The notes under the pieces are model-generated. The model did no database searches. It worked only from the letters and a program-made list of their open reading frames with translations, and was not told where the DNA came from. Made by a program: the position numbers and the translations under genes. Shown in pieces: positions 1-64,000 of a stretch of 64,000 nt of DNA (positions are counted from its first letter, which is position 1; each line of letters opens with the position of its first letter). The stretch lies in NCBI RefSeq assembly GCF_002087085.1, contig NZ_MWQY01000001.1, positions 248,001 through 312,000 of the forward strand. Direction: 5' to 3'.

Positions 1-2
1 TC

Positions 3-224
3 AGACGTCCGGCGACTCTGGGATTCCTGAGCGACCGCATCAAAGGCTCTGTAATGGCCACCGGGCTCTCCGGAGAGAGCCAGCTCAAGACCCTCATGAT
101 CGCCGTGCTGTCCCCCCTCTTCGGTCTCGCCGCGGACCGCTTCGGCCTGGGGCCGGCAATGCTGCTGGCAGCCCTCGTTCCGGCCCTGGCGTATCCTCTT
201 ATAAGGTTCCGTCCGGATACCTAG
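3..224 (+). CDS. MFS transporter, C-terminal fragment (5' end outside window)
   Basis: Frame from position 3 reads RRPATLGFLSDRIKGSVMATGLSGESQLKTLMIAVLSPLFGLAADRFGLGPAMLL...*; hydrophobic helices with a G-x-x-A-D-R-F-G loop; stop TAG at 222-224. Confidence 0.75.
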   Translation, partial: RRPATLGFLSDRIKGSVMATGLSGESQLKTLMIAVLSPLFGLAADRFGLGPAMLLAALVPALAYPLIRFRPDT

Positions 225-230
225 GAAGCT

Positions 231-268
231 TTCTTCTGCGGCCCTCCGCTGCCCCGGCCGCAGAAGAA
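231..268. terminator. Hairpin between convergent genes (likely bidirectional terminator)
   Basis: Perfect 13-bp inverted repeat TTCTTCTGCGGCC / GGCCGCAGAAGAA. Confidence 0.65.
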
Positions 269-277
269 CGGGGTTAT

Positions 278-2158
278 TCAGTCCGCCGGCCGCAGAAGCC
301 GCATGCCGTTCAATATAACCAGCATTACCGAGGCCTCGTGAATCAGCATCCCCCCCGCCATGTGGACGTTACCGCTCAGAACGCCGATCAAGAGTCCCGT
401 GACGGTAATTATTGCCAGCGCGATATTCTGACGTATGTTCCGCAATGTTCCGCGGGAACGCTCGATTGCCTGGGCGACCACGGTCAAATCATTCCGCATG
501 AGGGCTATATCGGCGGTTTCCATGGCTATATCGGTTCCGCCGTCTCCCATTGCGATGCCCACGTCGGCGCTGGCCAGAGCGGGGGCGTCGTTTATGCCGT
601 CCCCCACCATTGCCGTGGTGAATCCCTCCTCCTGAAGAGCCCGTATATGTGCCAGTTTTTCTTCAGGCAGCAGTTCCGCGTGCACTTCGGTAATGCCCAC
701 CTGCCGGGCGACGGCCTGGGCAGTTCGCCGGTTGTCTCCTGTAAGCATGACAATTCTCTTGACCCCGCTTGAGCGCATCCGGGCGACGGCCTCCTTTGCA
801 TGGCTTCGCACCGGGTCGGCGACGCCGATAAGCCCGACCAGCCGATCGTCCAGGGCTACAAATACCATTGTCTCCCCCGATCCGATATCCGCTGCTCCGA
901 CATCTTCTTGATCAATATTGATCCCCGACTCTTCCATGAAGCGTCTGGAACCCACCAGGATATTTTTTTCCTGCCACGCCGCCTTTATTCCTTTGCCCGC
1001 GACAGCCTCGGCGCTCGTCGGCGGGGGAACCGGCCCCTGCTTCTCTGCAGTCTTTACAATTCTTCCCGCTATCGGATGTTCCGAGGCGCTCTCGGCAATC
1101 GCAGCGTAAAACAGAACCATATCCGGACTGATTCCGTCATCTTTCTGCAGAGAAACAATCCTTTCCACTCTCGGATCGCCGAGAGTGAGGGTTCCCGTCT
1201 TGTCTAGGGCGACAGCGTCGATTTTTCCGCTTGTTTCCAGATGGGTTCCGCCTTTCATGAGGATTCCCTGCCGCGCCGCTCCTCCTATGCCGGCTACGAT
1301 CGAGACGGGGGTCGAGATCACCAGCGCTCCGGGGCATCCGATTACCAGCACCGTCAAGGCAAAGGACGGGTCTCTGGTAACAAGGTAGATCACCCCTGAA
1401 AGCCCAATAATAAGGGGGGTATACCAACGGGCAAAGCGTTCCATAAATCGCTGGGCAGGGGCCTTGGCCTCCTGGGCTTCTTCCACGCGGTGAATGATAC
1501 GCGCCAGGGTTGTGTCTTCTCCAATCCCAGTAGCGCGGAGGGTAAGTACTCCGTTCTCGTTCTGCGTACCCGCAAAGACGGAATCTCCCGTCTGTTTAAG
1601 GACCGGAAGGGGTTCTCCGGTAATGGCGCTCTCGTTGACACTGGAGGAGCCGCTTTTGACCTCACCGTCAACGGGGACGCGGCCTCCGGGTTTCACTATC
1701 AGAATATCGTTAACTTGAATTTCCTCTAGAGGAACAGAAATCTGCTCTCCGTTTTTTAGCAGAATGGCTTTGGAAGGAGCAATTTCAATGAGCTCTCGGA
1801 TTACCCGGCGAGTTCTGGCCATGGTACGGGCTTCCAGATATCCGCCGAGGTTGAACAGAAAGGTAACCGCCGCGGCTTCCCAGTATTCCTGAATAAGAAT
1901 GGCCCCTATCATTGCGAGAGAGACCAGGAGTTCGATTCCGACGTGGCGGTTTCCGAGGGATCGGAGGGCTTTTGCCGTTATGGGCAGGCCCGATACAAGC
2001 GCGGACGCCCCCATCAGAACCGCCCATAGAACCTCGAGTTTTAACAGCCATCCGGCGGCCAGGGCCCCGATAATGAGGCCCCCCGCTGTAATGACAGTTC
2101 CCTTTGAACTTGTGGTAATGGCCCCAAGTACTCTGGAGATGGTCGCGTTCATATTCAC
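278..2158 (-). CDS. Heavy-metal-translocating P1B-type ATPase (no N-terminal metal-binding domain); start may be ATG 2152
   Basis: TGE, CPG-ALVISTP, DKTGT, SEHP, TGDN and GDGINDAPALA motifs; HEAS in last TM helix. Confidence 0.95.
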   Translation of the reverse strand: MNMNATISRVLGAITTSSKGTVITAGGLIIGALAAGWLLKLEVLWAVLMGASALVSGLPITAKALRSLGNRHVGIELLVSLAMIGAILIQEYWEAAAVTFLFNLGGYLEARTMARTRRVIRELIEIAPSKAILLKNGEQISVPLEEIQVNDILIVKPGGRVPVDGEVKSGSSSVNESAITGEPLPVLKQTGDSVFAGTQNENGVLTLRATGIGEDTTLARIIHRVEEAQEAKAPAQRFMERFARWYTPLIIGLSGVIYLVTRDPSFALTVLVIGCPGALVISTPVSIVAGIGGAARQGILMKGGTHLETSGKIDAVALDKTGTLTLGDPRVERIVSLQKDDGISPDMVLFYAAIAESASEHPIAGRIVKTAEKQGPVPPPTSAEAVAGKGIKAAWQEKNILVGSRRFMEESGINIDQEDVGAADIGSGETMVFVALDDRLVGLIGVADPVRSHAKEAVARMRSSGVKRIVMLTGDNRRTAQAVARQVGITEVHAELLPEEKLAHIRALQEEGFTTAMVGDGINDAPALASADVGIAMGDGGTDIAMETADIALMRNDLTVVAQAIERSRGTLRNIRQNIALAIITVTGLLIGVLSGNVHMAGGMLIHEASVMLVILNGMRLLRPAD

Positions 2159-2370
2159 ACCTTCGATACTTTGGCGGAATAGCCTGCCTGGCGGACTGCA
2201 CGGACTATATCGTCCTGCGACGTAAGCTCGTCATCGTGCTCCACCTCAATCTTTCCGGTATTGAAGTAAACCTTCGCGAAATGAACGCCCTTGTTGGACA
2301 TAAGACTCTTTTCTATCTTTGCCACACAGGACGGACAGGATAACTGATCGCTTCTAAGCAGTGTTTTCAT
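2155..2370 (-). CDS. HMA-domain metallochaperone (CopZ-like)
   Basis: 71 aa, LSCPSC motif, overlaps ATPase start, SD GAGGAGG. Confidence 0.92.
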   Translation of the reverse strand: MKTLLRSDQLSCPSCVAKIEKSLMSNKGVHFAKVYFNTGKIEVEHDDELTSQDDIVRAVRQAGYSAKVSKV

Positions 2371-2427
2371 AATTGCCTCCTCGCAATGTATCTGACGATA
2401 AATTACAGGAGACGGAAGCAGGGAACC

Positions 2428-2441
2428 ATGATCCAGATCAA
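2428..2441 (-). promoter_or_regulatory. FNR-type binding box upstream of HMA/ATPase operon
   Basis: TTGATctggATCAT on minus strand, 1 mismatch to TTGAT-N4-ATCAA; adjacent Crp/Fnr gene has an ET-x-SR recognition helix. Confidence 0.75.
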
Positions 2442-2456
2442 TTAACGGGGAATTTT

Positions 2457-3212
2457 TCAGTCGAATACGTCTTCCGTCAGTTTTTTTAATCCCTCCGGAT
2501 CCTTTATGGCGATCCAGCCGCGTCCGCTTTCGATGAGGCCTTTCTTTTGAAAACGGCTGACGATCCGGCTGGCCGTCTCCGTCGTAATCCCGATCATCGC
2601 TGCGAGTTCCTCTCTGGAAACAGGGGCGTTTATAAGGTTTTTTCCCTCCCAGGGGCGGCCGAGTTTTTCTCCCAGACGCAGCAACAGCCAGGCGCTTCGG
2701 TTTTCCGCCGAGTATGAACCCAGACGCCTCATCAGCTCATGGGAAAAACGCACCCTGTGGGAAAGTATCTCCACCGTACGGACTGCAACCTGGGGGTGCA
2801 TGGTAAGAACCCGGTGAAAGTTTTCTGAGGAAATTTTCAGAAGACAGCAATCCATTGCGGCCACGGCGGTCTCCTCGTAGCATTCCGGTCCGAATCCGGC
2901 GACTGAGCCGAAGTGTTCTCCGGGTTTCAGTATGTCGATCAGCAGGATTCCTCCGTCGCCGCTGGCACTGTAGAGCTTTACAAGTCCTGTGGCCACAATG
3001 AACAGGGAATCGGCGTTGTCTCCTTCCCGGAGAATAGTCTTGTTCGCAGAGAATCCGACGTCCCGGAAGCGGCTGTTTATTTCATCGATCTGTCCGGGTT
3101 CCAGGTTTGAAAAAAAGGGACTTTCCCGGATCAGTTTCCTTCGCAGATCCAGGGAACAATGCTCGACAGGACCAGCCAGGGAATGGACCGGATTGCGATG
3201 ATGATGACTCAT
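2457..3212 (-). CDS. Crp/Fnr family transcriptional regulator
   Basis: cNMP-binding-like domain plus HTH SREELAAMIGITTETASR; N-terminal His-rich stretch and Cys. Confidence 0.93.
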   Translation of the reverse strand: MSHHHRNPVHSLAGPVEHCSLDLRRKLIRESPFFSNLEPGQIDEINSRFRDVGFSANKTILREGDNADSLFIVATGLVKLYSASGDGGILLIDILKPGEHFGSVAGFGPECYEETAVAAMDCCLLKISSENFHRVLTMHPQVAVRTVEILSHRVRFSHELMRRLGSYSAENRSAWLLLRLGEKLGRPWEGKNLINAPVSREELAAMIGITTETASRIVSRFQKKGLIESGRGWIAIKDPEGLKKLTEDVFD

Positions 3213-3267
3213 GCTGTAATAATACGGGAATGCCGGAGAATTTCAAAGGGAGATACTCAGGAACCTT

Positions 3268-4188
3268 CTACTGTCGATATCTGGAGGCAATTCGCAGCAG
3301 TTCCAGCCTGCTTGAAGCGCCGGTCTTCTTGAAAATATTGTAGACGTGGGTCCTCACGGTAGGAAAACTGACGAAGAGGTTCTCCGCAATCTCCCTGTTG
3401 CTCATTCCCCGGGAGACCATCTCGATTACCTCGGCTTCGCGTCGGGAAATTCCATACTCCTTTATGAATTGCCAGCTTATTTTACCATCCTCTATAAAGG
3501 CGTTGGGTTGTCGAATGTAGCGGATAAAAGCTGCCAGGGTAAGCATATTCAGGAAAAAGAAGAAAAAGAACTCCAGAAGAACGACCTGCTCGACCTGGGT
3601 TCCCAGGAGAGCAAGGATCAGGCTGAAAACCAGAATGGCAACGCCGAAGGCCAGGAGTGCAAACCCGTAGCCCCGCAGGATAAACGCCGCTGTGTCCTGC
3701 TTGAGCCTGCGGGCTGCCTCAAGAAAGCCGCGCCCGATGTAGAAAACAAATATGGAACCGGCGGCCAGTTTGAAAAACATGAAGGGCAGGGGATGCTTCT
3801 CTGCGAAAACGAAGATCCCCGGAACCAGGGTAAAGCCCAGAAGCAGCAGCAGGTAATAGAGCAGCATGGGAGACAGGGCCAGCAGCAGCTCCGGTTTTCT
3901 TACCGGGGCGGGGGAACTCAGCATTGAAAAGAGCAGAAACAGATACGCCAGAGTTCCCATCAGAAGGTTGACGGGCCCCAGGAACCTCGCTGCAGGGATG
4001 CGGATGATCTGCTCCAGGTAGTAGACTATGGCGGTTACAAGGAGCCATGCTGTAAATGTCGATACAAGGGCAAGAATCCATCCCAGAAAACGATGGCCCA
4101 GTCTCTTCCAGAGTATCGATATCATGGTAATTCCGGCAAAACCGGAGGAGAGGAAAATAAAATAGAGAAACAACACCAGGTGCCGCAT
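3268..4188 (-). CDS. Membrane-integral LuxR-family regulator (about 7 TM plus C-terminal HTH)
   Basis: Hydrophobic N-terminus; ISRREAEVI...SNREIAENLFVSFPTVRTHVYNIFKK. Confidence 0.9.
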   Translation of the reverse strand: MRHLVLFLYFIFLSSGFAGITMISILWKRLGHRFLGWILALVSTFTAWLLVTAIVYYLEQIIRIPAARFLGPVNLLMGTLAYLFLLFSMLSSPAPVRKPELLLALSPMLLYYLLLLLGFTLVPGIFVFAEKHPLPFMFFKLAAGSIFVFYIGRGFLEAARRLKQDTAAFILRGYGFALLAFGVAILVFSLILALLGTQVEQVVLLEFFFFFFLNMLTLAAFIRYIRQPNAFIEDGKISWQFIKEYGISRREAEVIEMVSRGMSNREIAENLFVSFPTVRTHVYNIFKKTGASSRLELLRIASRYRQ

Positions 4189-4271
4189 ATCGGAGAGAAT
4201 AGTATGCCACGGAGGAAAGACTGTAAATAGCCCCGCCCCCGGGCATCCCTTCCTTACGGCAGTTCAAGGTG

Positions 4272-4874
4272 CTAGAACCTGTACGCAATCCCCAGGTCAG
4301 CCCAGAAGCCGGAGAGTTCATCGGTATCCGCCAGGTCGGTCCGGATGGGACTGGTCGTTCTGAACCCTCCACGGACACAAAGGGAGTAGCTTTCACCCAG
4401 GTTCACCAGGCCTTCCAGCCCTGCGGAATAGACCGCGTAGCTCAGCTGGTCAAGCACCTCTTCGGTCCATCGCAGATCATCGGCATACTTGTGTTCATAC
4501 CGGTAGACCAGCTGTCCGGAGCCCATCTCCAGGGGCAGGGCCAGTTCTATACCCGGGGCAAGTTCCATCTTCGGCCGCAGTCGCAGTGCTGCATATGCGG
4601 TCTCCATGTGATATTCCCTTCCCAGAGGGTCCTCCATCCCGTGGTCTGTCCGGCTCATTCCCCGGGCCGACACGCCTATATCCAGCCAGCTTTTCATTTC
4701 CCGTGTAAGGGCGGCGCCGAATTCCAGGGTCCCCTCTCCGCCGCTGATTCCGCCTCCGGCTTCCATCTGCACGGACCATAATGCCCGGTCCTCCCGGGGC
4801 TGCTGGCAGATCAGCGGAGCCGCCAGCAAGAGTAATACCATCGAAATAATACCAGTACGGTAGACAGCCTTCAT
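4272..4874 (-). CDS. Exported protein, probable outer-membrane beta-barrel
   Basis: Signal peptide, alternating beta-strand pattern, C-terminal LGIAYRF. Confidence 0.7.
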   Translation of the reverse strand: MKAVYRTGIISMVLLLLAAPLICQQPREDRALWSVQMEAGGGISGGEGTLEFGAALTREMKSWLDIGVSARGMSRTDHGMEDPLGREYHMETAYAALRLRPKMELAPGIELALPLEMGSGQLVYRYEHKYADDLRWTEEVLDQLSYAVYSAGLEGLVNLGESYSLCVRGGFRTTSPIRTDLADTDELSGFWADLGIAYRF

Positions 4875-4958
4875 AATTTTCCTCCAAGGCCTTGTGATGG
4901 CCCTACCGTACAGGCAGAAAGGAGAGGAAAAAATCGGAAATCTGTATGATTTTCTAAA

Positions 4959-6065
4959 CTAGGACGAAATTCCTAGATCTTTCAGAAGCAGGGAGTATAT
5001 TCTGGCGGCCCGGACCACCTCTTCAAAGTCCACGGACTCATCGATGGTATGGGCCAGGGAGAGCTGCCCGGGGCCCAGAATCAGGGCATGGCAGCCGGCA
5101 TCCCGCAGAAGGTTCGCATCGGAGTGGCTGCGGAATGCCGCGGGTTTCCATTCCATATGGGTTTGTCGGTAAACCTCTTTGAGTCCCCGGACCAGCGAGA
5201 CGGATTCATCTATTGTATAGCCGTCGGTACGGGTGGGAAACTCGATTTCGTAATGGGATGCCCCGGAACTGTTTAAATGCTGATTGGAGAACTCCTGGGC
5301 TTCCGCGGCGTAGTCGCTGGAGCTCACCTCGGGGGGGATATGCAGGTCCACCGCCGCGGCGCACTGGTCCGGAACGGCGAAACCGGACTCGGAACTGTGA
5401 AGATCCCGGATATTTATTATGGTATCAGGCTCCTCCTCGATTCTGTCTTCCAGGTATAGAAGATAGTTGAGCATGCAGCGCACGGCATTGGTCTCCCGGC
5501 TGGCCATGGCCGCGTGACGGCGGTAACCGTAGGTCCGGATCAGCATCTCCACATAACCGAAATGCTCAAGACAGGGCTGCAGCCCCGTTGGTTCCGCCAC
5601 CAGGGCCTCTTTATAGCTGAATTTCTCAAGCAGCGCAGCCGTACCGTCTCCGCTCTCCTCTTCGCCGACCACAAGAGCAAGGGTGGCGGACTCCGGCAGG
5701 CCGCCGTCTTCGTGGGCGCTGATGAATCCCTCGATCATGGCGGCGCAGCCGCTTTTCATGTCCGAGGTTCCAAGGCCGTAGCAGCGTCCCCCGGACTGGC
5801 TGAACTCGAACTCTTCGATATCGAAGGCTGGCACCGTATCTATATGCCCGAGAAACAGGAGCCCGTCGGAGTCGGTCCCGGAGCCGATTATCAGGTTGTC
5901 CCTTCCTTCGTCCACGCTTTGACGGCGGACGATCAGTCCCCGTTCCCGGATATACTCCTCGAGGTAATCCGTCAGCTCTTCCTCTTTTCCCGAAGGGCTG
6001 TAGATATCCACCATATCTTTCAGCAGGGCAAAGAGGCGTTTACGGTTTACCTCGTGTTCCTTCAT
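4959..6065 (-). CDS. M20/ArgE-DapE family metallohydrolase (deacylase)
   Basis: SPSGKE, GHIDTV, GTSDMKSG, GEE, AEPT, SDA and AHTIDE motifs. Confidence 0.9.
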   Translation of the reverse strand: MKEHEVNRKRLFALLKDMVDIYSPSGKEEELTDYLEEYIRERGLIVRRQSVDEGRDNLIIGSGTDSDGLLFLGHIDTVPAFDIEEFEFSQSGGRCYGLGTSDMKSGCAAMIEGFISAHEDGGLPESATLALVVGEEESGDGTAALLEKFSYKEALVAEPTGLQPCLEHFGYVEMLIRTYGYRRHAAMASRETNAVRCMLNYLLYLEDRIEEEPDTIINIRDLHSSESGFAVPDQCAAAVDLHIPPEVSSSDYAAEAQEFSNQHLNSSGASHYEIEFPTRTDGYTIDESVSLVRGLKEVYRQTHMEWKPAAFRSHSDANLLRDAGCHALILGPGQLSLAHTIDESVDFEEVVRAARIYSLLLKDLGISS

Positions 6066-6547
6066 CAGCGGGGCTCCCGGTAGTTCTGCAGGTTCAGTGT
6101 CATGTAGATATGGTCCACCGGATTTTCAAAGCCCCGCCGCTCAAAAAAGCGTATAGCCTCCTCGTTGTCGGCCTGGGTATCCACCAGAAGCATCCTGATT
6201 CCCTCTTCGTCCATGATTTTCCTGAAGCGGTCAAAGAGCATCCCGCCGATGCCCCGTCCGGCGTAGGCCGGATCCACACCCAGCCACAGCAGGTGGCCAT
6301 AGGTCCAGGCGGAACGGGCCTTTTCAATGGTCGTGCCCATGGCGAAACCGATTACCCGGCGGTTCACGTCCGCCACCAGCATGTGTTCGGATTCGGAATT
6401 AAAGAGGTTCGTAACCTCGTACTCGTCCCAGGTGCGGTAGAGGTTGGAGTAATTCTGGGGAGTAAAAACCTTCTCTCCAATGTGGAAGATCGCCGCAAGA
6501 TCATCTATGCCCGGAAAGCGGATCTTAAGATCCTCAATATTTTTCAT
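6065..6547 (-). CDS. GNAT family N-acetyltransferase
   Basis: V-D-P-x-Y-x-G-R-G-I-G acetyl-CoA motif, N-x-x-A-x-x-F-F-x-x-x-G-F; coupled to the M20 gene. Confidence 0.9.
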   Translation of the reverse strand: MKNIEDLKIRFPGIDDLAAIFHIGEKVFTPQNYSNLYRTWDEYEVTNLFNSESEHMLVADVNRRVIGFAMGTTIEKARSAWTYGHLLWLGVDPAYAGRGIGGMLFDRFRKIMDEEGIRMLLVDTQADNEEAIRFFERRGFENPVDHIYMTLNLQNYREPR

Positions 6548-6568
6548 GGCTCTCTTGTTCTACCTGTA

Positions 6569-7663
6569 TCAGATTGTGTTTCCTGCGGCAAGCCGGGACG
6601 GACACTTCTCGGGCGTTTTATACCAGAGGCAGGGAGAACACTGTCTGCAGGTGTTTATCTTCTCCGCCGTGTTCCTGATTGTCTTCAGAGCCCATTGAGG
6701 ATCCGCCAGAATGCCCCGTCCCACCGCGACGAGGTCGGCGATTCCGGTCTTCAAGGCTTTTTCAGCAGTCCCTGGATCCAGGATTCCGCCGATACCGATG
6801 ACCGGAATACCCAGTTCCGGCCTGGCATTTCCCGCCAGGTGCAGCAGAGGATCGAAGCTGCTTCCCTCGGGGCGTACGGAATCCGGTACGCCGTGGGCCC
6901 GGGAAATATGCAGTATGGGGGCGCCTTCGGCTTCCAGCTTCCGGGCCGTGTCGATGCCTTCCTCCAGGGAGATTCCCCCTTCGTCCTTGTCGATAATGCC
7001 GAGACGGCAGCTCAGAAGGGCCTTGTCTCCCACAGCTTCCCGGCAGAGGCGATACGTCTCGATCAGGAAGCGCTGCCGGTTTTCAAGGCTGCCGCCGTAC
7101 CGGTCGGTCCTGGTGTTGGTCAGGGGAGAGAGGAACTGACTTCCCAGGTAGCCGTGGGCGTAGTGGAGTTCGATATACTCGAATCCCGCCTGTACCGCAC
7201 GTTTGGCGGCGCTGACAAAGTCGGCCTGAATACGCTCTATATCGTCGATACTCAGGGCCCGGCATTCGGGGCTGTCGGGTTGTATGCTGCCGTCGGTAGC
7301 GGGTGCCAGGGGAGTGAGGCCCCAGTTCCACTCCGGTGTGGACCTTCCTCCGGCATGGTTGATCTGTATTCCCGGAAGGGCCCCGGTTTTCCGGATTGTA
7401 TTCGCGAGTCGGGAGAGGCCCTGTATGTGCCGGTCTTCAAAAATCCCTAACTGATTTTTATGGAGTTTTCCGTCCGGAGAGACGGCCGTGGCCTCGACGA
7501 TCATCAGCCCCGGACCGGCGCAGGATGCGTAATGCCTGAGATGGACATCCCGTACTTCGGCATCTTCGCCGGATTTCCAGATTACCATGGGGGGCATTAC
7601 TATTCTGTTCTTAAGGTTTACATCCGCAACTTGAAAAGGAGAAAGCAGCCTAGAGTAGCTCAT
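6569..7663 (-). CDS. NADH:flavin oxidoreductase (old yellow enzyme family)
   Basis: LKNRIVMPPM, HAG, H-x-AHGYL, RTDRYGGS-x-ENR, C-terminal CxxCxxC...C. Confidence 0.92.
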   Translation of the reverse strand: MSYSRLLSPFQVADVNLKNRIVMPPMVIWKSGEDAEVRDVHLRHYASCAGPGLMIVEATAVSPDGKLHKNQLGIFEDRHIQGLSRLANTIRKTGALPGIQINHAGGRSTPEWNWGLTPLAPATDGSIQPDSPECRALSIDDIERIQADFVSAAKRAVQAGFEYIELHYAHGYLGSQFLSPLTNTRTDRYGGSLENRQRFLIETYRLCREAVGDKALLSCRLGIIDKDEGGISLEEGIDTARKLEAEGAPILHISRAHGVPDSVRPEGSSFDPLLHLAGNARPELGIPVIGIGGILDPGTAEKALKTGIADLVAVGRGILADPQWALKTIRNTAEKINTCRQCSPCLWYKTPEKCPSRLAAGNTI

Positions 7664-7748
7664 TGATGGGTCCTTGTTTTATTGGGTTATGCACTGGCCC
7701 TATTATAGGTAATTCCCCGGGCATCGGGCAAGCACAGAGGCGCGAAGT

Positions 7749-8036
7749 CTATCCGGAAATCTCGACGCTGAAGCCTGGAAACTCCCGTTCCATCTCCCGT
7801 TGAAGCTCCCGCCGGATGGATGAGCCCAGGTGTTCGTTGACAATGGAGCAGACCATACAGGTCGATCGGGGATCTGCTATGTCCATGAAAACGATCAGGC
7901 GCTTTTCGCTTTCGCTGTACCGTACCCGCCGGACAAGGTTGAGCTCTCCGATGCTGCGCAGGGTCTCCGGTTCCTTGACCCGCTGCAGCACTGAATCGAT
8001 TTTCCGCTGTACAGGAAGGGGCATTCCAGAACTCAT
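7749..8036 (-). CDS. DUF59/Fe-S assembly-like small protein with CxxC
   Basis: Real start likely ATG 8036 (overlaps upstream stop); LQRVKEPET...IGELNLV resembles the DUF59 V-x-D-P-E motif; CMVC. Confidence 0.7.
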   Translation of the reverse strand: MSSGMPLPVQRKIDSVLQRVKEPETLRSIGELNLVRRVRYSESEKRLIVFMDIADPRSTCMVCSIVNEHLGSSIRRELQREMEREFPGFSVEISG

Positions 8037-8665
8037 TTTTTCATGAACTCCGGCAGTCCCGCATAAATCCCGCTCAGGAGCTGCCGGAACCGGGGCTCCC
8101 GTGGAATACTGTGGATAAAGAAAACCTTGTTGTCCCGATAGCAGCAGAAGTGCAGCAGCGTATCGATGCCCTCCGTATTCTCGATCAGGGTCCGCATCTT
8201 CGCCTCCAGTCGGGGATTGTCCCATAAAAGAATAAATTCCCCTTCCCTGGTTTGAACTGTGTCGCGCTTCAGTTTATCTATTCCCTTTATGTCCACCCGC
8301 ATTTTAGGGAAGTAGCGTTTGGCAATAATATGACATTCTCCCTGAAGTTCTCTGGAAGAGTATATATGCAGATAGTAGCGGTCGTGGCGGGTTATCAACA
8401 GAGACAGGGGAAGGTAGAGTACGGAATGCCTGGGCAGCAGGGTAAAGGTGCCCTTTGCTTCCTTAAAGGGCGGATCGAGCTGATAGGTAAAATTGTGACC
8501 CAGAGTCCCGCCGATGTTTACATACTCCTTTTCCCCGGGAGAGAGTATCTCTTCCGTGACTGTACCGATCATGCCGCCGATTTCGCGGTTCTTTTTTCTC
8601 CCCTTGTAGTATCCGAGGGTTGTTGCAACGGCCAGAGCGATAAGAAGATAAATAAGTGAGTTCAT
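8033..8665 (-). CDS. Membrane-anchored hypothetical protein of the cstA-ArsA operon
   Basis: N-terminal TM helix; ATGA overlaps at both ends. Confidence 0.8.
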   Translation of the reverse strand: MNSLIYLLIALAVATTLGYYKGRKKNREIGGMIGTVTEEILSPGEKEYVNIGGTLGHNFTYQLDPPFKEAKGTFTLLPRHSVLYLPLSLLITRHDRYYLHIYSSRELQGECHIIAKRYFPKMRVDIKGIDKLKRDTVQTREGEFILLWDNPRLEAKMRTLIENTEGIDTLLHFCCYRDNKVFFIHSIPREPRFRQLLSGIYAGLPEFMKK

Positions 8666-9591
8666 GCTGAAGGCTCCTGTTGACGTATATGATCGAGGAT
8701 CTTGTCGATGGTAAGGTCTGCAAGATCCTCTGTCCTGTGGATACCCCCCGGAACCGACGCAATCTTGTTGATCGGAAAACTGGCGAAGTGGTTCTCGATT
8801 TCCGGATGGGAATCCTCCACCGAGGGGATCTTGTTAAGACAGACACTGTTGATGGTGATCTGAAGTTTCTGAAGCTCCTGTCTGATTCTCTTGGACTCTT
8901 CCAGGCTCAGGCGGTCATCGTTTATCACCAGAGACATGTAACTCCGTTCCGTAAAGAGCTGATAAAGCTTTTCCAGGCGGTCCGAGATCGACCCCAGCTG
9001 CATGGAGACCTTGTCGTCCTCTTTCTTTGTCGCCCCCTTCAGAACCGATGCTTCCGGATTCAGCCGGGTAAGGGTCTGCCTCTTGCTGAGGATTTTTTCC
9101 CTCATGGATGTGAGCTCCCGTACCCACAGGCGCGTTATTGACGGCATGGCCAGAAACTGCAGGGTCAGGGCCGTTGGCGGAGTGTCAAAAACGAGATACT
9201 CGTATTTATCCTTCCAGGTCTCATATATGTACTCGATGGCCCAGAGGGTCGCATATTCCTGGGTCCCCGGAGAGTATTTTAGAATATTCATATAGGAATC
9301 CAGGTTGATGGAAAGATTGTAGTTATAGTTCGATATCAGCTCGTCCCGGCTTTTCTTCAGATACCTCTGGACCCAGCCCTGGAGATCGATTTCCATGGCG
9401 TCGAGTCCTTTTACTATATTGCGGCGTTCATCCGCCAGGCGTGTATTGAAGATATCGCCCAGGTTATGAGCAGGATCCAGGCTGACGATAAGAACCGTGT
9501 TTCCCAGGCGGTTCAGCTGGTACGAAACCGCCGATGAGATGGTCGATTTACCGACCCCGCCTTTACCGAGAAAAAAAAGCATTCTTCGCAT
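8662..9591 (-). CDS. Single-domain ArsA/Get3-family ATPase
   Basis: GKGGVGKST deviant Walker A, DPAHNLGD, DTPPT, NK motifs. Confidence 0.92.
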   Translation of the reverse strand: MRRMLFFLGKGGVGKSTISSAVSYQLNRLGNTVLIVSLDPAHNLGDIFNTRLADERRNIVKGLDAMEIDLQGWVQRYLKKSRDELISNYNYNLSINLDSYMNILKYSPGTQEYATLWAIEYIYETWKDKYEYLVFDTPPTALTLQFLAMPSITRLWVRELTSMREKILSKRQTLTRLNPEASVLKGATKKEDDKVSMQLGSISDRLEKLYQLFTERSYMSLVINDDRLSLEESKRIRQELQKLQITINSVCLNKIPSVEDSHPEIENHFASFPINKIASVPGGIHRTEDLADLTIDKILDHIRQQEPSA

Positions 9592-9872
9592 CAGTCCACC
9601 TCCAGCATTCCAAGAAGACTGCCCAATGGGTCCTGGGCCAGGTCGGCACGGGAGATCATCAGTTTTATCTCCTCTTCCATGTAGGGCATCAGTTCAAGGG
9701 CCATTGCCGAGGGGGGAGATGGGAGCCCGACGAAGCTGCCGAAGAGGAGCAGGACAAAGATGTTTTCCATCTCTTTCAGTTCAAACTCAAGCATTCCGGT
9801 AGCCTTGTCGCGGTGGACCTGTACGGCGGTTTCCCAGAATACTCTGAGTCCCCTGGAGATTTTTTCCAGCAT
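9591..9872 (-). CDS. Small membrane protein between cstA and ArsA-like ATPase
   Basis: 93 aa, hydrophobic IFVLLLFGSFVGLPSPP...LELMP; SD AAGGAG; coupled to the ArsA gene. Confidence 0.8.
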   Translation of the reverse strand: MLEKISRGLRVFWETAVQVHRDKATGMLEFELKEMENIFVLLLFGSFVGLPSPPSAMALELMPYMEEEIKLMISRADLAQDPLGSLLGMLEVD

Positions 9873-9909
9873 TGTTGTATGGTACTCCTTTTTCTTCCGG
9901 TACGGAATA

Positions 9910-9951
9910 CGGCCTGTGGCCCCCCCGCCTAAGGGGGGAACTCACAGGCCG
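9910..9951. other. Intra-operon GC-rich hairpin after cstA (mRNA stabiliser or partial terminator)
   Basis: CGGCCTGTG..CCCCCC / GGGGGG..CACAGGCCG inverted repeat with no U-tract. Confidence 0.55.
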
Positions 9952-9978
9952 CAATCATGGTAAAGTCCGTTTGCCGGC

Positions 9979-11661
9979 TCAGGCGCCGGTCTTTTCCTTG
10001 AAGTTCCTGAAGAACGAGACGATCATGGTGATATTCATGATCAGCATGATCAGGGTAATAAGCCCGACGGTGGTGCCGGTTACCATGCTCTTGACAGTAG
10101 CGCCGGTGGCGAAGTGGCCGGGTATTATAACCAGCTCATACCAGATAAGACCTGCCGTTACGGTTACCCAGAGAAGGATCGCCGGAATCAGCACGATATT
10201 GGTGTATTTTGCGCTCAGCTGCTTGTGTACCCACATGGCGACGGTAAGCATGACAACGGAAGCGATCAGCTGGTTGGCGCCGGAGAAGGCGGGCCACAGA
10301 ACGGTGTAGTTTCCTGTCCATGCAAGTCCGATACCCAGGACAGCGACCACCATGGAGCCGAACCACTTGTTCTGGAAAAGGTTGTAGGCACCGGTGTTCT
10401 TTTCCTTAAGGGGCAGGGCCAGTTCGCCGAGGATATACCGTCCCAGACGGTTTGTGGTGTCAAGGGTAGTCAGGGCGAAGGAGCTTACCCAGATGGAGGC
10501 AAAAAGCTTCATGAAATCCGCGGTAAAGACCGGCATTGCAGAGGCAACCATGGCACCGTAGCTGGAGGTAAAGCGGGGCAGTGCACCGGTGGTCAGTACG
10601 TTTCCTGCTCCCAGGGCCTGGATGCCGAAGGCTGCAATGGAAATTACAACGATGGTGGAAAGGAAACCTTCAGTCAGCATGGCACCGTAACCGACGAAGA
10701 GACTGTCTTTCTCTTCCCGGAGCTGCTTGCTGCTGGTTCCCGAGGCAACCAGGGCGTGGAACCCCGACAGGGCCCCGCAGGCGATTACCAGGGGTACCGT
10801 GGGCCAGAAGGGAGAGGGTTTTCCGCCGATGACCTTTGCGCTGAATTCTGTAAAGAGGGGAACGGAATCGAAGTTCTTTACCGCGATAACTGCGGCGACT
10901 CCCCCTGCGAGCAGTCCGAAATAGAGCAGGAAGCTGTTCAGGTAGTCCCGGGGCTGCAGCAGGATATTAACCGGCAGCGCGGCTGCAATGAAGATGTAAA
11001 CCAGAATTACCAGGAACCAGGTGTCCTTGCTGGCGGGGATCCCTACATTGCGTCCGATCATGAAGGCGGCAACCAGCAGAACAAGGCCGATAATCGTGCT
11101 GACGGAAAAGGGAAGTTTTGTCCGGTACAGCAGTATTCCCAGAACGATCGCTGCGGCACAGAAAAGGAAGAAGGTGGAGGCAACAGCTCCGTCTCCTGCA
11201 AACTGCCCTGCAACGATGTCTCCGAAGGCTGCAACGATCAGGATGCAGAGGAAGAGGATGAACCAGCCGAAGGATTTGCCGGCTTTTTTGCCGATCAGGT
11301 CCTGGGCCACAAACTGGACAGACCGCCCGTCATAGCGTACAGACGCGGTCAGGGCGAGATAGTCATGGATGGCCCCGATAAAGATATTACCGAACCAGAT
11401 CCACAGAAGACCCGGCAGCCATCCCCAGGCAACGGCCAGGGCCGGTCCGACGATGGGGCCCGCTCCGGCGATCGAGGCGAAGTGGTGACCGAAGAGCACG
11501 AATTTGCTCGTCGGAATGTAATCCACTCCGTCGGAAAGACGCTTCGATGGTGCGTCCGCCGCCTCGTGCGATTTTATCAGGTTCAGCTGCAGTTTTTTTC
11601 CGTAGACGAAGTAGAAGACCAGATAAATCGCCAGTGCAACAAGAATAATTAATGTTGACAT
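9979..11661 (-). CDS. cstA: Carbon starvation protein CstA family transporter
   Basis: DGVDY-x-P, FGHHFASIAGAGPIVGP, IACGALSGFH, GYGAMLTEG, TTLDT, WPAFSGANQL. Confidence 0.95.
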   Translation of the reverse strand: MSTLIILVALAIYLVFYFVYGKKLQLNLIKSHEAADAPSKRLSDGVDYIPTSKFVLFGHHFASIAGAGPIVGPALAVAWGWLPGLLWIWFGNIFIGAIHDYLALTASVRYDGRSVQFVAQDLIGKKAGKSFGWFILFLCILIVAAFGDIVAGQFAGDGAVASTFFLFCAAAIVLGILLYRTKLPFSVSTIIGLVLLVAAFMIGRNVGIPASKDTWFLVILVYIFIAAALPVNILLQPRDYLNSFLLYFGLLAGGVAAVIAVKNFDSVPLFTEFSAKVIGGKPSPFWPTVPLVIACGALSGFHALVASGTSSKQLREEKDSLFVGYGAMLTEGFLSTIVVISIAAFGIQALGAGNVLTTGALPRFTSSYGAMVASAMPVFTADFMKLFASIWVSSFALTTLDTTNRLGRYILGELALPLKEKNTGAYNLFQNKWFGSMVVAVLGIGLAWTGNYTVLWPAFSGANQLIASVVMLTVAMWVHKQLSAKYTNIVLIPAILLWVTVTAGLIWYELVIIPGHFATGATVKSMVTGTTVGLITLIMLIMNITMIVSFFRNFKEKTGA

Positions 11662-11825
11662 AGCTCCTCCTTGAAGGTGTTTTTGTTAAATCTGTCTTTA
11701 TCCTACGCCCGTTTCGCCGACTGCGCAAATATTTTTTTGCGTATAGTTCTCATTTTTATCCCTGGACCTGCAAAATTTAATTAATACTGTATAAACTAAT
11801 TGCAGGTCATGCATGAGGCTGCCCC

Positions 11826-12680
11826 TCAGTCTTCAACCGCCAGCACCGAGAGCACCCTGGGGGCGTCCCGGGATTCCGCGGCATAAAGCCTGTACTTCGC
11901 ATCATTACCGAAGCGGAAGGACCCCTCGGCCATGATAAAGCGCCATCCCTCCTGATTGATACTCCTGCTATCCGAAACGACCGCATCGGCAAGGGTCCCG
12001 TCGGAATAGAGCTCGAGGTCGACGGAGGATTCACTGCGGGTCATATCGAAGACAAATAAATACATATCCTTCATGCCGTTTTCAGCCTTAAGCTCCCCCG
12101 CCTCGCTGGCGTTGGCGGCAACCAGAGGAAGCAGCTCCTCGAAATTCGCGTCTTCCAGGTACGACAGGGCGGGAAGCTGGTCCTTCTCTACGAAAAAGAA
12201 GCGGATTCTGTCGAAATTACCGTAGACGGGAGCCGCAGCGGAGGAAAGTATGAGGATACCCTCATCCTGCAGCAGGTATTCCGCGGCCCAGGACCAGTAC
12301 ATCTCCCGGCCCAGGGGATCCGCGAGGCGCAGCAGACCCGAGGTTTTCCGGAACAGGGGATCATCCCCCAGGGGCGTATCCTCTTCTATGGCCACATTAC
12401 CGAGGCCGAATCCCCGGATGTCCGTTTCTCCTTCGATTAACAGGGGCTTGTCGAACAGGACGGTCCCGTCAAGGGGGGCTTCCGGATTCCTGAGGCTTCC
12501 GTAGACGGCGGTAACCACGGCGGCCAGATCGGGACGGGCGTCTGCCAGGCGCAGGGGGACCTCTGCGGGCGCTTGTACCGCGGAAGTCGAGGTGCCGGGA
12601 GCGCTGCCGCTTGTGGCGCAGGAAAAGAGCAGGCTGAGGGCAAGCAGGACGGCAAAGGGGGTAGAGAGTATTCGAATCAT
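11826..12680 (-). CDS. Hypothetical lipoprotein
   Basis: Lipobox LLFSC; Ser/Thr/Ala linker; overlaps the upstream gene. Confidence 0.75.
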   Translation of the reverse strand: MIRILSTPFAVLLALSLLFSCATSGSAPGTSTSAVQAPAEVPLRLADARPDLAAVVTAVYGSLRNPEAPLDGTVLFDKPLLIEGETDIRGFGLGNVAIEEDTPLGDDPLFRKTSGLLRLADPLGREMYWSWAAEYLLQDEGILILSSAAAPVYGNFDRIRFFFVEKDQLPALSYLEDANFEELLPLVAANASEAGELKAENGMKDMYLFVFDMTRSESSVDLELYSDGTLADAVVSDSRSINQEGWRFIMAEGSFRFGNDAKYRLYAAESRDAPRVLSVLAVED

Positions 12681-14329
12681 TGTTTTCCTCCGGCAATACG
12701 GCTGGCGTTCCCGGGCAGTTCCGTGGTTTCCGGACGCTCCCCGAGAAAGGAGTTCGTCACAACCTGATAGTTCAGCCCGGTGTATTTTTCCATTATCTCT
12801 TCAGAGTAGGCGGCCCCTTTACCGGTAAGAATTCCCGCCGCTTTCTTCCCCGGCTCAAGGCTCCGTCCCATGCGGCTGCCGTAGACGCGGGCGGCGGCAT
12901 AGCGGGCAAAGTCGTCTCCGTAGCCTCTGGCCGCGGCTTTGCTGCTCATCTCCGCAGCCTCCCGGGCCGCAACCCTGCTGATAACCGCAGTACCCAGGGC
13001 ATCACCGGCTTTGCCGCCGACGATATCCAGTACCGAAGCCTTGGTTCCGGCGTAGAGGGACTGTACGGGGTCTCCGCTGCCGTGGAGGTATTCAGCCGAG
13101 GCGGCGCCGACAAACCTGGCACCCTTTTCGACCCCCTCCATGGTAGCCAGGGCCACCGATCCGGCGGCCAGTACGCTGGCAGTCGCGGGATTACTGTACC
13201 CGACAACCAGAAGCAGGGCTTTGGTTGCGTCGGGAACGATCTCCGCCACATCGATGACCGTTTCGGTGTATTCTCCCGCAAAGTTGTAGAACTCGTCATC
13301 GATTTTGTTCTGTCGGGCCTGCTGATCCTCCCGGAGCCGGTAGCGATAGCGCATCTCCTCCACGAGTTCTTCCCGGGCGGAGGCCTCGATGTTGCTGCGT
13401 TTGACATAACTGTTCAGTTTGGACAGGAGTTCCGCCTGCCGGTCGGTGTTGCTGTCCATGTAGGCCCGGTCGATGGAGAGAAAATAGTGAACCAGTCCCC
13501 GTTCCTCTCTGGAGAGCTCATCCTTCAGGCTTTCGTAAAACTCCCAGCTGGTGGATGCGGCAATTACCAGGTCCATATCGATTTTGACGGGAGGCGGTCC
13601 GCCGTATTCCAGGACCGCGCCGTGAATAAAGGGCAGGGATCTGGAAACCAGTTCCGACATGATCAGGACCATATTCTCCGCCACGGGGCCGCTGTTCACG
13701 GCGACGAAGGATTTCTCGCCCTTGTATCTGTCCAGGGAAAAAACCTCCGAAGCGATCTGCTTCCCGTCCATGTACAGGTCGACCGTAAGATCAAGGTCCA
13801 CCCGGATGGTCTGGAGGACTATATCCGCCATGACAAATTTGTACTCGAAGCCCGAGAGGGAGGGAACTACCGCGAAGCCCCGCTGCGGAACAGCCCCGGA
13901 ATAGACTATCTGTACGGGACCCACATAGCGTTCCAGGTGGGCCTTCAGGGTCCCGGTGAGTCCCCGGCCCAGAAAGAATGCATAGGTCCGAAGGGATGCC
14001 CCAAGACCCCGCGGCCCGGAGGTATCCACGTATTCCGCCTGCTCCGGGGTCATGACCAGGCTGATCTGTGTTCCCGCTGCTTTGAGGGAGAGGGGGCGGA
14101 CGTGGATGCTATCGAAGGGGGATACTACCTTCCATCCGCCGTCCAGGGCACCCGCGGGAACGCTGTTGCGCAGCAGCCCCTGGGCTGCGGCAATCTCCTG
14201 TGAGTCTGCCCCCCTGGCTGTGCCGATGGTTTCTATCTTCTGGTCCAGTACCTCCCCGGTGGTCTGACCTGTCAGGGGCAGAACCAGAAATGCAAGTACC
14301 AGAACCGGGATGACTGATTTGTGCATCAT
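12677..14329 (-). CDS. Exported hypothetical protein (about 550 aa)
   Basis: SD GGAGG before MMHKSVIPVLVLAFLVLPLTG signal peptide; long ORF. Confidence 0.75.
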   Translation of the reverse strand: MMHKSVIPVLVLAFLVLPLTGQTTGEVLDQKIETIGTARGADSQEIAAAQGLLRNSVPAGALDGGWKVVSPFDSIHVRPLSLKAAGTQISLVMTPEQAEYVDTSGPRGLGASLRTYAFFLGRGLTGTLKAHLERYVGPVQIVYSGAVPQRGFAVVPSLSGFEYKFVMADIVLQTIRVDLDLTVDLYMDGKQIASEVFSLDRYKGEKSFVAVNSGPVAENMVLIMSELVSRSLPFIHGAVLEYGGPPPVKIDMDLVIAASTSWEFYESLKDELSREERGLVHYFLSIDRAYMDSNTDRQAELLSKLNSYVKRSNIEASAREELVEEMRYRYRLREDQQARQNKIDDEFYNFAGEYTETVIDVAEIVPDATKALLLVVGYSNPATASVLAAGSVALATMEGVEKGARFVGAASAEYLHGSGDPVQSLYAGTKASVLDIVGGKAGDALGTAVISRVAAREAAEMSSKAAARGYGDDFARYAAARVYGSRMGRSLEPGKKAAGILTGKGAAYSEEIMEKYTGLNYQVVTNSFLGERPETTELPGNASRIAGGKQ

Positions 14330-14501
14330 ATATACGCCTCCGAATGTTTTTTTGGTAAATTCCGGGCTTCGTACCATCCTAAGGAAGATGCAGGCAAAAT
14401 CAAGGAACAGAAACCTTACGGTTTCATTACAAAAAGGTTACAAACTCTCCTTGTTCCCCGTCTGTGCCTGTGATAGTCTGGAAAAACCGGATTTTTACAC
14501 C

Positions 14502-16664
14502 ATGAAAAAAATGCAGACACCGGAAGCCGCTGATCATTCCATTTCCGAAGAATCCCCCGATGCTTTTTGTCCTGTAACAGGACTGCCCGTTACCTTTATG
14601 AAAGACTGGGTGTACGAAACCGGCGATGGCCACTACCGGGGAGAGATCCGCATGGTGGGCCGCAATATCGGTATATACAAATCCATCGGACGTCCCCGGG
14701 AGGAGGATGCCGACGGAACGACCCGGCTGGTGCGGCAGTTTCTGGATGTCTTTCTCGACCCCCGGGAGGATTTTTACGCCCTTTTTGACTATTCCGAGCT
14801 GATTCCTCCCCCCATCCGCAATCGAAACGAGGTGCTAAGCAATCTGCGGGAATTACTGCCCCGGCTCAGGCTGGTGGTTTTCTACGGCATGAGAGGCCCC
14901 ATGCGGGGAATTGTACGCCTGGCTGTGGCAATCTCCGGACTATCCGAGAAGATCTTCATATGCCGGGACTATGAATCGGCCCTGAAGGTCGTCCGGGTAG
15001 ATATGGAACGCCGGGGAATTCGCAATCCCTGGGTGCCCGGGAGTCCAGGGCGTCTGGACGAACTGCTTGAACTGATGGGCGAGATCGTCTGGAACCGGAA
15101 CTACGGCGTCCATATCCCCCGCATCGACGATGGGGACCCCCTGGCGGAGCTCTTCGGTGCGGTAAACGCCATGAGGGGCGACCTGCAGGAACTGTCCCGG
15201 GAGAACAGCAAGAAGCAGCAGCGCCTGGAGCACGCCAATAAAATCAAGGACGATTTTATCGATACCATGTCCCACGAGGTACGTACCCCCTTGAACGGTA
15301 TTCTGGGGGCTCTTCAGATGCTGGAAAACTGCGAAGAGAGGGAACGAAAACGCTACCTGGGTATCCTGAAAGATTCGGCCCGGGACCTCCTTTCGATGGT
15401 CAATGATCTTCTGGATGTCTCCAGACTGGAACGGGGACGAATACCCATCAATCCTGAATCCGTCGATCTGGCAGATCTCGCGGAGCGTTCGGCGGAGGCA
15501 GTTATGCCCCGCTGCAGTCTGAAGGGACTTGCTCTGGATGTGGAGATCGATCCCGCTCTGCCCCGGTCCGTTGCGGCCGATCCGCTGCGCCTCAGGCAGG
15601 TTTTCGACAACCTGCTGGCCAACGCCGTCGGCTATACCGCAGAGGGAGGGATTGTTTTTTCTCTCAACCTTGTCTCCCCGGGGGATTCCTCTGTCCGGGT
15701 TCGTTTTATGGTCCGGGATACGGGAATCGGGATACCTGCGGATCAACACGAGCGGATATTCCAGCGCTTCGAGCGGGTGGAGGAGTCCCGTTCCGGAACA
15801 GGCTCCGGCAGCGGACTGGGGCTTGCCATAAGCCGGGAGATCGTACGCCTCATGGGGGGAGATATCTTCCTGGAAAGCGAGCCTGGAATCGGGAGTATCT
15901 TCGGCTTCGATCTGGATTTTCCCCTTCTCGATACAGCGCCTGCAGAGGCATCCGGAGATTCCGGAAAGAAAAGCTTTCCCCTGAAGGTCCTGGTGACCGA
16001 TGACAACGAGACCAACCGGATTATTCTCTCCGCCATGCTCAAAGAGCTCGGCTGCACCGTGACCCTGGCCTCCTCCGGGGAGGAAGCCCTGACTCTTCTT
16101 GAGAGCGAGGTGTTCGACGCCCTGTTTCTGGACTGCCGAATGCCCGGCCTTGACGGCCTCGAGACGACGAGGAGGATACGGTCCCGGAACCACGGGGGCG
16201 GGGATATCCCTGTTATAGCCGCAACCGCCTGCGCCTCTGAGACCCGACGGGGAGAGATCCTTGAGGCCGGAATGGACGCCATCCTGGAAAAACCGCTAAG
16301 GATGGGGGAGCTGAAAAGCATTCTCGAAAGCTTTTTCGAGGCTCAGGATTTCGGGGCAGCGACTTCTTCGGAAGAGAGCTTTGATATTTCGGAGATTATT
16401 CAGCGCCGGGGAGGGGAGATACTGCAGGAGGACATCCCCGCCCTTAACAGGGCCTGCGGCGAAGGCCGGAGCGCCGAAGCCGCTGACCTGGCCCACAAAC
16501 TCGCCGGCTTCTGTTCCGATGCGGGTGCCTGTGAGGCCGCTGATCTGGCCCGGGAAATTGAAACAGCCGGGGAGGGCGGAAACCCGGTATCCCTGGTGGT
16601 GCTGGCAGACCGTTTTTCCCGGGAGTTTTTTCGCTGGTTTCACGAAAATACGGAGGGAGACTAG
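14502..16664 (+). CDS. Hybrid sensor histidine kinase (soluble N-terminal domain, HisKA, HATPase, REC, Hpt-like)
   Basis: MSHEVRTP H-box, NLLANA, DTGIG, GSGLGL, receiver DCRMP, C-terminal AHKLAG; start ATG 14502 inferred. Confidence 0.93.
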   Translation: MKKMQTPEAADHSISEESPDAFCPVTGLPVTFMKDWVYETGDGHYRGEIRMVGRNIGIYKSIGRPREEDADGTTRLVRQFLDVFLDPREDFYALFDYSELIPPPIRNRNEVLSNLRELLPRLRLVVFYGMRGPMRGIVRLAVAISGLSEKIFICRDYESALKVVRVDMERRGIRNPWVPGSPGRLDELLELMGEIVWNRNYGVHIPRIDDGDPLAELFGAVNAMRGDLQELSRENSKKQQRLEHANKIKDDFIDTMSHEVRTPLNGILGALQMLENCEERERKRYLGILKDSARDLLSMVNDLLDVSRLERGRIPINPESVDLADLAERSAEAVMPRCSLKGLALDVEIDPALPRSVAADPLRLRQVFDNLLANAVGYTAEGGIVFSLNLVSPGDSSVRVRFMVRDTGIGIPADQHERIFQRFERVEESRSGTGSGSGLGLAISREIVRLMGGDIFLESEPGIGSIFGFDLDFPLLDTAPAEASGDSGKKSFPLKVLVTDDNETNRIILSAMLKELGCTVTLASSGEEALTLLESEVFDALFLDCRMPGLDGLETTRRIRSRNHGGGDIPVIAATACASETRRGEILEAGMDAILEKPLRMGELKSILESFFEAQDFGAATSSEESFDISEIIQRRGGEILQEDIPALNRACGEGRSAEAADLAHKLAGFCSDAGACEAADLAREIETAGEGGNPVSLVVLADRFSREFFRWFHENTEGD

Positions 16665-17350
16665 TGTACGGTTTTTGTCTGATTGTCGAGGACGAGGATT
16701 CCACAGCCCTCAGAATAAAGGATGCCCTCTCCCGGTCCGGGCTGGACTTTGCGGTCTCCCGGGTTTCCGAAGGTTCCCGGGCTCTGGAGATCCTGCAGAC
16801 CCGGCCGCCCAAGCTGGTTCTGCTCGACCTGATCCTGCCGGACATGGACGGGTATCAGGTGGGGCGAAAATGCATGGAGGAGGGGATCCCTTTTCTGATT
16901 ATCAGTTCCCGAACGCTGCCCATGGAGGTGGCCCTGGGGCTCAATATCGGCGCCGAGGATTATGTGGGAAAACCCTTCGATACCCTGGAGCTTGCGGCCC
17001 GTATCCGTCGGGTGTTCCGCCGTATCGAACCCTCCGCGGAACAGAACCTTCCCCGGGTCAGAATCGATTCTTCCCGGCGTTCGGTTTTTGTGGAGGGCAG
17101 GGAGGTGGAACTTACCCCGAAGGAACTGAAAATCCTCGGCCTGCTTGCGGACCGCCGGGGTGCCTATGTATCCTCTGAAGAGCTTGCCCGCCGGCTGGAC
17201 TACAGGGAGGCAGGCTCTGAAGCCCTCCAGGCAGTCCGCGTAAATATCCGTCGGCTCCGGGCAAAACTGGAACCCGATCCCTCCCGGCCCAGGTATATCC
17301 TGAACAGGTGGGGCGCAGGCTACGCTCTGGCCGGCAGCCGGCAGTCCTGA
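16664..17350 (+). CDS. OmpR-family response regulator
   Basis: VEDE, LLDLILP, KPF, winged helix (LTPKE...IRRLRAKLE...WGAGY). Confidence 0.93.
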   Translation: MYGFCLIVEDEDSTALRIKDALSRSGLDFAVSRVSEGSRALEILQTRPPKLVLLDLILPDMDGYQVGRKCMEEGIPFLIISSRTLPMEVALGLNIGAEDYVGKPFDTLELAARIRRVFRRIEPSAEQNLPRVRIDSSRRSVFVEGREVELTPKELKILGLLADRRGAYVSSEELARRLDYREAGSEALQAVRVNIRRLRAKLEPDPSRPRYILNRWGAGYALAGSRQS

Positions 17351-17359
17351 AGCTGGTGC

Positions 17360-20080
17360 TTATTTCAGCGTCAGATTGAATACACCGTCCCAGTTTTCCG
17401 CCGGAGGGGTGCTGACAAATTTTCTGCACCGTTCAATATAGAAACCAGAGGGTCCGTCCTCGGGCAGCAGCTTGGTAGCCGCCCTGAAGAGCTTTTCCGC
17501 CTCCTCCCATTCCCGCTCCTCGAAGAGTTCCAGGGCAGCGTGGAAGGTATCCAGCCCCTCCCGGGTGTTGGAGTCCAGATGTTCTGTCTCGTCGATAAGC
17601 TCATACAGGCGCACCGGCTGATGAATCCCCACAACCCGGACGCGGTCGAGCTGGCGGGCTGCGAAGGAGTCTCCCGCCGCCTCCCTGGTCTGTTCACTCA
17701 TCAGAATCCAGGTTCCGTACTGCTTGTTTACCCCCTCGAGGCGGGCGGCAAGGTTAACGGAGTTGCCCATGATGGTATAGTCCATCTTCTGCAGGGTACC
17801 CATGTTCCCGACGACCATCTCTCCGGTGTTTATCCCCACCCGGGTCAGCAGAGGCGAGGGGGACATACCGTCCTCCATGAAGCGCTGGTTAAGCTCCCGT
17901 TCCATCCTCTTCATGCGAACCGCGGAAAGACAGGCCCGGTAGGAATGGTCGAACTGTTCGATGGGGGCTCCGAAGAAGGCGATAATCGCATCGCCCTCGT
18001 ACTTGTCGATGGTCCCTTTGAGGTCCAGGATGGTATCGCTCATGGTCGTCAGGTACTGGTTCAGGAGTTTGACCAGATCCGTCGGATCAAGCTGTTCCGA
18101 TATGGTGGAAAACCCCTTGATGTCGGTAAAAACCGCCGTGAGCTCCTTTTTTTCGCCCCCCAGGTTCAGACGGTCCGGGTTGTCGATTATCTGCTTGATG
18201 ACATCCGCCGACAGGTAGCGGGAAAAGGCGTTCCGTAAAAAGCTTTTTTCTCCCTCGGTCTTGAGGAATTTGATACCCGAGATTGTAAGAAAGCTCAGGG
18301 AGAGCATGATCAGGGGACCCAGCATGGGCAGGTACACCCCGCTGAAGAGAAAAAGCAGGAGGCCTCCCCCAAGGGTCCCGAGAATGAATACCAGGCTCAC
18401 GATTATCGACTGCAGGGGCGAGAGGGTCCGGATAACCATGGAGAGTATGAGGGTCAGCAGTACCGCCGCGAGGAGAGACCAGCCGGTATGAAGCTCGTCC
18501 AGGAACTCCCCCTGCAGGATGGTATTGGCGACCGCTGCATGGGTTCCCACATTCATATACTCCTTCTCGAAGGGATTGACCCCGATATCCGTAGTGGATA
18601 TTCCCGTGTGTCCGATAATGACGAAGGATCCTGCGAGTTCCGTCTGCAGTTCCTCGCGAAGGGCCGTCAGCTCCCTGACATCCGCCCCGAGGGCTTCGAA
18701 GGAGGCGCTGACCTCTTTGCGGACAGCGGTATACTCATCCCGCAGCTCATCCTCCAGATCCGGGGAGGCCAGAATGCGGTCGATCTCCTCCAGGATAAGG
18801 GCCTCGGTCTCTCCTCCCGTAAAATCGGCGCAGGTCGCAAACAGGAGAGCCCGGAGTTCCCGGTATTTGGCTGCCTGAGCTTCGTCCGGAGAAGCGCTGC
18901 CGCCGGCGGAGAGGAGTTCCTCCTTCAGCTGCTGAGTATAATAAAGCAGGTCAGCCAGGGGGGCTTCACTCCGGTGAAAATCAAGGTAGCCCGCCTGCTC
19001 CATGATCTGCAGATTCCTGACTATCTGGCTTTCGATCCTGTCATGGACAACCAGTTTGTTGTAGGAGAGGTGCCGGAAACTGTCGTTGAACTTTTTCGGC
19101 GGCCAGTTGATCAGCATTCTGCCGTCCCTGTCCAGGGGGATCGTGATTGACTGTTCCGGGGCTTCGAGAACAATCCGGCCCTTCTGGAGCCGGATTGTCG
19201 TGATACCGAGGCTGGATACCAGGGGACTGAAAACAAGCTGCCCGAACCAGCTGTCCTGGTAGAGGGCCACAAGATCGATTCTGCGCCGTACTCCGTCCTC
19301 GTCCACAACCACGTTTGGAAAACCCGCCCCCGCGGCCCGGGATATAACAGGATAGATTGTCGGCTGAATGGCCATGGCTGAATAGGGATGCCGGTAGTCT
19401 TCCCGCACCGCAAGATTCTTCAGGCTGATCTCCTCTTTCACGTAGGATTTCAGCTCGTCTCCCACTTTGACCAGTTCCACCTCGTCGGGAAGCATGTTTA
19501 CCGTTGCCCAGGCATTGCCGAAAAGACTAAAGGCCCTGCCCAGATATTCGTCGTTGTCCCTGGCCACATGCCGGACCGACTGGAGCAGTTCGTCCCGGAC
19601 AGTGGAACTGATGTCCGTCAGGTCGTAGATGTACTCTTCCGCTTCTTCAAGGGGTATGTAGCCCTGCAGAATGGCTTCGAAGAGGGCGTTTATGTTTTCG
19701 TTCAGTTCGCCGAACTCCTCACGGAATCGCCGGGGAATCTCCTGCTCCAGATAGCGGGAGTCAACTCCCCTGGGGCTGGGGTCCACGTATTCGATATCGA
19801 ATACCACGGTATCCGTCTCGAACTCCTTCAGCAGTATGAGCCCGTCGGCGATGACGCTGCGGCTCCAGGGCCAGGTTCCCACCTGGGCAATGGCCAGATC
19901 GTCGATGTCGAGCAGAAGCAGTGATGACTCCTCCTTTACCGCCGGTTTTATATGCAGAAAGGTGTCGTAAATCCGGCGGTCCGCACCGCGCAGGCCGGGA
20001 AAAAGAAAGAGGGAACAGGTTATGACCGCAATAACAAGGGGGGTCAGATAATAGTTTCGGAACTCGAACTTTCTGGACAT
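17360..20080 (-). CDS. CHASE2-domain class III adenylate/guanylate cyclase with C-terminal TPR-like region
   Basis: WPWSR, DxDGVRRR CHASE2 motifs; FTDIKGFST, DKYEGD, VNLAARLEG; K and D specificity residues suggest ATP. Confidence 0.93.
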   Translation of the reverse strand: MSRKFEFRNYYLTPLVIAVITCSLFLFPGLRGADRRIYDTFLHIKPAVKEESSLLLLDIDDLAIAQVGTWPWSRSVIADGLILLKEFETDTVVFDIEYVDPSPRGVDSRYLEQEIPRRFREEFGELNENINALFEAILQGYIPLEEAEEYIYDLTDISSTVRDELLQSVRHVARDNDEYLGRAFSLFGNAWATVNMLPDEVELVKVGDELKSYVKEEISLKNLAVREDYRHPYSAMAIQPTIYPVISRAAGAGFPNVVVDEDGVRRRIDLVALYQDSWFGQLVFSPLVSSLGITTIRLQKGRIVLEAPEQSITIPLDRDGRMLINWPPKKFNDSFRHLSYNKLVVHDRIESQIVRNLQIMEQAGYLDFHRSEAPLADLLYYTQQLKEELLSAGGSASPDEAQAAKYRELRALLFATCADFTGGETEALILEEIDRILASPDLEDELRDEYTAVRKEVSASFEALGADVRELTALREELQTELAGSFVIIGHTGISTTDIGVNPFEKEYMNVGTHAAVANTILQGEFLDELHTGWSLLAAVLLTLILSMVIRTLSPLQSIIVSLVFILGTLGGGLLLFLFSGVYLPMLGPLIMLSLSFLTISGIKFLKTEGEKSFLRNAFSRYLSADVIKQIIDNPDRLNLGGEKKELTAVFTDIKGFSTISEQLDPTDLVKLLNQYLTTMSDTILDLKGTIDKYEGDAIIAFFGAPIEQFDHSYRACLSAVRMKRMERELNQRFMEDGMSPSPLLTRVGINTGEMVVGNMGTLQKMDYTIMGNSVNLAARLEGVNKQYGTWILMSEQTREAAGDSFAARQLDRVRVVGIHQPVRLYELIDETEHLDSNTREGLDTFHAALELFEEREWEEAEKLFRAATKLLPEDGPSGFYIERCRKFVSTPPAENWDGVFNLTLK

Positions 20081-20182
20081 TTTTTCCTCCGTTTATTCCG
20101 GGGGGACTCTTGCACACAGGAAAATATAAAATTATAGTTTCCTTGTCAGTTCATAGAATGTATTATACCAAAAGAGGAAAGT

Positions 20183-20638
20183 ATGAAAAGAGTTACCCTG
20201 CTGCTGTTCGTTGGTATAACGATCAGCCTGCCGATTTTTTCTCAATCCAATGAGATCATCGACCAGATCCTCCTCGAAGAACGCCTGAGCGCGGGCAGTG
20301 CCGCCTATCTGCTGACCGTTCTTGAAGGGGATGCCTCCTATGGCTCCAGGGAAGAAGCCTTCGGTGCCCTGCGGTCGGAAGCTGCCTTTGAGCTTCTCGG
20401 ACTTGCAGCGGCCGATGCGGAGGTTAATCTCGGTCAATTCGCCCATCTTGTTCAACGCAAGCTGGATCTGCCCCGCGGGCTCGGGAGCATGCTGTTCCCG
20501 GGACCCCGGTACTCCCTGCGGGACCTGAAGTTTCTTCAAATGGTTCAGGGCCGGGGAGCCCCCGATTCTCCGGTATCGGGAGAAAGGGCCCTGCGTATTA
20601 TCGGGCGGGCCCTGAGTGAACTGGAGGAGCGTTCATGA
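20183..20638 (+). CDS. Exported hypothetical protein
   Basis: SD GAGG, signal peptide, ATGA overlap with next gene. Confidence 0.75.
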   Translation: MKRVTLLLFVGITISLPIFSQSNEIIDQILLEERLSAGSAAYLLTVLEGDASYGSREEAFGALRSEAAFELLGLAAADAEVNLGQFAHLVQRKLDLPRGLGSMLFPGPRYSLRDLKFLQMVQGRGAPDSPVSGERALRIIGRALSELEERS

Positions 20639-21783
20639 AAAAAACATTGTTCTATCTGTGTGCAGTTTTCATTATCCTGCTTCCCCTGGCCGGCCTGAAC
20701 GCCTTTGACTGGGGTGTCGTGGTGGACAGCCGTTCCGATATCGACCTTATGGAGGACGAAGACGCCGAGTACACCCCACGGTTCAAGAGCTCCATCTGGT
20801 TCAACCACTTCTGGGCCGATGACGCCGAAACCCAGTACAGTTTCGCTGGCAATGTCTTTTACCTGTACAACGAAGAAGAGTATCACATCTTCGATACCGA
20901 TCTGTTGCGTCTTGGCATCAAGAAGGGCGGGCTTTTCGGCGGCGAAACCGTTATGGACGCCTCCCTGGGGCGCTTCCGTTTTTCCGACCCTACCGGAATA
21001 GCCCTTGATCACCTGGCCGACGGCGCCAGGGCCCGTTTCGACATCGGCTCCGCGGCTGTTACAGGCGCAGCGGGCTATACGGGTCTCCTTACCAAGCCGG
21101 AAGCCTCCGTCAACATGACCCTCTCGGATTATGTCGATGACGCTGACGACGATGTCTATTTTGCGCCGAAGCGGCTGTTTGAGCAGTTGAGGGTGGAGTT
21201 CCCGAATCTTGTGGAGGGACAGCTTCTGTCTGTCGAAGGTCTTTTTCAACAGGACCTGAGCGGTGATGACGATGAACTGAACAGCCTGCACCTTGCCGGT
21301 GCTCTGGAAGGCAGTCTTGGAAGCGGTTTTTTCTATAATGTGAACGGAATATTTTCCCGGGACATCAGCAACGACCTGTCGGGATATTATGGTTCCGGCG
21401 AGGTATATTTATACATGGAGAGCTTTTACAACAGCCGGGTATCCGCCGGCGTGCTGGGGGGAAGCGAGGACTTCTTTACCGTCTCTTCCCCGACCCTCGG
21501 TTTAATCGTTTCCCCCGCCCCCGCAAAGCTTACCCGGGTTTCCGCGGATTATTCCATCCGGCCCTGGGCCGACCGCTTTGATCCGTTCTTCAGGAATCTG
21601 CAGTTCACCGCCGGCGGGCGGGCCTTCTACTTCGACGGGGAGTACACCGGCATGGAGGCTGAAGGGGGTGTCCGTTTCAAACCCGCCTCGGACGTGGGAG
21701 CATCCCTCAAGGGCGGCATGTACCTGCCCGATGACGGTCCCAATCAGGGGCTGATCCGCCTGGACGTCTCTGTAGGGCTTTAA
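20635..21783 (+). CDS. Probable outer-membrane beta-barrel protein
   Basis: Signal peptide, aromatic/Gly-rich alternating strands, C-terminal RLDVSVGL. Confidence 0.7.
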   Translation: MKKTLFYLCAVFIILLPLAGLNAFDWGVVVDSRSDIDLMEDEDAEYTPRFKSSIWFNHFWADDAETQYSFAGNVFYLYNEEEYHIFDTDLLRLGIKKGGLFGGETVMDASLGRFRFSDPTGIALDHLADGARARFDIGSAAVTGAAGYTGLLTKPEASVNMTLSDYVDDADDDVYFAPKRLFEQLRVEFPNLVEGQLLSVEGLFQQDLSGDDDELNSLHLAGALEGSLGSGFFYNVNGIFSRDISNDLSGYYGSGEVYLYMESFYNSRVSAGVLGGSEDFFTVSSPTLGLIVSPAPAKLTRVSADYSIRPWADRFDPFFRNLQFTAGGRAFYFDGEYTGMEAEGGVRFKPASDVGASLKGGMYLPDDGPNQGLIRLDVSVGL

Positions 21784-21804
21784 TGTAAGGAAAGGAGAGA
21801 AAGT

Positions 21805-22476
21805 ATGAAAATCAGATTAATCTGCATTACAGCGGTCCTGCTGATCGCTTTGATTGTACCCGCCGCAGCCCAGACCAGCGTGGTGGTGGAGAGCTTCAGC
21901 GGCAAAGTGGAGTACCAGAGCGGCGGCGCCTGGACAGCCGTGAGCACCGGGCTGAGCATCCCCGAGGGTGCGACAATCTCCACGGGTTTCCGTTCCGAAG
22001 CCGTACTTAGGATCGGCGACTCCACCTTGGAGGTTCAACCTCTGACCCGCATGCGCATCGACGAACTGGCTGAACGGGAAGGAACCGTAAAGACCGACCT
22101 TTATCTGCGGGTGGGCCGGGTAAAAGCCGAGGTGCGGCGCACCGGAGGCCTGCAGCAGGAGTTCCGCCTGAGAAGCCCCGTATCCACCGCTGCCGTGCGG
22201 GGAACCAGCTTCAGCTATGACGGCTACAACCTGCAGGTCGTTGAAGGCCTGGTGGCCCTGATAAACGCCTACGGCCAGAGCGCCGGCATCCCCGCGGGGG
22301 TCAGCATCACCTCCGACGGTATCGAGATTCCCCCGGGAACCCTCCAGGCCCTGGAGCAGCAGTTTGGGGTGAATATCAGTGCCGCGCAGATTGAGGAGCT
22401 GGTGGAGAGCTTGCCTGTTCCAACAGGATATGAAGATTATGGAACAGCGACCATACCATGGATATATCCAAATTGA
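21805..22476 (+). CDS. FecR-domain exported protein
   Basis: Signal peptide; ISTGFRSEA, GRV and TAAVRGT FecR motifs. Confidence 0.88.
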   Translation: MKIRLICITAVLLIALIVPAAAQTSVVVESFSGKVEYQSGGAWTAVSTGLSIPEGATISTGFRSEAVLRIGDSTLEVQPLTRMRIDELAEREGTVKTDLYLRVGRVKAEVRRTGGLQQEFRLRSPVSTAAVRGTSFSYDGYNLQVVEGLVALINAYGQSAGIPAGVSITSDGIEIPPGTLQALEQQFGVNISAAQIEELVESLPVPTGYEDYGTATIPWIYPN

Positions 22477-22486
22477 TGGAGCGTAT

Positions 22487-22987
22487 ATGAATAATTTTTT
22501 TAAGTTATTTTTACCTGTTTTGATTTTTGTACTAGTTTCTCTTTCTGGCTGTTATATTGAGCCTGGTGAGAGTGATAATGAGCAAAATGCGATTACAATC
22601 GATTTGCAGACACAGAATGCAGTTGGATATGCAGGGTATGGAAGATATGTGAAAGTCTACATATATCCTGAGGAAGACGTCGATGCGATGCTTGCGAATG
22701 AGACAATTACAATAGACCAATTTAGTAACTACTACTATTATAGTACTTCTTCTTTATTGCCTCCCATTGATACACAGGCTTACTATTATGGCCCTGTGGC
22801 TAATAATGTATCTATAGGCACTATTATCGTTGCATTACCTGCCAGGAGATATAGGCTTATATTAGAACTTGTTGATTATACTGCAGTTGCCATGGCCTCT
22901 AATTATTCTGCTATAACAGACGGGTTCGAAGTTAAAACTGGGGAAAACACAGTAGTTAGCGAAGTAGTCTTCTATTTCCATTCCTGA
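22487..22987 (+). CDS. AT-rich hypothetical lipoprotein
   Basis: SD GGAG, lipobox SLSGC; Tyr-rich; base composition visibly AT-rich versus flanks. Confidence 0.75.
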   Translation: MNNFFKLFLPVLIFVLVSLSGCYIEPGESDNEQNAITIDLQTQNAVGYAGYGRYVKVYIYPEEDVDAMLANETITIDQFSNYYYYSTSSLLPPIDTQAYYYGPVANNVSIGTIIVALPARRYRLILELVDYTAVAMASNYSAITDGFEVKTGENTVVSEVVFYFHS

Positions 22988-23009
22988 ATTGAAAGCATTG
23001 AAAAAATAG

Positions 23010-24419
23010 GTGGAAATTGTAATCCCAACCAACCAGCGCCCCGAAATCCTGAAAGAGGCGCTGGTTTCTTTTATTCAGTATCTGAAAAACAGCAGTAGAG
23101 CCGCGAAGATCACAATCCTGGACGATTCCCGGGACTCCGTCTCGGCTGCGGCGAACCGGGACCTGTGCGCCGGTCTCGCCGGGACCTTCGGCGGCAGTCT
23201 GCGCTGCTTCGGCCGGGCCGAACGGGAAGCTCTGTCTGACAGGTTCAATAACAGCAGCCGGAGTTCTCTCTTCGAGTTTGCCCTGGGTCTGCCGGAAACG
23301 GTTGTAACGGGTCACCCCGGGGCCAACCGCAATGTCGGGCTCCTGCTGTATGCCGGTCGGAAGGTCCTGAGCCTGGACGACGATGTACGCTTCCGTTTTC
23401 TCCGATTCCGGGATGCAAATGGTTTTGCAGGGAATGACGACGGGATACCTCTGCTTCTTCCCCTGGGAAGCCGTAAGCGCCTTGATAAACTGACGGTGCC
23501 GGCGGACTGGAACCCGGATACAATAGATACGGTACTGGGAAGCTCTCCGTCTTCCGTGGACCATAACGGGCCGGTGAAGCTCGCCATGTGCGGGATCTAC
23601 GGCGGTCGCTGGTATACGAATCCTTTTTCCCTGTGCGCTGTGCCTTCGAATTTGTCCGGCCAGATCTGGCGGGGCAAAAAGGAGTACGAAACCGCCCGCA
23701 CTGAGCCCTGGGCCCTTATGCTCAATCCCGAAATCAGTTTTTCCGGCGCACCCTTCTTTGTTTCCACCTGTTTCGCCTATGACGGCAGCGAATTGCTTCC
23801 CCCCTTTTTGCCGGGAATCCGCAGCTCCGACAGCCTCTGGGCCTGGATGCTCAGGGCGCTGTATCCCGAGTCGCCGATCTGCCACCTGCCTCGCGCGATT
23901 GAACATGATCGAAGTATCAAACGGCCTTTCGCGGGAAACGATTTTACCGGCATCGTTCCCGGAACGTCGGAAATCATGCTGCAGCTCCTCAGGTTCATAC
24001 AGAGCGGTATTCCCGGGACCCCGGATGCCGCCGGCGTATTGTACGCCCTGGGGACCGGTCTGTCCCGTTATGCAGGAGAACCGCTAAAGCGCCGGCGGGA
24101 GATTTTGACGGAACTCTATCTTGCATCCCTGGGCGGCCGTCTTGGGGTCTTCAGGCAGGGGCTTGAAGAGAGCCGGGGGAAGCCCCGTTTCTGGGCGGAA
24201 GATCTGGAACTGCATATTCGTCTCCTGCGAAACGAGGCCCGTGAAGCCCGGCCCTGGCTGCCCCGGGAGTTCAGAAACCCCGGTGGAGAGGTAGAGGAAG
24301 AACTAGACGAAGAGGCCTTCCGGGAGTACCTTGCGCACTGCGGTGAACTCCTCTGCGCATGGCCGGAGATCTGGCGGAAGGCGGCGGACTTGAACCGGAG
24401 GGGAGGTCCGGGGCCATGA
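23010..24419 (+). CDS. GT-A (GT2-like) fold protein, paralog 1
   Basis: IVIPTNQRPEILKEALVS, ITILDDS, GANRN..LL, SLDDD. Confidence 0.75.
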   Translation: MEIVIPTNQRPEILKEALVSFIQYLKNSSRAAKITILDDSRDSVSAAANRDLCAGLAGTFGGSLRCFGRAEREALSDRFNNSSRSSLFEFALGLPETVVTGHPGANRNVGLLLYAGRKVLSLDDDVRFRFLRFRDANGFAGNDDGIPLLLPLGSRKRLDKLTVPADWNPDTIDTVLGSSPSSVDHNGPVKLAMCGIYGGRWYTNPFSLCAVPSNLSGQIWRGKKEYETARTEPWALMLNPEISFSGAPFFVSTCFAYDGSELLPPFLPGIRSSDSLWAWMLRALYPESPICHLPRAIEHDRSIKRPFAGNDFTGIVPGTSEIMLQLLRFIQSGIPGTPDAAGVLYALGTGLSRYAGEPLKRRREILTELYLASLGGRLGVFRQGLEESRGKPRFWAEDLELHIRLLRNEAREARPWLPREFRNPGGEVEEELDEEAFREYLAHCGELLCAWPEIWRKAADLNRRGGPGP

Positions 24420-26170
24420 TGCAGGAGCGTTTTTATCCCGCGGAATGCGCGGCCTTTCCTGCGGGGCGGGAGGAGGTACTGCTCAGGAACCGGAATGCCG
24501 GGGAAACATTGATTTTACCGGCGGCGCAATATGGTTTGTTTCGTTTTCTTACAGGCTGTATTTCCCTGGACGGCCACTTGGAAACCCTGGTTCAGGCCGA
24601 CCGATACGGTTTTGCGCTTGATGTTTTGCGGCGACTTCTTACCGGATGGGTCGAGTCCGGTCTGCTCAGGCCGGAGGCCCTTCTTTCTGCAGAGAAAAAA
24701 AGCAGCAAAGACCATAAACGCGGGGGGCTTTCCGCAGCGGTAATTACCGCGGACCGTCCTGAATCCCTGAAAAAGTGGCTCGAGTCACGGACCGGTCATT
24801 CGGACTTTTCGGGGCCGCGAATCCCTCTGTATGTTTTCGACGGCAGCGGAAATTCGGACAATGCGAAGCGAAACAGGAAAATCACCGCTGATCTTGGAAA
24901 GGACTATCCCGGACCTCTTGTCTATTTCGGGGAGGAGGAAAAGCGCCTGTTTCGCGACTCTCTTGCGGCCGCCTGCAGCCTGGACGGTATCTCTCCGCAG
25001 CTGCTGGACTTTGCTCTTCACGGTCCCGGGGATGGAGCTGGTTTTGTACGCACCGGGGCCAACCGCAATACCGCCCTGCTTGCAGCCGGCAGGGGACGGA
25101 CCTGGTACAGCGATGACGACCTGTACTATCGGATTTTTTCGCATCCAGGAGCAGTTGGAGAAGGCAGGCGTTTCGAGGCGGGGGGATACTCTGAGCTGAA
25201 GTTCTTTGCGTCCCAGGGGGAGCTGCGGGACTACTTCGTAGCCATGGAGAATTACAATCTACCCCGGGAGATTCTGTCCAGGTTGGGGGAGCCCCTGAAG
25301 CTCGATGAAGCGGGTCGGGAAGATCTTGCAGCTCTGAGCCCCGAAACGGCCAGGGTTATCGAGGGCGGAGAAGCCCTGATCGGCGCCGTCAGTGCCGGCT
25401 ATTGCGGTGCCCGCTGGTTTACCGACAGTTTTTTTATCGATTCCCGGCGATATTTTTCGGATGATGACATTTACCTGGATAAAAGGCGTTACTCCGCCTC
25501 GGTTTTGTCGGGCTTGAATATCCATGCGCCCCGGATGCCTGTTGTACGGGACGGGTTAAACCTGCAGGGAGGCAGCCTGGCCCTGGAGGGTACCCTGGAA
25601 CTGCCCGCCTGGTTTCCCCTGGATCGTCAGGAGGACTCCTGCTTCGGCATGATGTTTCTGGCCTGTAATCCTCAGGTCCGGGCAATGTACCTGCCCGCGG
25701 CCCTGTATCACGATCCGGAAGTGGACAAACCGGACTTGTCGGGGACAGACCGGGACCTGCTGCCCGGACCGGGAAGGATGAACCATATGATTCTCGGAGA
25801 TTTCGTCAGACAGTTTGTCTCGGAATCAGCCGAGGGCAGGCTGCAGGAGGCAGCGCAGAAATATATCCGGACGGCTTCCCTGGGGCAGACCTCCTTCCGG
25901 GAGTATCTGAGGGCACAATACACAAAATACTCAGACAGCCGCATCGAGTTCATAGATAGGCTTCTTGATATTTACAACGATGAACCCGGGTGGTGGGCCG
26001 AATCCTTAACATCCTACCGGGATGCCCTGACCGCAGGCGTTAAGGATCCCCTCGCCGGACTTCCGGGAGGCTATCAGGAGTGGCTGAAGCTCTACGGTGA
26101 GCTCCTGGAAGCCTGGCCGGTAATCCGGGAGAGGGCCGCGTCACTCGCCGGGGAGAATCAGCTCTGCTGA
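24416..26170 (+). CDS. GT-A (GT2-like) fold protein, paralog 2, with N-terminal RRE/PqqD-like winged-helix domain
   Basis: ATGA overlap; VITADRPESL, YVFDGS, GANRNTALL, YSDDD, RQED; about 90-aa N-terminal extension ending GWVESGLL. Confidence 0.75.
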   Translation: MMQERFYPAECAAFPAGREEVLLRNRNAGETLILPAAQYGLFRFLTGCISLDGHLETLVQADRYGFALDVLRRLLTGWVESGLLRPEALLSAEKKSSKDHKRGGLSAAVITADRPESLKKWLESRTGHSDFSGPRIPLYVFDGSGNSDNAKRNRKITADLGKDYPGPLVYFGEEEKRLFRDSLAAACSLDGISPQLLDFALHGPGDGAGFVRTGANRNTALLAAGRGRTWYSDDDLYYRIFSHPGAVGEGRRFEAGGYSELKFFASQGELRDYFVAMENYNLPREILSRLGEPLKLDEAGREDLAALSPETARVIEGGEALIGAVSAGYCGARWFTDSFFIDSRRYFSDDDIYLDKRRYSASVLSGLNIHAPRMPVVRDGLNLQGGSLALEGTLELPAWFPLDRQEDSCFGMMFLACNPQVRAMYLPAALYHDPEVDKPDLSGTDRDLLPGPGRMNHMILGDFVRQFVSESAEGRLQEAAQKYIRTASLGQTSFREYLRAQYTKYSDSRIEFIDRLLDIYNDEPGWWAESLTSYRDALTAGVKDPLAGLPGGYQEWLKLYGELLEAWPVIRERAASLAGENQLC

Positions 26171-26562
26171 GTAAGCCATTTAAAGGCGTCGTCAAATTCC
26201 GAAAATATCTGAACCGTAACACCCATTCCCGCATAGCGGTCTACTATGGGACGCATATTCATTTTTCCGATGGCCTTTTCCGGCACCATGAGTGCCCAGT
26301 ACTTCCAGCCCTTCTCGAGAATACGGCCTTCCCAGTTTTTCTGGCCCCATTCGAGATCCTCCTGTCTCATGGCGGAATTGCTCTTGTCGTTGGATAACCA
26401 CTTGGTGCATCCGTGTTCAATAAAGGCATCCGCACCTTTCATCATCATTTCCCGCCAGGGTTCACCGAATACAAACTTATGGATTTCGTGATGTATTATT
26501 CCTTGTTCAGGGTAGCAGTAGAGAGAAACAGAATCATTGTCCAGAAGGGTAATAGTCTTCAT
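26158..26562 (-). CDS. Small STAS/SpoIIAA-like hypothetical protein
   Basis: 134 aa, SD GGAG; KWLSND..., C-terminal FSEFDDAFKWL pattern. Confidence 0.7.
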   Translation of the reverse strand: MKTITLLDNDSVSLYCYPEQGIIHHEIHKFVFGEPWREMMMKGADAFIEHGCTKWLSNDKSNSAMRQEDLEWGQKNWEGRILEKGWKYWALMVPEKAIGKMNMRPIVDRYAGMGVTVQIFSEFDDAFKWLTQQS

Positions 26563-26815
26563 GCAGCATCTCCGAATTTAATATTTTTGATCTTTAAAAT
26601 GAGATCTACCAGGAATTCTATGAACAAGCTTATGAAACGCAAATTCTGTCCTGTGTATTTCTGCAGAAATCAGCTTTTTGAAGGGAATTCCCATCGTCGA
26701 AGAGATCCAGACCCTCAGAGTTACGGATTGGACGGGTATACAGGGGCTCAATTCCGAGGTCAATCCTTATTGACCCTCATACTGCTTAAGTGCGAAACTT
26801 TGCGGCGAAAACCCG

Positions 26816-29080
26816 ATGAAGTCTAAAATTGTCATCTTTATTCTGCCCCCTCTGCTGATTGTCCTGCTCATTACCTCCGGTCTGGTGTATCTCAATACCC
26901 GGCTGCTGCCGAAGTCTGTAACAGCAATGGCAAACCGGCTCGAAGAACGTACCGGCCTCGTTTTTCATGCGGATTCCATCAGCTATTTCCCTTTCGCCGG
27001 CCTGAAGCTCTCCCAGGTCCGTCTTTTTGACGCATATAAGGAGTCTGATGACCCATTTTTTACCGCCCGGCGGATGGATATCGATCTGAACATACTGCTA
27101 CTGCTTAGCCGGGGAACGGGGGCGGGGAATCTTGTAAAGAGTGTAAATTTTCATGATCCGCGAATCCTTCTGACAATGGATCTTCTCTCCTTCGCGAGGG
27201 ATAGGCATAATGTACATCAGCCTGAAGGCGGCATGAAAACTCCCGATAACATGTCTGCACCGGCGGATCCCGGGACCCCGGAATCCTCTGCCGGTACAGG
27301 TACAGACAGCGGGGAAAAGTCAGTGTCCCGGGTTCCGCCTGAGTTTATCCGCTTCTGGAACATCGGCTCCCGGATAATCGGACACCGGCTCTTTCCAGAT
27401 CAGCTTTTCCTGTATAACCCGTCTTTTATCTGCACCGGCAAAACTGGAAAAACTGAAATTTTCAACGGTCCCGATGTATTTATCGACCGGGAATCCTCCC
27501 CCGGACTGCTTCAGATTACAGCAAAGGATGAGCGAACAGGCTTAAGCGTCAGTCTGAACTTCGAGGAAAAGAAAGCCGAGGGCGATTTCGAGGTTGCTGG
27601 TATCGATCTGGAACGCCTTGTTCCTCTCTTCTTCTCTGCAGATGCTCTTCCCCGCATTTCCGGATTTCTCGATGTAAAGAGCAGGTTCCTGAGCCCCGTC
27701 CCCGGGCTCATTGAGCTTGAAGGGGCATTAATGGGAAGAAACCTCGCTGTTTCCCACCAGCTCCTGGGGGAAGAGGCTGTTTCAGGGGTCGATCTGGACT
27801 ACGATTTTAACCTGATCTTTGATCCGGAACCCCCCCTGGCCCCGCCCAGGATTCTTGGAAAAGCAACCCCGTCAAATCCGGCAATCATAGCAGCCATGCA
27901 GGAGTCTCATTTGAGGGATCCCTCTTCCGCCTGGGGAGAACTGCGGGTGCGAACAGGGAATCTCAGGGTAAACGGTATTGCCATGGATTTTCTTCCGGCA
28001 ATACGGGGCATCTTTCCACGAACCTCTGCGCCGGCCCGGCTTGATCTGCGTCTTCATCTGCCGGAAACCGGAGCTGATGCGATTCTCAGGGCGGTGCCCG
28101 ATGGACTTTCCGGCCCCTTCGAAGGGATGAAGCTCGCCGGAAGTCTCTCCTGGGATCTGGACCTGGAGATTCCCCTGGATATGATTCGGGAGATGAACTG
28201 GCGGTCCTCTGTATCCATGGAAGACTTTGCTGTGGATTCAATACCGGCGGAGCTGAACGTCTATAAACTGAAACGATCCTTTGTTCACATACTGGAAGAT
28301 GGGAGAAATTCCCGAAAGATCAGGGTCCCTGAACCGCGGAGGGTGGGGCTTCAGTGGATGCTGGATAACTCTGAGCTTACGGAAAGACAGATATACCGTC
28401 TGCAGAACCGGGAAAAACAGGGGGCTCCGGAACCCGAGGTCTTCGGCGGGGAGGAAGAGGCAGCCGATGTTCCCCTCGACCGGAGTTACCGCTATGTGTA
28501 CCTGGAGGATATGTCCCGTTGGATTCCCCTGGCGGTTCTGACCTGTGAGGACGGAGACTTCTTTTTTCATGACGGCATAAACTGGCTGACCTTTCGCCAC
28601 GCAATGGAACGGAATATACTTTCCGGCGGCATCGAAGTGGGGGCCAGTACCCTGACGATGCAGCTTATAAAGAACCTTTTTTTGAGCCGCGACAGGGTTC
28701 TTGCCCGCAAGATCCACGAGGCCTTCCTGGTCTACCTTCTGGAAGGGAACGCCCGGGTTTCCAAGGATCGGATTTTAGAGCTTTACATAAATCTGGTGGA
28801 GTTCGGTCCGGGAATAATCGGTATTCGCGAGGCGGCGCAATACTATTTCGGAAAGGTGCCTGGTGAAATCAGCGCCCCGGAAGCGGTCTGGCTGGCTTCC
28901 ATTCTCCCGGCCCCACGCAGCTATCATGGCATGTTTCTTGACGGTGAAGTTCCGGACTACTGGTGGGCACATATGCGGGGTTATTTTGATCTGATGCTGG
29001 AAAGAGGTCGCCTCAGCGAGGAAGAATACCAGCGGGCTGTTTCACGGCGTCCCCGATTCAGGAATGGAGACGCCTCATGA
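26816..29080 (+). CDS. Peptidoglycan transglycosylase (GT51) with large N-terminal AsmA-like region and no transpeptidase
   Basis: EDGDFFFHDG, GASTLTMQLIKNLFL, RKIHE, KDRILELYIN motifs; N-terminal TM anchor. Confidence 0.88.
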   Translation: MKSKIVIFILPPLLIVLLITSGLVYLNTRLLPKSVTAMANRLEERTGLVFHADSISYFPFAGLKLSQVRLFDAYKESDDPFFTARRMDIDLNILLLLSRGTGAGNLVKSVNFHDPRILLTMDLLSFARDRHNVHQPEGGMKTPDNMSAPADPGTPESSAGTGTDSGEKSVSRVPPEFIRFWNIGSRIIGHRLFPDQLFLYNPSFICTGKTGKTEIFNGPDVFIDRESSPGLLQITAKDERTGLSVSLNFEEKKAEGDFEVAGIDLERLVPLFFSADALPRISGFLDVKSRFLSPVPGLIELEGALMGRNLAVSHQLLGEEAVSGVDLDYDFNLIFDPEPPLAPPRILGKATPSNPAIIAAMQESHLRDPSSAWGELRVRTGNLRVNGIAMDFLPAIRGIFPRTSAPARLDLRLHLPETGADAILRAVPDGLSGPFEGMKLAGSLSWDLDLEIPLDMIREMNWRSSVSMEDFAVDSIPAELNVYKLKRSFVHILEDGRNSRKIRVPEPRRVGLQWMLDNSELTERQIYRLQNREKQGAPEPEVFGGEEEAADVPLDRSYRYVYLEDMSRWIPLAVLTCEDGDFFFHDGINWLTFRHAMERNILSGGIEVGASTLTMQLIKNLFLSRDRVLARKIHEAFLVYLLEGNARVSKDRILELYINLVEFGPGIIGIREAAQYYFGKVPGEISAPEAVWLASILPAPRSYHGMFLDGEVPDYWWAHMRGYFDLMLERGRLSEEEYQRAVSRRPRFRNGDAS

Positions 29081-29625
29081 TCATGAGGCTTTTCGTACAG
29101 TTTTTCCGGATAGGCCTCTTTACCATCGGCGGAGGCTACGCCATGGTACCGATTATTGAGCATGAGATTTCCACAACCGCAAAGCTGCTCAGCAAGGCGG
29201 AGATAGACCATGTACTGCTTGTAGCCCAGTCGGCACCGGGTCCCATCGCTGTCAATACGGCCTTTTTGATCGGGCGCCACATCGGAGGCTGGAAAGGAGC
29301 TGTGGCCACCTGTCTGGGGGTGTCTCTTCCTTCCTTTTTGATAATTCTGTTAATTGCGATCCATCTTTCGGGATTTTTCGAGCTGCCGGAGGTCATGTCC
29401 TCCTTCCGGGGAATCCGTGGCGCTGTTGTCGCCCTTATAGCGCTGACCGGGATTCGGGTCGCCCGGCGCACTTTCTCCGTGTTTCTTGTTATCCTCGCGG
29501 TAATCTGGTTTCTCCTGCTCATTCTTACCGGAATAAACCCCTACCAGATTGTCGCCCTCTCGGTTGCTGCCGGTCTTGTGCGGGAGTTTCTGCGCAGGAG
29601 ACGCAAAGGAGGGAAAGCCGGATGA
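29077..29625 (+). CDS. chrA: Short-chain chromate transporter (CHR family), subunit 1
   Basis: IGGGYAM, AQSAPGPIAVN. Confidence 0.9.
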   Translation: MIMRLFVQFFRIGLFTIGGGYAMVPIIEHEISTTAKLLSKAEIDHVLLVAQSAPGPIAVNTAFLIGRHIGGWKGAVATCLGVSLPSFLIILLIAIHLSGFFELPEVMSSFRGIRGAVVALIALTGIRVARRTFSVFLVILAVIWFLLLILTGINPYQIVALSVAAGLVREFLRRRRKGGKAG

Positions 29626-30140
29626 CGCTGCTTTCGCTGCTGCTTGCCTTTCTAAAGATCGGTGCTTTCAGTTTCGGCGGCGGATATGCCGCGATCCCCC
29701 TCATAGAAGTCGAGGTCGTTCGAGTGCACGGCTGGCTCTCCCCTCACCAGTTTGCCGACCTCATTGCAATCTCTCAGCTGACCCCCGGCCCGATTGCCAT
29801 TAACTCTGCCACCTTTATCGGATACAGGGTGGCCGGGATTCCGGGTTCAGTCCTTGCAACCCTGGGAGTTCTGCTTATTCCAATCCTTATTGTGATTCTT
29901 CTGTGGATTGTCGCGGACCGCTTCTACCATTCCAGCTGGATACAGGGTGCCCTGCTGGGGCTGAAGCCGGCGCTGGTTGCCCTGATTTTTTACAGCGCCT
30001 GGTCCATAGGCCGGGTAGCTTTTGATTCTTCAGGACCGATTCTGCTGGCCCTGGGAGCATACGCTGTTCTCCGATTTTCAAGACTGCATCCTGCTTTCAT
30101 TATTGCGGCTTCGGGGCTTGTGGGGTTTCTGTTTTTGTAA
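29622..30140 (+). CDS. chrA: Short-chain chromate transporter (CHR family), subunit 2
   Basis: FGGGYA, SQLTPGPIAINSATFIGY. Confidence 0.9.
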   Translation: MTLLSLLLAFLKIGAFSFGGGYAAIPLIEVEVVRVHGWLSPHQFADLIAISQLTPGPIAINSATFIGYRVAGIPGSVLATLGVLLIPILIVILLWIVADRFYHSSWIQGALLGLKPALVALIFYSAWSIGRVAFDSSGPILLALGAYAVLRFSRLHPAFIIAASGLVGFLFL

Positions 30141-30162
30141 TTCAGCGGATTACATACGATCC

Positions 30163-30190
30163 TTGACAGGAAAGACCCGTAGGGTATTAT
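30163..30190 (+). promoter_or_regulatory. Sigma70-type promoter, near-leaderless, for the EIIA-DAC gene
   Basis: TTGACA-16-TATTAT; ATG 8 nt after the -10. Confidence 0.6.
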
Positions 30191-30198
30191 TGAAGGTA

Positions 30199-31527
30199 AT
30201 GACAATTTTCAGTCGCATGCTGACGGAAGGCTCGGTGTTTATCTACCCGGCAGGTCAGGGAGTCAGCAAGGACGAGGTTATACGGCGCCTGTGTAGAGCC
30301 GTCGCCGCGGATCTGGGGGGAATGGATGCCGCTCAGGTCGAATCCCTGGTGCAGAAACGGGAGGCCTCCCTATCCACCCGGCTGAGTCCTCTCCTCGCAG
30401 TTCCCCACGCCGTTATCCCCCACAGTAAGGACAACAGGATGGCGGTGGCTGTTATTCCGGATGGTCTGGACTGGGACAGTGACCGGGATAATCCGGTTCG
30501 TCTCGTGATGTTGCTTGCGGGGGGAAGGGAAAAACACCTCAAGCTCCTCAGTGAAATGGCTGCGGTTCTGCAGAATGAAGAGCTCCTTGATCGCCTCATT
30601 TCCGCCCTGAATGCCGCAGAACTTATCTCCATTCTGCGTCAACCGGAGGAAACCCGGGGCAATATATACCATGATCGTCTGGGCATTTCTTCGCTTATTT
30701 TCAACGAGGCGGTGAGGATTCGGAATTCCATCGATTCCGCCCGTCTTCTGCTGCATGCCGATGCCATTGAGGATGATGAGTTTATCGAATCCCTTGTGGA
30801 GGGAACGGATGCAATTATCGTTACCAGCCGGGAGGGACGTTTCGATTCCCGGCTCACCGATGGAAACAGTCCGATTGTCATGCCCTTCAAAGGAGTCAAG
30901 CGTTCCGCCCATGTTCAGTTTACCCTGATGTATCTTCTCAGCCGAAAAGTGCTCAGCCAGACTGATATCATTGTAAATGTCTTCGGGCAGCCTGGTTCCG
31001 GTTTTCTTGATTCCCTTCGGCTGACCCGGCTCGAGGATGCGGAGATTCCCTTTTCATCTGCAACCGAAGGTTTCCCGGAGGACCTGGAGATCTCCACCTT
31101 CACCCGTGTCCTTCAGGTCGCGACCCAGATCGCCCTGGAGGGAAGGGAGGGGAAACCGGTGGGGACCCTTTTTGTGGTCGGCGATTACGATGGGGTCGTG
31201 CAATATACCAGGCAGATGATCGCCAATCCCTTTCATGGTTATCCCCGGGAGGACAGGAATATTCTTGATCCGAGCATTGAAGAGACGGTAAAGGAGTTCG
31301 CCCGCATCGACGGTGCCTTTATTATAAACGGTGACGGCACAATTGAATCCGCCGGGACCTATTTGTCCGGCCAGCCGACCGCCGAAGAGATGCATTCAGG
31401 CCTTGGCGCCCGGCATGCTGCAGCCCAGGGAATATCCGCCGTCAGTTCCGCTCTTGCTGTGGCAATATCCGAATCGACACGAAAGATAAGCGTCTTCAAA
31501 TCAGGACGGCTTATTATGGAATTATAA
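30199..31527 (+). CDS. PTS EIIA-domain/diadenylate cyclase (DisA_N, DacZ-like) fusion
   Basis: N-terminal RE...ST...AVPHA EIIA motif; C-terminal EGREGKPVGTLF, DGAF, GLGARHAAA, AISES. Confidence 0.88.
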   Translation: MTIFSRMLTEGSVFIYPAGQGVSKDEVIRRLCRAVAADLGGMDAAQVESLVQKREASLSTRLSPLLAVPHAVIPHSKDNRMAVAVIPDGLDWDSDRDNPVRLVMLLAGGREKHLKLLSEMAAVLQNEELLDRLISALNAAELISILRQPEETRGNIYHDRLGISSLIFNEAVRIRNSIDSARLLLHADAIEDDEFIESLVEGTDAIIVTSREGRFDSRLTDGNSPIVMPFKGVKRSAHVQFTLMYLLSRKVLSQTDIIVNVFGQPGSGFLDSLRLTRLEDAEIPFSSATEGFPEDLEISTFTRVLQVATQIALEGREGKPVGTLFVVGDYDGVVQYTRQMIANPFHGYPREDRNILDPSIEETVKEFARIDGAFIINGDGTIESAGTYLSGQPTAEEMHSGLGARHAAAQGISAVSSALAVAISESTRKISVFKSGRLIMEL

Positions 31528-31561
31528 AAAGACCCCGAATATAAGATGTAAGGAGAATGTT

Positions 31562-32467
31562 GTGAGTAAAAGAATTCTGTTCACCGGCGGTACAGGAAAA
31601 GCAGGCAAACACGTGATCCCCTGGCTGATGGAAAAGGGCTATCGTATTCTGAACTTTGATCTGAAAGCCCTTGATACTCCCGGTGTGCATACTCTTATCG
31701 GGGATGTAACCGACAGCGGTCAGGTCTTCAATGCCATGACAAGTCATTTCGGTTTTGACGGACTGGAGAAGGGCTCCGCCCCGGGACCGGTGGATGCGGT
31801 TGTACACTTTGCGGCGGTACCGCGGATTCTCATCAATACCGATAACGAGACCTACCGGGTCAATGTAATGGGTACCTACAATATTATCGAGGCGGCCATG
31901 AAGCTGGGGATCCGCAAGGTAGTAATTGCTTCCAGCGAGACCACGTATGGTGTCTGCTTTGCCGAAGGAGATAAAGATTATCACAGTTTTCCCCTGGATG
32001 AGGAGTACGACGTGGATCCCATGGACAGCTACGGACTCTCCAAGGTGGTGAACGAACGTACTGCCCGCGCCTTTGCCGCCAGATTCAAGGCTGATGTCTA
32101 CGCTCTGCGGATTGGAAACGTGATTGAACCTCACGAGTACAACAGGTTTCCCGGTTTTGTCGCTGACCCGCCCTCCCGCAAGCGTAATGCCTGGAGTTAT
32201 GTTGATGCCCGGGACCTGGCGCAGATTGTACATCTCTGCCTGGAGAAAGACGGATTGGGCTTTCAGGTTTTTAATGCTGTAAACGACACGATAACCGCGG
32301 ACATCCCCACGGAGGAGTTTCTCGGCCGCTGGTCTCCCGGAGTCCCCCTGACCCGACCGATTCCCGGAGATGAGGCCCCCCTGTCAAATAAGAAGGCTCG
32401 GGAAATCCTGGGTTTCAGGGAGCAGCACAACTGGCGGGAGGAGCTGAAGAAGCTGCCGCATCAGTAG
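31562..32467 (+). CDS. NAD-dependent epimerase/dehydratase
   Basis: TGGTGKAG, HFAA, ASS, YGLSK. Confidence 0.92.
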   Translation: MSKRILFTGGTGKAGKHVIPWLMEKGYRILNFDLKALDTPGVHTLIGDVTDSGQVFNAMTSHFGFDGLEKGSAPGPVDAVVHFAAVPRILINTDNETYRVNVMGTYNIIEAAMKLGIRKVVIASSETTYGVCFAEGDKDYHSFPLDEEYDVDPMDSYGLSKVVNERTARAFAARFKADVYALRIGNVIEPHEYNRFPGFVADPPSRKRNAWSYVDARDLAQIVHLCLEKDGLGFQVFNAVNDTITADIPTEEFLGRWSPGVPLTRPIPGDEAPLSNKKAREILGFREQHNWREELKKLPHQ

Positions 32468-32475
32468 ATCTCAAT

Positions 32476-32881
32476 AAGGCCAGCCGTACCGGCAGACCTT
32501 TTTCCGTTCTGGAGCTGATGGGAGTCCTCTCCGACCGTTGACATCCTGTCTCCGGTCTTCGAGCCGCCTTCGTTCGCTGCCGCGCACATCCTGTGCGCTC
32601 TTCCTCGCACCTGCTCGGCGCTCACTTTGTTTCGACTCCCACCTCTTACAAAAAACAAGAGGCCCGCAAAAGCGGACCTCTTGTTTTTGGAGCTGATGGG
32701 AGTCCCTTCCGGTCGGCGGCTTCGTGCCTCCTCCCTCCAGGCCGCCGCGCTCACTGGCGCTAAACATCCTGTTTAGCTTCCGGCCCTTTACGGGCCGCGT
32801 TCGCTTGTTTCGACTCCCATCTCTTATAAAAACAACAGGCCCGCAAAAGCGGACCTCTTGTTTTTGGAGCTGATGGGAGTC
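32476..32881 (-). repeat. tRNA-linked tandem repeat array, about 178-bp period, with three copies of the tRNA-Ala 3' end (counting the tRNA itself)
   Basis: TGGAGCTGATGGGAGTC at 32510-32526, 32688-32704 and 32865-32881; near-identical 77-78-bp blocks at 32627-32704 and 32805-32881; 100-nt spacers. Confidence 0.92.
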
Positions 32882-32938
32882 GAACCCACGACCTGTTGAT
32901 TGCGAACCAACCGCTCTAGCCGGCTGAGCTACAGCCCC
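32865..32938 (-). tRNA. tRNA-Ala (anticodon CGC), CCA not encoded
   Basis: GGGGCTGTAGCTCAG...GTTGG-TTCGCAA-TCAAC...GGTTCGACTCC-CAT-CAGCTCCA; G3:U70 alanine determinant. Confidence 0.97.
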
Positions 32939-33071
32939 TTCTATTTAAAGCCTTTTATTGTAAACAGTTATCCAGATAATTATAGGAATTATAATATGGA
33001 TCTTAAAAAAAGTACACTGAAAAATTGAGACGGGCCGGTATTTCGGCAGTATATTTTTACAAGAGGAAAAT

Positions 33072-33584
33072 ATGAAAAAGCGATCCACTGTCATGCTGAT
33101 GAGCTGCGTGCTTGGGATCGTTACCTGCTTCTCCCTTGAGGCTCAGCAGATTTTTTCAGTGGAACTTGACCAACTCCTTACACCCAGGGCCGCGGTGGAA
33201 TTCCTTTTACAGCCGCAGACAGGGCTTCGCGGATCTTTAGGCGTATCGGTACTCGGTTTTCCCACCGTCTCCTATGGACTTGTAGCTGTGCGCCATATGA
33301 GATCTCCGGACAGTAAATTCCAGCTTGATCTGGAAGGCGGTTTACCCGTCGGCTATTTCAACCTGCTGGAAGGGGCCTGTATTGACTGGGACCCCAACAT
33401 AGACGATCCTTTTGCCGGGTGGCTCTGGGGCGGAGGCATCAGCTGGGGATGGAGAAGCAGACAGCGGCAGTTCTCCCTTTTCACGGGCTGCTCCGCCTGG
33501 TGGGAGGTCCAGCGGGATTCCGGCTGGAAAGGTCCCGGCCCGATCTTCCTTGTGTTGCTGCGTTATTCCAGGCTGAAGGGATAG
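33072..33584 (+). CDS. Exported hypothetical protein (possible small beta-barrel)
   Basis: SD GAGG, signal peptide, Trp/Gly-rich strands. Confidence 0.7.
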   Translation: MKKRSTVMLMSCVLGIVTCFSLEAQQIFSVELDQLLTPRAAVEFLLQPQTGLRGSLGVSVLGFPTVSYGLVAVRHMRSPDSKFQLDLEGGLPVGYFNLLEGACIDWDPNIDDPFAGWLWGGGISWGWRSRQRQFSLFTGCSAWWEVQRDSGWKGPGPIFLVLLRYSRLKG

Positions 33585-33607
33585 GGCTTTTCAGGCCGCC
33601 TGTCTAT

Positions 33608-34876
33608 TTATACCAGGTTACCTTTTTCGTCAAAGCGGAAATCGTAGGGGCCTTCCAGCACCTCCAGGTTCGGGTTTTGTTCTACCTCCATCATAAGGGT
33701 TTCAGATACTTCAAACTCTTCCAGGGAGAGGGTGTCCCGGATTCGTACGAGTCGCGCCCGGGTTTTATCCCACAGCAGGCAGGTCTTTATTGCTGCCTGG
33801 ATTGCCTGACGATCGTTCTTCATAACCAGGGGTATTTTTGATGAAACTGTCACGTTCGAGGTCAGGGAGTTGGGGTAGGATGCGGCGAAATCGAACTTTT
33901 CAAAGGCCCGTCGGGTTGTAAAATCCCCGATTCCCAGGCCGCAGCCGTTACCGTGAGAGGCTTCAGTAATATCAAGGATGCTTATCCGGGTTACCGAGGG
34001 GCCTCCGCTGCCGAGGCCGGTATGATAGCGGCCCACCACGTTGGGGTCCAGTCCCGCCCCGCTGATTTCTTTACCTATACGGTCGATTATCAGCGCCTCC
34101 AGTTCCTTGAAGGGTACCCGGGCAAGGAGTTTCTTGGCCCGTTTTTGAAGCTCCAGTTCTTTCTTCTCTATTTCTTCCCGGGCTACTACATGGATTTCCG
34201 CCGTCTCATGCAGACCGTTTTCCAGCATGGCCAGTCCGAACAGAATGGAAGCCTTATCGATTATTGTCCTGGATATTTCCAGAAGCCTGGGTTCCATCTG
34301 CTCAAAACCCAGTTCGTGACATATTTCTGCACCCTTCTGTTTTCCAAGACCGATGACGCTCATCTTGATTAGTCCGCTTTCAATTTCGCCGGTAAAGGAT
34401 GTGTGAACCTTTACGCGGTTTACCAGGATTATTCCGTCGGCTTCGTGGGCATACCTGTCAATATATACCGGAAGGCCCGAGGGAGTCTGCCCGATTTGTA
34501 CAGTCTCCATGCTCGCTCGTATAGGCGCCCCGGTGTATTCTTCGGTAAAACCAAGGTCCCGGAGGATCTCGATCTGTCCTTCTGCGGTGGCGCCGCCGTG
34601 ACTCCCCATTGCGGGAATCAGAAACGGTTCGGCTCCGGCTTTTCTCAGCTCTTCCACCAGGGTTTTTACCACCAGGGGCTGATTGACGATTCCCCGGCTG
34701 CCCACGGTTATTGCTATGCTTTGTCCCCTCTTGATTTTTGCAAGCGCCTTGCCGGAGGCAAGCTGCTTACGGACTTCGCCGGGAACATCGGATATGGACG
34801 GGCCTTCAATGCGGTGGCGCACACGGTACATCCTCGGTAGTGGCATCGGGTCGAGAATTTTGCTTATGGAATCCAT
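33608..34876 (-). CDS. Lactate racemase (LarA/DUF2088)-like domain protein
   Basis: GSRGI, PAMGSHGGATAEGQ, NRVKVHT, GLGKQKGA, GKEISGAGLDPN. Confidence 0.82.
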   Translation of the reverse strand: MDSISKILDPMPLPRMYRVRHRIEGPSISDVPGEVRKQLASGKALAKIKRGQSIAITVGSRGIVNQPLVVKTLVEELRKAGAEPFLIPAMGSHGGATAEGQIEILRDLGFTEEYTGAPIRASMETVQIGQTPSGLPVYIDRYAHEADGIILVNRVKVHTSFTGEIESGLIKMSVIGLGKQKGAEICHELGFEQMEPRLLEISRTIIDKASILFGLAMLENGLHETAEIHVVAREEIEKKELELQKRAKKLLARVPFKELEALIIDRIGKEISGAGLDPNVVGRYHTGLGSGGPSVTRISILDITEASHGNGCGLGIGDFTTRRAFEKFDFAASYPNSLTSNVTVSSKIPLVMKNDRQAIQAAIKTCLLWDKTRARLVRIRDTLSLEEFEVSETLMMEVEQNPNLEVLEGPYDFRFDEKGNLV

Positions 34877-34906
34877 AAAATCTCCTGCTTGATGTGGTGA
34901 AAAATA

Positions 34907-34916
34907 TGGTATACAA
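34907..34916. promoter_or_regulatory. Putative GntR operator TGGTATACAA (copy 1)
   Basis: Identical 10-mer at 35060-35069 and 38639-38648. Confidence 0.65.
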
Positions 34917-35018
34917 AAGTAATAATATCGTATTCTTGAAAAATACCAGCTGGAATTATATTCGGCATTGAAAGGAACTTCAAGGGCAAAAAGAGCCTTT
35001 ATTCTGATCCATTTTTCA

Positions 35019-35078
35019 TTGACAGATGTATTATTTGCTCTTAGAATAAAAAATATTATTGGTATACAATGTATTCAA
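35019..35078 (+). promoter_or_regulatory. Sigma70 promoter of the tct operon with downstream GntR operator
   Basis: TTGACA-17-TAGAAT (35019-35047), then TGGTATACAA-TGTATTCAA. Confidence 0.7.
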
Positions 35079-35117
35079 AAAAGTACACAATTCAATTTCC
35101 AGTTCCAGGAGGTTCTC

Positions 35118-36251
35118 ATGAAGAAAAGGATTTTTATTGGTTTAGTTGGTGCCTTACTCGTGCTTGCTCTTGCAATGCCGGTATTCGCCGAAGGTGCCAA
35201 GGAGGGTGGTGATGCTGCCCCCGAATGGCCTACTCGACCCATCACGGTTATGCTCGGATGGTCCGCAGGTGGAACATCCGATACCACCGCACGTGCCGTA
35301 GCTCAGGAAATGTCTGAGTATCTGGGGGTCGAAATCAAGATTACAAATATGGAAGGTGCCAACGGTGGTATCGCGTATCAGAACGTGTATCAGGCCGAAA
35401 GTGACGGTTACCGCTGGTTCGGTGGGGCCCAGGTACAGGCGACATATCCCATTACACGGCAGGCCAAGGTGGGCTGGGAAGAGTTCTATCCTTTCCCTGC
35501 AGGTATGGGTGCAACTACCATCTATGTACGCACCGATTCCGGGTATGATGATATTACCGATCTTGTGGATGCCATCAAGAGCGGAAACAAGGTGGTAAAA
35601 TACGGTTCCACCAGCCGCGGCGGTAACGGCTCAATTTTTGGCGAGGTTTTTGCTCAGGCTGCAGGGATCGCTGACAAGGTCCAGGAAGTTCCCTACAACG
35701 GCGGCCGCGAAGCAGGACGATACCTCCTGTCCGGCGACGTTGAATACATTTCCGTATCCCTCGGGGATGTTTCCGACTGGGCCGAAGAAGGTAGAATCAA
35801 ACCAGTTCTTAATCTGTACGACAAAGACTATGTATGGCGAGGTGTAACTTTCCCGACAGTAAACAAGTACTATCCTGAACTGGAAGTCTATATGTCCATC
35901 AACCCATACTGGGGAATTGCTGTAAAACGTGATACCCCGGAGGCGGTTATCGAAAAGATGGCTGAGGCTTTTGTGTACGCTGTAAAGCAGGATCGCTTCA
36001 AGGCTGCTCTTGAATCCAGAGGTATTATTGTAAATCCCAAAATGGGAGATGCTGCGGACGAGGCGGCAGCAATTGTAGGTGCCGGCCGTGGCTGGGCTCA
36101 GTACGACTATGGCATCGTTGATGTAAGCCCTGAAACTCTTGGAATTCCAAGGGTAACTGAATGGGAATGGCCTTACAACGAAACATCAGCCAACATTCGC
36201 CCCTGGCCTGCCAAGGCTGAGGAGCTGTATGAAAGCGAGCTGGCCGACTAA
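35118..36251 (+). CDS. tctC: Tripartite tricarboxylate transporter substrate-binding protein
   Basis: SD AGGAGG; signal peptide; WPTRPI...W-x-AGG-x-SD, N-x-x-GANG, PYNGG. Confidence 0.9.
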   Translation: MKKRIFIGLVGALLVLALAMPVFAEGAKEGGDAAPEWPTRPITVMLGWSAGGTSDTTARAVAQEMSEYLGVEIKITNMEGANGGIAYQNVYQAESDGYRWFGGAQVQATYPITRQAKVGWEEFYPFPAGMGATTIYVRTDSGYDDITDLVDAIKSGNKVVKYGSTSRGGNGSIFGEVFAQAAGIADKVQEVPYNGGREAGRYLLSGDVEYISVSLGDVSDWAEEGRIKPVLNLYDKDYVWRGVTFPTVNKYYPELEVYMSINPYWGIAVKRDTPEAVIEKMAEAFVYAVKQDRFKAALESRGIIVNPKMGDAADEAAAIVGAGRGWAQYDYGIVDVSPETLGIPRVTEWEWPYNETSANIRPWPAKAEELYESELAD

Positions 36252-36297
36252 GAGGGCGGCACAATAACTTTACTCAGGATTTCTTTCAGAATTATCA

Positions 36298-36325
36298 TCA
36301 GAGGCAGCCGTCAGGCTGCCTCTGA
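36298..36325. terminator. Hairpin after tctC
   Basis: TCAGAGGCAGCC / GGCTGCCTCTGA 12-bp stem. Confidence 0.6.
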
Positions 36326-36433
36326 ATCTGCAAAAAGCAATACCAAGGCACCTTAAGAAAATGGCAGTAAAAAGGGTAGTTTTAAAGGTGACCTGTAATC
36401 ATACTGTAGCCTAATTAGAGAGAGGCATTAATC

Positions 36434-36940
36434 ATGAAAGATAATCAGCCGAATGAACAGATGAAGCCTTCAGGTCATGAAACACTTTCCGATATCCTGG
36501 CGGCCTGTTTTTTTCTTCTGTTCGCGATACTCATGTTTATCGGCGCCACCCAGTTTACCTATAAATCCAATATGGGCTTTATTACATCGGCGGGTTTTAC
36601 CCCTATGCTTCTGTCCGTACTGGTTTCCGTATTATCGGTTATTCTTATTATTGAGACCTTGAAGAAAAACAAATCTGCGAGTCTAAGTATAAGCGAATGG
36701 TTTAAGAATGCCCGTGGGGATGAAGCTGTCAGGCGGTCTGTTGCTCTGATCGTAATGACCGGGATCTATATTGTCCTGGTGGGCGTGGTTAATTTTATTC
36801 TTATTACCTTCGTTTTCTTGTTTGTGATCTACTATTACCTGCAGGTTGGAAGACTCTGGCGCGTTCTGTTATACAGTGCCATGAATACGGTACTTATCGC
36901 CTATATAGTCCCAACCGTATATCAGATGCCGTTACCCTAA
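36434..36940 (+). CDS. tctB: Tripartite tricarboxylate transporter small subunit
   Basis: 4-5 TM helices, C-terminal PLP, position between tctC and tctA. Confidence 0.85.
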   Translation: MKDNQPNEQMKPSGHETLSDILAACFFLLFAILMFIGATQFTYKSNMGFITSAGFTPMLLSVLVSVLSVILIIETLKKNKSASLSISEWFKNARGDEAVRRSVALIVMTGIYIVLVGVVNFILITFVFLFVIYYYLQVGRLWRVLLYSAMNTVLIAYIVPTVYQMPLP

Positions 36941-37000
36941 GCAGGATTTCAAATTGTTATGAAGAATACGACATTATGTAACCCTAGGGAGGTTGGCTAG

Positions 37001-38506
37001 ATGGATTGGGGCATACTTATACAGGAGTGGACGATGCTGCCGAGCATGGCCCTCTCCGTTCTTACAAACCCGCAAACCCTTATGGGGCTTGTCCTCGGTG
37101 GTCTGCTGGGAATAATCGGCGGAATCCTGCCGGGAATCTCTGCGGTCATGTCCATGACCCTTATGCTCGGCTTCGTGTTCAAGATGCCTGTGGACGCCGG
37201 AATCGGGCTTCTTGTGGGGATCTATACCGGGGCGATTTACGGCGGAAGTATTACGGCTATTCTTCTGAATATGCCCGGGACACCCGCTGCTGCGGCAACC
37301 GTTCTTGACGGACACGCCATGGCAAGAAACGGAAAATCCCGCGAGGCCGTAGGGCTTGCAACCTGGTCGAGTTTCTTTGGAGAAATCGGCGGAGAACTGG
37401 GCACCTTTATTCTGCTGCCCTTCATTGCCGTGGTAGCCTTGAAGCTCGGGGACTGGGAAATCTTTCTTGTATCCCTGATCGGACTAACCCTTGCCGGTGC
37501 ACTTGGTGCCAAGAATCCTGTGAAGGGATGGATTGCGGCTTTCGCCGGCTTTCTGGTTGTAATGATCGGTACAGACCCCATCTGGGGTGTCTTCCGCTAT
37601 GGTTATACTCCGGCCCTGATGCGGGGAGTAAAATTCCTGCCTGTTCTTATCGGTCTCTTCGGTATCGCCGAAGTTTTCTGGGTTCTGCGCGACAGGGTTC
37701 CATACCAGTTGACCGAGAAGCCTGGACGCATGATTGCCAGGGTTCGGGATTTCAAGGGAAACATCAGAACAATCTTCAGATCCATAATGATAGGAATTGG
37801 GGTCGGAATAGTACCCGGGGTTGGTGAGTCTGTGGCTCCCTGGCTGGCCTACGACATGGCCCAGAGAAAATCGAAGGACGGCAGCAAGTTCGGCACCGGT
37901 ATTCCCGAGGGAGTCATCGCTCCGGAGGTCGCGAACAACGCCACCTCCGGCGGGGCCTTGATTCCCATGCTGGTTCTGGGTATTCCCGGAAGCGGTCCTA
38001 CAGCCGTTATGCTCGCAGCGCTGTTCATGTACGGTATCCGGCCGGGTCCCATGCTCATTATCGAATTCCCCGGATTCATCGCGAAGGTTATCTTTCTTTT
38101 CTGGGTTTCAGCGGTGATATTCCGGCTCTTGTCCTGGCTGCTGTCCAAATATTTTATCGGACTCCTGTCGGTCCGGCGGGAGGTTATACTTCCGGTTGCA
38201 GTGGGACTCGGAATAATCGGCGCCTGGGGCGTTGGGTTCAATACCTTTGATGTTCTGGTCATGTTTATCTTCGGCGTCGTCGGATATGTAATGCGCCTGA
38301 GAAGCTTTCCCCTGGCACCCATGGTCCTGGGAGTTATGATAGGCACCGTGGCTGACCAGTCCCTGCGCCGCGCTCTCGTTACCTATTCCGGTAACATCCC
38401 CGGTATGTTTATGCGGCCCTTCGGCCTGGTGCTGCTCATCGCATTTATCATCATCATCTACAGTCAGATGAAGTTCCGCAAGAAACTGAAGATTCAGGAT
38501 GAGTAG
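37001..38506 (+). CDS. tctA: Tripartite tricarboxylate transporter large subunit
   Basis: YGGSITAILLNMPGTPA, PEVANNA, LGIPGS, PGP. Confidence 0.95.
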   Translation: MDWGILIQEWTMLPSMALSVLTNPQTLMGLVLGGLLGIIGGILPGISAVMSMTLMLGFVFKMPVDAGIGLLVGIYTGAIYGGSITAILLNMPGTPAAAATVLDGHAMARNGKSREAVGLATWSSFFGEIGGELGTFILLPFIAVVALKLGDWEIFLVSLIGLTLAGALGAKNPVKGWIAAFAGFLVVMIGTDPIWGVFRYGYTPALMRGVKFLPVLIGLFGIAEVFWVLRDRVPYQLTEKPGRMIARVRDFKGNIRTIFRSIMIGIGVGIVPGVGESVAPWLAYDMAQRKSKDGSKFGTGIPEGVIAPEVANNATSGGALIPMLVLGIPGSGPTAVMLAALFMYGIRPGPMLIIEFPGFIAKVIFLFWVSAVIFRLLSWLLSKYFIGLLSVRREVILPVAVGLGIIGAWGVGFNTFDVLVMFIFGVVGYVMRLRSFPLAPMVLGVMIGTVADQSLRRALVTYSGNIPGMFMRPFGLVLLIAFIIIIYSQMKFRKKLKIQDE

Positions 38507-38524
38507 GATTTCGGAGTAAAACAG

Positions 38525-38551
38525 TACGGGGGATCTGTCAGATCCCCCGTA
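38525..38551. terminator. Palindrome after tctA
   Basis: TACGGGGGATCTG-T-CAGATCCCCCGTA. Confidence 0.55.
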
Positions 38552-38619
38552 TGAAATATGCCTGGTGTATGATAAAGTGCCAGGCATACGGATCGTGACA
38601 TACTATATGCTGGAGCCCC

Positions 38620-38648
38620 TTGACTTATGGTATCCAATTGGTATACAA
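38620..38648 (+). promoter_or_regulatory. gntR promoter with tandem operator (autoregulation)
   Basis: TTGACT followed by TGGTATCCAA and TGGTATACAA. Confidence 0.65.
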
Positions 38649-38677
38649 ATATTTTACAAGGCGGGTCAACCTGAAAA

Positions 38678-39364
38678 ATGACAAAAAATGAGATCTTGAA
38701 TGATCTGCGGGAAAAAATACTGACTGAAGTCTATGAGCAGGGGGAATCCCTGATCGAGCGGGAGTTGTGTGAATTTTATGAAATCAGCAGAACTCCCATA
38801 CGGGAGATCCTCTGGCGCCTGGTGCTCGAAGGCATTGTAGAGCAGAAACCCTCCCGGGGGTTTTTTGTCCGCAAATTGGGCTGGGAGCAGATCTTTGACA
38901 TTTTTCAGGCCCGTGAAGCTATTGAAGGCATGGCTGTACGGCTGACCTGCCAGCGCGGCGATGTTCAGATATTCGAAAGGTTAACGGCACTGCGAAAAAG
39001 ACTGTTCAGCCTGGACGATACAAATATGGCGGAAGAGGGGCCGAAAGCGGGCCGGCTGTTTCATGAGACGGTCATGGAAGGCTCCTCAAACGCGCTTTTA
39101 AAGGAAATCTATCAGAAAGTCAGCTATATGGCGAAAATGACGAGCAATATTGCGCGGCATTCTGTATCAATAGAAACTCTTTCCAGGGATTATCATGTCT
39201 CTATCATTGATTCTATTCTCTCCGGTGATCCCGATAAAAGTGAATCCCTCATGCGGGAGCATCTGCGAACTACATGCAGAGGAATACTTGATACGTTTTA
39301 TCCCCAGGTCTTTGTTCCCCGGGGCAGTAATGGAAAAAGCAGAAAAGAAATTGAAAATCGGTAA
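38678..39364 (+). CDS. GntR family (FCD) regulator
   Basis: ERELCEFYEISRTPIRE HTH; FH...H...H FCD domain. Confidence 0.93.
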   Translation: MTKNEILNDLREKILTEVYEQGESLIERELCEFYEISRTPIREILWRLVLEGIVEQKPSRGFFVRKLGWEQIFDIFQAREAIEGMAVRLTCQRGDVQIFERLTALRKRLFSLDDTNMAEEGPKAGRLFHETVMEGSSNALLKEIYQKVSYMAKMTSNIARHSVSIETLSRDYHVSIIDSILSGDPDKSESLMREHLRTTCRGILDTFYPQVFVPRGSNGKSRKEIENR

Positions 39365-39422
39365 TTGAAAGCTGTACAGCAGGATTCTGTAGAGGCTTTA
39401 CAATATATCAGGAGGAGCAAAA

Positions 39423-40178
39423 ATGGCAGTAAAGGAACTGCGGGAAGGTAAAAAAATTATTGGAACAATGGTCAGGATGATGAGAAATCCTGCTGTTGCA
39501 CAGATTGCGAAACACGCCGGGCTCGATTTTATCATGTTTGATATGGAACACGGCCCTCTCTCCATTGAATCCTTTTCCGATGTGGCAAAGGTGGCCCGGT
39601 CCGTGGGGCTGGGAATTTTTGTACGTATACCGGAATTATCCAAGGGATATGTTTCCCGCCTCATGGACGCCGGTGCCGATGGAATCATGTGCCCCATGCT
39701 GAGTACTGAAGAAGAAGCGAAGACCCTTGTAAAGTATTCCCGTTATGCTCCCGTCGGAGGCCGGGGATTCGGAAGCAATGGTGTTTTCACCTCTTTCGGG
39801 GGAGTCAAGACTGACGTGCCGACCTTCATGAAGGAACAGAACCAGGCAACCCTGGCTATCGCCCAGATCGAGACCAAGGAAGCAGTGGAAAACATCGACA
39901 AGATTGCGGCTGTGGACGGCATCGATGTTCTTCTCATCGGCCCCAACGACCTGGCAATTTCTCTCGGTGTTCCCGGAGATACAATGTGCGAGACCAACCA
40001 GGCCGCTATCGCCAAGGTCGTCGCTGCCGCCAAGAAACATAACAAGTACTTTGCTCTCCATGCAGGCGGGGCGCTCTTCGACAAGTGGCTTCCGGATATG
40101 GATATGGTAATGAATGATCTGGATATCAATATTCTCAGCAGCGGTTTTGCCGCTATTGCCAAGAAAGTAAAAGGGTAA
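39423..40178 (+). CDS. HpcH/HpaI class II aldolase
   Basis: DMEHG, VR-x-P, G-x-RG, QIET, IGPNDL. Confidence 0.93.
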   Translation: MAVKELREGKKIIGTMVRMMRNPAVAQIAKHAGLDFIMFDMEHGPLSIESFSDVAKVARSVGLGIFVRIPELSKGYVSRLMDAGADGIMCPMLSTEEEAKTLVKYSRYAPVGGRGFGSNGVFTSFGGVKTDVPTFMKEQNQATLAIAQIETKEAVENIDKIAAVDGIDVLLIGPNDLAISLGVPGDTMCETNQAAIAKVVAAAKKHNKYFALHAGGALFDKWLPDMDMVMNDLDINILSSGFAAIAKKVKG

Positions 40179-40188
40179 GGAGCATATA

Positions 40189-41157
40189 ATGGCTGCATAC
40201 AAGGTTTTAATCCCGCAGGACATTATGGAAGAAGGCAAAGCCTATCTTCGGGATAAAGGCTATGAGATAAAAATGGGCAGCGGTATCACCGTGGAAGATA
40301 TCGTTAAGGATGTTGCTGACTGTGATGCCATTCTTGCCAGGACTGCACCTTTTCCCGCAGAGGTGCTGGAAGCAGGTAAAAAACTCAAGGTTATCGGACG
40401 CCACGGTGTCGGCGTGGATAATATTGACGTTAAAAAAGCCGAGGAGATGGGAATCTGGGTGACAAACGCACCGGAATCCAATTCGAACACCGTTGCCGAG
40501 CACGCTCTTGGTCTCATTATAGCTCTTGCCCACAACATCGTACGAAGCGACAAGGCCTTCAGGGCGGGAGATTTCGAAATCAGAAACCGGGTAAAGGGAA
40601 GCGACCTGGAAGGCAAGGTCCTTGGTGTTCTGGGCATGGGAAAGATCGGTCGTCTTGTGGCGCAAAAAGCCTACCACGGACTTGGCATGAAGGTCTTCGG
40701 ATATGATCCATATCTTAAGGCTGATGAGTTTCCTCAGTGGGTTACAAAGGTCGATGATTGGGATGAGATCTTCAGGTCCTCCGATTATCTGACAATCCAT
40801 ATTCCCGCCACCCCCAAGACCAAGAACTCCATAGGTGCAAAGGAGTTCGGTCTGATGAAAAAGAGCGCCTGCATAATCAATGCTGCCAGGGGTGAGGTCG
40901 TTGATGAACCTGCCCTTGTAGAGGCTCTGAAAAAGGGCGAGATTGCCGGCGCCGGTCTTGATGTGTTTGCCGAAGAGCCGCCTGTCAAGGACCATCCCTT
41001 CTTCAGTATGGATAATGTCGTCGTGACTCCCCATAACGCTGCACTCACAACCGAGTGTATGATCAGAATGGCTACTCACGCGGCCCAGGGAATCGATGAA
41101 GCCCTCAACGGGAAAAAGCCGACCTGGCCGGTTAACAACCCTTCGAATCCCAGATAA
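40189..41157 (+). CDS. D-2-hydroxyacid dehydrogenase (SerA-like)
   Basis: GVGVDNID, GMGKIG, INAARG, DVFAEEP, TPH. Confidence 0.93.
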   Translation: MAAYKVLIPQDIMEEGKAYLRDKGYEIKMGSGITVEDIVKDVADCDAILARTAPFPAEVLEAGKKLKVIGRHGVGVDNIDVKKAEEMGIWVTNAPESNSNTVAEHALGLIIALAHNIVRSDKAFRAGDFEIRNRVKGSDLEGKVLGVLGMGKIGRLVAQKAYHGLGMKVFGYDPYLKADEFPQWVTKVDDWDEIFRSSDYLTIHIPATPKTKNSIGAKEFGLMKKSACIINAARGEVVDEPALVEALKKGEIAGAGLDVFAEEPPVKDHPFFSMDNVVVTPHNAALTTECMIRMATHAAQGIDEALNGKKPTWPVNNPSNPR

Positions 41158-41170
41158 TACGGTAATCCGG

Positions 41171-41192
41171 GGGACTTCCTTCGGGGAGTCCC
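41171..41192 (+). other. UUCG tetraloop hairpin (stabiliser or terminator)
   Basis: GGGACTTCC-TTCG-GGGAGTCCC. Confidence 0.5.
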
Positions 41193-41271
41193 ATATTGAA
41201 AACAGGGGAGGGTTTTCCGAACCTGTTTTTTTTGTTACCCTACAAGAGATTAATTTTACAGGAGTTATTTT

Positions 41272-42540
41272 ATGGACTATCGAAAAACAGCAGAAGGCCT
41301 GCTCAAGGAGTTCAAGGGCGATAATTATCTCTATGGCAGAGATGTCCTTGGAGACGTGGGTAAGGTAGCCGCTGCTGTTGGTAAAACAGCAGTATTCGTT
41401 TGCGACAAATTCCCCGGAAGTGACGAGCATATTGAAAAAATACGCAAGTCCCTGACGGATGCGGGCGTGACCATCGCAAAGGAAGAGGCAGGAGCAGGAC
41501 CCAACGCACCCCGTGAAGACCTCAGCAGGATCACCAGGGCCATAGTTGACGCCAACCCCGACGTGCTCGTAAGTTTCGGCGGCGGAAGCACGATTGACGC
41601 AGTAAAATCCGCAGAGGTTCTGCGCACCCTCGGCGGGGATATCGAAGACTATTTCGGAACCGGACAGGTGACTGCCGTAGTGGAAAAGAGCGGAAAAAAG
41701 CTTACCCCCCACATCGCCATTCAGACTGCTGCAAGCTCCGGTGCGCATCTGACAAAGTACTCAAACATCACCGACCTTAAAACCGGTCAGAAAAAGCTGG
41801 TTGTTGATGAAGCCATCGTTCCCCAGTTTCCTGTTTTTGATTTTTCCGTTACCTATGGCGCTCCCAAGAGCCTGATTATGGACGGAGCACTGGACGGAAT
41901 TGCCCACTGTCTTGAAGTACTGTATGGTGCAGTCGGAAACCCGAACTACGATAAGGTCGAAAAGATTGCCGAGGCCGGTATCGGGCTGGTAGTCGAAAAT
42001 CTTCCCAGAGTTATCGATAATCCCGATGACCTCGATGCCCGGGACGCCCTGTGTCTCGCCACTGATATGGGCGGATACGCCATCATGGTCGGTGGAACCA
42101 ACGGTGCTCACCTGACCAGCTTCTCCCTTATCGACATCCTGAGCCATGGCCGGGCCTGTGCCATGATGAATCCCTACTACACCGTATTCTTTGCCCCGGC
42201 CATCGAAAAATCCCTGAAGCTCGTTGGCGGTATCTATGAAAAGGCCGGCCTGCTCAAGGGCGATCTTTTTTCCCTTACCGGCCGCGACCTCGGGGTAGCG
42301 GTAGCAGAAGCAATGCTCGAGCTTTCCCGGAAGATCGGTTTCCCTGTAAAGCTGTCTGAGGTTGAAGGTTTTACCCAGGCCCATATCGACCGCTGTCTTA
42401 CCGCGGCCAAAAACCCGCAGCTGAAGATGAAGCTTGAGAACATGCCGACCCCGATGACTGCAGATCAGATCGACGTCTATATGGGATCCGTTCTTGAAGC
42501 AGCAAAGACCGGAGATTTCTCGGTTATAAAAAACCTGTAA
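41272..42540 (+). CDS. Iron-containing alcohol dehydrogenase family protein
   Basis: GGGSTID, DGIAHCLE, H...SHG metal ligands. Confidence 0.88.
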   Translation: MDYRKTAEGLLKEFKGDNYLYGRDVLGDVGKVAAAVGKTAVFVCDKFPGSDEHIEKIRKSLTDAGVTIAKEEAGAGPNAPREDLSRITRAIVDANPDVLVSFGGGSTIDAVKSAEVLRTLGGDIEDYFGTGQVTAVVEKSGKKLTPHIAIQTAASSGAHLTKYSNITDLKTGQKKLVVDEAIVPQFPVFDFSVTYGAPKSLIMDGALDGIAHCLEVLYGAVGNPNYDKVEKIAEAGIGLVVENLPRVIDNPDDLDARDALCLATDMGGYAIMVGGTNGAHLTSFSLIDILSHGRACAMMNPYYTVFFAPAIEKSLKLVGGIYEKAGLLKGDLFSLTGRDLGVAVAEAMLELSRKIGFPVKLSEVEGFTQAHIDRCLTAAKNPQLKMKLENMPTPMTADQIDVYMGSVLEAAKTGDFSVIKNL

Positions 42541-42564
42541 ACTCCAGGATGAGCGATTATTCCC

Positions 42565-42599
42565 GGCCTGCCGCCCTCAGCGTGGCAGGCCTTTTTTTT
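42565..42599 (+). terminator. Rho-independent terminator
   Basis: GGCCTGCCGC / GTGGCAGGCC stem followed by T8. Confidence 0.85.
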
Positions 42600-42622
42600 G
42601 ATGGTATGATATAATCCTCCCC

Positions 42623-44512
42623 GTGAATATTCTATTTATCGCACCCTATCTGGATCTTGTTAAAACTGCCGGAGAGACCCTGAAGGATTCCCCGTACCAG
42701 GTTAAAGTCCTTTTGGGGGATTTGGAAAAGGGGCTTCAGATCGCCCACGATGAACTTGTCCGCAGTCAGGTTGATGTAATAGTGAGCCGCGGAGGGACCG
42801 CCTCACTTTTACGGCAGAACCTTCAGATTCCGGTTTTTGAGATCGACGTTACAGCTTTTGACCTGCTGCGGGTGGTTTACCCATACGTAAAGAGGGGCAG
42901 CAAAGTCGCTGTTGTAGGCTATGAGAATGTAGTCAGCGGCGCACGGAGTCTTGCGGAAATCCTCGGGGTGGAACTTGGGTATTTTCTGGTCCAGCACCGG
43001 GAAAAAATCGACAGCGTGCTCGATAGGGTCAAGAACTGGGGTGCGGATATTCTGATCGGCGATACCGTATCGATAACGACGGCCCAGGGCAGAAATATCA
43101 ATTGCGAGCTGGTGCGTTCCGGACCGGAGGCCATAAGGGCCACGGTCGAAGCCGCCGCCAGGTTTTATGACCATATGCACGAAGGCATTGTCCGCAGCAA
43201 CAGGCTGCATACGATTCTGGAGCATACCGACAAAGGGGTTATCTACCTCGACTCGGAAGATACCATTGAAATTATAAACTCAAAGGCGGAAAAGATCCTC
43301 GGAGTCAGCCGGTACAGGCTGACCGGAACGAAGATAAGCTCAGATTTAATACCCGGCCAGATCGGCGAATCAGTTCACGGCAAGAACAGGAACCGTCTTA
43401 TACAGATCGACGGCAAGGATTTTTTACTGGAGGTCTCGGCAGTCCGGGTGGATGGGATCCGGGAGGCGACGCTGCTGTTTCTCCAGAGTACGGGATACTA
43501 CCATGATATGGAAGGAATGATACGACAGCAGCTGACGAGCAGAGGACTTATTGCGAATGATACCTTTGACTCCATAGTAGCCCGCAGCAAGATCATGTTA
43601 AAGACCGTTGAACGCGCCAGACGTTTCAGCAGAACAGACTCCACGGTCCTGCTCCTGGGAGAAACAGGCTGCGGAAAAGAAATTTTCGCCCAGAGCATTC
43701 ACAATGCCTCTCCCCGTAGTGACGGGCCTTTTATCGGAGTCAACTGTGCAGCTTTACCGGACAGTCTCCTGGAAAGTGAACTCTTTGGTTACGCGGAAGG
43801 TGCCTTTACCGGCGCACGTAAGGGAGGAAAGCCGGGGCTTTTTGAACTGGCCCATAAGGGTACTATATTTCTGGACGAAGTGAATGATATGAGCAATGCC
43901 GTTCAGGCCCGCTTTCTGCGGGTCCTTCAGGAAAAGAAGCTTATGCGAATCGGGGACAACAAGATTTTTGATATAGATATCAGGATTATCGCTGCGAGCA
44001 ACAAGGATCTGCTGGAGGAAGCTGAAGCGGGAAGGTTCCGAAAGGATCTCTATTACCGGCTCAAAATCCTGGATATTGAGATTCCGCCCCTCCGCAAACG
44101 GGCTGAGGATATAGTACCCCTTTTCGCGGCCTTCTATTCAACAGCGAAAAACAGGAACTCCGTTCCCGTGGACTGTATATCCGACAAACTCTATGAAGTG
44201 ATGATCCAGTATCCATGGCCGGGTAACGTGAGACAACTGCGCAATTTTGCCGAAAAAGTCGCTGTTCTGACCTCCCTGGAGGAGGAGCGGGAAGAAGTCT
44301 ATCTTGATCTGATTGATGAGCTGAAGTCAGAGCATTCCATAAAAACATATTCCGCCGCGAAAAGTACCGACGGCGAGGCAAAAACTCTGCGGGAGATCGA
44401 GGAGGAGATTATCCGGCAACGCTGGGAATTGAACGACCGAAACGTTTCCCGTACAGCCAGGGAGCTGGGAATCGACCGTGTCACCCTTCGCAAGAAACTG
44501 GCCTTGAAATAA
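42623..44512 (+). CDS. PrpR-like sigma54-interacting regulator (PrpR_N, PAS, AAA+, Fis HTH)
   Basis: SRGGTA, GETGCGKE, ESELFG, GAFTGA, FLDE, WPGNVRQL, C-terminal HTH. Confidence 0.93.
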   Translation: MNILFIAPYLDLVKTAGETLKDSPYQVKVLLGDLEKGLQIAHDELVRSQVDVIVSRGGTASLLRQNLQIPVFEIDVTAFDLLRVVYPYVKRGSKVAVVGYENVVSGARSLAEILGVELGYFLVQHREKIDSVLDRVKNWGADILIGDTVSITTAQGRNINCELVRSGPEAIRATVEAAARFYDHMHEGIVRSNRLHTILEHTDKGVIYLDSEDTIEIINSKAEKILGVSRYRLTGTKISSDLIPGQIGESVHGKNRNRLIQIDGKDFLLEVSAVRVDGIREATLLFLQSTGYYHDMEGMIRQQLTSRGLIANDTFDSIVARSKIMLKTVERARRFSRTDSTVLLLGETGCGKEIFAQSIHNASPRSDGPFIGVNCAALPDSLLESELFGYAEGAFTGARKGGKPGLFELAHKGTIFLDEVNDMSNAVQARFLRVLQEKKLMRIGDNKIFDIDIRIIAASNKDLLEEAEAGRFRKDLYYRLKILDIEIPPLRKRAEDIVPLFAAFYSTAKNRNSVPVDCISDKLYEVMIQYPWPGNVRQLRNFAEKVAVLTSLEEEREEVYLDLIDELKSEHSIKTYSAAKSTDGEAKTLREIEEEIIRQRWELNDRNVSRTARELGIDRVTLRKKLALK

Positions 44513-44537
44513 GGCGGGATACGGCTGTACCCCGCCT
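44512..44537. terminator. Hairpin between convergent genes
   Basis: AGGCGGGATAC / GTACCCCGCCT. Confidence 0.55.
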
Positions 44538-44561
44538 GAAGCCAGACCTTCACCGGACTTT

Positions 44562-45842
44562 CTACAGGTAACCTGTAATGCGCGGAAGAAAGAGAACCAT
44601 ATCCGGCAAGTAGGTGATCATAAGAAGTACGACAATCTCTATTCCGATAAACGGCATTGCGGCCCTGGCGATCTTTTCAAAGCGAACTCCGGCAATGGGG
44701 GCTGCTGTAAACAGGCAGACACCCAGGGGGGGGGTTGTCAATCCAATATTCAGGTTGACCAGCATGATCAGCGCAAAGTGCAGTGAATTGATTCCGTACA
44801 GCTGGGCAATCGGAAGGAGAATCGGTGCCAGAAGAATTACATTGGCTCCGGTTTCAAGGATCATGCCCATAAACAGCAGAAATACATTGATGATCAGCAG
44901 GAACATATACTTGTTCGTGGTCAGGTTCACCATGAACTCCGCCAGAGCCTCGGGTATCTTTTCAATGGTAAGCACAGTTGAAAAGAGGGTCGCCGTGGTG
45001 ATTATAAGAAGAATTACTCCGGAGGTTATGGCGCTTTTGCCGAAGCTGGCGATGATGTCTTTTAACGAAAGGTTTCTGAAAACAAAAACGCCGACAATAA
45101 GCGCGTATGCACAGGCAACGGCAGCTGCTTCCGTCGGGGTAAAGACACCGGAGAGAATACCGCCTACGATAATCAGGGGGCACAGGAGCCCCAGCAGGGA
45201 GTTCTTTGTAGTTACGTATAATTCCCGTGCGGGCATTCTGGTTTTACGGCGGGGATGCTTGTATTTCAAGGCGAACAGCAGTGCGACGAGCATCAGGCCA
45301 AGACCGATGAGGAGACCGGGAACAAAACCACCGATAAAGAGGGCTCCCACGGACTCCATTGTTGCCGTGGCGTAGATTACCACAATAATGCTGGGCGGGA
45401 TTATAGGGCCGATGATTGAAGAAGTTGTTGTCACTGCGGCTGCGTACTCGGGAGAATAGCCCTCTTTTTTCATGGCGGGTATAAGAAGAGAGCCGATAGC
45501 AGCGGTATCCGCGACTGCCGCCCCGGTAAGTCCTGCAAAGAAGATACTGGTTACTATGTTGACCTGGGCCAGAGCACCAGGGATTCGACCAACCAGGGCT
45601 TTGGCAAAGCTTACCAGATCGTCTGTTATCCGTGTACGGTTCATCAGTTCCCCGGCAAGAACGAAAAAGGGTATTGCCAGGAGTACATAGTTATCCGTAC
45701 CTGTGTATAATTTCTGACCGATAACCGCGAGGGGGATGTTGCCGAAAAAGAGAAAGTATATAAGTGACGAGATTCCCAGTACGAAGGCGATGGGAACATT
45801 CAGAAGCATAAGTATGATAAAGGATGAAAAAACCAGTGCCAT
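44562..45842 (-). CDS. dctM: TRAP transporter large permease
   Basis: LLAIPFF, IIPPSI, FTPTEAA, GLTTPPLG. Confidence 0.95.
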   Translation of the reverse strand: MALVFSSFIILMLLNVPIAFVLGISSLIYFLFFGNIPLAVIGQKLYTGTDNYVLLAIPFFVLAGELMNRTRITDDLVSFAKALVGRIPGALAQVNIVTSIFFAGLTGAAVADTAAIGSLLIPAMKKEGYSPEYAAAVTTTSSIIGPIIPPSIIVVIYATATMESVGALFIGGFVPGLLIGLGLMLVALLFALKYKHPRRKTRMPARELYVTTKNSLLGLLCPLIIVGGILSGVFTPTEAAAVACAYALIVGVFVFRNLSLKDIIASFGKSAITSGVILLIITTATLFSTVLTIEKIPEALAEFMVNLTTNKYMFLLIINVFLLFMGMILETGANVILLAPILLPIAQLYGINSLHFALIMLVNLNIGLTTPPLGVCLFTAAPIAGVRFEKIARAAMPFIGIEIVVLLMITYLPDMVLFLPRITGYL

Positions 45843-46385
45843 CTATTCACTCTCCTCCGGGAAGAATTGGGATATCATATGCGATAAAGCATGGATTATC
45901 ATAAAGGCAAATCCCAGGGGAATGTTCATTTTAACCCAGAGCATGGAATAGGGGATTACGTCGCCTGTCTGATTTGCAGCCTGAAGTGCAACGATATACG
46001 AAGAATAGAGACAGATGGCCATGAAAATAAGGACCGTGATATCTGTGATAATCGCAACAGCCCGTTTGAGTACCGGTGGAAACAGATCAACAACAAGTTC
46101 AATTCCTATGTGTTCCTTGCGTTTGAATCCTACGCTGGCGCTTAACATCGCGAGACCCACCAGAAGCCAGCGGGCAAGCTCCTCGCTCCAGGGAAAGGGG
46201 CGTACTATATTCAGTCCCAGGTGTGCCTGAAGGGTGAACCCGGTTCGAAGAAGGACACCGGAAAAAACAATAAGAAAAACCGAAACCCCATAAACGATGC
46301 TGATGGTAATTCCAATCTTCTCGCATAGTTCGCTCATTTTTTTAAAGAGTACCTGAACGGCTTTTACTGCTTGTAAACTGCCCAT
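45843..46385 (-). CDS. dctQ: TRAP transporter small permease
   Basis: WSEELAR, HIGIE, 4 TM. Confidence 0.92.
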   Translation of the reverse strand: MGSLQAVKAVQVLFKKMSELCEKIGITISIVYGVSVFLIVFSGVLLRTGFTLQAHLGLNIVRPFPWSEELARWLLVGLAMLSASVGFKRKEHIGIELVVDLFPPVLKRAVAIITDITVLIFMAICLYSSYIVALQAANQTGDVIPYSMLWVKMNIPLGFAFMIIHALSHMISQFFPEESE

Positions 46386-46407
46386 ACAATGTCCTTAAAA
46401 GTTGAAT

Positions 46408-46444
46408 ATCCGACCGCACCGGAGGAGGCCCGGTGCGGTCGGAT
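46408..46444. other. Perfect 15-bp stem hairpin after dctP (stabiliser or attenuating terminator)
   Basis: ATCCGACCGCACCGG / CCGGTGCGGTCGGAT. Confidence 0.65.
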
Positions 46445-46476
46445 GATGAAATTGTCTGAGGTATGCGTGGATAAAA

Positions 46477-47643
46477 TCAGTATCCGATTTCTTTTTCGGC
46501 TTCGGCAATTGCGGCATAGAAATCGTCTACCACCTGGGCACCGACTTCGCCTTTGAGCCATTCCTTTACCGGTTCAACCGCTGCCTTGAACTGTCCCATC
46601 TCGTTCGCGGTGGGAGAGTAGATGTCCATGTTTGCGTTCAGGACGCTGAAATCGGTAATCTTGCTTGCCAGGGCTTCGGATACCCGGTCGGCCCACTGAC
46701 CCTGAAGGGCGGCAACTTTGATGATCTGCTGAATATCAGCGGGGAGTTCGTTGAAGTAATCGTTGTTGATTACAACCATGTTTTCACTCCACACGTGACC
46801 ATCGAGGGTCATGTAATCCTGCACTTCGTACCATTTGTTGGCAGCGATGTTCCATACGGGGTTTTCCTGTCCGTCAACAACACCGGTCTGACAGGCGGTG
46901 TAAATCTCGTTATGAGCCAGGGGCATGGCGGTAGCTCCGAGGGCTTCGACCATCTTGCTGAAAATGGGGGAAGGCATTACGCGGAACTTCATTCCCTTCA
47001 TGTCTGCAGGAGACTTGATGACCTTTTTACTGTTGGTAAAGTGCCGGGTTCCGTTCTGACCCATCCCGAGAACGAGCAGGTTGGATTTTTCTGCCATATC
47101 AGCAACCATGTCTTTCCAGAAGTCGCTCTCATCGAAAACTCTCCAGGCCACCTCATCGGAGCGGAAGGCGTAGGGAAGGCTGAAAACCTGCATCGCCGGG
47201 TAGAAACCTGCAATGGTTCCGGTGGTAATGGCGATTTCCAGGGTTCCGTTCTGAACCATTTCAGTGGCAGCCTTACTCTGCGCCAGGGTTCCGCCGGGAT
47301 ACAGTTCAACCGACGCTACTCCGTTGGACATGCTCTCTACGACACTTTTGAAAAGAAGTGCGTAGGCGTGTTCTGCCTGAGGTTTTTCTCCCATTGCAGG
47401 CCAGGTGCCGGCATCGGTGTAGGCCATACGCATAACGTACTTGGCATCGGGCAGAGCCTTGGTCAGATTCTCGGGTACACTCTTTTTTTCCTGGGCGGGT
47501 TCAGCCGCTTCTGTTTTCTTTGCCTCCATGGCAGCTTTTGCTTCGGCGGCAGAGTCATCGGCGCAACCGACAACCAGTGCGCTCATCATGATAATACTGA
47601 GGGCAAGAATGCCAAGGAATACTTTGCTGATCTTCTTTTGCAT
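46477..47643 (-). CDS. dctP: TRAP substrate-binding lipoprotein
   Basis: Lipobox VVGC; LPYAF, G-x-R, KGMKFRV, VDGQENP. Confidence 0.93.
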   Translation of the reverse strand: MQKKISKVFLGILALSIIMMSALVVGCADDSAAEAKAAMEAKKTEAAEPAQEKKSVPENLTKALPDAKYVMRMAYTDAGTWPAMGEKPQAEHAYALLFKSVVESMSNGVASVELYPGGTLAQSKAATEMVQNGTLEIAITTGTIAGFYPAMQVFSLPYAFRSDEVAWRVFDESDFWKDMVADMAEKSNLLVLGMGQNGTRHFTNSKKVIKSPADMKGMKFRVMPSPIFSKMVEALGATAMPLAHNEIYTACQTGVVDGQENPVWNIAANKWYEVQDYMTLDGHVWSENMVVINNDYFNELPADIQQIIKVAALQGQWADRVSEALASKITDFSVLNANMDIYSPTANEMGQFKAAVEPVKEWLKGEVGAQVVDDFYAAIAEAEKEIGY

Positions 47644-47674
47644 TGACAGCTCCTTTAACGGTAAATATTAGTAA

Positions 47675-47799
47675 CATGTAATACATGCTATAGTGAGTAT
47701 TGTCTCAGTGAAGTTGTTGCTTTGCAAGCTTTTTCTTCAAAAATTCATGCTATTTTACTCGTATCATTGTATACGGTGTTATATGGTATGTAATACAAG
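47675..47799. promoter_or_regulatory. Two putative FadR operators (TGTAATACA core) in a divergent promoter region
   Basis: CATGTAATACATG at 47675-47687 and ATGTAATACAAG at 47788-47799; related copies at 50682-50693 and 51537-51554. Confidence 0.65.
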
Positions 47800-47829
47800 T
47801 TATCACATCAGGAAATATCAGGAGAAGAT

Positions 47830-48849
47830 ATGAACAGCTACGAACGTATGAAAACAGCCCTCGAAAAAGGTCTGCCGGACCGTCCTCCCCTGTTTGAACT
47901 CAGTATAGCTAATTCTGTGATCCAGGGGCTCGGATGCAGGGATTATTTCGATGTAATCGACTCGCTGGATCTCGATGGCATGACCGTCAATCAGGTACTC
48001 TATGAAAAAGAGGATTTTCCCTGGATCGATCCGGTCAAGAGGATCTTCAAAGATAACTGGGGCTGCCGTCTGGCTCTGGGAGAAGAGCCCTTTCCCTTTC
48101 TTCTTGACTGGCCGATTCGGGATGTCGACGATATTTCCCGGTTCTCTACCCCCGATCCCCGGGATGACGGCATGCTCACGTTAATTCCCGAATTTGTACG
48201 ACGCTACAAGGGCAAAAAAATGATAGCTCTCTTGAGTCGAGCGGTATTTGCTACCTCCTGGTATCTGCGGGGAATGGAAAATTTCCTGATGGACCTGGTT
48301 CTGTATCCGGATGCCGCCGCTGAACTGATGGAGAAGGTCGGCAGGTATTACCGTGAATTGCACAGTCTTGCCATCGAAGGCGGGGTCGATCTTATAGTTC
48401 TCGGAGACGATTATGCCAGCAAAACCGGTACTATTATGTCGCCGGTCACCTTTCGTCATATGATCCTTCCCGGACTGTCGGAAACGGTAAGAAACATCAA
48501 GCAGAAGGGCGGGTACTGTATAAAGCATACCGACGGAAATGTCTGGGCAATTATCGAAGACATGGTTTCAACCGGTGCAGATGCCCTGGGGCCGCTGGAG
48601 CTGGAGGCCGGCATGAACCTTGCGGAGGTCCGGGAAAAATACGGCCACAGGGTTGCCGTAATGGGCAACGTGGAGGTTGATCTTTTAAGCCGCGGGGCAA
48701 AGGAGGATATACGCCGGGAGGTGGAAATCCTTCTATCCAGGGTCTCGGCCAAGGGAGGACATATAATGTCTTCCGGGAATTCCATCAGTAACGCCGTCCG
48801 ACCGGAGAATTACCGCTACCTGGTGGAGTTGACGCAGTCAGCAGGGTAG
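47830..48849 (+). CDS. Uroporphyrinogen decarboxylase/MtaA-like superfamily protein
   Basis: MNSYERM...PDRPP, DNWG, LRGMENFLMDL, GDD, MSP, HTDG, MGN, GGHIMS. Confidence 0.88.
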   Translation: MNSYERMKTALEKGLPDRPPLFELSIANSVIQGLGCRDYFDVIDSLDLDGMTVNQVLYEKEDFPWIDPVKRIFKDNWGCRLALGEEPFPFLLDWPIRDVDDISRFSTPDPRDDGMLTLIPEFVRRYKGKKMIALLSRAVFATSWYLRGMENFLMDLVLYPDAAAELMEKVGRYYRELHSLAIEGGVDLIVLGDDYASKTGTIMSPVTFRHMILPGLSETVRNIKQKGGYCIKHTDGNVWAIIEDMVSTGADALGPLELEAGMNLAEVREKYGHRVAVMGNVEVDLLSRGAKEDIRREVEILLSRVSAKGGHIMSSGNSISNAVRPENYRYLVELTQSAG

Positions 48850-48876
48850 AAAAAAGCCCCCGTTCGCCGGGGGCTT
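48850..48876. terminator. Bidirectional terminator
   Basis: AAAAAAGCCCCCG / CGGGGGCTT. Confidence 0.8.
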
Positions 48877-48893
48877 GATGGAATACAAAACCC

Positions 48894-49820
48894 TTAAACG
48901 AGCTTCTTCGCCCGTTCCGCGATATCCTTCGCGGTAAGACCGTAATACTCGAGGAGCAGCTCATAGCTTTCAGCGGACTGACCGAAGGAATCCTGCATTC
49001 CCATATGGTCGATCTTGAGAGCCATGCCGGCGAGGGCGGATTTTACCGATGATCCGAGACCATTGATAACATTGTGTTCTTCAACGATCATGATCTTTCC
49101 GGTTTTTGCGGCGATTTCCCGTACCTTTTCGGTGGGAAAGGGTTTTATCGTCCCAAGGCTGACGACCTCGGCTTCGATGCCCTCTTTTGCGAGTATTTCC
49201 GCCGCTTCCAGGGAGTTGTGGATCATTCCGCTCATTGAGAAAATTGTCAGGTCCTTACCGGTCCGGAAGGTATCGACCTGGCCGATTGTGTAGGGTGCCT
49301 TCTCGGTAATAACCGGCAGTTCGTTCCTGGGAATACGGATATAACAGGGGCCCGGGTGATTTGCCATGGCCTCTACCATTCCGTCCACCTGATTGGCGTC
49401 GGCGGGTACAAGGACAGTCATGTTGGGAAGGACCTGCATAATGGCGATATCGTCCAGGGCCTGGTGGGTTTTTCCGTCACCGTAGTCGCTCAATCCCGCG
49501 CTGGATCCGCAGATGTTCACATTGAATCCGGGAATACAGATGGAGCTTCTGATCTGGTCATAGGCCCGTCCGGTTGAAAATACCGCGAAGGAGCTGAAAA
49601 AAGGAATCTTCCCCGCAATTGCCATACCGGCGGAGACCGCAGCCATGTTCTGCTCGGCAATTCCGACCTCGACAAAGCGTTCTTCTCCCAGTTCCTCAAT
49701 GGCCCGCGAGAAGGTGGATTTTCCGAGATCGGCGTCCAGGGCCACTATGTCTTTGTTTTTGCTTCCGATACGTACAAGGGCTTTACCGTATGCTTCTCGT
49801 AAACTTGCCATCTCTGCCAT
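48894..49820 (-). CDS. Transketolase, C-terminal (pyrimidine-binding) subunit
   Basis: DADL, GIAEQNM, RAYDQIR, DGKTHQ, EEH. Confidence 0.94.
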   Translation of the reverse strand: MAEMASLREAYGKALVRIGSKNKDIVALDADLGKSTFSRAIEELGEERFVEVGIAEQNMAAVSAGMAIAGKIPFFSSFAVFSTGRAYDQIRSSICIPGFNVNICGSSAGLSDYGDGKTHQALDDIAIMQVLPNMTVLVPADANQVDGMVEAMANHPGPCYIRIPRNELPVITEKAPYTIGQVDTFRTGKDLTIFSMSGMIHNSLEAAEILAKEGIEAEVVSLGTIKPFPTEKVREIAAKTGKIMIVEEHNVINGLGSSVKSALAGMALKIDHMGMQDSFGQSAESYELLLEYYGLTAKDIAERAKKLV

Positions 49821-50659
49821 TATTTTAAAGCCTCCTTAACTGCTAACAGGGCTTTCTTCCCTTCTTCGTGCTGTTCTTTGGTCATGGCACCGTTGTGGAA
49901 CCCGACAACGTTTTCAGCAAAGGGGAAGCCTTTACCTTTGATGGTGTGGGCGATGATTGCTTTGGGTTTTGAACCGGGATCCCTGTCCAGGGCTTCAATA
50001 ATCTGGGAAAAATCATGCCCGTCGATCTCTATTACTTCCCAGCCAAAGGCTGCCCATTTATCCGGAAGATTGGGAATGTTCATGATATCAACGCAGCTTC
50101 CGCATGCCTGAAGTCCGTTCTGGTCCAGAATCATTGTCAGGTTGGAAAGTTCATAGGTGGCGGCAAACGCTGCGGCTTCCCAGAGCTGTCCCTCTGCCAT
50201 TTCTCCGTCTCCGCACATGACGTATACCTTGTTTTGGGCCTTGTTCATGCGCTTTTTCGCATAGGCGATACCGGCACCAATGGAAAGTCCCTGCCCGAGG
50301 GATCCGGTTACCGCTTCCATTCCCGGAGTTTTCATATCCGGGTGGCCCTGAAGCATTCCCCCCAGGGTTTTCATCTTGGGGAATTCATCCCTGGAAAAGA
50401 ATCCGGCTTCCGCCAGAGCCGCGTACTGAGCGGGTACGGCGTGCCCCTTACTCATAAGAAAGAAATCTCTGTCAGGGTCGTTTGCATTCTTCAGGGAATA
50501 ATTCATCTTGTGAAAATACAGTGTTGCGACAATATCCGTCGCGGAACTGCTGCCGCCTAAATGGCCTACCTTGCCCGGTTCGAGCATTTCAAGCAGGTCA
50601 AGACGCATTTCAACGGCTTTCTTTTTCAGGCTTTTTATCAGGTCGTCCTGAGTTGACAT
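49820..50659 (-). CDS. Transketolase, N-terminal (TPP-binding) subunit
   Basis: GHLGGS, SKGH, LQGHP, GSLGQG, GDGE...N. Confidence 0.94.
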   Translation of the reverse strand: MSTQDDLIKSLKKKAVEMRLDLLEMLEPGKVGHLGGSSSATDIVATLYFHKMNYSLKNANDPDRDFFLMSKGHAVPAQYAALAEAGFFSRDEFPKMKTLGGMLQGHPDMKTPGMEAVTGSLGQGLSIGAGIAYAKKRMNKAQNKVYVMCGDGEMAEGQLWEAAAFAATYELSNLTMILDQNGLQACGSCVDIMNIPNLPDKWAAFGWEVIEIDGHDFSQIIEALDRDPGSKPKAIIAHTIKGKGFPFAENVVGFHNGAMTKEQHEEGKKALLAVKEALK

Positions 50660-50793
50660 GGCCTATCCTCCTAGCATGTAACATGTATTACAACAAAATT
50701 GAACAAAAAAAATTCAATCCGGTCAGTAAGTATCATACAGTATATTGTTAAATTGTCAACCTTTTTGGCCCCGGGCTACATTAGGGATTAGCA

Positions 50794-51528
50794 CTAATCA
50801 AGCACAACCTTGGGAATCTCCGGTGTCTCCTGCCGGTCGTAATAATTCTTTATCTGGTTGAAGGTCCAGAGTACATGCTCCCGCATGATCTCTTCCGCTT
50901 TCTGCTTGTTCCGATTACGTATAGCCTGAAGCAGCCTGGCATGATAGTGAATGCCCGCATCGGGACCGAGGATATTGCAGACCTCGTTCCAGGCGGAATT
51001 GAAAATCTCGAAAAGCACCCTGTAGACCTTGTAGACAACGCTGTTGTTCACGATTTCCGTCAGTTTAAAGTGAAACTGCTCATCCAGCTGTGCGTGTTTT
51101 CTCATGTTGCTGGTGGAGCTCTTCATCTTTTCGAGAATGGCTTCCAGGTCCTGAAGATCCTTTTCGGTGGCGTTCTCAACAACGTAGGGCATGAAACTCG
51201 GTTCCGTAATCAATCGGAATTTCAGAACATCCAGAACGTCCTTTTTGCCCAGGGCAAAGATGGGCAGCAGAAGATCCAGCTGGTCCGACAGGTTGAAGTG
51301 CTTAACGTAGCTTCCCTCTCCCCGGCGTATTTCGATAAACCCCTGGGCTTCAAGGGATTGAAGGGCGGAACGGACAGAGACGCGGCTGACGCCCAGCTGC
51401 TCACATAGCTGACTTTCCGAAGGCAGACGATCCCCCGGTGCCCAGCTCCCGCTGACGATCATGGACTTACATTTTTCATACACCTGGATCTTGATCTGCG
51501 ATGTTTCAATTTTACCCAGTCTTGTCAT
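50794..51528 (-). CDS. FadR/GntR family regulator
   Basis: PGDRLPSE..L...LGVSR..VR.AL; FCD domain. Confidence 0.94.
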   Translation of the reverse strand: MTRLGKIETSQIKIQVYEKCKSMIVSGSWAPGDRLPSESQLCEQLGVSRVSVRSALQSLEAQGFIEIRRGEGSYVKHFNLSDQLDLLLPIFALGKKDVLDVLKFRLITEPSFMPYVVENATEKDLQDLEAILEKMKSSTSNMRKHAQLDEQFHFKLTEIVNNSVVYKVYRVLFEIFNSAWNEVCNILGPDAGIHYHARLLQAIRNRNKQKAEEIMREHVLWTFNQIKNYYDRQETPEIPKVVLD

Positions 51529-51534
51529 GAAATT

Positions 51535-51563
51535 CTTATATTACATAATACAAGTGCTGTCAA
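51535..51563 (-). promoter_or_regulatory. Leaderless promoter of the FadR-like gene, with operator in the spacer
   Basis: TTGACA-17-TATAAG, 6 nt to ATG; spacer contains TTGTATTATGTAATAT. Confidence 0.65.
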
Positions 51564-51600
51564 TGAAATAATTATCCCTTGAAGTCAGCTGTTCCTCGTG

Positions 51601-52956
51601 TCAGGCCCGTATAAGAGGCAGTACCTGACTGAAGCGGTCCATAATGGCGGTCTGAAAATCCTGAAACTGAAGACGCATGCTCTCGTACTGGGCCCGAAGG
51701 TCCTGGATCTCAGCGACGGCGGCTTCGATACGGCCGGCGACTTTGCTGCGGGCTGTCTGTCTGAAACCTTCTGCAAGCTCTCCCATAAGGGCGGCAACGG
51801 AGAGTATTTTCTCCACACGATATGCGTTGGATCCGGCGAAAACAAAGCCTTGGTTCAACTTTCCCCGCCGGGCATTATTAAGGGCAATGGATATGCAGTA
51901 CCGGGCTTTCTCCGCCTTGCAGCTGGCGAGGCACTGCCAGGCGCATTTAAAGGATGGCCTGCGCCCTGCTTCGGAGTCCTCAATAAAGCTGTTTCGTATT
52001 GCCCTGCCCGGCATGCCTACGGGGCTCTGGATCAGTCCAATATCCTCCGCGCTGCACTGTACATACGCCTCTTTGAATGCCGCATCGGCGTCGCATTCGT
52101 GGGTGGCTACAAAGCGGGTTCCCATCTGAACGGCGGAAGCCCCCAGCTCCAGGGCCCCGTGTATATCTTCTCCGGTAAAGATGCCTCCGCCGGCAATAAC
52201 CGGTATTCGGCGCTGAAACTCCTTCTCGTAAGGCCGGACAGCCTCCACAACCTGCGGTACGATAGACTCCAGCTGAAAAGCGGGATCATCGATCTGCTCC
52301 TCGCTGAAACCAAGGTGCCCGCCGGCTTTCGGCCCCTCGAAGACCAGGGCATCAGGAACATCGTTGTAGATCTTCTTCCACATTTTAAAAATCATCTCCG
52401 CTGCTCTGGCGGAACTGATTATGGGGACAGCCTTGACCCCGGCGGCCCGCATCTTCTCGACGGGTATATTCTTTATCGGCAGCCCTGCACCCATGAAGAC
52501 CAGGTCAACCTTCTCTTCAATGGCGACATCCAGGAGCTCATGAAAATCGTTGACCGCTACCATGATGTTTACGCCGAGTATGCCGTCGCTCTTTTCCCGG
52601 GCGCTGCGGATCTCCCGGCGAAGGGCCCGCAGGTTGGCGGCACGACCATCCTTGAAGTAGTCGGGCTCCAGCATGCCGATGGCATTGGCTGCGATTATGC
52701 CGATGCCTCCCTCGCTGGCTACCGCCGATGCCAGTCCGGAGAGGGAGATTCCCACTCCCATTCCACCCTGAACCACAGGAATTCTGGCGGTGAGGTCGCC
52801 TATCCGGAAAGAGGGCCAGTCGAAACGGGGCAGGGACAGCTGATTAAGCTTTTGCAGAATACCCTTGACGGGGACGGATTCGGACAGGTCCGAAGCGAGT
52901 TTTTTTAGAGAAGAAAAAGCAGTATCTAAACGCAGATTTTGCACAACAGCCTCCAT
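51601..52956 (-). CDS. Nitronate monooxygenase/FabK-family flavoprotein with 4Fe-4S motif (FabX-like); start may be GTG 52944
   Basis: PVVQGGMGVGIS, EGPKAGGHLG, QMGTRF, SPVGMPGRA, CAWQCLASC...YC, FAGSN. Confidence 0.88.
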   Translation of the reverse strand: MEAVVQNLRLDTAFSSLKKLASDLSESVPVKGILQKLNQLSLPRFDWPSFRIGDLTARIPVVQGGMGVGISLSGLASAVASEGGIGIIAANAIGMLEPDYFKDGRAANLRALRREIRSAREKSDGILGVNIMVAVNDFHELLDVAIEEKVDLVFMGAGLPIKNIPVEKMRAAGVKAVPIISSARAAEMIFKMWKKIYNDVPDALVFEGPKAGGHLGFSEEQIDDPAFQLESIVPQVVEAVRPYEKEFQRRIPVIAGGGIFTGEDIHGALELGASAVQMGTRFVATHECDADAAFKEAYVQCSAEDIGLIQSPVGMPGRAIRNSFIEDSEAGRRPSFKCAWQCLASCKAEKARYCISIALNNARRGKLNQGFVFAGSNAYRVEKILSVAALMGELAEGFRQTARSKVAGRIEAAVAEIQDLRAQYESMRLQFQDFQTAIMDRFSQVLPLIRA

Positions 52957-52960
52957 AATG

Positions 52961-52979
52961 ATTCGGCCGCCGGCCGAAT
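52961..52979. promoter_or_regulatory. Palindromic operator upstream of the FabX-like gene
   Basis: ATTCGGCCG-C-CGGCCGAAT. Confidence 0.7.
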
Positions 52980-53108
52980 GACCAGCAGTATGACAGGATT
53001 TCTGAGATTAATAAAGGCGTAGAGACGGTATTTCCGCCGGGCGCCCTGAAAAATTACCCCTTCCTCCCGGACTATGGTTACAAACACTCTTTTTGAGCTG
53101 CTCCGCTT

Positions 53109-54350
53109 TTATTCCGCCCTGAAGGCGAGTACACCGTTCTGTCCGCCAAAACCGAAGGAGTTAGAGAGGGCTGCCCGGATTTTAACCGAACGGGCCTCGT
53201 TGGGAATATAGTCAAGATCGCACTCGGGGTCGGGATTCTCCAGGTTTATAGTGGGAGGCAGGACCCCATTATACAGGGCCAGAACGGTTGCTGCGGCTTC
53301 AAGCGCTCCTGCGGCTCCGAGGGTGTGGCCGATCATGGATTTTGTTGAACTGACGGGAGTTTTCCTTGCGGAGTCCCCCAGGGCGGATTTGATGGCCTTT
53401 GTTTCTGTGGAATCATTGGCCCGGGTGGATGTTCCATGGGCGTTTATATAATCCACGTCCTCAGGATTCAGTCCTGCCTCACGCATTGCCGTTTTCATGG
53501 CCTCAGCGGCCCAGCGGCCTTCGGTATCGGGCGCCGCAATGGAATGGGCGTCGGCGGTCATTCCGGTACCGGCCAGGGTGGCATAGATTCGGGCGCCCCG
53601 TTTTTGGGCCCGGTCTCTTCGTTCAAGTATAAGTACCGCGGAACCTTCTCCGATGACGAAGCCGTCCCGATCTGCGTCAAAAGGACGGCTGGCCCGCTGC
53701 GGTTCATGATTTCTGGTGGACAGGACCTTCATGCAGGCGTAGGCGTCCACTGCCAGGGGGGTTATGGTGGATTCTGCGCCTCCGGCAACGATTACATCCG
53801 CTTTGTTCAGCTGCAGCAGCTGGGCTCCCAGGGCAAGGGTGTGCGCTCCGGTGGCGCAGGCCGAGACAGCCCCGAAGCAGGGACCATGGATGCCAAGTTC
53901 AATCGCGACGTTCCCGGCAGCCATATTCGGAATTATTTTGGGCACCACAAGGGGATGTCCTTTGAGCGGCCCTTTATCGAGAAGCGTCTGGTGCTGAATT
54001 TCGATATGCTCATAATCCCCGGCCCCGCTGCTGACAAGAGAAGCGATACGGGCAGGGTCTTCCTTTTCCAGGTCCAGCCCCGCGTCTTCCCAGGCCGCAA
54101 GGGCGGTACAGACTGCGAGCTGGCTGAAACGCGCCATCCTCTTGGCCCGTCTTTTGTCCATCAAATCCTGGGGATTGAAATCCTTTACCTCACAGGCGAT
54201 GGTGCTGCCAAAGCCCGCAGGATTGAAAGCGTGTATGGTGTCCGCGCCGGATCTTCCGGCAATCAGATTTTCCCAGAAGGCCTCCCGGGTGTTTCCGATT
54301 GACGTAATGGCGCCTATCCCTGTAACAACAATATCATTCGCGTGTTTCAT
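53109..54350 (-). CDS. fabF: 3-oxoacyl-ACP synthase II
   Basis: SACATG (Cys), NAHGTST, KSMIGH, NSFGFGG. Confidence 0.95.
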   Translation of the reverse strand: MKHANDIVVTGIGAITSIGNTREAFWENLIAGRSGADTIHAFNPAGFGSTIACEVKDFNPQDLMDKRRAKRMARFSQLAVCTALAAWEDAGLDLEKEDPARIASLVSSGAGDYEHIEIQHQTLLDKGPLKGHPLVVPKIIPNMAAGNVAIELGIHGPCFGAVSACATGAHTLALGAQLLQLNKADVIVAGGAESTITPLAVDAYACMKVLSTRNHEPQRASRPFDADRDGFVIGEGSAVLILERRDRAQKRGARIYATLAGTGMTADAHSIAAPDTEGRWAAEAMKTAMREAGLNPEDVDYINAHGTSTRANDSTETKAIKSALGDSARKTPVSSTKSMIGHTLGAAGALEAAATVLALYNGVLPPTINLENPDPECDLDYIPNEARSVKIRAALSNSFGFGGQNGVLAFRAE

Positions 54351-54374
54351 GTAAGTTCCTCAGTCTGTATTTTA

Positions 54375-54389
54375 TCGGCCGACGGCCGA
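54375..54389. promoter_or_regulatory. Palindromic operator upstream of fabF
   Basis: TCGGCCG-A-CGGCCGA, same core as 52963-52977. Confidence 0.7.
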
Positions 54390-54469
54390 CTTGTCATCCA
54401 CCGGGAGGATATAAACAAAAAAGCTGCCCGGAAAAATCCGGACAGCCCAGGAAAAACTGATAGATAGTG

Positions 54470-55966
54470 TCAGGTGCCGAACCAGTTGATCGGTTCGTTG
54501 GCATAGTTCTGATAGATATGTTTTATCTCGGTATACTCCTCCAGGCCGACCTTTCCTAGTTCCCGACCGCTGCCGGACTGTTTGTATCCGCCCCAGGGAG
54601 CCTGAACGAAATAGACATTAAAGTCGTTTATCCAGACGGTTCCTGCCCTGAGCCGGGAGGAAACCCGCTGGGCCCGGTCCTGGTCTCTGGTCCAGACGCC
54701 GGCGGAGAGGCCGTAGATGGTGTCGTTGGCCCGGGTGACCGCTTCCTCTTCGGTAGAGAAGGATTCTATGGTGATGACCGGCCCGAAGATCTCCTCCTTG
54801 GCCAGGCGCATGTCGTTGTGCACATCGCTTATCAGGGTGGGGAGGTAGTAGTACCCTCCTTTATCAGGCGGGTTCTCCGGTTCCGTACCGCCGCAGACAA
54901 TCGAGGCTCCTTCCTTCTTCGCCAGATCGATATAGCTCTTCACCTTGTTCCGGTGCTCTTCGGAGATCAGGGGACCCATCTGGGTTTCCGGGTCAAAGGC
55001 ATCTCCGATTCGTATATTTTTTATCCGCCGTTTAAGTTCGGCGGTGAATTTTTCTCGAATGGGTTCTTCCACCAGAATTCGTGAACCTGCTGAACATATC
55101 TGTCCGGCATGAAAAAACACGCCATTCAGGGCGAAATCCACCGCGGTATCAAAGTCCGCGTCGGCGAAGATGATGTTGGGATTCTTCCCGCCCAGTTCAA
55201 GGGCCACCTTCTTGACCGTATCGGCTGCGGCCTTGAGGATCTTTTTGCCGGTAACGATGCCCCCGGTAAAAGAGACAAGATCCACTCCCGGATTGGTGGT
55301 CATCTCCGAGCCCACAGTGTCGCCCGCACCGAGCACAAGGTTGATTACTCCTTTGGGGAATCCGACCTCTTCGGCGAGTTCTGTAATTCTGATGGTGGTA
55401 AATGGGGTTATTTCGCTGGGTTTCATAACGATTGTGCAACCCGCGGCCAGGGCCGGCGCAATCTTCCATGAGGCCTGAAGAAGGGGATAATTCCATGGCG
55501 ATATCTGTGCCGCTACGCCGACGGGTTCCCGTACAACCAGGCTGGAGGTGTTGGGGTTGGGGGACTGGATGATTTCTCCCCCTTCCTTGTCTGCCAATTG
55601 ACCGAAGTAGCGGAATATGCCGGCTATGTCGTCCATGTCCCAGCGGCTCTCTTCAACGGTTTTACCCGTATCGAGGCTCTCCAGGCGGGCGAGGCTTTCC
55701 CGGTTTTCTTCGACTTTATCCGCAAGTCTTTCAATGAGACGGCCCCGTTCGGCAGCAGGAGTGCCGGGCCATTCTCCCAGGTCAAAGGCTGATCGGGCAG
55801 CATCGACAGCCAGTGTAACATCTTCTGCGCTGCCCTCCGTTACTTTCGTAATTACTTCTCCCGTGCAGGGATAGACAATTTCTCTCATGTTTCCGGAGAC
55901 GGAATCTACCCATTCTCCGTTTATGTACATTTTTGTTTTACCGGTATATTTAAGCTCTTTTGCCAT
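54470..55966 (-). CDS. Aldehyde dehydrogenase, betaine-aldehyde dehydrogenase (BetB/GbsA)-like
   Basis: PWNYP, KPSE, FTGG, LELGGK, GQICSAG, EEIFGP; SD GGAGGAG before ATG 55966; divergent from a choline-binding protein gene. Confidence 0.88.
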   Translation of the reverse strand: MAKELKYTGKTKMYINGEWVDSVSGNMREIVYPCTGEVITKVTEGSAEDVTLAVDAARSAFDLGEWPGTPAAERGRLIERLADKVEENRESLARLESLDTGKTVEESRWDMDDIAGIFRYFGQLADKEGGEIIQSPNPNTSSLVVREPVGVAAQISPWNYPLLQASWKIAPALAAGCTIVMKPSEITPFTTIRITELAEEVGFPKGVINLVLGAGDTVGSEMTTNPGVDLVSFTGGIVTGKKILKAAADTVKKVALELGGKNPNIIFADADFDTAVDFALNGVFFHAGQICSAGSRILVEEPIREKFTAELKRRIKNIRIGDAFDPETQMGPLISEEHRNKVKSYIDLAKKEGASIVCGGTEPENPPDKGGYYYLPTLISDVHNDMRLAKEEIFGPVITIESFSTEEEAVTRANDTIYGLSAGVWTRDQDRAQRVSSRLRAGTVWINDFNVYFVQAPWGGYKQSGSGRELGKVGLEEYTEIKHIYQNYANEPINWFGT

Positions 55967-56026
55967 ACGCAACTCCTCCGTAATCATCGGGATATAAAAA
56001 GATGTGGGAAATACTCTGTTTTTCCT

Positions 56027-56863
56027 TTACCACAGGGAACCTCCGGATACCGTAATGTCCTGGCCATTAATTCCGTATGCACCGTCGCTGGTCAGAAACA
56101 GTGCGGTTGCCCCGATTTCTTCCGGCTTGATCAGCCTCTTCTGGGGGTTATTGCCCGCTTCCTGGGCAATCAGTTCATCACCCTTCATGTTCATCTGTTT
56201 TTCAGCAATGTCGGAGATCCAGTCCCGTCCAAAATCGGTCTCGACCCAGCCTGGGCAGATGGCGTTGGCGGTAACACCCTGTTCCGCTCCCTCAAGGGCC
56301 ATGGCGCGGGTCATACCCAGGACTGCCGCCTTTGAGGCACAGTATGCTGGAGACATGGGGGCTCCGACGTTTCCGGCGGTGGAAGAGATTGTTATTATGC
56401 GTCCCCATTTGCGTTCCATCATGCCCGGAAGGCAGAGTTTGCTCATGCGGAAAGGACCGTTGGCGTTTACGTCCATAACCTTGAGCCAGAGACCTTCCGG
56501 ATGATCCACGACACCGTGCTCGGCGGTTATACCGGCGGCGTTGGCGAGGATGTCGACCTTGCCGAAGGCCTTTACGGTTTCCGCGTAGAAATTCTCACAG
56601 GATTCTGTGGATGTTACATCAAGCTCAACCGCCAGTGCCCGGACACCGAAGGACTCGATCTCTTTCTTTGTCCGGTCCATCTCTTCGGACCCCGGCATGT
56701 TCACAAGCTCTCCGTCGGCTTTGGTCTCCCTGCGATTTGAAAGGAGGGACCCGATTGAAACGTCCGCGCCTGCTTTTGCAAATGCCAGTGCCATGGCGCG
56801 TCCCATACCGGAAGCGCCCCCGGTAACCAGAGCTACCCGTCCTTCAAGAAATCGTTCACTCAT
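56027..56863 (-). CDS. SDR family oxidoreductase
   Basis: TGGASGMG, NAAG, YCASK, PGWV. Confidence 0.92.
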   Translation of the reverse strand: MSERFLEGRVALVTGGASGMGRAMALAFAKAGADVSIGSLLSNRRETKADGELVNMPGSEEMDRTKKEIESFGVRALAVELDVTSTESCENFYAETVKAFGKVDILANAAGITAEHGVVDHPEGLWLKVMDVNANGPFRMSKLCLPGMMERKWGRIITISSTAGNVGAPMSPAYCASKAAVLGMTRAMALEGAEQGVTANAICPGWVETDFGRDWISDIAEKQMNMKGDELIAQEAGNNPQKRLIKPEEIGATALFLTSDGAYGINGQDITVSGGSLW

Positions 56864-57390
56864 ATAAACTCCTTAAAAAGATAATAAAATAATTTGCATA
56901 CACCTGTATCGAACCTGTTGCCGTGTTCGATTAAAGGTGAATACCAACCAAAGCAGTGAGGTCAGATTCGAACGACTTTTTTCTATTCCCGTGTCCTGTA
57001 TATGTTGCGACACCGGTACGGAAGAAGGATAAATTACTGCATTTCTGCGTCGATAATGTTTAGCCTACCACATAAATATTGTTAGAGTCCATAGGAAATA
57101 TAAAAAATCAGAATGACTTTTCTCTAAAACTGATTTCGTGGGCTGCAAGGAATGGAATAGTATTTGTATATTCTCCGAAGAATGAGATTACTGGGAAATT
57201 ATAAATATTTGTATATAAAAGATATATTGTTTTGTTTCAACTGGATGTCAAGAATGAATCCCATCTTTATTCCTGGCCGGAATATCCGACTTGCGGACTT
57301 GAAGTTCCTTTGAAACAAGTATATACTTAGAACACGAAGGATAAAATTTACATTTCTGTTAAGATTAAATCACCCATAAAGGAGATACTA

Positions 57391-58371
57391 ATGGTGTTTA
57401 AAACAGGGAAAACCCTGCTGTCAGTTGTCTGTGTTCTATTTCTTGTAAGCGGTATGCTTTTTGCCGAAGGGCAGCAGGACAATGCTTCCATCGAAGCGAA
57501 GATTTCCGATGCCGACACGACCGTCGATTTTGCAGAAGTCCAGTGGACCGATATCAACTCCACTACCGCCGCTACCAGGATCGTTCTGGAGGCAATGGGA
57601 TACGACACTACAAGTAAAATTGTATCCGTGCCCATAGCATTCCAGGCTATCAGCACCGGCGATATTGATGTTTTTCTCGGCGACTGGGAACCCTCCATGC
57701 GTTCCATTACCAGGCCTCTTCTGGAAGAAGGCGAGATAATTGATTACAAGACAAATCTTACCGGAGCCAAGTATACCCTCGCTGTTCCCCGGTACGTTGC
57801 CGATGCGGGTGTTACAAGCTTTAAAGACCTTGCCGAGCACGGAGAAAAATTCAATTACAGAATTTACGGTATAGAGCCCGGGAACGACGGAAATATACTG
57901 ATTCAGCAGATGATTGACAGCAACGCCTTCGGTCTTGGGGATTTTGAGCTCATAGAGTCCAGTGAAGCCGGAATGCTTGCGGAGGTACAGGCGGTTACAA
58001 AGAATGACGAATGGATCATTTTTCTCGGTTGGGCTCCGCACCCCATGAATACTGTATTCGATATAGAGTACCTTGCCGATGGAGACGATTATTTTGGTCC
58101 CGACTTCGGGGCAGCTACTGTGCATACCATCACACGAGTCGGCTATGCGGCGGAAAACCCGAATCTGGGGCGTTTCTTCAAGAATCTGGAGTTTACCCTT
58201 GATATGGAGGGTGAGATCATGAAGATGATTGCCGACGGTATGACCGCCATGGACGCCGCGGAAGCGTGGCTGGCTGAGAATCCTGCGATTCTCGATTCAT
58301 GGCTCAAAGGCGTAAAGGCCGTGGATGGCCGCGACGCCCTGCCGGTTGTTCGGGAGAGTCTAAACCTGTAA
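57391..58371 (+). CDS. Choline/glycine-betaine ABC substrate-binding protein (ChoX-like)
   Basis: WTDI, FLGDW-x-P, GAKYTLAVP, YGIEPGNDGN, SSEAGML, FLGWAPHPMN. Confidence 0.9.
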   Translation: MVFKTGKTLLSVVCVLFLVSGMLFAEGQQDNASIEAKISDADTTVDFAEVQWTDINSTTAATRIVLEAMGYDTTSKIVSVPIAFQAISTGDIDVFLGDWEPSMRSITRPLLEEGEIIDYKTNLTGAKYTLAVPRYVADAGVTSFKDLAEHGEKFNYRIYGIEPGNDGNILIQQMIDSNAFGLGDFELIESSEAGMLAEVQAVTKNDEWIIFLGWAPHPMNTVFDIEYLADGDDYFGPDFGAATVHTITRVGYAAENPNLGRFFKNLEFTLDMEGEIMKMIADGMTAMDAAEAWLAENPAILDSWLKGVKAVDGRDALPVVRESLNL

Positions 58372-58431
58372 GACGGGAAGAAATACCGGATTCCTGCAAA
58401 TTGAAAAAATATCTGATTATTGATTTTCATG

Positions 58432-58499
58432 AAAAGGGTCCTGTGGTCGATGGAGGATCGTAACTCTCTCGGTACAGACAGGGCCCTTTTTTCTTTTTT
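58432..58499 (+). terminator. Probable terminator
   Basis: AAAAGGGTCCTGT / ACAGGGCCCTTTT followed by a long T tract. Confidence 0.6.
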
Positions 58500-58597
58500 A
58501 TTCCGCTCTGCTTTCTTATTTCTGTTTCTTCTCCGCGTATAGTGTTTCCCCGGAACTGATGGTTGATAATCGGGAAACAGGCATCTATAATCGGACA

Positions 58598-60676
58598 ATG
58601 CGTCGCTCTTCCAGCCTTCATATACCGGTACGCTCTGCTCTTCATCTGACAGGAGTATATATAAGAGGTCTTCTGGGGGCGCAGGTAAAATCAGTAGTTT
58701 TTATCATCCTGTATTTGATTATATTCCAGCGATTTATATTGGGTATACCATTAAGCGGCATCTCATGGATTGCCTTTGGCATTACCATGGTAATTCTGGG
58801 TCTTACCTTGTTTCTTGAAGGAATAAGATTCGGTCTGATGCCGTTGGGGGAGCAGGTCGGGGTAACTCTGCCTGCCAGGTACAGGAGTATTTTCGTAATA
58901 ATTGTATTCGGTTTTCTTGTCGGTTTTGGCTCAACCCTTGCCGAGCCTGCAATAGCGGCATTGAGAGAAATCGGAAGTACCGTACCTGCCTGGAAATCTC
59001 CTTTATTATATCTGCTGCTCCAAAGATATACATCCCTGCTTATTTGGGCCATCGGGATAGGAGTCGGAATTGCGGTAATTCTTGGTCTTTTGCGTTTTCA
59101 TTATGGGTTCTCCATTAAGTTCCTGATAATCACCGTAATCCCCCTCCTGCTGGCAGTGACCATCCTGGCCTATATTGATGATAAACTCCGGAGTATAGTC
59201 GGATTAGCCTGGGATTCCGGTGCTGTCACAACAGGTGCAGTTACCGTTCCTCTTGTACTCGCCATCGGTATTGGTGTATCAAGAGCCTCCGGACGAAACG
59301 AAGGCGGGCGCGGTGGTTTTGGAATTATCATGCTTGCTTCTGCACTGCCGATAGTATGCGTCCTTGTTTTGGGTATTGTCCTGCGGGAGAACGCACCGGA
59401 TCCCCGCACGGAGCATGCTTTTTTCCTGCAGGAACACAGGGAACAGGCTTTACAGCTTTTTGATAGTGAAAAATCTCTACAGCGGTATGCATTCCGGATA
59501 GCCGGAGAAGAGGGACGCAGGGCATTTTTCACGGAATCCGATGATTATCGGACCGCCTTGCGGTCCCTCGTGCTGAATGAAGGTTTCAGGCGCGATATTC
59601 TTGGAGATTTGAGTTTTTCCGAGTGGCTTCGTACGCGTTCTTCAGAAAGTGAACGGGAGTACCTTGCAGGTTTCTTCCATCAGGAGCCTGGGGAAAAGCG
59701 GGAGTCCGGGGGATTCAGCAGTATTATTTCTCAGAAAATGGCGGATGCATCCAGGGCAATAATCCCGCTTACTGGTTTGCTGCTTATAGTGCTGATTATG
59801 TTTCTCCGCGAAAGACCCCGATACCGCGACGAGGTGAGTTTGGGGATTATTCTGGCGATTCTCGGAATGACCTGCCTGACAGCCGGGATAAGTGTTGGAT
59901 TGACTCCCCTTGGCGAAGCTGTTGGCGAGGGGCTGCCTCGTTCCTTTCAAGCCAGGGAACAGGTGACAGACCGGATTGTGATAGAAGAGTTCGATACAAG
60001 TATAGTTATAAGAAGTATACATCCGGATGGAAAGAAGACTGCGTATTTTTATCTTGAGCGTGATGGTCGTCTTGAAAGGATACAGTATTTTTCGGAGCGA
60101 TATAATCCGGAAAATCGGCAGTATGAACACATTATTTATCGTAAACCGCTGTTCAAGGCTGAACTTTCATTTCTGGGAATTGCTCTTGTTTGTGTCTTCG
60201 CTTTCGGGCTTGGTTATGGTTCTTCATTGGCCGAACCGGCATTGCATGCCCTGGGGAAGACGGTGGAAGAAATGACCATCGGCAGAGTCAGGGAATTCAT
60301 GCTGGTACGGGTTGTTGCCATTGGTGTCGGTTTTGGAATCATGATGGGGATAATGCGTATTATATTTTCCATTCCCACGATCTGGCTTCTTCTGCCGCCC
60401 TACTTGCTTTTGTTACCCATGAGCATTATTGGGGATGAAGATTTTGTTGGAATAGCATGGGACAGCGGAGGAGTAACAACTGGACCAGTTACCGTACCCC
60501 TTGTATTGGCCATGGGCATGGGGATTGGTGCTGAGCTTCATGCCACCGACAGCTTCGGGGTATTGGCACTGGGGTCTGTGTATCCGATCTTTACGGTTCT
60601 TGTATATGGGTTGTGGGTGCGGATTAGTCAGCGTCGATCGATGGTGGAAAAAAGGGAAGAGTTGAGTAATGGATGA
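58598..60676 (+). CDS. Fused double DUF1538 membrane protein
   Basis: Two repeats of GL-x-PLGE...AEPA...AWDSG-x-VTTG-x-VTVP; TTGATA-17-TATAAT 6 nt before ATG 58598. Confidence 0.88.
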   Translation: MRRSSSLHIPVRSALHLTGVYIRGLLGAQVKSVVFIILYLIIFQRFILGIPLSGISWIAFGITMVILGLTLFLEGIRFGLMPLGEQVGVTLPARYRSIFVIIVFGFLVGFGSTLAEPAIAALREIGSTVPAWKSPLLYLLLQRYTSLLIWAIGIGVGIAVILGLLRFHYGFSIKFLIITVIPLLLAVTILAYIDDKLRSIVGLAWDSGAVTTGAVTVPLVLAIGIGVSRASGRNEGGRGGFGIIMLASALPIVCVLVLGIVLRENAPDPRTEHAFFLQEHREQALQLFDSEKSLQRYAFRIAGEEGRRAFFTESDDYRTALRSLVLNEGFRRDILGDLSFSEWLRTRSSESEREYLAGFFHQEPGEKRESGGFSSIISQKMADASRAIIPLTGLLLIVLIMFLRERPRYRDEVSLGIILAILGMTCLTAGISVGLTPLGEAVGEGLPRSFQAREQVTDRIVIEEFDTSIVIRSIHPDGKKTAYFYLERDGRLERIQYFSERYNPENRQYEHIIYRKPLFKAELSFLGIALVCVFAFGLGYGSSLAEPALHALGKTVEEMTIGRVREFMLVRVVAIGVGFGIMMGIMRIIFSIPTIWLLLPPYLLLLPMSIIGDEDFVGIAWDSGGVTTGPVTVPLVLAMGMGIGAELHATDSFGVLALGSVYPIFTVLVYGLWVRISQRRSMVEKREELSNG

Positions 60677-61808
60677 TACAGAATTCCACGGCCGGAAGGC
60701 CGTCGGGGTCACCTGCATTGTGCATAAAAGCCTCCGTAAACAGGTGATGGAATTTCTGGAAGAAACCGGCGTTGGAAAGATCTATGTCGAGGCGGGTAAA
60801 AGCGAAAGGCTTTTTATCAGGTCACGTCCTTTCGGACTGCCCGGGACACGTCAGGTTCTGCACGATTCGCCTGCAGAAATCTTCCGATTCTCCATATCCA
60901 CCGGGGATACACAGTATGTGCTGAATTCTCTTATCGCAGCTGCAGAACTGGATGTTCAAGGACGCGGTATGATTTTCTCACAGAAGATATATGAGTACAG
61001 TAAAGATTCACTGCCGATCATTCCAGCCGGGGAAAAGTCTGGAGAAATCGATACGAAGTATTCGCTTTTGCCAGGGCTCTCACTTATAACCTGTATTCTG
61101 TCCAGACCTGGTAGCGGGGAAGAACTTTCCAGAACAGCCCTTGAGCTGGGAACCTGCGTGCCGATTATCACTAACGGACGCGGTACCGGGATGCGTGATA
61201 ATCTGGGATTGCTGAGAATAACAATTCCCTCCGAAAAGGAAATAGTCCAGCTAATCGTTCCGGAATATGATGCTGACAATATTATTCAACTGTTGATAGA
61301 AGAGGTAAAACTGAACCTGCCAGGACGCGGTTTTTTGTTCCGGACACCCATAGGCATGGGCGTGGTGGATACAAGGCTTCGAATCGGCCGTCAGGAACAT
61401 GCAGCCAGCATGGAACAGATTATTTCCGCTATTGATGAGTTGAAGATGGGAACTCACTGGCGTAAACGTTTTTCCGGTACAGAAAACAGCTCTTTTGGCA
61501 ATCCATCCCATCTTCTATTCAACTATAAAGCCATATCCTTTGTGTGTAGGGAAGGAAAGGGAGATTCCCTTGTCAACAGGGCCATGGAAAAGGGCGCTCC
61601 GGGTGCCACTATTTCCCGTATAAGCTGCTTGAATCTGCAGGACAGGGAGGGGGATTCGGCTGCTCGGGAACGGAATGTCATCTGTGTACCGAATAATCTC
61701 GCTGAAAAAGTTATAGATGCCATATTTCATGAAGAAGAGATAATTGAACAGTTTCTGGACCACCTTTGGATTCAGGACGCTCCCAGTGTTTTTTCATATA
61801 TCAGATAA
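60669..61808 (+). CDS. Protein with three tandem PII-like domains
   Basis: Repeated hydrophobic strand-helix-G...G/GRGTG, then (EK)E-I-x-x-x-V...G-R-G-x-x-F pattern; overlaps the DUF1538 gene. Confidence 0.72.
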   Translation: MDDTEFHGRKAVGVTCIVHKSLRKQVMEFLEETGVGKIYVEAGKSERLFIRSRPFGLPGTRQVLHDSPAEIFRFSISTGDTQYVLNSLIAAAELDVQGRGMIFSQKIYEYSKDSLPIIPAGEKSGEIDTKYSLLPGLSLITCILSRPGSGEELSRTALELGTCVPIITNGRGTGMRDNLGLLRITIPSEKEIVQLIVPEYDADNIIQLLIEEVKLNLPGRGFLFRTPIGMGVVDTRLRIGRQEHAASMEQIISAIDELKMGTHWRKRFSGTENSSFGNPSHLLFNYKAISFVCREGKGDSLVNRAMEKGAPGATISRISCLNLQDREGDSAARERNVICVPNNLAEKVIDAIFHEEEIIEQFLDHLWIQDAPSVFSYIR

Positions 61809-61818
61809 AGGAGAGGGT

Positions 61819-62103
61819 ATGGATTTTTCTACAGGACAATGTATCCTTCTGCACGATAAAGACAATACACTGACCGCTCTGCTTTCCCTCGCTGCCGGAC
61901 AGGAGATAGCTCTTAAGACCGTTCAGGGAATGCTAAAGCTGACGCTGCGGGACGAGATCCCTTACGCGCACAAGTTCGCCCGCCGTGATATTGAGGCCGG
62001 AGAAGATATCATGAAATACGGTGAGGTAATCGGATCTGCAACTGCCTTTATTCCGGCCGGGGCCCATGTACATGTACATAACGTCAAGGGGAAAAGGGCA
62101 TGA
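61819..62103 (+). CDS. UxaA-family dehydratase, small SAF-domain subunit
   Basis: HDKDN, IPYAHKFA, KYGEVIG, HVHVHN; SD AAGGAG. Confidence 0.88.
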   Translation: MDFSTGQCILLHDKDNTLTALLSLAAGQEIALKTVQGMLKLTLRDEIPYAHKFARRDIEAGEDIMKYGEVIGSATAFIPAGAHVHVHNVKGKRA

Positions 62104-63278
62104 GCTTTTCAGATGCGCAATTTCTTGGATATCACCGTCCGGATGGACAGGTGGGGGTAAGAAATTACCTGGGAGTTCTTTCCACGGTTACCTGCGCCAA
62201 CCAGGCTGCGGAGAATATTGCCGGGCACGTAAGGGGCACGGCCGTTTTTACCCATCAGCAGGGCTGCGGACTCCTGCAGGAAGACCTCGATCTTACCCGG
62301 CGAACCCTTATTAACCTGGGACGAAATCCCAACCTGGGGGCTGTTCTGGTTGTCAGCCTGGGCTGCGAAGGGGTTGATGCCGAAAAGATCGTGGAAGGCA
62401 TCGCTTCTTCCGGAAAGCCCGTGGAGCTGGTCAGAATCCAGCGGGACGGGGGCTACTTCGCCGCCATCAGCGAAGGGGGACTGAAGGCGCAGAAACTCGC
62501 ATCGGAGATCAGTATGCAGGTCCGTAAAGAGGCCTCCATACAGAACCTGCGTATCGGCGTCAAGTGCGGTGCATCGGACCCCACCTCCGGTCTCGCCTCG
62601 AATCCTGCGGTGGGTCAGGCCCTGGACCAGCTGATCGCCGCCGGAGGTTCAGCTGTATTCGGCGAGACAACGGAGCTGATCGGGGCGGAGCATCTCGTGG
62701 CCGGACGCTGCGAAACCGACGAACTCTCGGACAGGCTCCTTGGCATGGTACGCAGGCTCGAAGCCCGGGTAATCCAGCACGGAAGCGATATGCGGGGCGG
62801 AAATCCCTCTGCCGGAAATATCGCAGCGGGACTGACAACCATCGAAGAAAAGTCCCTGGGAGCTGTTGTAAAGTCCGGCACTGCACAGATTCACGGGGTT
62901 TTTGATTACGGGGAGTGTCCGCCCAGTGAAGGAGGCCTCTACTTTATTGATTCCCCCGGAAGGGAGCCGGAACTCCTGGCCGGACTCGGTGCCGCCGGGT
63001 GTCAGATTATACTCTTTTCCACCGGTATCGGCGCACCCCAGGGGTTCCCGTTTATTCCGGTTATCAAGGTTTCCGGAAACAGAAATACGGTAAAGGCCCT
63101 GGTGGATTTTATCGACCTTGATGTATCCCAGGTCCTGTTAAAAGGAGAGTCTCTGGAGAGTGCCGGCAGTCGGGTGCTGCAATATTCCCTTCGGACCGCC
63201 GACGGGCACACCACAAAGGCGGAGACCATCGGCTACAACGGGTCGACCGCGATCTATCAGCGGGGGCCCATCGTCTGA
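62100..63278 (+). CDS. UxaA-family (altronate/galactarate dehydratase-like) large subunit
   Basis: RPDGQVGVRN, HQQGC, LGCE, KCGASD, GETTE, NPSAGN..GGL-like, EEKSLGA. Confidence 0.92.
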   Translation: MSFSDAQFLGYHRPDGQVGVRNYLGVLSTVTCANQAAENIAGHVRGTAVFTHQQGCGLLQEDLDLTRRTLINLGRNPNLGAVLVVSLGCEGVDAEKIVEGIASSGKPVELVRIQRDGGYFAAISEGGLKAQKLASEISMQVRKEASIQNLRIGVKCGASDPTSGLASNPAVGQALDQLIAAGGSAVFGETTELIGAEHLVAGRCETDELSDRLLGMVRRLEARVIQHGSDMRGGNPSAGNIAAGLTTIEEKSLGAVVKSGTAQIHGVFDYGECPPSEGGLYFIDSPGREPELLAGLGAAGCQIILFSTGIGAPQGFPFIPVIKVSGNRNTVKALVDFIDLDVSQVLLKGESLESAGSRVLQYSLRTADGHTTKAETIGYNGSTAIYQRGPIV

Positions 63279-64000
63279 TTCTGTTCACCCTTTACGGTGT
63301 ATATATTCTTTATTGTTGTACCCGGATAGTAGTGTGCCAATATCTCCTCCCAGGTCCACCCCTCGGCTGCCATGCCGGCGGCCCCGCTCTGATCCATTCC
63401 TACACCGTGTCCCCAGCCGCCGCCGGTAAAGACGAAAGACTCCGGTAAATCCCCATACCCGAGCACCGGTTCCGATACAAACAGGTTGCTCCTCAGGCTT
63501 CCCAGGACCGATCGGATTGCGTCCCCCTGTATTTCGGTACTGCCGCCGGTACCCCGGACGAGGATCTTCTCCACCCTGCCGCTTATGCCCCGGCCCCGAC
63601 TGGTCAGGGAGATGATTTCGCCAACTTCAGTGCCCCTGGCACGTAATCTGGCGGCGATTTCCTCTGCGGAGATCCAGCTGCGCCAGCGGTAGGCCGAGGG
63701 TGAATGAAGGCCCGGAGCGGAGCTGAAACCTGGCGGACGATCCGTCAGCCACCGGGCCAGTTCCTCCGGCGGCAGGAAAGATATTCTCTCCGGGATGGCC
63801 GGATCGTTGACTGCCTGCAGCGGGGAGGGGTATCTCCAGACGCTCTCGCCGCTCTCGGTGTGTCCGCCGCTGTTGGCGGAGTAGACGGCGTCCAGGGGCC
63901 TGTTATCGTAGATAAGGACCTTTCCCCGGCTTGCATCAACGGCGGCGCTGGTTCGCTCCGCCTCGTTGCCGGCTCCTCTGTAGGAGGCGGAGCGGACGGA
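63257..64000 (-). CDS. SpoIID/LytB-domain protein, C-terminal part (5' end outside window)
   Basis: Frame open to window end: YRG...AVDASRG.VLIY...YSANSGGHTE..VW...GGGWGHGVGMDQSGA...ILAHYYPG. Confidence 0.9.
   Translation of the reverse strand, partial: SVRSASYRGAGNEAERTSAAVDASRGKVLIYDNRPLDAVYSANSGGHTESGESVWRYPSPLQAVNDPAIPERISFLPPEELARWLTDRPPGFSSAPGLHSPSAYRWRSWISAEEIAARLRARGTEVGEIISLTSRGRGISGRVEKILVRGTGGSTEIQGDAIRSVLGSLRSNLFVSEPVLGYGDLPESFVFTGGGWGHGVGMDQSGAAGMAAEGWTWEEILAHYYPGTTIKNIYTVKGEQNQTMGPR

Follow-up and report, generated by a model that had tools for sequence, protein, structure and literature searches.

The repeat array that follows the tRNA-Ala(CGC) gene is best explained, with about even confidence for the explanation as a whole, as a stack of two old copies which belong to a single cassette family and have cores 61% identical (64 of 105 aligned columns), the cassette being a selected, structured RNA module which would be transcribed together with stable-RNA genes and would have spread by repeat-bounded duplication or by insertion at the T-loop. 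The family appears to be small, tightly folded, strongly conserved and as yet undescribed. No description of such elements was found in the literature searched (subscription journals lying outside its scope), and the element is absent from Rfam; a cmscan of positions 32000-33400 on both strands against Rfam 15 (E≤10) gave only tRNA above its gathering score, and the best match to another family reached 24 bits compared to a gathering score of 114.

The features of the array are located on the minus strand of the window, i.e. of the whole stretch of 64,000 nucleotides analysed, and are listed in Table 1. The last 17 nt of the tRNA (32865-32881) recur exactly as the 3' arms of cassette unit 1 (u1) and cassette unit 2 (u2), with periods of 177 and 178, as had been noticed in the first-pass annotation; no further match with at most one mismatch is present in the window, and none of 100 shuffles gave three matches. 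The constant block of about 78 nt described there is likewise real (74 of 79 aligned columns identical) and is composed of the tRNA tail, an intrinsic terminator hairpin, in copy 1 a stem-loop at 32837-32856 followed by a T-run, and an inverted copy. The two segments between the blocks, formerly designated spacers, are each exactly 100 nt long and each flanked by GGGAGTC...GACTCCC; their equal length was borne out, and they are not unrelated but homologues which differ by compensatory changes and form similar folds. A CRISPR-like picture of constant repeats and unrelated spacers finds no support, the spacers being the conserved and functional-looking part. TRF called no array at the locus because the copies are too diverged. 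The hairpin proposed to close the array was also found; it is homologous to the hairpin located directly behind the same tRNA in two genomes of the same genus (G004 and G002) and is probably the original terminator of tRNA-Ala.

Table 1 Features of the array behind tRNA-Ala(CGC); positions are those of the window
Feature	Position	Strand	Basis
Promoter-like site of the tRNA-Ala gene (TTAAGA, 16-nt spacer, TATAAT)	32979..33006	-	Consensus scan, 10/12 matches
tRNA-Ala(CGC) gene, no encoded CCA	32865..32938	-	ARAGORN; Rfam tRNA 65.4 bits
Trailer and intrinsic terminator hairpin, constant block copy 1	32828..32864	-	Terminator scan; repeat family D1
u1, entire, from 5' arm to tRNA-like 3' end	32688..32826	-	Covariance model R1, 153.4 bits
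u1 5' arm, inverted copy of tRNA positions ~53-65 (T-loop and T-stem 3' strand)	32808..32820	-	Inverted repeats I1-I3
u1 core, includes the former spacer	32705..32807	-	Fold; consensus fold; pair counts
u1 long-range helix	32798-32805 x 32748-32755	-	Mutual information and pair tables
u1 hairpin a	~32781-32797	-	Fold; consensus fold; pair counts
u1 hairpin b, loop CAGGATG	~32759-32777	-	Fold; consensus fold; pair counts
u1 hairpin c domain, loop CACGAAG	~32705-32741	-	Fold; consensus fold; pair counts
u1 3' arm, exact copy 2 of the 17-nt tRNA tail	32688..32704	-	Repeat analysis; pattern search
Trailer and terminator hairpin, constant block copy 2	32651..32687	-	D1, 98% identical to copy 1; inverted repeat I4
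u2, entire	32510..32648	-	R1, 102.8 bits; fold z = -4.83
u2 5' arm	32634-32642	-	
u2 core	32527-32633	-	
u2 3' arm, copy 3 of the tRNA tail	32510-32526	-	
Imperfect terminator-like hairpin, end of array	32476..32499	-	Seen in sequence

Cassettes are modular and have a size of about 138 nt, which is constant in most of 71 copies. They consist of an inverted 5' arm, a core of about 105 nt and a direct 3' arm. The 5' arm is an inverted copy of the stretch from the T-loop to the acceptor 3' strand of the cassette's own tRNA, the 3' arm is a direct copy of the last 17-19 nt of that tRNA, and the two arms pair with each other and thereby close the core, so that each unit is structured and closed, with a 3' end resembling that of a tRNA, in agreement with the initial proposal. 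In u1, the 5' arm has a 13-nt exact inverted match with the tRNA tail, and the duplex fold pairs 32812-32820 with 32696-32704 (P1); the predicted RNA fold of the unit has an energy of -62.7 kcal/mol (z = -4.45). The arms differ with each tRNA. An exact tail copy of at least 13 nt is present in 49 of 65 tRNA-linked copies and begins 17-19 nt from the tRNA end in 39 of these 49. Between 7 and 18 bases are paired in the inverted arms, some of which are perfect across 17 bp, and in young copies the arms are perfect and the repeat extends into the trailer. The core contains a central AGYGARCG x AGYGARCG helix with tandem G.A pairs and three hairpins (a, b, c), two of which have loops of the type C-A-(G/C)-G-A-N-G.

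The structure is supported by covariation, one of the checks suggested at the outset: all 39 modelled pairs show double changes, and 86.1% of cells are paired, whereas shuffles reached 60.7% and sliding of the partners gave no more than 43.5%. An extra helix derived from mutual information shows Y-R covariation, with G.A in 49-53 of the 71 copies. G.U exceeds A.C in hairpin b (6 versus 3) and hairpin c (13 versus 3), but not in hairpin a (6 versus 13) or P4 (10 versus 8); owing to the latter result, the signal for the RNA strand is modest and leaves room for a reading as folded DNA (see below). Three further candidates were considered for the core by visual inspection: a hammerhead or hairpin ribozyme and mimicry of the tRNA cloverleaf were both dropped, and so was alanyl-tRNA synthetase identity by G3:U70, since U70 is paired with A rather than G in the copies checked.

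The covariance model R1 finds 9 places in this genome, and matches were obtained in 24 of 61 related genomes and, at E≤1e-5, in 11 of 151 genomes of a phylum sample, both counts including this genome. Where records with confirmed copies are named, the label is Spirochaetales or Spirochaetaceae. The proposed linkage of the family to tRNA genes is supported: 68 of the 71 copies (55 loci) are located behind a tRNA or tmRNA gene on the same strand, and the other three lie at contig ends. Sixty-five copies follow tRNA genes, which represent 21 anticodons and 12 amino acids, and three follow tmRNA genes. The cassette is always oriented as its tRNA. The distance from the tRNA is 0-83 nt for 55 copies and 155-254 nt for nine copies, which are later units; a single copy lies 1343 nt away because it was split by an insertion of 1.27 kb (L037). 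Copies also occur between serine tRNA genes upstream of the SRP RNA gene in at least five genomes and in the 16S-23S spacer, between tRNA-Ala(UGC) and 23S rRNA, where transcription through the cassette would be obligatory. A loose pattern search of the genome contigs yielded at least 113 loci, and R1 confirmed only six among the matches listed (L089, L100, L101, L115, L116, and L181). A DNA search with tRNA-Ala(CGC) gave no match in two genomes (G001 and G005), and hence no empty site was obtained from these.

Resident copies are far better conserved than the neutral rate would give and are under purifying selection. The core of the u1 ortholog in one species of the same genus is 91% identical, and the u2 orthologs in two species of the genus are 91-92% identical. 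Within the genus, orthologous cores behind the same tRNA are 87-99% identical, while third codon positions of a neighbouring gene are only 56-67% identical. For species with third codon positions 56% identical, the Gly(CCC) core differs by a single base, a C>T change which yields a G.U pair, and the adjoining spacer has diverged. The terminator within the unit varies between species for the same core. Turnover is evident as well. Across families, the copies of the serine cluster are nearest to other copies of their own genome (85-98%), and copies behind Arg(UCG) and Thr(CGU) on separate contigs are 86% alike. Genus variants carry one or two units in different order. Assembled contigs from RNA libraries, which cover a small share of the stretch, contain the joins 32509-32688 and 32509-32865 across the 17-18-nt repeat, the former being a form with one unit and the latter, which places the tRNA tail directly at the closing hairpin, a form with no unit; these joins may be strain variants, DNA in the RNA libraries, or jumps of reverse transcriptase. 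Besides the split copy, a distal copy with a truncated tail (G002) exemplifies decay, and no single copy is therefore indispensable. This genome has three other module types, and the layout of inverted arm, core and direct arm recurs in it with cores that are unrelated, an indication of a common mode of insertion more than of a common RNA function.

Taken as a selected RNA module, the cassette would be made within stable-RNA transcripts, namely those of tRNA clusters and the rRNA spacer and the trailers of tmRNA and tRNA genes. As a canonical intrinsic terminator is located between the tRNA and each cassette, here and at many other loci, and a consensus scan revealed no promoter-like site before either cassette at this locus, transcription would need read-through of the terminator. 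The cassette could then be excised and trimmed by the enzymes that process tRNA ends, because it terminates in a tRNA 3' end within a helix. Multiplication would proceed by duplication or insertion, with the repeated tRNA tail as the boundary, T-loop positions ~55-57 as the starting point and the tRNA staying intact; this would explain why the arms are tailor-made, why arrays are formed and why variants have 0, 1 or 2 units. The cellular role would probably be to bind a protein by means of the two like loops. The analysis revealed no partner protein for the cassette; for the L7Ae family of K-turn ribonucleoproteins (PF01248), none of the 61 genomes gave a match, while the control search matched 7 of 14 reference genomes. 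The two possibilities raised in the first-pass annotation, a processed structured RNA and a tRNA-targeting micro-element, both stand, and both may be true. A bolder reading, to which we assign somewhat less than an even chance, envisages an undescribed class of "tRNA-tail cassettes", small and structured RNAs, gene-less and self-framing, which would copy themselves behind genes with tRNA-like ends (tRNA, tmRNA and tRNA of the rRNA spacer), reuse the part of the host gene from T-loop to 3' end in both directions and, because of forming an abundant ribonucleoprotein, be held by selection at the conservation level of tRNAs.

If the RNA reading is true, spirochaetes make a conserved, complex RNA of about 140 nt from their most heavily transcribed operons, which has been left unannotated so far, and the cassette is a candidate for the missing RNA partner of an RNA-binding protein in a phylum with none known. 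The arms represent a general, unexplained way to build or move an element by reuse of the tail of each tRNA in both orientations, and bear on tRNA genes as landing sites and on stable-RNA processing.

The strongest rival, which we regard as unlikely, sees in the cassette a mini-integrative element, protein-less and purely selfish, that would function in the form of folded single-stranded DNA. A circle of unit length composed of tail copy, terminator, inverted arm and core would fold such that the arms form a duplex mimicking the end of a tRNA gene, a host or prophage tyrosine recombinase would exchange one strand in the T-loop, replication would fix the insertion, and the conserved hairpins would be recognition structures at the DNA level. 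Phage CTX undergoes such a single-strand exchange at dif. One strand exchange at 56/57 predicts the order that is observed: tRNA(1-56), new tail, terminator, inverted arm, core, old tail, old terminator. The targets, tRNA and tmRNA genes, are classic integration sites. The fixed T-loop position at which the repeat begins in the majority of tail copies, the young copies with perfect arms and a repeat continuing into the trailer, the occurrence of arrays, of partial end units and of 0, 1 or 2 units, the several unrelated cores with a common layout and the weak preference for G.U over A.C are all in line with this scheme, and the genome encodes eight tyrosine recombinases, two of them beside tRNA genes. 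On the other hand, neither these nor the single reverse transcriptase of the genome is encoded beside a cassette, and among 100 searched of the 124 ORFs of at least 110 aa flanking the 55 loci, none matched a recombinase, transposase or reverse transcriptase (E≤1e-5). The Y1 transposase of IS200/IS605 type (PF01797) gave no match in this genome and nine other of the 24 carriers and is not required. No cassette match was found in phage and plasmid collections, and none of 26 pattern loci on viral contigs was a real copy by the model. No circle or single-stranded form was seen, and the terminator, which lies inside the unit, varies between species for the same core. Unselected insertions would not be conserved far above neutral expectation while the adjoining terminator diverges.

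Single-stranded hairpin attachment sites are used by phage CTX at dif and by integrons (attC sites). Like these, the inverted arms of the cassette, separated by about 100 nt, could together form a duplex mimicking the target, structure is kept rather than stem sequence, and arrays are formed; in contrast, the target is a tRNA gene instead of dif or attI, and no link to Rep, Xer sites or IntI was found. With MITEs the cassettes share the small size, the lack of genes, the multiple copies, the terminal inverted repeats and the duplicated target flanks, but their inverted repeats are taken from the target itself and differ from tRNA to tRNA, they adhere to a strict site and orientation, and no transposase-encoding parent was found among the flanking ORFs or in the phage and plasmid collections.

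Alternatively, the core might be a small RNA that titrates CsrA, a spirochaetal counterpart of CsrB/RsmZ with GGA in two loops and in the junctions, expressed in step with stable-RNA synthesis; we consider this improbable. The loop of hairpin b reads CA(N)GGA(N)G in 58 of the 71 copies and equals both the CsrB repeat CAGGA(U/A/C)G and the core of the SELEX consensus (PMC7652899). GGA is present in hairpin c in 44 copies, and the GGA motifs of the junctions are conserved. Nevertheless, 27 hairpin c loops are without GGA, the G/C position in the loop flips between close orthologs, and in Gly(CCC), the paralog with the highest conservation, both loops read CACGATG and hence lack GGA. Weak Rfam likenesses outside the tRNA-like models included rsmX at 17 bits, but the scores (17.7 and 17.3 bits, E>1) compare with a gathering score of 56. 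All 24 carriers among the 61 relatives encode CsrA and none of the 11 CsrA-less genomes carries the element, an association which is weak, as these 11 genomes come from only six families. Cassettes resemble CsrB and RsmX-Z in their CAGGA(N)G hairpin loops, further GGA motifs and several paralogs per genome, but differ in being tied to tRNA genes, in their own large conserved core and in the sub-threshold score; the sponge model leaves the arms and the remainder of the core unexplained.

The repeats of E. coli tyrT have a period of about 178 bp and, like the cassettes, lie behind a tRNA gene and contain the tRNA 3' end. A locus-specific tandem duplication of the tRNA trailer of the tyrT type, yielding at most an RtT-like by-product without a selected function of its own, would account for the period of about 178, the repeated tRNA tail and the terminator in each unit; it is very improbable, being already contradicted by the distribution of the family, as in many genomes the same core follows tmRNA and tRNAs of 21 kinds, with the arms refitted to each. 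The two units are moreover paralogs of long standing, for each of which other species have a separate ortholog, and show strong covariation and conservation. Membership in the tyrT/RtT family, to which the array had been likened, found no support in the cmscan, which returned no RtT match, and in contrast to those repeats, with which there is no match in sequence or structure, the cassette has a covarying, multi-helix core. According to PMC4986893, RtT RNAs are released from the transcripts of tyrT and other tRNA operons, and in their location within tRNA and rRNA operons the cassettes are similar.

Hardly credible is the view of the units as att-site scars, i.e. joined end-pieces of decayed prophages or islands once integrated in the tRNA gene: direct repeats of the tRNA tail which begin in the T-loop and flank inserted DNA, stacked units resembling tandem accretion and the existence of empty-site and one-unit forms would fit, but the stems covary, the loops are conserved, an inverted arm is not expected in a scar, conservation is above neutral, copies reside inside conserved tRNA and rRNA operons, and this alternative, named beforehand as a refuting outcome, also accords poorly with the constant size, the conserved cores and the complete lack of recombinases among the flanking ORFs searched. 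Full-length integrative elements with ends making up the core were not seen at the 55 loci examined. Elements that integrate into tRNA genes have a crossover sublocation in the T-loop. Like such elements and their remnants without integrase (cis-mobilizable elements), cassettes target tRNA and tmRNA genes at the 3' end; they also have in common the new replacement tail with the old tail downstream as direct repeat and the tRNA intact, the beginning of the repeat in the T-loop and the tandem stacking; they differ by a unit of 140-180 nt with no gene and no adjoining integrase, by the inverted target copy and by a structure-constrained core under purifying selection.

Plant mitochondrial t-elements and mascRNA similarly place a tRNA-like helix and 3' end beside another RNA, an arrangement in which the ends would be set by RNase P, RNase Z and the CCA-adding enzyme, as is predicted for the cassette. 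In distinction to both, the cassette has no cloverleaf and copies only the strand from the T-loop to the acceptor 3' end, paired with its own complement.

The array behind tRNA-Ala(CGC) is built as the first-pass annotation described it throughout: the last 17 nt of the tRNA recur as two exact extra copies at periods of 177 and 178, a constant block of 78 nt (74 of 79 columns identical) with the tRNA tail, the trailer with its intrinsic terminator and an inverted T-loop/T-stem copy is present twice, both stretches in between are exactly 100 nt long, and a hairpin closes the array. No further exact copy of the tail was found elsewhere in the window, and none of 100 shuffled sequences contained even one match. 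The two "spacers", which had been taken to differ in sequence, proved to be homologous, with identity in 64 of 105 aligned columns and a common fold shape; as whole units, u1 and u2 (the first and second behind the tRNA) are 74.7% identical (blastn). On the tRNA strand each unit, here called a cassette, consists of a 5' arm complementary to tRNA positions ~53-65 and beyond, a core of ~105 nt, and a 3' arm with the same sequence as the last 17 nt of the tRNA. The arms pair as helix P1, which closes the core, and the RNA folds far exceed shuffles in stability, with z of -4.45 to -4.90 (0/200 shuffles equally stable). Because a convergent epimerase gene ends 9 nt from the closing hairpin, this hairpin may serve as terminator for both transcripts.

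Features of the array, of related loci and of candidate partners (unprefixed positions refer to the window; G000, genome under study; G002 and G005, related genomes; C, contigs; L, excised loci)
Feature	Location	Strand	Remark
tRNA-Ala(CGC)	32865-32938	-	Gene prediction and Rfam
Extra tail copies	32688-32704; 32510-32526		Pattern search
Closing hairpin	32476-32499
14-nt unit, x1.9	32937-32964		Just 5' of the tRNA, between gene and promoter-like site
NAD-dependent epimerase/dehydratase gene	31562-32467	+	Convergent
SRP RNA gene	L011:1233-1331 (G000:C4)		Directly behind the Ser-Ser-Arg-Ser-Ser tRNA cluster
16S, tRNA-Ala(UGC), cassette, 23S	L042:1-3141 (G005); L002 (G000:C61)
Other module behind Gly(CCC) cassette	L017:1380-1480 (G002)	-
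Split cassette	L037:1647-2920
Insert in inverted arm	L068:1715-1775		55 nt, hairpin-bearing
Reverse-transcriptase gene	G000:C12:194594-195217		479-aa frame
Tyrosine recombinase genes	G000:C23:219010-219546; G000:C8:13225-13794		Beside tRNA-Gly(UCC) and tRNA-Met(CAU)
Second module type	G000:C45:3186-3482; G000:C16:8600-8835; G000:C12:196524-196900
Units behind tRNA-Cys(GCA)	G000:C12:115538-115900
Same motif behind tRNA-Val(CAC)	G000:C35:7286-7434		At contig end
Fourth module type	G000:C12:45684-46000; G000:C23:1-286

Homologous cores are located in the same genome behind tRNA-Gly(CCC), tRNA-Ala(UGC), two tRNA-Ser genes and tRNA-Leu(CAG), and at each of these both arms are built from the tail of the respective tRNA. 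The covariance model R1, built from five copies, detects nine copies in the genome under study. Among 61 related genomes 24 are carriers: the genome under study, all five other genus members, the only other member of the family, and genomes from many further families of the class. In a phylum-wide sample of 151 genomes, 11 are carriers at E<=1e-5 with stricter filters; the genome under study is counted in both figures. Model-confirmed copies are present in five public records, of which four bear the label Spirochaetales or Spirochaetaceae and one just "bacterium". Rfam has no corresponding family, searches of phages, plasmids and viral contigs gave no copy, and no description of such cassettes was found in the literature searched, a coverage outside which most subscription journals lie. 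RtT/tyrT repeats, tRNA-targeting integrative elements and their remnants, hairpin attachment sites, Csr/Rsm RNAs, tRNA-like processing signals and MITEs are the nearest known counterparts, each of which fails on at least one defining feature.

The location of 71 copies on 55 loci was surveyed. A same-strand tRNA gene lies upstream of 65 copies (21 anticodons, 12 amino acids) and a tmRNA gene upstream of three; the remaining three are at contig ends. The distance to the tRNA is 0-83 nt in 55 of the 65, 155-254 nt in nine, which are second units or lie behind another module, and 1343 nt in one, because a 1.27-kb insertion split that copy. An exact tail copy of at least 13 nt is present in 49 of the 65 and often extends into the trailer; in 39 of these 49 its start lies within the T-loop, 17-19 nt from the tRNA end. 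Between 7 and 18 tail bases pair with the inverted arm, which in some copies is perfect over 17 bp; in others its outer acceptor part has eroded. Cassettes lie between the tRNAs of a Ser(UGA)-Ser(GCU)-Arg(GCG)-Ser(CGA)-Ser(GGA) cluster, with no intervening terminators, in five or more genomes from different families, and the Ala(UGC) cassette is located in the 16S-23S spacer between its tRNA and the 23S rRNA; as they are inside operons, these copies must be transcribed. In the genome under study the SRP RNA comes next after this cluster, and in two other families (L022, L023) a stretch resembling it does so, as judged by eye. G005 has three identical rRNA-operon copies, one per match.

In the 71-copy alignment, which was fitted to the model and hence leans towards it, two-sided changes occur in 39 of 39 modelled pairs, and 86.1% of the paired cells are pairable versus 60.7% in shuffles (none of 500 as high) and 28-44% when the partners are slid. 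Compensatory changes are already seen in 18 of 39 pairs when five copies are aligned independently with MAFFT. An additional long-range helix emerged from mutual information: AGYGARCG of the first junction forms antiparallel pairs with another AGYGARCG located after hairpin b, with Y-R covariation (CG 25, TA 15, GC 8 at one pair; GC 31, AT 17 at the other) and G.A and A.G oppositions in 49-53 of 71 copies. Hairpin c contains a conserved tandem G.A, and hairpins b and c share the loop C-A-(G/C)-G-A-N-G, whose closing C-G pair is retained in 67 copies of either hairpin. G.U is commoner than A.C in hairpins b (6 versus 3) and c (13 versus 3), though not in hairpin a or P4. Taken with the G.A motifs and the unvarying orientation, the G.U excess favours the view that it is the tRNA-sense strand that folds; that it does so as RNA rather than as single-stranded DNA does not follow.

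Both units have separate orthologs within the genus. The G002 units behind tRNA-Ala(CGC) are 91% identical to u1 and 92% to u2, the only unit of G004 belongs to the u2 type, and other same-tRNA orthologs are 87-99% identical, whereas third codon positions of the neighbouring epimerase gene, used as a near-neutral yardstick, are only 67% (G004) and 56% (G002) identical. The Gly(CCC) core differs from that of G002 by a single base, a change that converts a G-C pair to G.U, while the terminator and spacer between tRNA and cassette have clearly diverged. Judged from these comparisons, the cores are maintained at their present sites by purifying selection. In G002 the Gly(CCC) cassette is followed by another module, with the same inverted arm at its start and a different core.

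What fits best is that the cassette is a selected structured RNA module on stable-RNA transcripts: it would be transcribed along with stable-RNA genes and carry a tRNA-like 3' end. That it occurs strictly at tRNA-like gene ends, together with its tailor-made arms, fixed repeat start, arrays and copy-number variants, suggests that it has propagated through duplication or insertion at the T-loop, bounded by the repeats. Against an RNA count the terminator before each unit at the tRNA-Ala(CGC) locus, where no promoter of the units' own was found, and the identical layout of unrelated cores in the same genome. The main rival is integration of folded DNA in the manner of CTX, which would give exactly the observed order of parts. 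Of 124 flanking ORFs, 100 were searched, and none matched a recombinase, transposase or reverse transcriptase; Y1 transposase is absent from the genome under study and nine other carriers, and neither the single reverse transcriptase of the former nor any of its eight tyrosine recombinases lies beside a cassette. L7Ae-family proteins were found in 0/61 genomes. CsrA is encoded in 24/24 carriers and 26/37 non-carriers, and the hairpin loops match the CsrB repeat CAGGA(U/A/C)G (PMC7652899), so a CsrA-titrating RNA was considered; since the most conserved paralog, Gly(CCC), lacks GGA in both loops and the loop G/C switches between orthologs, we regard this as improbable. For att scars or local duplication the cores are too conserved, the size too constant and the structure too strong.

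The reverse-transcriptase gene lies ~1.3 kb from tRNA-Leu(CAA), which has a module of a second type. Two tyrosine recombinase genes adjoin tRNAs as in ordinary integrated elements; these tRNAs, Gly(UCC) and Met(CAU), are cassette-free here and cassette-bearing in other genomes.

The number and order of units vary within the genus: the genome under study has u1 then u2, G002 has the u2 type then the u1 type, and G003 and G004 have one unit each, with terminators shuffled among them. In contigs of two RNA libraries, position 32509 is joined to 32688 (one unit) or 32865 (no unit), across the 17-18-nt repeat, and both units are present in a DNA run; the joined contigs may be strain variants, carried-over DNA or reverse-transcriptase jumps. 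Across families, Ser-cluster copies are 85-98% like copies of their own genome and less like same-position copies elsewhere, and those behind Arg(UCG) and Thr(CGU), on separate contigs, are 86% alike. In the young-looking copies L068 and L089 the block of tail, terminator and inverted arm flanks the core on both sides, and arrays often finish with a partial next unit. The L037 insertion, flanked by a 7-nt duplication, splits a cassette inside hairpin b and carries two small ORFs of HigB/HigA-like appearance. The L068 insert sits exactly within the T-loop-like part of the second unit's inverted arm, an indication that other small insertions, too, target T-loop-like DNA.

Further module types follow other tRNA genes of this genome. 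The second type, behind tRNA-Pro(UGG), tRNA-Arg(UCU), tRNA-Asn(GUU) and tRNA-Leu(CAA), has an inverted tail arm, a ~65-nt core unrelated to that of the cassette and without R1 match, and a direct tail copy of 15-17 nt. Three tandem ~93-nt units follow tRNA-Cys(GCA), each with a terminator, a short common motif, a minihelix-like hairpin and a 16-nt tail copy. The fourth type, behind tRNA-Pro(GGG) and tRNA-Pro(CGG), has a ~90-nt core between short inverted and direct tail copies.
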